64,000 nt of DNA from a virus. The notes below the pieces were generated by a model. That model saw only the letters and a list, made by a program, of their open reading frames with translations, was not told where the DNA came from and did no database searches. How positions within the stretch are numbered: position 1 is the stretch's first letter; every line of letters begins with the position of its first letter. Position numbers and translations under genes: made by a program. Of this stretch, positions 1 to 64,000 are shown one piece after another. The stretch is taken from positions 10,214 through 74,213 of IMG/VR virus record IMGVR_UViG_3300042870_001823. One strand, given 5' to 3'.

Positions 1-1454
1 CCTCTGCCTAAAGCATCGAAGTCATGAGCTAGTCTTGATAAGTTACTTGAGTGTTGTGATTGTATTTTATTAATTGAATTATCTAAAATAGTTTTAGAAT
101 CAGTTCCAGTAAGTCCCTTGAGCTTAAGTCTAGTGTGCTCTTGCTTTAAAGCTTCCGTTAAAGTATCTCGTTTATCTAGACTAAACTTTTTTGTTAGATT
201 ACCTAAAGCTTGTTCTCTTGATAGTTTTCCTGAGACGACATCATGTGCAACGCCTAGTGAATGGAACTGATTTTTGAAAGCCCTAAAGCCAGAAGACATT
301 CCTCTTACCCCAGGAAATGAATCTAATACTCCGTAGCCATCATCTGATTGAGCTACAAAAAAAGATTTAGCTTGTTCAGTTAATGTTTTTAGTTTTCCTG
401 CATTTACATCAGATGCTCTTCTAGATGCATCTTGTGCGCCGTGTCTAGCTGCTCTCCACGCTTGCAGAAATTCAGGCTGTGCATTATCTGCTTCTTGGAC
501 TCCAGCTGCAAAAGCTCCACTTGTTCTTGAAGAAAGTTTAATTCCTTTATTCAATACATCGGAAGCATCGTGACCGACTTCAGCAAGGAGTGACCTAAGG
601 TCAAATGCAAAAGAACTTGCTTTTTGTTTTATTGGACTTAAGGCACTTAAGTCATTCATTGAGTTAGCTAAAGTAGTTAATGAACTCTTCCCAGCAGCAC
701 CAGCAGCTCCTAACGCCTCAAATGGCAGGATCATAGTAGCTACGTTAATTGTTGAAGTCTTGACGAAATCAGTTAATACGTCTGCTGGGTTGTACCAGTT
801 AACTTTTTTCTTGTCTTGATTTTGTCCAAACAATGGTTCGGTAACAGCTTTTTGCGTTACGTACAACGCAGGTAGTTCGTACGGCATTCTCCTGCCTGCT
901 CGTACTAACTGCTTTTGAATTTGATCTCTAGTTAAGAATGCTTCGCTTGATTCGCTACTTAAGCCTGTTCCAGTACTCTTCTTGCCTTGTTCGCTAAGAG
1001 GTGCAAAGAATTTTCTAGCACTCCTTCTACCATCGTATCCAGTAGTTAATTTCCCATCAACTTTTTCAACTAGCCTAGAATAATCATCTACCCCACCAAT
1101 CTGGCGAGTTACTGATTCTAGTTCATCAAGACCTTGTCTAAGATCTAAAATTCCTTTTACTAGTCTGGTAGATGGCCTATCTAAATGGCCAGCTTTAATT
1201 GCTGCGTCTGAGGAATCTTGTAAAAACTTTCCTAGTTTTAATCCACCAGATTTAGTGACTCTAGATGCTACAGTAGTAACTACAATTGCAGTAGCTGCTG
1301 AACCCAAGAACTTCATCATTGGGTGGCCATCAAGGGCCTTTGCTATCCTGCCACTACCAGGACTTGGAGTTTCTGTTTCGCCCTCTTGCGAAGGTAGGTC
1401 ACGAGAAGATACGCCATATCCTATGTTATGTATTGGCCCTCTATCTCTGAACAC
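1..1454 (-). CDS. Probable tape measure protein, N-terminal part (runs off the window edge)
   Basis: GTG at 1454 with AGGAG RBS. The frame (MFRDRGPIHNIGYG...) appears open to position 1, which is why it is missing from the ORF track. Ala/Gly/Lys-rich and directly downstream of tube and chaperone genes. Confidence 0.6.
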   Translation of the reverse strand, partial: MFRDRGPIHNIGYGVSSRDLPSQEGETETPSPGSGRIAKALDGHPMMKFLGSAATAIVVTTVASRVTKSGGLKLGKFLQDSSDAAIKAGHLDRPSTRLVKGILDLRQGLDELESVTRQIGGVDDYSRLVEKVDGKLTTGYDGRRSARKFFAPLSEQGKKSTGTGLSSESSEAFLTRDQIQKQLVRAGRRMPYELPALYVTQKAVTEPLFGQNQDKKKVNWYNPADVLTDFVKTSTINVATMILPFEALGAAGAAGKSSLTTLANSMNDLSALSPIKQKASSFAFDLRSLLAEVGHDASDVLNKGIKLSSRTSGAFAAGVQEADNAQPEFLQAWRAARHGAQDASRRASDVNAGKLKTLTEQAKSFFVAQSDDGYGVLDSFPGVRGMSSGFRAFKNQFHSLGVAHDVVSGKLSREQALGNLTKKFSLDKRDTLTEALKQEHTRLKLKGLTGTDSKTILDNSINKIQSQHSSNLSRLAHDFDALGR

Positions 1455-1469
1455 TTTTTTCTCCTAAGT

Positions 1470-2099
1470 TTATAAACTGCCCATAAGTTTTTGGGCAATC
1501 GGGTCGTTGTAACGCGCTTCACCCTCTTTACGCTTTGCATCATGCTGAGCAGCTATCATTTGCTGCTTCATCGATTCCTCTTCTGGGTCAATGATGTCTA
1601 GTTTAATTTGTGTTGGCTCAATGCCATAAGTCGATTGCTGAATCTCTATGATCTTTTCAGCTAAAGCAACTCTTTCTGCCAATTGAGAAAAAGTAAAATT
1701 ATCTAAGTCTTCCGGTGTATATGTATTAATAGTAGCGAGGACAAAGGCTTTCATCAATGATCTTACTTCACCGGCTTCAGACCTCTTTTGGTCCATGATC
1801 ATTTTTGCTACACGCGCAGAAGCAAATCCAGAAGCATCTAAAACTTCTTCTGCTATTGTACTTACGGCTCCTGCCGGAATTTTGTCTACATTAAAATTCT
1901 CAGGATATACTACTGTTTTTTCTAGTATAAAATCTTCTGCATCTGCGGAAGAATACCCATCTGAATTCTGATATTCTGATATTCTGTCAAATTCCCCAAA
2001 AGTTAATTCTCGGAAAAGAAGATCAATCCCCTTTACGCTAACGCTATAAAGGGGACCATATTTAATCTTTAATTCTACAAGAACTTCAGGATCTATCAT
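1470..2099 (-). CDS. Putative tail assembly chaperone
   Basis: Lies between tube genes and tape measure. Paralogous to 2100-2609 (shared G(A/I)xSxxxxE(V/I)LxASGF motif). Confidence 0.6.
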   Translation of the reverse strand: MIDPEVLVELKIKYGPLYSVSVKGIDLLFRELTFGEFDRISEYQNSDGYSSADAEDFILEKTVVYPENFNVDKIPAGAVSTIAEEVLDASGFASARVAKMIMDQKRSEAGEVRSLMKAFVLATINTYTPEDLDNFTFSQLAERVALAEKIIEIQQSTYGIEPTQIKLDIIDPEEESMKQQMIAAQHDAKRKEGEARYNDPIAQKLMGSL

Positions 2100-2609
2100 T
2101 TAAAGCTGGCGCACCTCAAGTGCTACGAAACCAGATGCTTCAAGGATCTCTTGAGACAAAAGAGAAGGAATTCCAGCCATATCTTCTGCCATTGATACTT
2201 TGGTATAGTCTGGGAACAATAAGCAGATTTCTGTAATTGCTTCTTCATTCCAAAGGTTTGCCTCAGCAGTTGAAAGCTGACCAGCTTGGACAAGCTGTTC
2301 CATCTTCTTGACCAATTGCTTGTATTCACTACGAGCCAAAGTTCTCCAAACAACGTGCTTGTCAAAAGTCAAAGAGGTTACATATACATCACCATGAAGA
2401 GCTTTCCATGCTTTAATCATCCCAGCAGTTGGGCCATTGTCCCAAATTTCTTCAGCGTCGTCTAAATCTTCTACTGACTGAGGACCTACATCTTCTACGA
2501 ATTCGTCATCAAGCATCGAGGTAGTTTCGGATGTAGCAACCTCTTCGAGATTAAGCTCTTCAATAGTCTCTTCGTCGGCAGTGATAACTACCTTTTTTTC
2601 ATTTGACAT
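2100..2609 (-). CDS. Putative tail assembly chaperone
   Basis: IKAWKALHGDVY...VWRTLARSEYKQL pattern typical of myophage tail chaperones, plus synteny. Confidence 0.6.
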   Translation of the reverse strand: MSNEKKVVITADEETIEELNLEEVATSETTSMLDDEFVEDVGPQSVEDLDDAEEIWDNGPTAGMIKAWKALHGDVYVTSLTFDKHVVWRTLARSEYKQLVKKMEQLVQAGQLSTAEANLWNEEAITEICLLFPDYTKVSMAEDMAGIPSLLSQEILEASGFVALEVRQL

Positions 2610-2677
2610 TTTTACTCCTTAAAAGTATATTCTAGAATCATAACATGATATCACTTTAATCATGTTGTAGCAAATAA

Positions 2678-3715
2678 TTAAATTAAAGTTCCTGGACCAG
2701 AAACTTGTATGCCGGTTACAGTAGTTGATGTTGTGGTTCCTGTAGTTGCAGTATTTTCAGTTGAATTTGGCACTGTTGCAGACTTGTCCATAAATGGCTT
2801 ATCCCCAATATCTGCGTTAGAGAAGTAGAAGTCTCTAGCTATAAATTGATAATTTTCAACTAACGGCTGACCACCACTTTGATATGCTGTCGACATAGAA
2901 ACTAATTGTACATTTTGTAAAACAATTTTCATTGGGCTATTACTGGCACTAATAGAACTTCTTTCGTTAATGTCAGTAGCTAAAATTCTATCAGAGTTTA
3001 GTTGTTGGTTTATTTCAGTACCAGATTTATAAGTTAAAATAGAATTAGAAGTAATTCCTGTTTCTTCTACTCCATAAAATATAACTAGGTTAAATGGTGG
3101 ATGGGCACTAAATATATTATGGCCACCATTTTCGTAATCAACAAAAGTTGATTTAGTTGACCTATCAGAGGTTACTCTATCTAGTTGAGTGCTAGTCCAG
3201 TATTTGTTTATATTTACTTCGTCAGCTTGAGATTCATTTGCTGAATTTAAAGAAGAAATTACTGAAGATGGTGGATTAGTTCCTGAGCTTTCGGCTCTTA
3301 CCTTTGCAGCTTTTTCTAGTAAAGAAGTCATTCTTCTAGGGTACCTAGAGTATAAAGAGAACTCTCCTGTGATGAGTCTAGTGCCATTCAACATAGCATC
3401 GTAGTTGTATGACCAAAAACCATACAATGGTTGCTTCTCCTGCTTGACTACATAAGCCATAGCAGCTATGTCCATTTCATCAGCTGGATCAAATAAGCCA
3501 TCTATAAATATTTTTACATCTTCTCCAGAAAAAAAATAATCATAATAATTATTAAAAGCTTCGTCTTGTCTAGCTCCACCCCATTGAAGATCTATTTCTT
3601 GGTTTAATGGGTCAAAAAAGCCATTGCCATTTCCGCCACTAATTGGCGTTGTCTTTAAATCGTAAGGAAGAAAGGCAGTAAATGGGCGATAGGAAGAACG
3701 ATTTGTTGCAGGCAT
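2678..3715 (-). CDS. Tail tube-like / baseplate hub-initiator virion protein
   Basis: FSGEDVKI...EKQPLYG...GTRLITGEF parallels the tube motif FSGADI...EKAPIYT...GKRGIAGSL. Confidence 0.6.
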   Translation of the reverse strand: MPATNRSSYRPFTAFLPYDLKTTPISGGNGNGFFDPLNQEIDLQWGGARQDEAFNNYYDYFFSGEDVKIFIDGLFDPADEMDIAAMAYVVKQEKQPLYGFWSYNYDAMLNGTRLITGEFSLYSRYPRRMTSLLEKAAKVRAESSGTNPPSSVISSLNSANESQADEVNINKYWTSTQLDRVTSDRSTKSTFVDYENGGHNIFSAHPPFNLVIFYGVEETGITSNSILTYKSGTEINQQLNSDRILATDINERSSISASNSPMKIVLQNVQLVSMSTAYQSGGQPLVENYQFIARDFYFSNADIGDKPFMDKSATVPNSTENTATTGTTTSTTVTGIQVSGPGTLI

Positions 3716-4455
3716 TAAAGTCTCGATATTCTTTGGTTCATGAAGTTCTTGTAAGCTGCCACGTTATCCCCAAAAAAATTAGTAGATATGTTTCTGTCAA
3801 CCGTCTGCTGGGCAACTATTGCAGCATCGGGATTATCTGAATAAATATTTCTATCTTCTGCAGTATCTAATTGTAACATGGGTTGAATGCCTCTAGCCAT
3901 ATATGTATAAGTTTGTTCTGTGATAAGGTCGTCAACAGACATTGTCTGACCTTCATCTACGATTGTCAACCCAAACAGTTTCATTTTAGCAGCTAATCCA
4001 TATTCATTAAAAAAAGTTAAAACAACATCAAATGGAGGAAGCATGTCTGCTAATGGAGAATAGTTTTTTTCAGCCAATGCTTTTTTAAACTCTGCAATCC
4101 TATAGAAAGCATACTCATTAAATACGGTGAAGATTAAAGATCCAGCTATAGTTCTAGATCCTTTGACGAATCCTCTAGCATTTACGTGACCTAATGTTCT
4201 TACTGGAGAGTTTTCTCTGTGTATGGAATAAGATATTGTTTGGAGTTCCCCAAGTTCTATAAAGTCGCCAACTGAACTTGAAGTGTCATCACCTATTCTA
4301 GGGAGAACCATTGTTGCCTGGATATCAACTCCAGCAAAAGACATATTAGAAAATGGATCCGGAAGACCCTTATCTCTTCTGACTGAAGATATTGTGTTGT
4401 TATAGTCAGATATTTGTCTTTTTTCTAATTTAAGTTCATCAATATCTTTTCTCAT
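3715..4455 (-). CDS. Tail tube-like protein (paralog)
   Basis: GSRTIAGSLIFTVF and LADMLPPFDVVLTFFNEYG are nearly identical to motifs in 4535-5227. Confidence 0.7.
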   Translation of the reverse strand: MRKDIDELKLEKRQISDYNNTISSVRRDKGLPDPFSNMSFAGVDIQATMVLPRIGDDTSSSVGDFIELGELQTISYSIHRENSPVRTLGHVNARGFVKGSRTIAGSLIFTVFNEYAFYRIAEFKKALAEKNYSPLADMLPPFDVVLTFFNEYGLAAKMKLFGLTIVDEGQTMSVDDLITEQTYTYMARGIQPMLQLDTAEDRNIYSDNPDAAIVAQQTVDRNISTNFFGDNVAAYKNFMNQRISRL

Positions 4456-4470
4456 TTATATCCTTAAAGT

Positions 4471-4510
4471 AAAAAGAGACGTGGAGGACAAAGCTCATCC
4501 TCCACGTCTC
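4471..4510 (-). terminator. Rho-independent terminator after the major tube gene
   Basis: 13-bp stem GAGACGTGGAGGA/TCCTCCACGTCTC followed by a T run on the minus strand. Confidence 0.8.
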
Positions 4511-4534
4511 AAGATTTTTAATACTGTTATTTAA

Positions 4535-5227
4535 TTATGGTCTGATAATCTCAGAGTTGAAACCGCTTGAGGTTACTGCATCTTGAGAGATTATGTCGGA
4601 AAGAGTTCCGTTAAATCTCTGAAGCTGTGAGTTAGAGATGGTATACATTGGTCCGATTTCGCGGGCTACGTAAGTCATTGTCTCCTCAATTACGATGTCG
4701 TCCATTGAAGCTCCAGAACCTTCGTTCAAAAGCTCAACTCCATAAATTGATCTTACTGCACCTTGGCCATACTCGTTGGCAAAAGTTACTGTAATATCAA
4801 ATGGTGGAATTTGGTCAGCGTAGTATGGAACCTTGCTTACGACGTCTCTGCTCTGATCATCAAACTCAGCAATTCCTCTTCTGTGATTTGGATCACCTGG
4901 AAGAGTGTTGCTGGATCTTGTCCAGTATTTCATTTCCTGTGCAGTTCCATGATGCGATTCAAGCATCTGGTAGAGAGCTGGGCGGTCAAAGACTGTGAAA
5001 ATCAATGAACCAGCAATACCTCTTTTGCCTCTAGAAAATGATCTTGGGTTTGGAGAACCCATTGTGTAGATTGGTGCTTTTTCTCTGGTTACTGAAAATG
5101 TAATACCTGAAAGAGCGCCAATCTCTTTCCCGCCAAAAGTGGCAACAATATCTGCACCAGAAAATGTGGTGTAAGTATTAAGGTATTTGTTTACAGCTGA
5201 GTCGTAGTATTCGCCGTTATTTGGCAT
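4535..5227 (-). CDS. Major tail tube protein
   Basis: Directly downstream of the sheath. Motifs SVTREKAPIYTMGS, RGKRGIAGSLIF, DQIPPFDITVTFANEYG. Confidence 0.8.
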   Translation of the reverse strand: MPNNGEYYDSAVNKYLNTYTTFSGADIVATFGGKEIGALSGITFSVTREKAPIYTMGSPNPRSFSRGKRGIAGSLIFTVFDRPALYQMLESHHGTAQEMKYWTRSSNTLPGDPNHRRGIAEFDDQSRDVVSKVPYYADQIPPFDITVTFANEYGQGAVRSIYGVELLNEGSGASMDDIVIEETMTYVAREIGPMYTISNSQLQRFNGTLSDIISQDAVTSSGFNSEIIRP

Positions 5228-5264
5228 CTTTTACCCTCCTATAGGTGTATTTAATATATTATTA

Positions 5265-6533
5265 TTAAAGGCTGACAGATATACTGACTTCGATGCTCTT
5301 AAGCTCGAAGGCAGGTGTCAGGACTAGGTCAATGATAGCCTTGTTCTGAGATGGGACATAAGAGACTGTGAAGTCACTGTCCAACAAAGCACCAAGCTGT
5401 TGCATTCCGCGCAAGCCTGATGTAATGGCTGTTTCCATTGAGTTACGAACCTGCAGTGTAGAAGGCTCGCCAACGAACTTTTGACATACTTGACGAACTA
5501 CCATAGCAGCTTCGTTTACGATTCTTGAAGTAGCAATACGTGTGTAGTCTGATGTTTCAGGCGCAAATGTGCAACCTTCTGCAAAGATGGGCACTTTATT
5601 GAAGTTGAGAACAATAGCATTAACGCCCTTATCTACAACTCCAGTGTTACTGCTGTTGGTAAGTGTGCTTCTGGTTGCGTTGTAACGAAGTCTAGTGACG
5701 TTGTAAGCTGTTTTATTAACAGGGCTTACATAAGAAGCCATTCTGCTCAAAGCAGCTGCAAATGTGGTTGCTCCGTTAGCATAGCCAAAGTCTGGGTTGC
5801 TAGCTGATGCATAGCCTACTGGCTTAAGCTCTGCGGCAATAACGAATACATAGCGACCATTATCTTTCCAGATATAATCAGTTCCAGCTTTTGCGTTTCT
5901 ATCAGGAAGAGTTGCCAAGCCTAAATGGGTAGCAACATTAGATGGGGTCATGACCTCACCTGTTCCAAGGTATGGCTTAAGCCCCAAGACGGCGAAACAT
6001 GGGCTAGTATTTTCGCTAATCTCTTTTACTTTAGCACCGATTAGGTAGGCCCAGTTCTTGGTATAATCAGTTGTATTGTTTGCGTTGAAACCAATTTCCT
6101 CGTCATCGCCAGGTGTTGCTGGGTTATTCCAGTCAGCCGAGTTTCCACCTCTACCCCAAGGAACGATAATGTCTGGCATAGAAGCTTCAGCAGCAGCAAA
6201 TGCGTCATCAAACACACTAGTACCGCCCGAAGTTACGGTGCCAGCACCTTGGTTCCAGGTTGTATTGCTTGGAAGAGGAACCATAAAGATTCTATCTGCT
6301 CCAGCAGCTACGAGTTCAAGATAAGCTCTGTGAAGTTGTGAGCCCTCGCCAAAAGCAAGGATGACATTATCTTCTCTAGTTACTTGCACAACATCGAGAT
6401 CGGCAATATTGCCAGTCCCATCAGCTGTGCTGCGCTTAGCTATAACGCAGATTCTTGGACCAACAGGAGTATCCTGTCTTGATATGCTATAAAAGCTATC
6501 TTTAATTATTGTTTTTACGCCAGGTAGAGCCAT
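5265..6533 (-). CDS. Tail sheath protein
   Basis: N-terminal LPGVKT and a C-terminal sheath domain (SDYTRIATSRIV...FVGEP...LTPAFELKSIEVSI). Confidence 0.85.
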   Translation of the reverse strand: MALPGVKTIIKDSFYSISRQDTPVGPRICVIAKRSTADGTGNIADLDVVQVTREDNVILAFGEGSQLHRAYLELVAAGADRIFMVPLPSNTTWNQGAGTVTSGGTSVFDDAFAAAEASMPDIIVPWGRGGNSADWNNPATPGDDEEIGFNANNTTDYTKNWAYLIGAKVKEISENTSPCFAVLGLKPYLGTGEVMTPSNVATHLGLATLPDRNAKAGTDYIWKDNGRYVFVIAAELKPVGYASASNPDFGYANGATTFAAALSRMASYVSPVNKTAYNVTRLRYNATRSTLTNSSNTGVVDKGVNAIVLNFNKVPIFAEGCTFAPETSDYTRIATSRIVNEAAMVVRQVCQKFVGEPSTLQVRNSMETAITSGLRGMQQLGALLDSDFTVSYVPSQNKAIIDLVLTPAFELKSIEVSISVSL

Positions 6534-6579
6534 TGAATTTCGAACCTCCGGTTTGCCTATATTAGGTCTGTTCCCAAAC

Positions 6580-6588
6580 TATAGTAAC
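6580..6588 (-). promoter_or_regulatory. Putative late promoter motif GTTACTATA
   Basis: The same motif recurs about 25-50 nt upstream of at least 8 minus-strand genes (see findings). Confidence 0.55.
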
Positions 6589-6632
6589 GCACAACCTATA
6601 AAAACAACTACGTTTAATATTTTACTTCAATT

Positions 6633-7406
6633 TTATATAGCGTAAGGAAAGTACCCAGAAAGGCTTGGGGTAGCACTGTAAAGATCGACTATCTCTATTG
6701 GAGTATCAGTATAATCTGGAGTAGATTTATTAAATAGCTCTTCTTGTCTACTGGTTATCAAACTTGCCTCGTAGGCCATAGCGGTTCTTACGTCTATTGC
6801 TACTTTTTCTATGGTAGAAACAGATGTCTGAATCAACTTTTCTGTAGTCAATAAATAAGTAATTGTTCTTTTAATAACATCTATATTAGATCTACTTTCC
6901 TCAGCGTCGGCTAACCTTCTGGCATACACTAACTCTGAAGCACCAAGTCTTTTAAAGACAGGAGTGTACTCAAGCATAAAATCTTCAAAAACTTCAGCCA
7001 GTGCATCAGCAACTTCTGCTCCTACGTATCTACCATCTCCTAGGTTTGACTCAGAAGAAGCTTTATCTGCTTTTGTGATTACGCTAAATGAAACAACATT
7101 TTGAAATCTTTGTCCAAATATCATATAGTCGTTTTCAACAACTTGCCTACTTCTTGGTTTTGGCTCTACGGTATGTGGTTTTCTAATTTCTAAACCATAA
7201 ATTATTGCCGGAAAGGAGGCATAAGATCCGCCATGGTTAGGTTTAATTGGAATGTCTGGGTGGATATTTTCCCATAGTAATTTTACTACAGCTATAAATT
7301 CAAGATAACTTAAATTGCCAGCTGCTTGGAGTGGTGCCCCAAAAGCTCTATTGACGGATACGTCATTAATTCTTGGTTCTGGAAAACCAAAAGCGTTCTG
7401 CGCCAT
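6633..7406 (-). CDS. Putative tail completion/terminator protein
   Basis: Size, position upstream of the sheath and alpha/beta pattern. Confidence 0.5.
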   Translation of the reverse strand: MAQNAFGFPEPRINDVSVNRAFGAPLQAAGNLSYLEFIAVVKLLWENIHPDIPIKPNHGGSYASFPAIIYGLEIRKPHTVEPKPRSRQVVENDYMIFGQRFQNVVSFSVITKADKASSESNLGDGRYVGAEVADALAEVFEDFMLEYTPVFKRLGASELVYARRLADAEESRSNIDVIKRTITYLLTTEKLIQTSVSTIEKVAIDVRTAMAYEASLITSRQEELFNKSTPDYTDTPIEIVDLYSATPSLSGYFPYAI

Positions 7407-7407
7407 T

Positions 7408-9063
7408 CTATGCTCCTTGCCCTGAGGAAATACTAAAAGATATTTTTCTTAGACCTAAAGAAGAAGTTAAGTTAATGTCAAAATATATCTTACCTTTAAC
7501 TACAGAATCAGCATATGCTTCTAATGCATAGTCTCTAATTATATTGTTAGTTTTTAAAAATTGTAACATTTTTCTTACATCTTCAATTAATTTTTGAGCA
7601 CTGAATCTACTAATTGAATTGTCTCCAAGTGCCCTTATTTCATTTATGACCATTGAGATTAATCTCATTTGTGGAGCTTTAGCATATACTGAACTAGGAT
7701 TGGCCATCGTATTATCATTGCTTAAATAGATTTCATAAGAGTTTCCTCTCCTACTTCTATTATTTCGAATAAGAGTATTAATACCCAGTGCATCTAACCT
7801 GTCTACCTCTGCCTGACCTAGATTTGTGCCGCTCAAACCAAAAGCTGAAGGAATTTTTTTTCTTATTAAACTTTGATTTACTGCTGTTTCGGACAACAAG
7901 CCTGCTACTGAAGCAGCTGCGCTAGATGTATAAGATATGTTTAAGAAATTATGGTTAATAATAATCTCTCCATATATTGGGATAACAAACTTGCCCATAT
8001 CACCAGCTATTGAATTGTCTGGATTATACATAGTATATTTGTCAGTAAAATTAATGTCTGCCTCAAAAATATCTATGTTACTAGAGTTTATTCCATCTGA
8101 TCTAGAGCCAATTACTCCTAGCATAATTGCTCCAGTTTCATCATGGAAATCTTGACAATGCGTAGCTAATTGAGTAACGAAATCTACATTGCCAGTCCCG
8201 ATGATGCTAGCTTCTAATGGGACTATTATGTCTATATTATCGTATCTCTCTAGTGAAGCGTACGTTTGTTCTAGTCTATCATAATATTTTTGATAGAAGT
8301 TCATCAATACAGGAGTGGCATCCTCGTATGAATGAGTTGGCATTATATTTAATCTATCACCTGTTATTGCTACATACTCTTTCATAGGAGCGGCAGAGCA
8401 TATGTAAATATCTCTTGCTCCGCACGCGTATGCGTCAAAAATCCCTCTCAACAAAGGAGAATTAAAATCAGCCTTTAGGAGGTCTATTGCCTCTTGAATA
8501 GAACTTATTCTCATGGGAGCATTCATATCAAGAGCATCTGAATGACCTATTAGAAGAATGGAATTGGTTCTATATTGCTCTAGGGGCTGGAAAGACGGAC
8601 GATAAGAAGTACTTAATTCTTTTTCTCCTCCAGCATAGGATCCGACTATGTTCATGGTTCCCTGAGGAACTTGAAACTGAGCTGTGTATTGAAAGATATT
8701 TGCACCGTCGTATGTAGTTGCCACTACCGAATAATTACCTTGGAATAAATTTTCAGGTATTGTGTAGTGAAATATAAATTTAGTTAAATTATATGAAGAG
8801 ATGTTTTGTCCAGGTACATCGCCATAATTTCCATAGTAAAAAGTATTACCAGAACTTCGCTCTATGTAATTGCCAGTTGGATTAGCGTCTTGCTGGAGAT
8901 ACGAGTACGGTCCATCTATAGTTGCGCCTGCACCAAAATCACCTCTATATACAGAAATGATTACATCAGAAGGAGTTGCCCCTAATGTGGGGTCGTAAAA
9001 ATTTCCATTTTGACTAAATATAAATTCAAAATTACCAGTTTGACCAGGTGATAAAATTAGCAT
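7408..9063 (-). CDS. Second tail sheath-like protein with N-terminal Ig-like extension
   Basis: C-terminal half resembles a sheath (ILLIGH...LLRGIFDAYACGARDIY...LDALGINTL). Confidence 0.65.
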   Translation of the reverse strand: MLILSPGQTGNFEFIFSQNGNFYDPTLGATPSDVIISVYRGDFGAGATIDGPYSYLQQDANPTGNYIERSSGNTFYYGNYGDVPGQNISSYNLTKFIFHYTIPENLFQGNYSVVATTYDGANIFQYTAQFQVPQGTMNIVGSYAGGEKELSTSYRPSFQPLEQYRTNSILLIGHSDALDMNAPMRISSIQEAIDLLKADFNSPLLRGIFDAYACGARDIYICSAAPMKEYVAITGDRLNIMPTHSYEDATPVLMNFYQKYYDRLEQTYASLERYDNIDIIVPLEASIIGTGNVDFVTQLATHCQDFHDETGAIMLGVIGSRSDGINSSNIDIFEADINFTDKYTMYNPDNSIAGDMGKFVIPIYGEIIINHNFLNISYTSSAAASVAGLLSETAVNQSLIRKKIPSAFGLSGTNLGQAEVDRLDALGINTLIRNNRSRRGNSYEIYLSNDNTMANPSSVYAKAPQMRLISMVINEIRALGDNSISRFSAQKLIEDVRKMLQFLKTNNIIRDYALEAYADSVVKGKIYFDINLTSSLGLRKISFSISSGQGA

Positions 9064-9440
9064 TAAGTAGGTCTTTCCTTAGTTGCTCCAGCTATCCAGT
9101 ATACTATCTTTCCAAATTTTCCACGTACCGGAGCTGCAAAGTCTATATAATAAAGGTTTGCTCCGTTAATATTATTAGTTCCTTCTTCGTAAATTCTATC
9201 ATTCTGCTTTGGATTTACGTCAGCTTCAAAATAAAAAACCAAGTCAATGCCTGTAGTTATGCCTTCTATATCCTCTCTTTGGAGTTGAGCCATAGCTTCA
9301 TTGGAAGGAAAATAGTGCCTAGTGGTTACTTGTTCAAATGTTTCTGAGTATAGAAAATCATCATCTAATCTTCTTTGAATTAAAACATCATGACCGTATT
9401 CTCTTAAGATACGCTTAATAGTTTTAGCAGGATCAATCAT
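9063..9440 (-). CDS. Putative head closure (stopper) protein
   Basis: ILREYGHDVLIQR...FYFEADVNPKQNDRIYE, in neck-gene position. Confidence 0.55.
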   Translation of the reverse strand: MIDPAKTIKRILREYGHDVLIQRRLDDDFLYSETFEQVTTRHYFPSNEAMAQLQREDIEGITTGIDLVFYFEADVNPKQNDRIYEEGTNNINGANLYYIDFAAPVRGKFGKIVYWIAGATKERPT

Positions 9441-10359
9441 ACTGCTTCAATCCCCTTGTCGGTATAGGTCCACCTTGGAAAGTGTCATTCATAACAGATC
9501 CATATTGATCTCTGCCAGGAAGATAAACTACAGCACCTGTTAATGGATAGATAACCGTACCAGTTAAAGGATCAAAGTTAAGGCCAGAAGCAGAAACCTT
9601 TTCACTTGGAAGTCCTTTTGGTATTACCGCACGCATGCCTGTTCTTGAAGCTGCAACTTCTTTTCTCAACGCAGCTGCGATCTGACACCAGGTCACAGCA
9701 TTGCCTCTATTGACACTTTGTCTTGGGTTGGTTCTATTTGTAATGCTTAAATCAGCCAACTTAAGGCTTAATTCATCGTCACCACCATAGCCATAGCTTC
9801 TGCTTAATTCGCAACACGCAGAAGCTTTGATGTATTCAGATAAGGTAAAGTTAAGAGTAGAACCATCATCTAAGTCTTGCAGTTTAAACATTTGCTTAAT
9901 TTCTATAGAATAATGATGTATTAATTCTCCAACTTCCAATAAGGATGCATCTGGAAAAAAATACAATACTTCTTCAGGATCTAAATATAAAGGTGATATG
10001 TCAGCTGCAAAAGATATAATTTCGTCAGCCTTAAGGGTTACGGAGGGTTTATATTTGCTATCGGTGTCATTAACGTACAGAACTTGTTTAACTATGATTG
10101 TACTAGAATCCTCTAGTAGCCCAACAAATTCTACAGTATATTTACCTGCAGTCGTTGGAGTAAACTCAATATAGTATTCATATCCGCTAACTTCAGTTAA
10201 TGGATATGCAGCTGGATTAACCAAAGCATTTAGATAGTCTTTTACGGTTACTGTAACAGTTGCTGGACTTACATTAATTTGCTCTCCAGTAACTGGATTA
10301 TTGTCTACAAATTTAACTTTAATTTGGACTTTGTCATTGACTAAGACGCTATTGCTCAT
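9433..10359 (-). CDS. Putative head-tail adaptor with N-terminal Ig-like domain
   Basis: Beta-rich N-terminus (YYIEFTPTTAGKYTVEF) and adaptor-like C-terminus (LKLADLSIT), plus synteny. Confidence 0.5.
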   Translation of the reverse strand: MSNSVLVNDKVQIKVKFVDNNPVTGEQINVSPATVTVTVKDYLNALVNPAAYPLTEVSGYEYYIEFTPTTAGKYTVEFVGLLEDSSTIIVKQVLYVNDTDSKYKPSVTLKADEIISFAADISPLYLDPEEVLYFFPDASLLEVGELIHHYSIEIKQMFKLQDLDDGSTLNFTLSEYIKASACCELSRSYGYGGDDELSLKLADLSITNRTNPRQSVNRGNAVTWCQIAAALRKEVAASRTGMRAVIPKGLPSEKVSASGLNFDPLTGTVIYPLTGAVVYLPGRDQYGSVMNDTFQGGPIPTRGLKQYD

Positions 10360-10440
10360 GTTTTCTCCATTTATTGGCGATAAAAATATAGTACTGGCAG
10401 TTGTCTATTTATCTTAAGGTTGACTTTTAAGTAAGTAATT

Positions 10441-10693
10441 TTAATTAGATATTAAAATACTAGCTTCTGCAGTAGCTGATTTGACAGTCTGGATTGTGAC
10501 ATACCCAGCCGAAACAGAGTCTATAGTGATTACCCCAATAGTTGTGCTATTGCTGTAATCATTTACTCCACTGGTATATAGGTTTAAATTATTTAAAATT
10601 AAAGGAATTGATATTCCGTGGAACTCTTATTTCTAAAGCGCCTAAATAATCAAAACTAGCTTGATTATAAGCTATTGCTTCATTGTATAACAT
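10441..10693 (-). CDS. Small (~83 aa) virion-type protein, requires +1 shift at CGG 10618-10616
   Basis: MLYNEAIAYNQASFDYLGALEIRVP-(C)GGA-ISIPLILNN...SILISN*. Length is 84 codons +1 nt. Has its own upstream TTACTAG motif and fills an otherwise empty gap. Confidence 0.6.
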
Positions 10694-10765
10694 ATATTAA
10701 ATTACCTAACCAAAAACAACTAACTATCATACTAGTAACTAATTTTAGGAACTTTGACTAGTTAA

Positions 10766-11572
10766 TTAAAGTGAGTAATCTTTTAGCGACTTCTTTTTTT
10801 GGTAGTCTTCTATTAGATTGGGCATCCAGACTTTGTAGCCGTTTTCTTGACCAACTACTTCTTCTTGCTCGAAAGAAGTCCCATAGCAAGCAATACTTAA
10901 ATAAGCATATCTTTCACCCTTTTCAACTGGCAGGACTTCGTGTCTACCAATATAGGAAGAAGGGTATATTGCAACTGAACCAGACTTTGGTTTCCATACG
11001 GTAGAAATATTAGGGAAGTGGAGTTGCCCGCCGGTGTAGTTGTGGCCATTTAGTTCTTCTTCTGTTTCTACGCAGTCGTTTAAGTACAGGTTAATGCTTG
11101 AACTGTTATGCATAGACACTTGATTGCCGGTTGGCTTACCCCATTCATATGGAACTTGATCATCGCAATGCTGACCTATTCCTTGGCCATTTTCATATCC
11201 TGCTATGTGACCATTGGGTCTCCACCAAGAAGTCGTTGCAGCATCTGGAAAGTAGCAACAATATTCAACTAGTGCATCATATATGGCATTCTCTAGTGAA
11301 TCAATAAAGTCTATATATTTTTGAGGGACTTCAATATCTAGCTGTTTACCCTTAGTGTCCAAGAATCTTTGAGGAGCTTTTTCTATATCTGATAAGTTAA
11401 ATTTAAAACCAGTTTTATTAGTAGCATACTTAACACCATCTTCTTCATGATAGGTGAATGTGTCTTCCTGATTCTTTCGAATCCAACTCATGTATTCGAA
11501 AAGCAGGTTTTGATTTACGTCAATTACATTTTCTATTACAACTACGCCCATGCCAATATGTTCAGATTTCAT
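10766..11572 (-). CDS. Fe(II)/2-oxoglutarate oxygenase, prolyl 4-hydroxylase-like
   Basis: HCD...GGQLHF...HEVLPV..GERY facial triad and 2OG-binding Arg. Confidence 0.85.
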   Translation of the reverse strand: MKSEHIGMGVVVIENVIDVNQNLLFEYMSWIRKNQEDTFTYHEEDGVKYATNKTGFKFNLSDIEKAPQRFLDTKGKQLDIEVPQKYIDFIDSLENAIYDALVEYCCYFPDAATTSWWRPNGHIAGYENGQGIGQHCDDQVPYEWGKPTGNQVSMHNSSSINLYLNDCVETEEELNGHNYTGGQLHFPNISTVWKPKSGSVAIYPSSYIGRHEVLPVEKGERYAYLSIACYGTSFEQEEVVGQENGYKVWMPNLIEDYQKKKSLKDYSL

Positions 11573-11580
11573 GATATTCC

Positions 11581-12462
11581 TTAGTAGTTAGATTTTGTTA
11601 TATAAAATTGAGGAGAATCTTCTTTATAGCCAGACTCTAGTAGATGATTCTTTAAGTCGTCTCTTAAGGTTGGCATATATACATTAGTTGCTTTTTGGGA
11701 TAATTCTGGATCCTTTAAAGGGTCAGCAACGTATTCGTGAACTGCTGGATTAGGAGTTCCTTGACTATACCATCCAAGGTAACTGTACCTAAAGCCTCCT
11801 CTAACTGGCTTAACTTCATGTGCGGCCATGTAGTTGGAGGGAAAGAATATTATATCTCCTTTTTTGGGAGAATAATCTATGTCTAAATAGTTAAAATAAT
11901 GATGACCACCCATGTAGTTACTTCCATCTAATTCTTCTTCGTTGTCAACGGAATCGTTAAAATAAACCAAACTAGTAACTACATTTCTTAATGCCAATTG
12001 GTCTTGTGGTTCTAGAACTCCATAAATATAATCAGCACTAATATCTGAATGAGAACCAAGATAAACATCTTTTGGATATTGAAGAATATGACCTTTGACT
12101 TTCCACCATACGCACTTATAGGCTAAGGGGAATAATTCAAAATATTGAAGAAGACATTTGTCTTTTGATGATTCTATAAAAGAAAAAATACTACGAAGAT
12201 CATCATTGTCCTTGTAGTGAATTGCGCTTGCTCTCTTTGGCATTAAGTCAATACTGTGCTTATTGAAAAAGTAGCCACTTTTATTTACATATATTTCTTC
12301 ATTGGTTTCCGGATCAATTCCGGGAGAATACATTTCGCTCCACTCTTCTTGAATTAAATCGTCAGATCTGTTAAGTAAATTCTGCCAATCTAAATCTAGA
12401 CAACCTTCGAATACTACAACTCCACCACCTAGGTGTTTTGGTTCTACTTTATTGAATATCAT
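11581..12462 (-). CDS. Fe(II)/2OG oxygenase, P4H-like
   Basis: HSD...YFND...GGHHYF...HEVKPV..GFRY. Confidence 0.85.
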   Translation of the reverse strand: MIFNKVEPKHLGGGVVVFEGCLDLDWQNLLNRSDDLIQEEWSEMYSPGIDPETNEEIYVNKSGYFFNKHSIDLMPKRASAIHYKDNDDLRSIFSFIESSKDKCLLQYFELFPLAYKCVWWKVKGHILQYPKDVYLGSHSDISADYIYGVLEPQDQLALRNVVTSLVYFNDSVDNEEELDGSNYMGGHHYFNYLDIDYSPKKGDIIFFPSNYMAAHEVKPVRGGFRYSYLGWYSQGTPNPAVHEYVADPLKDPELSQKATNVYMPTLRDDLKNHLLESGYKEDSPQFYITKSNY

Positions 12463-13376
12463 AATCTTCCAATTTCTTCATTAGTGTTATTGCTTGTCAT
12501 TGGTCTTTTGGCAGCTTCTGTCAAGAGCGATAATATCTCTGGATCTGTGTTTGCGTGTCTTTTTTCTATTGCATTTAAATAGTCTTCAACTATATTTGGC
12601 ATCCAAACCTGTCCGCTGTCCATTACGTCAGAAGGCATTCTTATATTTACACCTCTACTTTGGTCACTTGATCCCTGTGCAAAATAACCAACATAAGCGT
12701 ATCTTTCACCCTCTTTACACTCTAAAACTTTATGAGTTCCCAAATAATTAGAAGGAAACATTAACACGTCTCCTGCTTTTGGAGAATATGTAAAGTTTGC
12801 ATAAGGGAAAACTATTTCACCACCTACGTAATCATTTTTATTTTTAATTTGATCAACAGAATCATTAAAGTATATAAGGCCACCTAAGACATTTCTTATG
12901 GCCAACTGTTGATCAGGCTCTGCTCCGGGTTGATAGTTTACATCGTTGTCACAATGTTTACCAAATCGTCCACCCTTACCATACGCTACGATATGACCTT
13001 GTGTTCTCCACCACAGACAAGTTAGCATCATGGGGAATATCTCTACATATCTTAGCATACATGCGTACATTGCATCCTCGCAAGCCTTAAAGAAATCAAA
13101 GTACTCTTGGCCCAATCCCTCGTGCATGAAATTCATAATATGATTAGAGGCGATTTCAACATCTTCTAAACTATACCTATGGCCACTTCTATTGATTGCA
13201 TATATGGGATTGCCTATATCATTATTAATAAAAGTAAAATCGTCCTTTAAAGCTTGTAGTCGTACGCTTTTAGTAAAATCTAAAATGTAATCATGATCAT
13301 TCATTGGAAGTACATTCTTAAAAAGAACAATTCCCATATCATATATTTCTATATTTTCTTCTTTTATCTCAAACAC
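12459..13376 (-). CDS. Fe(II)/2OG oxygenase, P4H-like
   Basis: HCD...YFND...GGEIVF...HKV..GERY. Confidence 0.85.
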   Translation of the reverse strand: MFEIKEENIEIYDMGIVLFKNVLPMNDHDYILDFTKSVRLQALKDDFTFINNDIGNPIYAINRSGHRYSLEDVEIASNHIMNFMHEGLGQEYFDFFKACEDAMYACMLRYVEIFPMMLTCLWWRTQGHIVAYGKGGRFGKHCDNDVNYQPGAEPDQQLAIRNVLGGLIYFNDSVDQIKNKNDYVGGEIVFPYANFTYSPKAGDVLMFPSNYLGTHKVLECKEGERYAYVGYFAQGSSDQSRGVNIRMPSDVMDSGQVWMPNIVEDYLNAIEKRHANTDPEILSLLTEAAKRPMTSNNTNEEIGRL

Positions 13377-14488
13377 TATACTGACCTAGGTTCCGTTCCG
13401 CATGGCCCTTCTGGTAGAGAGTCGTCTAACGGTTGCAATTCTTGCTGCTTGGCAACTTCGATGACGTCATGACTCTGCGAGTATTGTGTAACTTCTCTAC
13501 CTTGATAAACTGGATTCCATCCAGCTTCTAAGCCAAATTCTCCTGCTCTCTTTTCCCATCTAGAATAAGGAGTTCTGCAATACATTTCATAATCATCATA
13601 GATGTTATTAAACCACACAGGAGGGCACCACTCAAAGCTTTCTGAAGGTTCAGATATTACTACATTTGCAGGTATGTCAGACGACCCCTGTCCAAAAAAG
13701 GTAAGGTATGAGTATCTAACTCCATTGCCCATTCTTCCCACATCGTGTGCTGCGATGTAGTTTGTTGGAAAGAATATGATGTCTCCCTTTTGAGGCTTAT
13801 AGGACACTCCTAAGTGAACAAACCTTAGATGTCCACCAGTAAAGTTTTTACCATTTAATTGCTCTTCATCATCAACGCAATCGTTTAGATACACTAACGC
13901 TCCACACGTCTGCCTAGAAGCAACCATACCCTTAGGCATGTACCTAATGCCATTAGTTACTTTATAATTTGTGTCATTGTCAGCATGGCATCCTAGTATT
14001 CCACCATCACCATACCTAAGTACGTGACCTCTAGTCTTCCACCAAATGGACCCAATCATTAATGGATAATAATCTATGTATTTAATTAGACCTTTATATA
14101 TTTGATCTTCTAAATAAATAAAGAAATCTTTTATTTCTTCTTCTGTATTAGGATTTACGGGATCCAATATTCTCACTGGAGCTGCAGGAACATCTTCCAT
14201 TCTGTACTTGAATCCGTCTTCATTTATGCCGTATGTTACTCCGTCAATTTCTTTAAAGGACCATCTATTTTTGTGAGCTTCTTCAGCTCTTGAATCAATA
14301 TGATCTAAAACTAAACTTTGATTTATTTTAAATGCATTTCGAATAACAACTATGCCAGGTGCTAATTCTTCTGCTTCAAAATCCGCTATTTCTTTTATGG
14401 TTGCTTCGTCAAAATCAGGAGATACTGGATATGCAGTACTGCTCATTCTTGATTCATCTTTTTCAAAAAAAGAACTACTATCTTCCAT
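13376..14488 (-). CDS. Fe(II)/2OG oxygenase, P4H-like
   Basis: HAD...YLND...GGHLRF...HDV..GVRY. Confidence 0.85.
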   Translation of the reverse strand: MEDSSSFFEKDESRMSSTAYPVSPDFDEATIKEIADFEAEELAPGIVVIRNAFKINQSLVLDHIDSRAEEAHKNRWSFKEIDGVTYGINEDGFKYRMEDVPAAPVRILDPVNPNTEEEIKDFFIYLEDQIYKGLIKYIDYYPLMIGSIWWKTRGHVLRYGDGGILGCHADNDTNYKVTNGIRYMPKGMVASRQTCGALVYLNDCVDDEEQLNGKNFTGGHLRFVHLGVSYKPQKGDIIFFPTNYIAAHDVGRMGNGVRYSYLTFFGQGSSDIPANVVISEPSESFEWCPPVWFNNIYDDYEMYCRTPYSRWEKRAGEFGLEAGWNPVYQGREVTQYSQSHDVIEVAKQQELQPLDDSLPEGPCGTEPRSV

Positions 14489-15102
14489 TATCCTAACACC
14501 TCATCTATAGCTTCCCTAATTGTCCATCCTGCACCTTGTATTCTCGGTGTTTCGTCCAATGGCATATCTTGCCAGTTAAATCTTGATATCATAATTCCAT
14601 CTCTACCTACTAAAAACTTTTCATAATTATGAGAAATTCTCGCCATTGCTTGCCCTTCTAAATTCTGTCCCTTCTTAGCTTCTTCTGTACCGTCTGCAGT
14701 AAAATCGGAATACGCTCTTTTGTCATATCCTTTAAGAAAAGAAAATATTTCATGTTCATTTTTTCCATTTACTTCAACTTTTTCAAAAATAGGAAAAGTT
14801 ACAAAAGGATAATTTACTTTAATGAATTCAGATATTTCCTCATTACTTCCTGGATCCATTGAGCCAAACTGATTACAGGGAAATGCTAGGATAGAAAAAC
14901 CTCTATCCTTAAATTTATCATGTACAGATTGCAATTGCCACAACTGCCTACTGGTTCTTGCGTACGACCAAAGCTTTGAGCATTGTGGCTCATATCCAAA
15001 CTTACTGGCAATATTAACTACTAAAGTTACTTTGCCCTTGTATTCTGCAAGGTGGTTTTCTTTACCCATTATTGAGGAGGCAGTAAAATTATACATACTC
15101 AT
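14488..15102 (-). CDS. Glutathione peroxidase family protein (canonical Cys replaced by Phe)
   Basis: YKGKVTLVVNIASKFG, ILAFPCNQFG, FPIFEKVEVNG, NYEKFLVGRDG. Confidence 0.85.
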   Translation of the reverse strand: MSMYNFTASSIMGKENHLAEYKGKVTLVVNIASKFGYEPQCSKLWSYARTSRQLWQLQSVHDKFKDRGFSILAFPCNQFGSMDPGSNEEISEFIKVNYPFVTFPIFEKVEVNGKNEHEIFSFLKGYDKRAYSDFTADGTEEAKKGQNLEGQAMARISHNYEKFLVGRDGIMISRFNWQDMPLDETPRIQGAGWTIREAIDEVLG

Positions 15103-15419
15103 TATCTCACCCCAACAAATAACGTTTCTAGATACTGGTCAACCTGCAATGTTCCAAACATTTTATCATTATCGATAACACTTGCCTGCAGGCTGACGGT
15201 AGCTTTTATCGGGAATTCTACTTCTAATGAACATTTGAATGTTCCGTCAATAAAAGATGTATTAGTCAGAGGCGCAATTCCTTTTTCATGTGAGACTAAA
15301 CCAGTTAGACTTTCATTGGAAGTATCTATACTTAAAGAGTATTTTTCTTTACCAAATGGAGTGTCTACGGTAATGCTCCAGTTCCCATTTATATTTATTG
15401 GATTATTAGATTCAATCAT
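15102..15419 (-). CDS. Hypothetical beta-rich protein
   Basis: ORF in the operon, with extended -10 TGCTATAAT just upstream. Confidence 0.6.
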   Translation of the reverse strand: MIESNNPININGNWSITVDTPFGKEKYSLSIDTSNESLTGLVSHEKGIAPLTNTSFIDGTFKCSLEVEFPIKATVSLQASVIDNDKMFGTLQVDQYLETLFVGVR

Positions 15420-15445
15420 AACCCTAATTATAGCACATAGTTAAT

Positions 15446-16117
15446 TTATTCGTAGAAAAAACTGCCATTAGAAATAGCTATTGGAGGATTATCTTTATGC
15501 CAAACATTTATAACCATAACTTGCCTTATGTTGGATTTGGCGGGGGTACTGCTATGTAGTCTGTGGCCGGCATCAAATATTATAAGTCTATTACCTTTGT
15601 AAGATATTCTTTCCCTATCTTCTTTTGGTGAAATATATTCTTTAATATTTTCTTTTTCTAAAGATTCTTTATTTCCATTTATGAAAGAATTTTTATGTAT
15701 CTCCAAAAAACCACCATCTTCATTATCTACTCCATAATAGACACATCCGGTAATTGGACCTTGAAATATCTTATTTTCAAAATATAAAAAAGTATCTTCG
15801 TCAACATGAAGATCTATATACTGTCCAGGATTATATGTTCTTGTCCAGTATTCAAAACCTAAAATGTCTTCATTGGGCCATTCTAGATTTTCTTCCCAAA
15901 TTTTTTGTATTATTTTTTTCTTCAATGTATTTGCTGGACTTCTCCACCAACCATCCCAAAACATGAATGGCGAATAAGAACTAGAAGATTCTTCGTGATA
16001 CATCATCAAATGTGCTGCAATTTTTTCTTCGTTTCCCATTGAAGTAGGAAAAAAATTAGGGCTATTTAATAGTTCGTTATATAAATAATTATCTAAATAA
16101 TTGTCTTTAACTATCAT
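15446..16117 (-). CDS. Fe(II)/2OG oxygenase
   Basis: GFEYW...HVDED...GGFLE...NRLIIFD..H..R. Confidence 0.75.
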   Translation of the reverse strand: MIVKDNYLDNYLYNELLNSPNFFPTSMGNEEKIAAHLMMYHEESSSSYSPFMFWDGWWRSPANTLKKKIIQKIWEENLEWPNEDILGFEYWTRTYNPGQYIDLHVDEDTFLYFENKIFQGPITGCVYYGVDNEDGGFLEIHKNSFINGNKESLEKENIKEYISPKEDRERISYKGNRLIIFDAGHRLHSSTPAKSNIRQVMVINVWHKDNPPIAISNGSFFYE

Positions 16118-16129
16118 ATTAATTTTATT

Positions 16130-17344
16130 TTAGTTTAAATCTTTTGACGTTTCTGTGAACTCTTGTTCTAGTTTGGTATACTCCGCAACGTTTACTCTTT
16201 TTTGTTTATTTTTTACATATTCTTTTATTAAAGTTTGGTTTTCTAAATAAACGCTTTTTTTAATGACATCTACAATTGTATTGTTACGTTCTTTATATCC
16301 TGGACCAGAATAATAAGCTATATCTAGCATTTCGATTGCGGTTACATTATCTAAATCTAATTTATTTTCTATACAGAAAGTATATATTACTGTTTCAAAA
16401 AAAGACATTTCTTTTTGAATCATAGATTCTGGTATTTGTAATTGATCTGGATAATTTACATTTAAGGAACCAAGAGTTCTATATCTAAGTTTTGATATAA
16501 ACCAATTCTTAAACTTTGAACCAACTTGTGAATTTTCTTCAATCGACTCTCTAGGATCTCCATTAGCACTAAAGAATAAAGCTAGAGAGGTGTCAGGTTG
16601 TCCATTGTTAATCTCTTCTATTGCATCAGCTGGGATAGCCCATTCATCGAATGCATTCTTACATTTTTCAGCAATCTGCTCATTGGAGCTCCATGGATCT
16701 TGAGCTAAAAGATTCCATTCATAAGCTAACTTCATTGCGTGGGGGAAGGTTTGAGCCATATTAACCCTACAAGGCCATTGTTTATACAGGCTATCGTTTA
16801 ATTCTATAAAATCAATTTTTACTATATAAATGTTAGACATTGAAGAAAGATATACAGTCCATCCTTCAATGTTTTCATCATTATAATAAGATTTGTCGAC
16901 TACATCGCCGGCGTCTTCTTTGTCTGATTCATAGAAAGCAACAGCTGCATAGCCGTCTAGATCACATCTTCTGGAGTCTTCTGTATATGCAGGCCTATTT
17001 CCCAATATGTCATGGTAATCAGCTGCTGAATTCATTATATGAAATACTGATTTAGATTTATCGTAGTTATCTTCTAGGACATCTACTAAAAATTCATAGT
17101 TTTCGTAAAGAATATCTTCTGTATAATTTTGTGATACTAATCTATATACAAAATCTGTAAGCTTAAAATTTGCTTTAGTAAAAGCTATCAAAGTCTTATT
17201 GCCTATATCATAAGTGTCATAGTTAGTATATTCTTGAAGTCCGGTTGGCAAAACCGTATTTAAGGTAAAGTCTTCTTTAACTCCGGTTACGGCATAGCAC
17301 GCATAGTTAGAGGGGTCGTATTGCTCTATTGTTTTTTTTCCCAT
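16130..17344 (-). CDS. Hypothetical protein
   Basis: 404-aa ORF with GAGG RBS inside the oxygenase cluster. Confidence 0.7.
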   Translation of the reverse strand: MGKKTIEQYDPSNYACYAVTGVKEDFTLNTVLPTGLQEYTNYDTYDIGNKTLIAFTKANFKLTDFVYRLVSQNYTEDILYENYEFLVDVLEDNYDKSKSVFHIMNSAADYHDILGNRPAYTEDSRRCDLDGYAAVAFYESDKEDAGDVVDKSYYNDENIEGWTVYLSSMSNIYIVKIDFIELNDSLYKQWPCRVNMAQTFPHAMKLAYEWNLLAQDPWSSNEQIAEKCKNAFDEWAIPADAIEEINNGQPDTSLALFFSANGDPRESIEENSQVGSKFKNWFISKLRYRTLGSLNVNYPDQLQIPESMIQKEMSFFETVIYTFCIENKLDLDNVTAIEMLDIAYYSGPGYKERNNTIVDVIKKSVYLENQTLIKEYVKNKQKRVNVAEYTKLEQEFTETSKDLN

Positions 17345-17354
17345 AAAGCCTCAA

Positions 17355-17576
17355 TTATGTATTGGAAATTTTATTATCAATTTCTTTTATTCTGTTTAGT
17401 ATATCATAAATATCGTTTTGAGCAGTGCTGTTTTCCGCAGGTGTAAAGCTTTCTTCATCAAATTGCTCTGGATCTATTCCTAAAATTGACAATCTTAAAA
17501 TTAAAGATTTTTCTAACTCAGATTTGACTAAACTATAAGCTTCTTTTATTTCCTCAGAAGATAAATTAAATTTCAT
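17355..17576 (-). CDS. Small acidic hypothetical protein (paralog of 17579-17833)
   Basis: Shared LxIDPxxFDExxF motif. Confidence 0.65.
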   Translation of the reverse strand: MKFNLSSEEIKEAYSLVKSELEKSLILRLSILGIDPEQFDEESFTPAENSTAQNDIYDILNRIKEIDNKISNT

Positions 17577-17578
17577 AT

Positions 17579-17833
17579 TTATGCTTCTAAAATTGATATT
17601 TCTTTTTGGATCATAGCCAAAGCATCTATGGATACCTTTAAGCGTTGATGTAGATCTATGGTAGTCAAGTCTGCAGGATCTATTGAAGAATCTTCTTCAA
17701 AAGTATCTTCGTCAAACGTTGCTGGATCAATTGCTAATTTTATAAGAATCTCATAAATATCTTTTTCATATTTTGGAATATTTTCTTCTAAAATTTCTAT
17801 TTTTGTGATTTTATCTATATTATTAAAGATCAT
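17579..17833 (-). CDS. Small acidic hypothetical protein
   Basis: Shared LxIDPxxFDExxF motif, with a late-type motif upstream. Confidence 0.65.
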   Translation of the reverse strand: MIFNNIDKITKIEILEENIPKYEKDIYEILIKLAIDPATFDEDTFEEDSSIDPADLTTIDLHQRLKVSIDALAMIQKEISILEA

Positions 17834-17911
17834 AACCGTTCCTTTGAATTTTGGACATATGTTACCTATAGTACCAATTTTTTTATAGATTTACTATTTT
17901 AAGACAATATC

Positions 17912-18613
17912 TTAATTTGGCTCATTAAGCTTTAGGAGGCCATCATGCTTTGGGCCAATTTGATTCCCATTTTCGTCTAGGCCACTTCTAATCCCATTCA
18001 TCCAAGTCCAAGGTTGCTCATGAAGCTTTTTCATTTTTGCGTCCCCGTATGATTGACGTTTAGCCATTAATTCTGGTTTATCCCAAAGATTTTCGACTAC
18101 TACCTCTGTATTTTCTAAAAGATCATTCCTATAGACATTAAAAAACATAAATGGCATTCCGGCTTCAAATCTGACCGGTTCTCCAATTTTAGTAATTTTC
18201 CAGTTCATATTAAATTCATCTGGCCACCAAGAACTTGGTATAGTGGCAGATAGGGGTGCTGCTCCATCTACGAAATAGTTTGGAGATCCAGTTATCCAGG
18301 TGTCATATCCCTCTTCAGTATTAATGGCCCATCCTGTAGCAAAAGACATAATGCCGATTATGGAAGGAATTACAACAGGTCTACCATCTAAGAATTCGCC
18401 TTCCAAGACTCTAGGAGTGGTATTGCCCCCATCCCATTGAACTACAACATCTTGCTGAAGGATTAATTCCCAGCCATTTACATTAGCTGCAGACATTGGC
18501 AAACACTTGTAAGCGTGCTTATTATAAGTCTCATCCATCCAATCTCGCTTAAGCCTAGACTGTTTTATCTTAGGTGGATTTTGATGAGTTTTAGTTAATG
18601 TTATTTTCGTCAT
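17912..18613 (-). CDS. DUF6065-like protein
   Basis: RDWMDET..KHAYKCLPMSAAN..GWE and FNMNWKIT motifs. The family is recalled from memory, not searched. Confidence 0.6.
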   Translation of the reverse strand: MTKITLTKTHQNPPKIKQSRLKRDWMDETYNKHAYKCLPMSAANVNGWELILQQDVVVQWDGGNTTPRVLEGEFLDGRPVVIPSIIGIMSFATGWAINTEEGYDTWITGSPNYFVDGAAPLSATIPSSWWPDEFNMNWKITKIGEPVRFEAGMPFMFFNVYRNDLLENTEVVVENLWDKPELMAKRQSYGDAKMKKLHEQPWTWMNGIRSGLDENGNQIGPKHDGLLKLNEPN

Positions 18614-19271
18614 ATTCTTCTTGGATAAAATCTTCTATTGCTTTTTTGATATTCTTCAATGCCTCTTCTGGAGATACATCCCTATTGCCACTACTGTAAG
18701 CCATGTCCAATAAGTCTGAATTACAAAATCTAATGTATCTAGAACCATCTCTGGATACAATAAATTTTTCAAAATTTCCATGAATTAAATCACTAGTTTT
18801 TTGTAGTTCCTTAAAAAGTGGATGCATCTCACCTTTTGGTTCATAAAAATCAATGTCGGTTTTATCGTGTTCTTCTCTTAGTCTCTTGTAGGCTTCTTTG
18901 TCTTGGTTTGGGTCTAAAATATTGACCATTTCAGAAAATGGAAGATCTGTATTATAAAGATTTTTCATGTGATCTCTCATACTCTCAGCACTAGTGTTAG
19001 AGTCTGCAAATTCGCCGTAAGCGTCTTGGCAAAAATCTGTGCTTGGCATTGCTAGGACTTCAAAGCCTAAGTGCTTGTATTGATTATATATGTCTTGGAT
19101 GATCGTGTACTGAGGAGAGTTTGCGCATTCCCCAGTTACATTAAATAACATAGAAACTTTTCCCTTAAGACTAGCTAAGATATTATCCTGCCCATTTATT
19201 GACTTAAGTGGAAAATCATATATGTTATTATCTACATATTCAACAAATGATTGCTGTAGATTGTCTTCCAC
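18591..19271 (-). CDS. Glutathione peroxidase-like protein
   Basis: LKGKVSMLFNVTGECANSPQY, GFEVLAMPSTDF, GNFEKFIVSRDG. Likely GTG start at 19271. Confidence 0.75.
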   Translation of the reverse strand: MEDNLQQSFVEYVDNNIYDFPLKSINGQDNILASLKGKVSMLFNVTGECANSPQYTIIQDIYNQYKHLGFEVLAMPSTDFCQDAYGEFADSNTSAESMRDHMKNLYNTDLPFSEMVNILDPNQDKEAYKRLREEHDKTDIDFYEPKGEMHPLFKELQKTSDLIHGNFEKFIVSRDGSRYIRFCNSDLLDMAYSSGNRDVSPEEALKNIKKAIEDFIQEEYDENNIN

Positions 19272-19272
19272 T

Positions 19273-19959
19273 TTAATCAGCTTTTGATAATGTTGGGAGG
19301 GAAGATATTTCGATCCCCGAAGATTGTGCCACTGACTGCCCAATTTCATTGTAGTTATACATAGTGACAGCACTATACTTGGTGCCCTTTGTTACCGGTT
19401 GGGATCCATGAGCGTAAATATAAGTTGAAGGAAAGAATATAACATCTCCTTTTTGAGCTTTAAATTTTAAGTTGAGATAAGGAAACCAAAGCTCTCCCCC
19501 TTCATAGTCATCATTAAAAAACCCAACTGACGAAAGTGTACAAAAGTAAGAAAAACCAGAATCTGTATGGACTTGGAAATGTTGACCTTCTCCATATTTT
19601 ATGAAATTAATTGCTTCCATAAATTCCATTTTAAAATTATATCTTTTTTCATAATCTGTTAAGCATGTAGTTAGTATAGAATTATAATCATCATAAACGT
19701 TTTTAATTTCAGATAATTCTGCTGGAAGGTGTGGCCAATGTTTTGGTCCTATTTTAAGATCATAACAATCTCTGTACTCTGGCATTTTTTCGTTATATCC
19801 AACCATAGCCTCATTCCACTTAAAATATTCATGATTGCTGTTTTCTAGAGTAGATTCAAGTCTTTGTGGGATAGTCATTTCCTCTGGTATAGCATCTCTA
19901 TAAAGGATTATTCCTAATTTTGGTTCTTCTATGTTAAAAATTTCCAATTCAATCTCCAA
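19273..19959 (-). CDS. Fe(II)/2OG oxygenase, P4H-like
   Basis: HTD...NDDYEGGEL...HGSQPV..GTKY. Confidence 0.85.
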   Translation of the reverse strand: MEIELEIFNIEEPKLGIILYRDAIPEEMTIPQRLESTLENSNHEYFKWNEAMVGYNEKMPEYRDCYDLKIGPKHWPHLPAELSEIKNVYDDYNSILTTCLTDYEKRYNFKMEFMEAINFIKYGEGQHFQVHTDSGFSYFCTLSSVGFFNDDYEGGELWFPYLNLKFKAQKGDVIFFPSTYIYAHGSQPVTKGTKYSAVTMYNYNEIGQSVAQSSGIEISSLPTLSKAD

Positions 19960-20050
19960 TTTTTGGCTAGTTAGCTAGCAGATATAATGATATACTTTAT
20001 CATAGGTTCTAGTAAATAGTCAAGCCGATCCGATAAGTAAGGTATATAAT

Positions 20051-20671
20051 ATGGAACAGTCACTCGTTAAACCAGGTCACTTTGGAAAATCTGTTGACAA
20101 TATAAAGATAATTAAAAATTTTGTAGAAATAGATGATCTTAAAGTTATCCAAAAGTTTATTCCAACTATCAACGAATGGATGGACGCCGGAGAAAATCAA
20201 TATGCTGAAGACGGGACGTGTACCTACGACTCAGCCTATTGGGCTGATAGACAATGCAGTTGGGATATTTTAGAGCGAATTAATATAGATGTGTTTAACA
20301 TGGTAGATAAATATATTCAAAAGATGAAAGTTTACTTAGAAGACTGTTTCAATGTCAAACTTTCTACTAGGCCACCAGTAATTATTAAGTGGAGACCCGG
20401 CATGGAGCAAAGACCTCACGCCGACAAACAGATGAATGATGGAAGACCTAATCCATTCCCAACATATGATATAAATTCTTTAATTTATTATAACGATAAT
20501 TTTGAGGGTGGGGAGTTATATTATCCAGACTATGATCTAACAGTTAAGCCCGAACCAGGTTTGGCGGTAGCTCACCCGGGAGACATAAACTACCTTCATG
20601 GTGTAAAGCCAATTATATCTGGAGAAAGATACACCACACCATCTTTTTATACTATTACTGAGTTGAAATAA
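20051..20671 (+). CDS. Fe(II)/2OG oxygenase, P4H-like
   Basis: HAD...YYNDNFEGGEL...HGV..GERY. Confidence 0.85.
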   Translation: MEQSLVKPGHFGKSVDNIKIIKNFVEIDDLKVIQKFIPTINEWMDAGENQYAEDGTCTYDSAYWADRQCSWDILERINIDVFNMVDKYIQKMKVYLEDCFNVKLSTRPPVIIKWRPGMEQRPHADKQMNDGRPNPFPTYDINSLIYYNDNFEGGELYYPDYDLTVKPEPGLAVAHPGDINYLHGVKPIISGERYTTPSFYTITELK

Positions 20672-20672
20672 A

Positions 20673-52384: not shown

Positions 52385-52429
52385 GGCCTCCTACAAATGT
52401 ATTATACAGTTATAGTAACCATTAAAGTA

Positions 52430-52609
52430 TTACTTGTTAGTATGCGTTTTTTTGTAATCTCTTAATTGATTAGATGACTCTTTAGCTTGTTCTAGAGTCA
52501 GACCTGGATATGATGTATATTTATCATTCATTACTCTTAATTGCTCTAAACTTGTAGCTTTAGGAGCTAAGTAGAATTTGCTTCTTAGTTTAATTTCTTC
52601 TTCAGTCAT
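52430..52609 (-). CDS. Small hypothetical protein
   Basis: MTEEEIKLRSKFYLAPK..., 59 aa, overlapping the stop of the ATPase gene. Confidence 0.45.
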   Translation of the reverse strand: MTEEEIKLRSKFYLAPKATSLEQLRVMNDKYTSYPGLTLEQAKESSNQLRDYKKTHTNK

Positions 52610-54044
52610 TTGCTTGTTCCTTTTGTTGTTTTTGAGGTTTTATTAAACTTATCTTAAAATCTTCCTCATGGTCAATCTCAAACAAAGTTCCTCTAGGTAT
52701 TATACTAGATATTATCAACTCAGCAAGTTTGTCTTCAATGCCTTCTCTTCTGACCTGAGAAAGTCCTCTTGCCCCCTTGACGGTATCTATACCTTTTTCG
52801 ATTAAACCTTCTACAACTGAATCGGTATAAGTTAAAGAATATCCTTTTGAAAGAAGTTTGCTTTTAACTATCGACATTTCTAACTCGGCAATTGATATCA
52901 TGTCGTCATGTCGTAAATGATTGAATACTACAACTTTATCTATTCTGTTTATAAACTCTGGTTTAAAGTGCTTACGAATAGCTTCTAGGGTATTCTTTTC
53001 TACAATTTCTTTATTTGGTATTGCTCTAGTCTTTGTCTTGTAATCTACAGTGCCAGTAAACCCAGCTGAGGTCTTAAGTAGGTTGTCAGCTGTTTTATCA
53101 TTACCTAAGTTAGTTGTCATGATTATGACAGTGTTTTTAAAGCTGACTTGCTTACCTTTATTGTCTGTAGCAATTCCTTCGTCAAAAATTCTTAAAAAAG
53201 TATTCCAAATGTCTGGATGAGCTTTTTCTACCTCGTCAAGCAAGACTACCGTATTGGGATATTTTTTAATCATGTTAATTAACTGACCACCATCTTCATG
53301 GCCAATGTAGCCAGGAGGTGATCCAATTAACTTTTGATTCTCGTGTTTATGTTGCAATTCGCCACAATCAATACGTACCATAGAATATTCTGACCCATAT
53401 ATGTATTTATGCAATTCGTTTGCTAGGTGAGTCTTACCCACGCCCGAAGCTCCGGCAAACATAAAAACACCCAATGGTCTATTGGGATCATTCATTCCAG
53501 TTTGAGATCTCTTTAATGCAGATACAATTATCTCGATAGCATTGTCTTGACCTATGACATTTGTCTTTAAATGATTATTAAGTCCAAGAAATTTTTCTTT
53601 ACTTAGTTTTTTAGGTTTTGGTTTAGCTTTTTCTTCTGAATGCTTTTTAAACGTGTCATTAAAAATTTTTTCCAAATCTTCTGAGAAATGAAATGGATCG
53701 TCGGAATCAGAATCTTTTTTCTTATTCTTAAGACTAGGGATTATTGGATTACCAGTGTAGGCAATATCTAACCAGTAATCTACATCCAAACCTGGGTTAA
53801 GCATTATACAACCAGCATATAAGGCTTCTATACACTTTTCTGCAGCTGCGCGAGACATTACTCTCAAAGCTTCAGCAACATCTGTTTTTATATTAAAAAT
53901 TAAGGATTCTAATATAGCTTTACGATAAACGTTAGTACTTTTATCTTTTATCTCAGAAAGAAGGTTTTCAGCTTCTTCTGGTCTCAGCACTTTATACTTA
54001 ACAAAGATGCCTAGTTCTGGCACATATATTTGATACATATTCAT
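52602..54044 (-). CDS. ClpA/ClpB-like AAA+ ATPase (D2 module only)
   Basis: VIGQD.AI, RPLGVFMFAGASGVGKT, LIGSPPGYIGH, LLDEVEKAHP, FKPEFINRID, GARGL. Confidence 0.85.
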   Translation of the reverse strand: MNMYQIYVPELGIFVKYKVLRPEEAENLLSEIKDKSTNVYRKAILESLIFNIKTDVAEALRVMSRAAAEKCIEALYAGCIMLNPGLDVDYWLDIAYTGNPIIPSLKNKKKDSDSDDPFHFSEDLEKIFNDTFKKHSEEKAKPKPKKLSKEKFLGLNNHLKTNVIGQDNAIEIIVSALKRSQTGMNDPNRPLGVFMFAGASGVGKTHLANELHKYIYGSEYSMVRIDCGELQHKHENQKLIGSPPGYIGHEDGGQLINMIKKYPNTVVLLDEVEKAHPDIWNTFLRIFDEGIATDNKGKQVSFKNTVIIMTTNLGNDKTADNLLKTSAGFTGTVDYKTKTRAIPNKEIVEKNTLEAIRKHFKPEFINRIDKVVVFNHLRHDDMISIAELEMSIVKSKLLSKGYSLTYTDSVVEGLIEKGIDTVKGARGLSQVRREGIEDKLAELIISSIIPRGTLFEIDHEEDFKISLIKPQKQQKEQAND

Positions 54045-54642
54045 AATAAGCCTACTTGTTTTTAAAAATAGTAATTCATTTTATCTATTTTTCAATGCCA
54101 AGTTGACTACGCCTATATTAGTATACTTATATAAGTTAACTAAGGTATATAAGATAATAGTCTTGCAGGAGCGTTAGATCTACTAAGGCTTCCTAAGCTC
54201 TCTTATATAGGAGTATATCAACATAACTTTGGCGTTGTCAAGTAGCTCTAACCAATATCTTCGATTGCTGGGTGCGGATACGAGCAAGGACCAGAGAAAT
54301 GCCAGTATCTCAACAAGTCATCTACGTTATGTATTCTCTTATAAAGTAAAACCATTGCTCTACTAAATTCTAATTCTTGATCTATTTTTTTTGAACTACG
54401 ACTCATTTGTCTCCTAATGACGGTATAATCTGTGCTAATTTACTCTATACATTATACCATTGGAGGTGAGCTCGTGGACACTAGTACACGCTTAAAACAC
54501 TTATATAACTTGCTTACAGCAATAAGAGAACACAAACTCGGATTGGATTGGGAATCAAAAACTCAATACAAAGAGATTGAAGAAAAGATAATTGCTGAGA
54601 TCAAATCAATTAGCATCTACACGTCTGTGGTAAAATAGATAC

Positions 54643-55638
54643 ATGTCAGACGATAAATCACTAGAATTAGCAATTGCCCAACTTGAAAGACAATTTGGAG
54701 CAGGTGCAGTAATGAGACTAGGGTCCAAGGATATCAAAGCTTGGCCCGCAGTTTCAACCGGAGCACTATCATTAGATATGATACTTGGAATTGGTGGACT
54801 TCCACTAGGTCGAGTAGTCGAAATCTATGGACCTGAATCCTCGGGCAAATCAACGATATCTTTATCAGTTGTGGCCCAAGCACAGAAGATGGGCCTTAAG
54901 TGCGCTTACATCGACGCTGAGCATGCTCTGGACCCAGTCTACATGGATGCCTTAGGCATTAATCTAGATGATCTCCTTCTTGCCCAGCCGGACTATGGCG
55001 AACAGGCATTAGAGATTGCAGATAGACTCATACGCACGGGCGAGGTCAATGTAGTTGTAATAGACTCAGTTGCAGCCCTTGTACCTAAAGCTGAGCTAGA
55101 AGGCGACATGGAAGCCAACCAGATGGGCCTACAAGCCCGTATGATGGCCAAGGGATTACGTAAGATAGTAGGTCTCGCCAATGAACACAAATGCCTAGTA
55201 ATCTTTATTAACCAGCTTAGATCTAAGATTGGTATCATGTTTGGTAATCCGGAAACAACTCCCGGAGGCAAAGCCTTGCCATACGCAGCATCAGTGCGAA
55301 TCGATGTGCGTAGAAAGGAAGATATTAAAGATAAGGCCGGCGAATCAATTGGTATCAAGGTAAAAGCCAAGATTATCAAGAACAAGATGGCTCCTCCTCT
55401 TAAGGTTACAGAATTTGACATCTATTACGGTAAGGGTGTCGATAACTACGGTTGCCTACTTGATGTGTGTATGTCTAAGGGAATCTTCTCACAACGTGGA
55501 GCTTGGGTCTATTACAATGGTGAATCATTCTCACAAGGTAGAGATAACGCTATTGACAAGATCAAAGCTGATCCAGAACTAGTATCAACGTTAGAAGGGC
55601 TGATCAAAGATGGCGTTCAAGCCGACCCCTTGTCCTGA
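54643..55638 (+). CDS. recA: Recombinase RecA
   Basis: GRVVEIYGPESSGKST, IDAEHALDP, DSVAALVPKAELEG, FINQLR, GNPETTPGG. Confidence 0.97.
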   Translation: MSDDKSLELAIAQLERQFGAGAVMRLGSKDIKAWPAVSTGALSLDMILGIGGLPLGRVVEIYGPESSGKSTISLSVVAQAQKMGLKCAYIDAEHALDPVYMDALGINLDDLLLAQPDYGEQALEIADRLIRTGEVNVVVIDSVAALVPKAELEGDMEANQMGLQARMMAKGLRKIVGLANEHKCLVIFINQLRSKIGIMFGNPETTPGGKALPYAASVRIDVRRKEDIKDKAGESIGIKVKAKIIKNKMAPPLKVTEFDIYYGKGVDNYGCLLDVCMSKGIFSQRGAWVYYNGESFSQGRDNAIDKIKADPELVSTLEGLIKDGVQADPLS

Positions 55639-55771
55639 TTGCAAATATCCGCCAAACTTCATCTTGGCTGGTCTCGCTAAAGAAGACTTTGATGATGACC
55701 TAGATAGAATAGATATTCGCTGTAGAGATTGTGGTGACCATTGGGTAGAGGTGGTAGACGATGCTAAGTAA
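55610..55771 (+). CDS. Small zinc-finger protein
   Basis: MAFKPTPCPDC...RCRDCGDHW, translated by hand. Confidence 0.5.
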   Translation: MAFKPTPCPDCKYPPNFILAGLAKEDFDDDLDRIDIRCRDCGDHWVEVVDDAK

Positions 55772-55918
55772 TCAACAGATACTAACATACCTGGAATATT
55801 GTGAATTATTTAAGGAATTGAGCCAGCTCGCCCAATCGCCCGAATAAATTTTTTTAATATATTTTTTTTACATTTATGGTACTATAACTTATACACAACA
55901 GGATTGGAGCGTGTCCAC

Positions 55919-56248
55919 ATGGATAACTTTTTCGAACAGATTCAGTCTATGTTTGGCGATCAAGAACTAGTAGATGGTTTGCTAGAGTTTATTGCTCCAC
56001 ATGAAGGTCAAGACAGTAAGATCATCACTGCTTACTCAGAAGATGATGGCGAGATAGTGTTTTCTATTTTCTCCAAAGAACAATACGAGATGATCTATGA
56101 AATGGCTAAAATACTAAAAAAGCCTGTTGAAGACATAGTCAGAGACCTTAGCCCAGATGAAGTAGAACAATTCTACTACGATCCAGACCAAGGCTCAGAC
56201 GATGGTGAATGTGACGATCCAGACTGTGATTGCCACGATCTAGACTAA
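55919..56248 (+). CDS. Acidic hypothetical protein
   Basis: GGAG RBS and a C-terminal CDDPDCDCH metal-binding-like tail. Confidence 0.6.
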   Translation: MDNFFEQIQSMFGDQELVDGLLEFIAPHEGQDSKIITAYSEDDGEIVFSIFSKEQYEMIYEMAKILKKPVEDIVRDLSPDEVEQFYYDPDQGSDDGECDDPDCDCHDLD

Positions 56249-56779
56249 CACTGAGTTAGCCCCTTGTAATCCATTGATGTTGTAGGTCCCATAGACTACA
56301 CATCCAAAAATTTCCATTGCTAGGCGTCTGCTACGTACATTGCCTAATATAGATGGAACATACTGATGATCTTTAAGATGCGCTACTGGTGGTAGCGTGT
56401 CTTTTTTATTTGTATTGAAAGTATAGATGTCAGTCTCTTTAGAGATGTTCCATTGAGTGTCTAGATCTACTTCTCCCTCACGTGAGAGCGTTTTGTAGTT
56501 TACTAGGACGCCGGCATCAAATACCAGATTCTTGTCGTCGTACAGGCCGTACAACAGGTTTGAGTCTACGTGTGTACCCATGAAGACTATGGAGTCATAA
56601 TCTTGACGAATATGATATGAAATATTTTTGTATACAATTTTGGTGTTGGCCTTTAGGGATAACTTATCATTGTACGTATACGTGATTATGTCATGATCAT
56701 ACGCAAACTGTGTGAGTATGTTGTTGTAGGTAAATAACTTGTGTGATCCTATGATCAGTCTTGTGTTTTTGTTAGGCAT
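56240..56779 (-). CDS. Hypothetical protein
   Basis: AAGGA RBS before ATG 56779. Confidence 0.55.
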   Translation of the reverse strand: MPNKNTRLIIGSHKLFTYNNILTQFAYDHDIITYTYNDKLSLKANTKIVYKNISYHIRQDYDSIVFMGTHVDSNLLYGLYDDKNLVFDAGVLVNYKTLSREGEVDLDTQWNISKETDIYTFNTNKKDTLPPVAHLKDHQYVPSILGNVRSRRLAMEIFGCVVYGTYNINGLQGANSVLV

Positions 56780-56795
56780 GATTGATATTCCTTTT

Positions 56796-56993
56796 TTAAT
56801 CCATGAATCCGTAATTGTCTGCGTCGTAGTCGACGTAGTTGTCTGCATAGCTGCTTGAGACGTAGCTAGAGGCGTAGTTGTCTTGTGGTATTAAGTCTAC
56901 CCATTGTGAGCAGTCTGGGCATCTTACAGAACTTGAGAGAGCGTTTTTTATTACGAACTCTGTTCCACATTTATCGCAATTAGCGTAATCCAT
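56796..56993 (-). CDS. Zinc-ribbon protein
   Basis: CDKC...CPDC with AAGGA RBS. Confidence 0.55.
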   Translation of the reverse strand: MDYANCDKCGTEFVIKNALSSSVRCPDCSQWVDLIPQDNYASSYVSSSYADNYVDYDADNYGFMD

Positions 56994-57380
56994 TGGGTTT
57001 CCTTTATAGCTGTTCAGAAGATCTGATTCAGCTGTGTGTTTATTGCCGGCGTATCCGACAACAGTGAAGCTATCAGGGGTTCTTTGCGTTTGCAACCTCT
57101 AGGGCATTAAAAATATAGGAAAAAATTTTTGGGGCGATTCGAGAAACAGATGAGGGTGATCTCTGGGGTTTGTTTGTATATGAACCTGTATAAGTATATA
57201 TACAGTTATATAAAAGTCCTATAGAGTAAAAAATAGGGAAAAATTATGAGCCACTAATAGTGAGTATATGTGTGCTCTCAGATCTTTTAACGTGCCCACC
57301 CGGGTATGGGGGTCTCTAGTACATAACTCAACAGTCATATATAACAATTATATATGCAACGTGACACTTTAGGAGGAGTC

Positions 57381-57674
57381 ATGAACACATACACACAAAG
57401 AAGGATAATGGTTGCACTAATCATTACCCTTATTTCAATAGCAAGTTCCCTTGCAATTAAGGCTGTAGGGAATGCCCTATCTACACCAACCTTTACCTGT
57501 ATGCCAGCAGAGGTACGTCTAGGACATCAAATGATTTGGAACATTGCAGATAACAACTGTGAGGGACATATAACAGATGCAGCTGTGTCCATCATGAAAG
57601 ACAACAACATAGAAGGAAAAGACTTACGTCAACTACTCCCATCAACAATCATCGTTATCAAAGGAGGTAACTAA
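57381..57674 (+). CDS. Membrane-anchored LysM-like protein (YneA/ChiZ-like)
   Basis: AGGAGGAG RBS, N-terminal TM helix, then IWNIA.....I...NNI......L.P...I.I. Confidence 0.45.
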   Translation: MNTYTQRRIMVALIITLISIASSLAIKAVGNALSTPTFTCMPAEVRLGHQMIWNIADNNCEGHITDAAVSIMKDNNIEGKDLRQLLPSTIIVIKGGN

Positions 57675-57675
57675 G

Positions 57676-58428
57676 ATGGCTGCAAATTATAGAAATGAGT
57701 TTTGTGTTCAGTGCCCAAAATTTGTTGAAGAGGGTCATGGCTTTCGCTTAACCCATGAAGGAGAATGGCGGACATTCTGTGCTACATGTGCAGTTGCTCG
57801 TCAGAAAAACAAAAACAAATCCGTATCAACGGCAGCCTATACAAATAGGCAACCAAAACTATTTACCGAGGAGGTAATAACAATGGACGCCAATCCAACA
57901 ACCAACCCTGAGGAGGGAATAATGAAAGCACCGTTTAAGGTGGGAGACAGAGTCAAGAGCATCAAGCATGATTATCTTGGCACAGTAAAGTGGGTTAAAT
58001 TTGAACCCAATGGAATAATGGTCAACAGAAAGAGGCGCGGTAGTCACAAGTGGGACTATGTCCAGAAAGTAGAAAAGGGAGGATACACAGTAACAGTTAA
58101 CTGGGATTCAACTCCAATTTGTCGACTTCACGCAATGCAAAACGCAAAAGTCCTTGAACTAGTTGTATCAGAACCACAACCAACCAACCCTGAGGAGGGA
58201 AACAAAATGGAAACAAAAGAAACTTTGTTCACCATGACAGAAAAGCAGATTGCGTATATACGTGATTTGTTTAAGTCAAAGAAGCAATTCATGACTATTG
58301 ATGAGCAGGAATCTCTTATCAATAAGATGACGGGTCATATCAATGGCTCAGCTGTATTAACAACCAAGTGGGCATCTGCAGCTATCACTAAGCTTCAGTC
58401 CTACAACACAGAAAGGAGTGCATCATGA
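57676..58428 (+). CDS. Modular early protein (Zn finger + SH3/KOW-like + helical) with internal starts
   Basis: CVQC...CATC and FKVGDRVK. Internal SD-ATG at 57883, 57922 and 58207. Confidence 0.6.
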   Translation: MAANYRNEFCVQCPKFVEEGHGFRLTHEGEWRTFCATCAVARQKNKNKSVSTAAYTNRQPKLFTEEVITMDANPTTNPEEGIMKAPFKVGDRVKSIKHDYLGTVKWVKFEPNGIMVNRKRRGSHKWDYVQKVEKGGYTVTVNWDSTPICRLHAMQNAKVLELVVSEPQPTNPEEGNKMETKETLFTMTEKQIAYIRDLFKSKKQFMTIDEQESLINKMTGHINGSAVLTTKWASAAITKLQSYNTERSAS

Positions 58429-61139
58429 AGATGTACCAAGTAACCGATCACTCTACCGGAGAGATCTTTGACATCGAGGCAGAATCTGCTTCTATTGCTG
58501 GACAGGCTTTCCTTATGGAAGGTCGGTCCGTAACCATTAAACCTATCAACGATAACCAGGAGGTAATCGCAATGGACACCAACCCGGTGAACAAAACAAC
58601 CAACCCTAAGGAGGGAACAAATATGATCAAGGAATACCTTGTTCGACTAAACCACGTGTACACCCGTGTCATTACAAATGATCCAGTGTATGCATTCGGT
58701 GATGACAAATCTGTTGTCATTGAAGAGACCAAGCCAGGTGGATATCATTGGTTCATGCTGGAGCACATGTTTGGTAAACAATCATTTGCAGTTGACATCA
58801 CCTCATTTGTAAATCCATATGGAGATACGCAATCTGGTGTTCTTGACCGTGGTAACAACAAACCTGAAGACATCATCTTTGGATGGGCAGACTTTGATGC
58901 GGAGTACATGATTCGTGTTAAAGGACACAAGTCAACTTTGTTTTCAGATCTGTCTGAGTATGGATTGTCTGTAGGCAACTCAGCTAAGATGACAAAGCGT
59001 CTCACCGAAATCATTCGTGCAGCACGTGGTGGCATGGTAAACATCAAGCGTCAACATAAGATGGCTCGTATCTTGGTACTCAGTCATTATGACATCTTGG
59101 ACTTCTTTGCCCATTTGGGTACAGAAGATGTTGCAGGTAAAGCTTTTGACGGTATTAGTCTCATTACAGATGACTATGCCAAGAAGGTATATCGTGCCAA
59201 CAAGCATTTGCCAGGTAAAGCAAAGTATCACACACTCAAGGGCATGGAAGATCGCAAGGTCACCAACCATACCATTCGTGTAGTTACTTGCATCAATGGT
59301 CAACCAGGTATGGTAAAGGGTAACGCCTTGTCTGTACCAATGGATGCATTGCTTGCTCGCCTGCGTGAGCGTGGAATAATCTCATCTACTCAGGTAGTTG
59401 ACATTGTTACATCGGTAGACAACTTCAAGACAGAACTTGGTACAGATGGATCTTGGGAGATCATTACTCTCGAGCCACATCATGGTCCAGGTATGGTAAA
59501 GACTAATGATCAGACTCTTGCACAGTTTTGGAACATCGAAGGTATCTTTGAACCCAAGGCTCTGTTGACTGAGTTTAAGTCTGTCCTTGATAATGCTTAC
59601 AACAATCTTGTTGAAGGTAAAGACATTCAGTGGATGCAGAACATCGTAGCTGAGCGGATTACCAATGAGACTGAGAAGTTTGCTTCCATCACCGGAGGTA
59701 AGGTAACCAGTAACATGAACAAGATGATTGCTAGCTTGCATGAGCTCGGATTGGATATTGGGGTCAGCCAGACTCTCATGTTCATGCGTGCGCAGGGTAT
59801 CAAGAAGATGTTCCTTTCGGACAACAAGAAGGATGGCTTTAACTGGCAAGCAAATGCTCGTGAGAAGAAGTCCTTTGTATTCATGCCATACGCATACCGT
59901 GCATATGTAATGACCAAGGAAGTATTGTGGCTTGCCGGCTATGACATTGACTTGAATGACAAGGAATCCTTCTACCATGAAGAAACTCAGACATTCTGTG
60001 TACCAGGAGTAACTTGGGCTAATATCCAGGGTAAACTTGGTGGCGCAGACTTGGATGATGAAATCATGGTTCATGAGCGTCGTTACGTTCGTCCAGATGG
60101 AACAGTCAACCCACTAGTAGCCTTCCTTGTTCGTACTCCGAATGATTGGGCAGAGTTTGCTCTCTTGCCTTTGGCTCAGCCTGGTCCAGCATTCTTGACT
60201 GATGGTGACATGCCAACTATCCACGCTAAGGATCTTGCTAAGTTCAAGCAGGTTTCTGTGGCTGGTGAATTGCCATCCAAGACAATTGGCTCAGACCGTC
60301 CTGGTTCTCCAGTATGGGATTGGGATTGCACTAGGTACAACCACGCAGCATCATCACTCAAGAGTGGTGGAGTTGGTGGACAAGTCAAGACCAAGATGCT
60401 TCAATACGGTATCAACAATGCTCCGTTTACCAATCTTCCTTGTGCAAATGAGGACATGATTGATGCACTACAGCAGTGTAAGGGTACAGCAGCTGATCTC
60501 CAAGTATTAGCAGAATGGTCTGTAGAGGCCACAATGCAAGTGCTTCAGTCTCAGCCAATGGACTCTTACTGGTGGTATAGCCGTAAAATGTATGGTACAA
60601 CCATCGCATTGAAGAAGCTTGGCCTTACCTGGTACCATAAGCCTGTATCAGCAGAGAAGTCACCTATTGTCCAAGACATGATGATCCCTCGTGAAGAGAT
60701 GGTCCGTGAAACACATCAAGAAATGATCAACTTCTTGAACCGTAACATCATGGAAATCCCTGAACTGGAGAACATCTTCAAGGACAAGAAGCAAGAAATG
60801 CACTACCGTAAGCTAGTTACTGACATCAGCAAGATGTTTACAGTACCTAAGCTGCATGACAAGCATGGCAACCTACTTCCTGCAACTAAGCATGATGTAG
60901 CTAACCATATGCAGAAAGTGGCTGGTTCGCTGCTTGAGCGTATGGCTGACTATCAGTTCCGTGCAGGTAGTGAGCAAACCAATCTGCATATCCTGCGGAT
61001 GGTTCGTGCTTCCTACCTTGTCAAGCAGGGTTATCCAGGTGCAAACTATGACCGTTGGTTGTATACCGCAGCTAATGACTCAGACGTCATCATGACCGAT
61101 TACTTTGTGCGGGCCTTGAACTGGTTCCGTACCAAGTAA
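58425..61139 (+). CDS. Putative single-chain two-barrel RNA polymerase (YonO/cellular RdRP-like), divergent
   Basis: FDGISLI, HTIR...GMVKG, LGGADLDDE and LVRTPN motifs resemble RdRP/YonO DGxG, FQxR..KG, GGDxDGD and RxP. Confidence 0.6.
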   Translation: MKMYQVTDHSTGEIFDIEAESASIAGQAFLMEGRSVTIKPINDNQEVIAMDTNPVNKTTNPKEGTNMIKEYLVRLNHVYTRVITNDPVYAFGDDKSVVIEETKPGGYHWFMLEHMFGKQSFAVDITSFVNPYGDTQSGVLDRGNNKPEDIIFGWADFDAEYMIRVKGHKSTLFSDLSEYGLSVGNSAKMTKRLTEIIRAARGGMVNIKRQHKMARILVLSHYDILDFFAHLGTEDVAGKAFDGISLITDDYAKKVYRANKHLPGKAKYHTLKGMEDRKVTNHTIRVVTCINGQPGMVKGNALSVPMDALLARLRERGIISSTQVVDIVTSVDNFKTELGTDGSWEIITLEPHHGPGMVKTNDQTLAQFWNIEGIFEPKALLTEFKSVLDNAYNNLVEGKDIQWMQNIVAERITNETEKFASITGGKVTSNMNKMIASLHELGLDIGVSQTLMFMRAQGIKKMFLSDNKKDGFNWQANAREKKSFVFMPYAYRAYVMTKEVLWLAGYDIDLNDKESFYHEETQTFCVPGVTWANIQGKLGGADLDDEIMVHERRYVRPDGTVNPLVAFLVRTPNDWAEFALLPLAQPGPAFLTDGDMPTIHAKDLAKFKQVSVAGELPSKTIGSDRPGSPVWDWDCTRYNHAASSLKSGGVGGQVKTKMLQYGINNAPFTNLPCANEDMIDALQQCKGTAADLQVLAEWSVEATMQVLQSQPMDSYWWYSRKMYGTTIALKKLGLTWYHKPVSAEKSPIVQDMMIPREEMVRETHQEMINFLNRNIMEIPELENIFKDKKQEMHYRKLVTDISKMFTVPKLHDKHGNLLPATKHDVANHMQKVAGSLLERMADYQFRAGSEQTNLHILRMVRASYLVKQGYPGANYDRWLYTAANDSDVIMTDYFVRALNWFRTK

Positions 61140-61247
61140 TAAATAGCTCTCATTCTAAAAAGGGATGTGAGTTTTGAATAGTACATCAGGCTAGGCTCCA
61201 GCGCTGTCACAAGTAAAGGGGTCTAGTCTGATCGTATTCTAAAGTCT

Positions 61248-61316
61248 TTTGTTAGTAAATCCGCTAACAAAGTAAAGGGGAAAGTCCCCACAACAACTTA
61301 CCTTAGGAGGTAAACA
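61248..61316 (+). promoter_or_regulatory. Repeated hairpin-promoter/leader element, copy 1
   Basis: GTTAGTAAATCCGCTAAC-AAAGTAAAGGGG...TTACCTTAGGAGGTAA, near-identical to 61769-61837. Confidence 0.7.
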
Positions 61317-61730
61317 ATGTCCACAATACTCAACTTCTGGCTAAACACCAGCCCAACCAAGCCAACCGTCTGGCTCGTCGACAAGTCTGGTCTTCTCAAA
61401 GGCTCAGTCTTTGTGAACCTCGAGTCTACACAGGCTCGTGACGACCTCGTTGCCCATCTGCGGTTGGCCTATGACAAAGGCGTCTCGTATGAGTTGGCTG
61501 TCGATGTGAAAAACATTGACACAACCAAGCCAACAGCGATGAAAATCAAGCTTGACCTTGACACTGTCATCAGCAACAAGATTGAGACAGTTAAAGCTGA
61601 GCCAAAGCCTGTAGACCGTAAAGTCATGGCTAAGCTTGAAGCACTCAATGCTAAATTGTCTGCTTTGCCTTCAGTAGAGCGTGTTGTTGTTGGTGGCTCG
61701 ACCACTGACGACGACATCCTAGCGTTCTAG
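61317..61730 (+). CDS. Hypothetical early protein
   Basis: Strong AGGAGG RBS. Acidic C-terminus DDDILAF resembles an SSB tail. Confidence 0.7.
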   Translation: MSTILNFWLNTSPTKPTVWLVDKSGLLKGSVFVNLESTQARDDLVAHLRLAYDKGVSYELAVDVKNIDTTKPTAMKIKLDLDTVISNKIETVKAEPKPVDRKVMAKLEALNAKLSALPSVERVVVGGSTTDDDILAF

Positions 61731-61768
61731 GCTGCGACCTGAGCAAGTCTGTAAACTGCTCCCCATCG

Positions 61769-61837
61769 TGGTTAGTAAATCCGCTAACCAAGTAAAGGGG
61801 ATAGTCTCCCTACAACATTACCTAGGAGGTAATTCAC
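61769..61837 (+). promoter_or_regulatory. Repeated hairpin-promoter/leader element, copy 2
   Basis: GTTAGTAAATCCGCTAAC-CAAGTAAAGGGG...TTACCTAGGAGGTAA. Confidence 0.7.

Positions 61838-64000: not shown

What the first reader, a model, noticed from the sequence alone, without database searches (positions are those of the whole stretch)
58425..61139. Divergent single-chain two-barrel RNA polymerase with DLDDE active site and apparently permuted barrel
Seen: FDGISLI, TIR...GMVKG, LGGADLDDEI, and LVRTPND about 25 residues AFTER the Asp motif. Established: in beta-prime, YonO and cellular RdRPs the catalytic motif is DxDGD and the R-x-P motif precedes it. Inference: a small (~840-900 aa) RNAP with a non-canonical metal-binding loop and a circularly permuted double-psi barrel, likely responsible for phage-specific promoters.
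Basis: partly seen in the sequence, partly recalled or inferred. Interest (0 to 1): 0.7.

Follow-up and report, generated by a model that had tools for sequence, protein, structure and literature searches.

The report
Phage two-barrel RNA polymerase, rewired site
This gene of an uncultured lake phage most likely encodes a small single-chain RNA polymerase built like the core of cellular RNA polymerase, but with an altered magnesium-binding loop and its arginine-proline "gate" loop moved, and the same phage carries a second, larger copy among its tail genes.

Summary
ORF 58425-61139 (+, 904 aa) is real and all four motifs are there. No sequence library names the protein (Pfam, PHROGs, NCBIfam, PDB sequences, phage records).

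A confident AlphaFold model (pLDDT 90.9) matches only two-barrel RNA polymerases: RDR2, QDE-1, Thermus phage gp62/gp64/gp96 and crAss gp66. The ends of the structural alignments place the DLDD loop inside the catalytic DxDGD loops of QDE-1, gp66 and gp62.

The family signature is GGxDxDD, with the third Asp shifted by one. The usual R-x-P gate about 45 residues upstream is absent. An invariant R-x-P...E (47 of 47) lies 25 residues downstream, on the strand that follows the catalytic strand.

A circular permutation is not shown: the catalytic barrel aligns colinearly with whole canonical barrels.

The same phage has a distant 1604-aa paralogue with the same signature among its tail genes (hhalign 97%). 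Four 96-100% complete relatives of about 200 kb carry both genes, and no beta' or sigma-70 domain was detected. This resembles the virion/non-virion polymerase pair of phage P23-45.

Function, template and promoters are untested. The scan met the same rewiring on other DNA (e1-5977767, e1-5696397).

The parts
58425..61139 (+). Whole ORF, 904 aa (P0001). Its ATG overlaps the stop of the upstream 250-aa ORF (ATGA) and is preceded by AAAGGAG.
58425..58622 (+). N-terminal 66-aa module plus linker. The module also occurs as the start of short separate proteins and at the head of longer fused relatives.
   Evidence: P0058, P0079, P0088 match only residues 1-76, 1-67 and 1-59
58602..58615 (+). Translated Shine-Dalgarno linker AACCCTAAGGAGGG (reads NPKEG), 7 nt before ATG 58623. 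This is a likely internal start for the 838-aa core.
   Evidence: 3 copies in the window against 0.01 expected
58623..61136 (+). 838-aa polymerase core (M67-K904). This is the unit that was modelled. Distant relatives of 789-824 aa consist of this core alone.
59040..59492 (+). First barrel (DPBB-B, beta-like), aa 206-356. It carries D242-G243, R285, K298-G299 and N333-x-K335-x-E337.
   Evidence: fragment residues 1-147 match E. coli beta, phiKZ, vaccinia and ASFV second-largest subunits and generic DPBBs at Z 3.4-4.4
59493..59864 (+). All-helical connector between the barrels, aa 357-480. No strands are predicted in it.
   Evidence: DSSP; QDE-1 and gp66 have a connector of about 140 residues (passages of the preprint)
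59865..60089 (+). Catalytic barrel (DPBB-A, beta'-like), aa 481-555, ending in helix, GGADLDDE and the catalytic strand.
60048..60059 (+). Asp triad D542-L-D544-D545 (D-x-D-D), each Asp 47 of 47.
   Evidence: position equivalence
60090..60302 (+). Added beta-hairpin and small beta/alpha unit after the catalytic strand, aa 556-626. It carries the invariant R570-T-P572...E577.
   Evidence: strands at core 480-489, 495-503, 512-517
60303..61136 (+). C-terminal, mainly helical part. It aligns with the QDE-1 region that holds the bridge helix, trigger loop and head, but only as a range.
   Evidence: model 1..838 against QDE-1 486..1339
61251..61303 (+). Promoter-like repeat GTTAGTAAATCCGCTAAC(A/C)AAGTAAAGGGG plus a short hairpin, about 35-50 nt before the ATG of the 137-aa ORF. 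Further copies lie at 61771-61823 and 62355-62371, and core copies at 61211, 62197 and 63383.

Best explanation
The gene encodes an active single-chain two-barrel (double-psi beta-barrel) RNA polymerase with the QDE-1/RDR and phage gp62/gp64 architecture.

Shown, from the predicted fold and conservation: two barrels joined by a helical connector; a catalytic loop GG-A-D542-L-D544-D545 located where DxDGD lies in solved enzymes; and a conserved Asp (D242) and basic residues (R285, K298) in the other barrel.

Inferred: the three Asp and D242 hold two Mg2+ ions as in other two-barrel enzymes. The third ligand comes from position 4 of the loop instead of position 5. The Arg-Pro 'gate', which normally reads the 2'-OH of the incoming NTP from the strand before the loop, is supplied instead by R570-x-P572. 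That motif sits on the strand hairpinned to the catalytic strand, and so next to D545.

Inferred biological role: it is the non-virion partner of a pair. The phage also has a 1604-aa paralogue with the same rewired site among its tail genes, which may be packaged. Together they would transcribe phage genes with little or no help from host RNA polymerase, as gp96 and gp64 do in Thermus phage P23-45. The repeated AAGTAAAGGGG element in front of the small genes just downstream is a candidate promoter for one of the two enzymes.
For: Model quality: pLDDT 90.9, pTM 0.84.

Foldseek against PDB: 17 matches at E <= 1e-3. Every row the output lists among them is QDE-1, RDR2 or P74 gp62. P32 gp64 and crAss gp66 follow.

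VIA-align on the whole model: maize RDR2 Z 10.4-11.5 (581-585 aligned); QDE-1 Z 8.6-9.4 (597-625 aligned, model 1..838 against chain 486..1339); gp62/gp64 Z 9.2 (388-408 aligned); gp96 Z 7.7. The next unrelated rows are at Z 5.0 in the pdb_via run and Z 6.7 in the wide search.

Fragment model (core 140-492, pLDDT 87.6): the last aligned pairs are 348 with QDE-1 1019 and 350-352 with 1024-1026; 353 with gp66 1378; 350 with gp62 341. These put D542 at QDE-1 1008-1011, gp66 1362 and gp62 328. That is inside DYDGD 1007-1011 (passages of PMC2919709), DFDID 1361-1365 (preprint passages) and DYDGD 327-331 (if numbered from M27).

Paralogue: P0090 (G000:C1:206-5017, minus strand) matches the family profile at hhalign probability 97.2%, E 3.6e-11, over 324 columns, with D689/D691/D692 and R721-Q-P723...E728 invariant. 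Both genes occur in G000, in G001, and in 4 of 4 relatives 96-100% complete.

In 5 of 5 records (four of them 96-100% complete) no beta' domain was found (control rang in 14 of 14 genomes) and no sigma-70 region 2 (control 10 of 14).

The motif is local and strand-specific: 3-4 copies per record, all forward, none in the reversed control.
Against: No biochemistry, no RNA data and no coordinates. Residue equivalences rest on the ends of alignment ranges and assume no gaps over the last 11-16 residues; QDE-1 rows differ by 3 residues.

The proximity of R570 to the Asp loop is deduced from the hairpin register in the DSSP string, not measured.

Two of the eight residues called invariant in all two-barrel enzymes (the R and the P of R-x-P) are missing from their place. 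The loop spacing is unprecedented among the enzymes I read about, so activity or sugar specificity could differ.

The promoter-like motif occurs only in about 1.5 kb downstream of the gene. It is absent from the other roughly 150 kb of G001, which is too few sites for a general promoter.

A k-mer search of a complete relative found no common upstream word.

The virion assignment of the paralogue rests on gene position alone.

Relative G001 has a weak sigma-like PHROG hit (E 5e-5), so some use of host polymerase is possible. The T7-type RNAP search had no positive control.
Confidence: 0.6

Rival explanations
1. The catalytic barrel is circularly permuted. The half-barrel bearing the Asp loop comes first. 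The other half, a beta-loop-beta-alpha-beta unit that starts with the R-T-P strand, follows it through a beta6-to-beta1 hairpin. The new termini lie at the beta3/beta4 junction.
For: DSSP of the full model shows no strand in the 138 residues before the catalytic unit (core 286-423). A second beta-beta-alpha-beta-like unit comes directly after it (strands at core 495-503, 512-517 and 532-534, helix 535-542, strand 546-547).

LVRTPNDWAEF resembles the strand-plus-loop that carries R-x-P in gp62 (FNRRPDLP).

The spacing from T497 to D542 is 45 residues, the same as R962 to D1007 in QDE-1. This suggests that the stretch before the loop is only the catalytic half-barrel.
Against: In the fragment model, which lacks the downstream unit, residues 280-353 align in sequence order over whole canonical barrels. 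These are a designed DPBB 4..89 of 86 (52 aligned, 2.3 A), NSF-N 1..89 (60 aligned, 2.7 A), E. coli beta' 347..483 (58 aligned, 2.7 A), Sulfolobus A' 316..472 and human Pol I 437..611. That is more than one half-barrel and it starts at the first strand.

The two units show no profile similarity to each other (hhalign E 0.07-0.28).

That is a lead only.
Confidence: 0.25
2. It makes RNA on single-stranded DNA for replication or recombination, as a primase-like or helicase-coupled RNA synthase, rather than transcribing genes.
For: Relatives carry the core fused behind a PIF1-type helicase: 3 of 39 and 5 of the 31 representatives (of 55) scanned. Others carry SLOG/DprA-like, DUF4326 or NADAR modules.

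The gene lies 2.8 kb downstream of recA (54643-55638).

The nearest solved relatives, QDE-1 and gp66, use single-stranded DNA templates (abstract of PMC9508822; preprint section title).
Against: Relative G001 already has a primase-like gene (phrog_16345, E 1.8e-24) between its Pol III alpha and DnaB-like genes.

The fusions are joined by linkers that encode ribosome-binding sites. They may therefore be run-together neighbouring genes rather than functional fusions.

A second paralogue among the tail genes fits transcription better than priming.
Confidence: 0.12
3. It is an RNA-dependent RNA polymerase like its closest structural matches (RDR2, QDE-1), making double-stranded RNA or copying phage or host RNA.
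For: The best structural matches are RDR2 and QDE-1.
Against: Phage members of this structural clade that have been tested (gp66, gp64, gp96, YonO) are DNA-dependent (abstracts and passages).

No sequence match to the RdRP family at Pfam E <= 10.
Confidence: 0.05
4. With the sugar-reading gate displaced and the metal loop changed, it may polymerise something other than RNA (DNA, as PolD does) or be catalytically dead.
For: The canonical R-x-P, which contacts the 2'-OH in QDE-1 (passages of PMC9508822), is absent from its usual place.

PolD DP2 appears among weak matches (Z 4.0).
Against: All candidate catalytic residues are invariant across 47 sequences, which argues against a dead enzyme.

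PolD scores far below the RNA polymerases.

Relative G001 has its own Pol III alpha.
Confidence: 0.04

Closest known systems
QDE-1 (Neurospora) and plant RDR2: cellular single-chain two-barrel RNA polymerases (PDB 2J7N, 7Y7P-T, 7W82/7W84, 7EU0/1)
   Same: The whole-chain architecture aligns end to end: model 1..838 against QDE-1 486..1339 with 597-625 aligned, and RDR2 at Z up to 11.5. The barrel order is B, then a helical connector, then A. The Asp loop lies at the same place.
   Different: 8-15% identity and no sequence-level match. The loop is D-x-D-D instead of D-Y/L-D-G-D. There is no R-x-P 45 residues before the loop, and an invariant R-x-P lies 25 residues after it. The setting is a phage, not eukaryotic RNA silencing.
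Thermus phage P23-45 gp64 / P74-26 gp62 / P32 gp64 (non-virion) with gp96 (tape-measure-fused virion RNAP) (PDB 8F5M, 8F72, 8H2M/N; Nat Commun 2024, PMC10770324)
   Same: Compact phage single-chain two-barrel enzymes (Z 9.2, rmsd 4.7-5.1 A over 388-408 residues; gp96 Z 7.7). One phage carries two distant paralogues, one of them in the tail module.
   Different: gp62 has the canonical order NRRP, then 37 residues, then GADYDGD. A profile-to-sequence comparison finds no relation (probability 0.6%). Here the tail-module paralogue is a separate 1604-aa gene. I did not show that it is fused to a tape measure protein or packaged.
crAss-like phage phi14:2 gp66 virion RNAP (PDB 6VR4)
   Same: Same fold (Z 4.9-5.8). 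It also departs from glycine at position 4 of the metal loop (DFDID, preprint passages). It is QDE-1-like, with a connector.
   Different: gp66 keeps the D-x-D-x-D spacing, has 2180 residues and is a known virion component.
YonO of Bacillus prophage SPbeta
   Same: A single-chain, roughly 100-kDa two-barrel phage RNAP, distantly related to RdRPs (abstract of PMC5467207; passages of PMC2919709).
   Different: Not compared here: I fetched no YonO sequence, and no YonO entry appeared in the PDB searches. YonO-like proteins are described as sharing all eight invariant residues, R-x-P included.

Membership tests
Two-barrel (double-psi beta-barrel) nucleotide polymerase superfamily | Two DPBB domains forming one catalytic core, in single-chain members in the order beta-like barrel, connector, beta'-like barrel | tested here: met
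   Predicted fold only. The whole chain matches QDE-1, RDR2, gp62, gp64, gp96 and gp66. Fragment residues 1-147 match beta-type and generic DPBBs, and residues 280-353 match beta'-type and generic DPBBs.
Two-barrel (double-psi beta-barrel) nucleotide polymerase superfamily | Mg-binding Asp triad D-x-D-x-D in the loop before the last strand of the beta'-like barrel | tested here: inconclusive
   Three invariant Asp (47 of 47) lie at that loop by alignment ends. The spacing is D-x-D-D. Position 5 is Glu in this protein but acidic in only 19 of 47 relatives. No match to the published filter [RK]xPx{20,100}DxDxD at the catalytic site: 2 of 47 rows in A1 matched the pattern, with the strings DHDID and DVDAD rather than the D-x-D-D loop, and 0 of 23 in A4.
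Two-barrel (double-psi beta-barrel) nucleotide polymerase superfamily | Fourth Asp and two basic residues in the beta-like barrel (QDE-1 D709, R738, K743; Rpb2 D837, K979, K987) | tested here: inconclusive
   D242 (44 of 44), R285 (43 of 43) and K298 (44 of 44) lie in the right barrel in the right order (D, then R, then K). The alignment starts at QDE-1 681-683. Residue-by-residue equivalence was not available.
Two-barrel (double-psi beta-barrel) nucleotide polymerase superfamily | R-x-P 'Pro-gate' loop 33-45 residues before the Asp triad | tested here: not met
   45 residues before D542 lies T497-K-E. The only Arg nearby (R492) is kept in 25 of 47 and has no Pro at +2. An invariant R570-x-P572 lies after the triad instead.
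Two-barrel (double-psi beta-barrel) nucleotide polymerase superfamily | Bridge helix and trigger loop after the catalytic barrel | tested here: inconclusive
   The C-terminal 350 residues align as a range with the QDE-1 part that holds them. No residue-level assignment.
Two-barrel (double-psi beta-barrel) nucleotide polymerase superfamily | Template-dependent RNA synthesis | not testable with these tools
   No RNA run holds the locus.
Eukaryotic-type RdRP (Pfam PF05183) | Match to the family profile | tested here: not met
   hmmscan against Pfam at E <= 10 returned 0 families.
P23-45 gp64 / P74-26 gp62 family | Detectable sequence relation | tested here: not met
   hhalign of the family profile against gp62: probability 0.58%, E 0.1, on an unrelated stretch. 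Only one gp62 sequence was used, so this is a weak test.
YonO-like proteins | Sequence or fold relation to YonO | not tested
   No YonO sequence or structure was compared.

The most novel reading that the evidence does not exclude
A clade of roughly 200-kb freshwater phages runs its transcription with two paralogous two-barrel RNA polymerases whose active site is rewired in a way not described for any two-barrel enzyme. The metal loop is D-x-D-D, and the NTP-sugar-reading Arg-Pro gate is transplanted from the strand before the loop to a hairpin after it. Published motif filters that require R-x-P before D-x-D-x-D would have missed the whole clade. A bolder variant is that the catalytic barrel is truly circularly permuted.
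Probability: 0.35. Interest if true: 0.7.

Novelty: new variant of a known kind. Interest (0 to 1): 0.55.

Why it matters
A 2010 survey stated that all two-barrel polymerases share eight invariant active-site residues, including the R and P of the gate loop and a D-x-D-x-D triad (PMC2919709, passages read). In QDE-1 the gate Arg binds the 2'-OH of the incoming NTP, and mutating the gate Pro cripples the enzyme (PMC9508822, passages read).

A conserved phage clade breaks both rules yet keeps every candidate catalytic residue invariant. It would show how far this ancient active site can be rebuilt. It also offers a small (838-aa), easily expressed enzyme for testing what the gate loop really does.

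The finding also flags a blind spot. A published census of viruses with two RNAPs filtered on [RK]xPx{20,100}DxDxD (Supplementary Data 4 of PMC10770324, heading and first part read). The catalytic site of this clade does not fit that pattern.

Tried and rejected
- **Sequence-level naming failed everywhere.** Pfam, PHROGs and NCBIfam gave 0 families. blastn and tblastn against 50,697 phage records gave no match. PDB phmmer gave 0 hits, and the profile gave only noise at E >= 0.44. The ESM Atlas gave no usable hit.
- **Cellular genomes.** A scan of genome contigs with two peptide patterns found no relative in cellular genomes.
- **A1 as a locus query.** I used the single protein instead.
- **gp62 comparison.** hhalign of the family profile against a single gp62 sequence was uninformative.
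- **Internal repeat test.** Comparing the catalytic unit with the downstream unit gave no signal.
- **Primase idea weakened.** No Toprim_2 in 4 records, but G001 has a primase-like PHROG hit.
- **Giant neighbouring ORFs of G001 (3466 and 2214 aa).** They are not relatives.
- **Rfam.** Nothing in 61100-64000.
- **RNA evidence.** No RNA holder is listed for the locus, so I did not use read laying.
- **GTTACTATA.** 26 matches with up to 1 mismatch against 20.4 expected, so it is not enriched.
- **Promoter search in a complete relative.** k-mer enrichment upstream of 237 ORFs in G005 found only ribosome-binding-like and AT-rich words.
- **Literature.** No paper held 'DxDD' together with 'RNA polymerase' and 'double-psi'. 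Searches turned up no description of this family or of a permuted RNAP barrel.
- **Could not read.** Supplementary Data 3 of PMC10770324 (alignments of 23 RNAP families, a .7z file) and the Nature version of the crAss paper. I therefore cannot exclude that this family is among those 23.
- **The 'polyvalent protein' idea for the fused relatives.** The 2017 paper has no occurrence of DPBB, YonO, DUF4326, NADAR or Pif1.


Full report
**Observation**

The ORF at 58425-61139 (+) is real: ATG start, 904 codons. It is coupled by an ATGA overlap to the 250-codon ORF upstream. FDGISLI is at aa 241, TIRVV...GMVKG at 283-299, LGGADLDDEI at 538-547 and LVRTPND at 568-574, so the Arg is 25 residues after the last Asp.

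The window is part of a 74-kb fragment (35% complete) of a contractile-tailed phage. It carries sheath, portal, large terminase and capsid genes, many 2OG-Fe(II) oxygenases, recA and a ClpB-like gene. The phage recurs in lake-water metagenomes from 2016 to 2025.

**Sequence searches**

No library names the protein. Pfam at E <= 10, PHROGs and NCBIfam give nothing. The 50,697 phage records give nothing. PDB sequences give nothing, either by single sequence or by family profile.

Relatives are few:
- 39 proteins in the 5.8-billion-cluster search.
- 55 representatives at E <= 1e-3 among 1.84 billion, of which 24 are at E <= 1e-30.
- Sources name only five of the 39, all as 'hypothetical protein'; the representative library carries no names.

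BFVD holds two uncharacterised family members from uncultured Caudovirales (TM 0.82 and 0.69). A pattern scan of one genome per prokaryotic species found none.

**Gene structure**

The ORF is two modules. Residues 1-66 end in ...TNPKEGTN. The DNA there is AACCCTAAGGAGGG followed by 7 nt and ATG 58623, which is a textbook ribosome-binding site read in frame. The same 14-mer class occurs twice more, inside the upstream ORF (57904 and 58186). That makes 3 copies against 0.01 expected.

Distant relatives of 789-824 aa are the core alone. One representative starts exactly at the M67 equivalent. Three short proteins match only the N-terminal module.

In other relatives, further modules sit between the N-terminal piece and the core:
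- PIF1-type helicase
- SLOG/DprA-like
- DUF4326
- NADAR

By Pfam record, 8 of 39 proteins carry such modules. So do 8 of the 31 proteins scanned, which I took from the 55 representatives. In the sequences I read, the joints are the same kind of linker. I therefore treat the 838-aa core as the functional unit and the fusions as run-together neighbours. This is an inference.

**Fold**

With a 47-sequence alignment (A1), AlphaFold2 gave pLDDT 90.9 and pTM 0.84 for the core.

Foldseek against PDB found 17 matches at E <= 1e-3. Every row the output lists among them is QDE-1, RDR2 or P74-26 gp62, followed by P32 gp64 and crAss gp66.

VIA-align results:

| Target | Z | Aligned residues |
|---|---|---|
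| Maize RDR2 | 10.4-11.5 | 581-585 |
| QDE-1 (model 1..838 against chain 486..1339) | 8.6-9.4 | 597-625 |
| gp62 / gp64 | 9.2 | 388-408 |
| gp96 | 7.7 | 318-324 |

The first unrelated row is at Z 5.0 in the pdb_via run and at Z 6.7 in the wide search.

It is not triggered.

**Where the Asp loop lies**

I had no coordinates, so I folded a piece that stops just after the catalytic strand (core 140-492, pLDDT 87.6). I then read the ends of the structural alignments. In this piece the triad is D337, D339 and D340.

| Fragment residue | Target residue | D337 maps to | Known loop |
|---|---|---|---|
| 348 | QDE-1 1019 | 1008 | DYDGD 1007-1011 (PMC2919709 passages) |
| 350-352 | QDE-1 1024-1026 | 1011 | same |
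| 353 | gp66 1378 | 1362 | DFDID 1361-1365 (preprint passages) |
| 350 | gp62 341 | 328 | DYDGD 327-331, if numbered from M27 |

These mappings hold if the last 11-16 residues are ungapped. Three unrelated solved enzymes thus agree that DLDD is the metal loop.

The first barrel (fragment 1-147) matches E. coli beta, the second-largest subunits of phiKZ, vaccinia and ASFV, and generic DPBBs. It starts at QDE-1 681-683, with D242 a few tens of residues in, as D709 is in QDE-1.

**What is unusual**

Counts are from A1.

| Residue(s) | Conservation |
|---|---|
| D542, D544, D545 | 47 of 47 each |
| Position 546 (canonical third Asp) | E 19, S 18, T 7, A 2, R 1 |
| R492, the only Arg near the canonical gate site | 25 of 47, no Pro at +2 |
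| R570, P572, E577 | 47 of 47 each |

The signature is therefore GG-x-D-x-D-D.

The site 45 residues upstream, where QDE-1 has R962-x-P964, reads T497-K-E. R570, P572 and E577 lie after the loop.

DSSP gives strands at core 480-489 and 495-503, joined by the 5-residue turn RPDGT. If these pair as a hairpin, R570 (core 504) faces E546 (core 480), next to D545. This is an inference from the register, not a measurement.

In QDE-1 the gate Arg binds 2'-OH groups, and P964A cripples the enzyme (PMC9508822 passages). A relocated gate is therefore the natural reading.

**Permutation**

For it:
- There are no strands in the 138 residues before the catalytic unit.
- A second beta-beta-alpha-beta-like unit comes right after it.

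Against it: fragment residues 280-353, without that second unit, align in sequence order across whole canonical barrels.

| Target | Chain range | Aligned | rmsd |
|---|---|---|---|
| Designed 86-aa DPBB | 4..89 | 52 | 2.3 A |
| NSF-N | 1..89 | 60 | 2.7 A |
| E. coli beta' | 347..483 | 58 | 2.7 A |
| Sulfolobus A' | 316..472 | 59 | 3.1 A |
| Human Pol I | 437..611 | 58 | 2.6 A |

These Z values are low (3.3-3.8), and only the ends of the ranges are known.

I put about 0.25 on a true permutation. I favour a compacted colinear barrel with an added hairpin that carries the gate. A note from another genome of this scan reached the same reading (e1-5977767). I treat it as a lead, not as support.

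**A second polymerase**

A motif scan of the 155-kb relative G001 turned up GTFDLDD...FRQPTGPAEY in a 1599-aa ORF. That ORF lies between baseplate and sheath genes.

Its counterpart in this phage is a 1604-aa gene (P0090) at G000:C1:206-5017 on the minus strand. It lies 5.2 kb outside the window.

A profile of 23 homologues (A4) matches A1 at probability 97.2%, E 3.6e-11, over 324 columns. All signature motifs are in register. D689, D691, D692, R721, P723 and E728 are invariant.

Both genes occur in G000, in G001, and in 4 of 4 relatives 96-100% complete (202-210 kb, three of them with terminal repeats). Those four were reached through a 28%-identical subfamily. Two small fragments (23% and 30% complete) lacked the long paralogue. 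One record was not held.

In five records (four of them 96-100% complete):
- No beta' domain was found (control rang in 14 of 14 genomes).
- No sigma-70 region 2 was found (control 10 of 14).
- No T7-type RNAP was found, but that search had no working control.

G001 does have Pol III alpha, a DnaB-like helicase, a primase-like gene and a weak sigma-like PHROG hit.

**Candidate promoter**

AAGTAAAGGG occurs 4 times exactly, all on the + strand, within 61211-62206. The longer form is GTTAGTAAATCCGCTAAC(A/C)AAGTAAAGGGG plus a short G/C hairpin. It sits 35-50 nt before the start codons of small ORFs that have strong ribosome-binding sites.

The 17-mer occurs 3-4 times in each of 4 records. It is always forward and always within about 1.5 kb downstream of this gene. 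It is absent from the reversed control and from the rest of G001.

This is a real, conserved regulatory element. Nothing ties it to either polymerase, and it has too few sites to be a general promoter. All four contigs end 3-6 kb beyond the gene, so more copies may lie in unseen DNA.

**Verdict**

A new sequence family, in fact two paralogous ones, of a known kind of enzyme, with a conserved rewiring of the active site. My odds:
- two-barrel polymerase fold, about 0.9
- active RNA polymerase, about 0.75
- phage transcription enzyme paired with the tail-module paralogue, about 0.6

A published census that filtered on [RK]xPx{20,100}DxDxD would miss the clade (Supplementary Data 4 of PMC10770324). 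The pattern hits 2 of 47 sequences in A1, with the strings DHDID and DVDAD rather than the D-x-D-D loop, and 0 of 23 in A4.

I could not open that paper's 23 family alignments. 'Not described' therefore rests on my searches only.

Noticed in passing
L016:209-5017 (-) = G000:C1:206-5017, outside the window (about 5.2 kb before its first base); G001:C1:78744-83543 (-): A 1604-aa paralogue (P0090) of the finding's polymerase lies among the tail and baseplate genes. It has the same GTFDLDD...FRQPTGPGEY signature. It is a candidate virion-packaged RNA polymerase.
   Followed up: partly
window 57904-57917, 58186-58199, 58602-58615 (+): Three in-frame copies of AACCCT(G/A)AGGAGGG, each followed by an ATG, join protein modules as the linker 'NP(E/K)EG'. 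They are ribosome-binding sites translated as linkers. The 250-aa upstream ORF (57676-58428) and the polymerase ORF therefore look like strings of once-separate genes without stop codons. Relatives insert or drop whole modules at these joints.
   Followed up: partly
window 61211-61220, 61251-61303, 61771-61823, 62197-62206, 62355-62371, 63383-63399 (+): A conserved element of about 30 nt (an inverted repeat GTTAG...CTAAC, then AAGTAAAGGGG and a short G/C hairpin) stands before small ORFs downstream of the polymerase gene. It lies at the same place in three relatives and occurs nowhere else in 155 kb.
   Followed up: partly
window 62078-62115 (+): A strong terminator-like hairpin (17 pairs) with a T-rich tail follows the 61-aa ORF. 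It closes the first two motif-led small genes.
   Followed up: no
P0009, P0011, P0036 (fused relatives), residues about 360-560 of P0011: Between the SLOG-like module and the polymerase core, these relatives carry a roughly 200-aa module with an H-x-D...H pattern (…HRDTTYAAAW…KHVHAV…). It looks like a 2OG-Fe(II)/AlkB-type dioxygenase. Pfam did not name it.
   Followed up: no
window 6580-6588, 47429-47437, 52411-52419 (-): The three exact GTTACTATA copies are all on the minus strand, which is the strand of the structural genes. TTACTATA is mildly enriched upstream of ORFs in the complete relative G005 (7 observed against 1.4 expected). Overall the 9-mer is not enriched in the window.
   Followed up: partly
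G001:C1:20798-28650 (L008): The 155-kb relative encodes a DnaE-type Pol III alpha, a primase-like protein (PHROG only), an HD-domain protein and a DnaB-like helicase in a row. An HNH/homing-endonuclease-like ORF lies beside the helicase gene.
   Followed up: no
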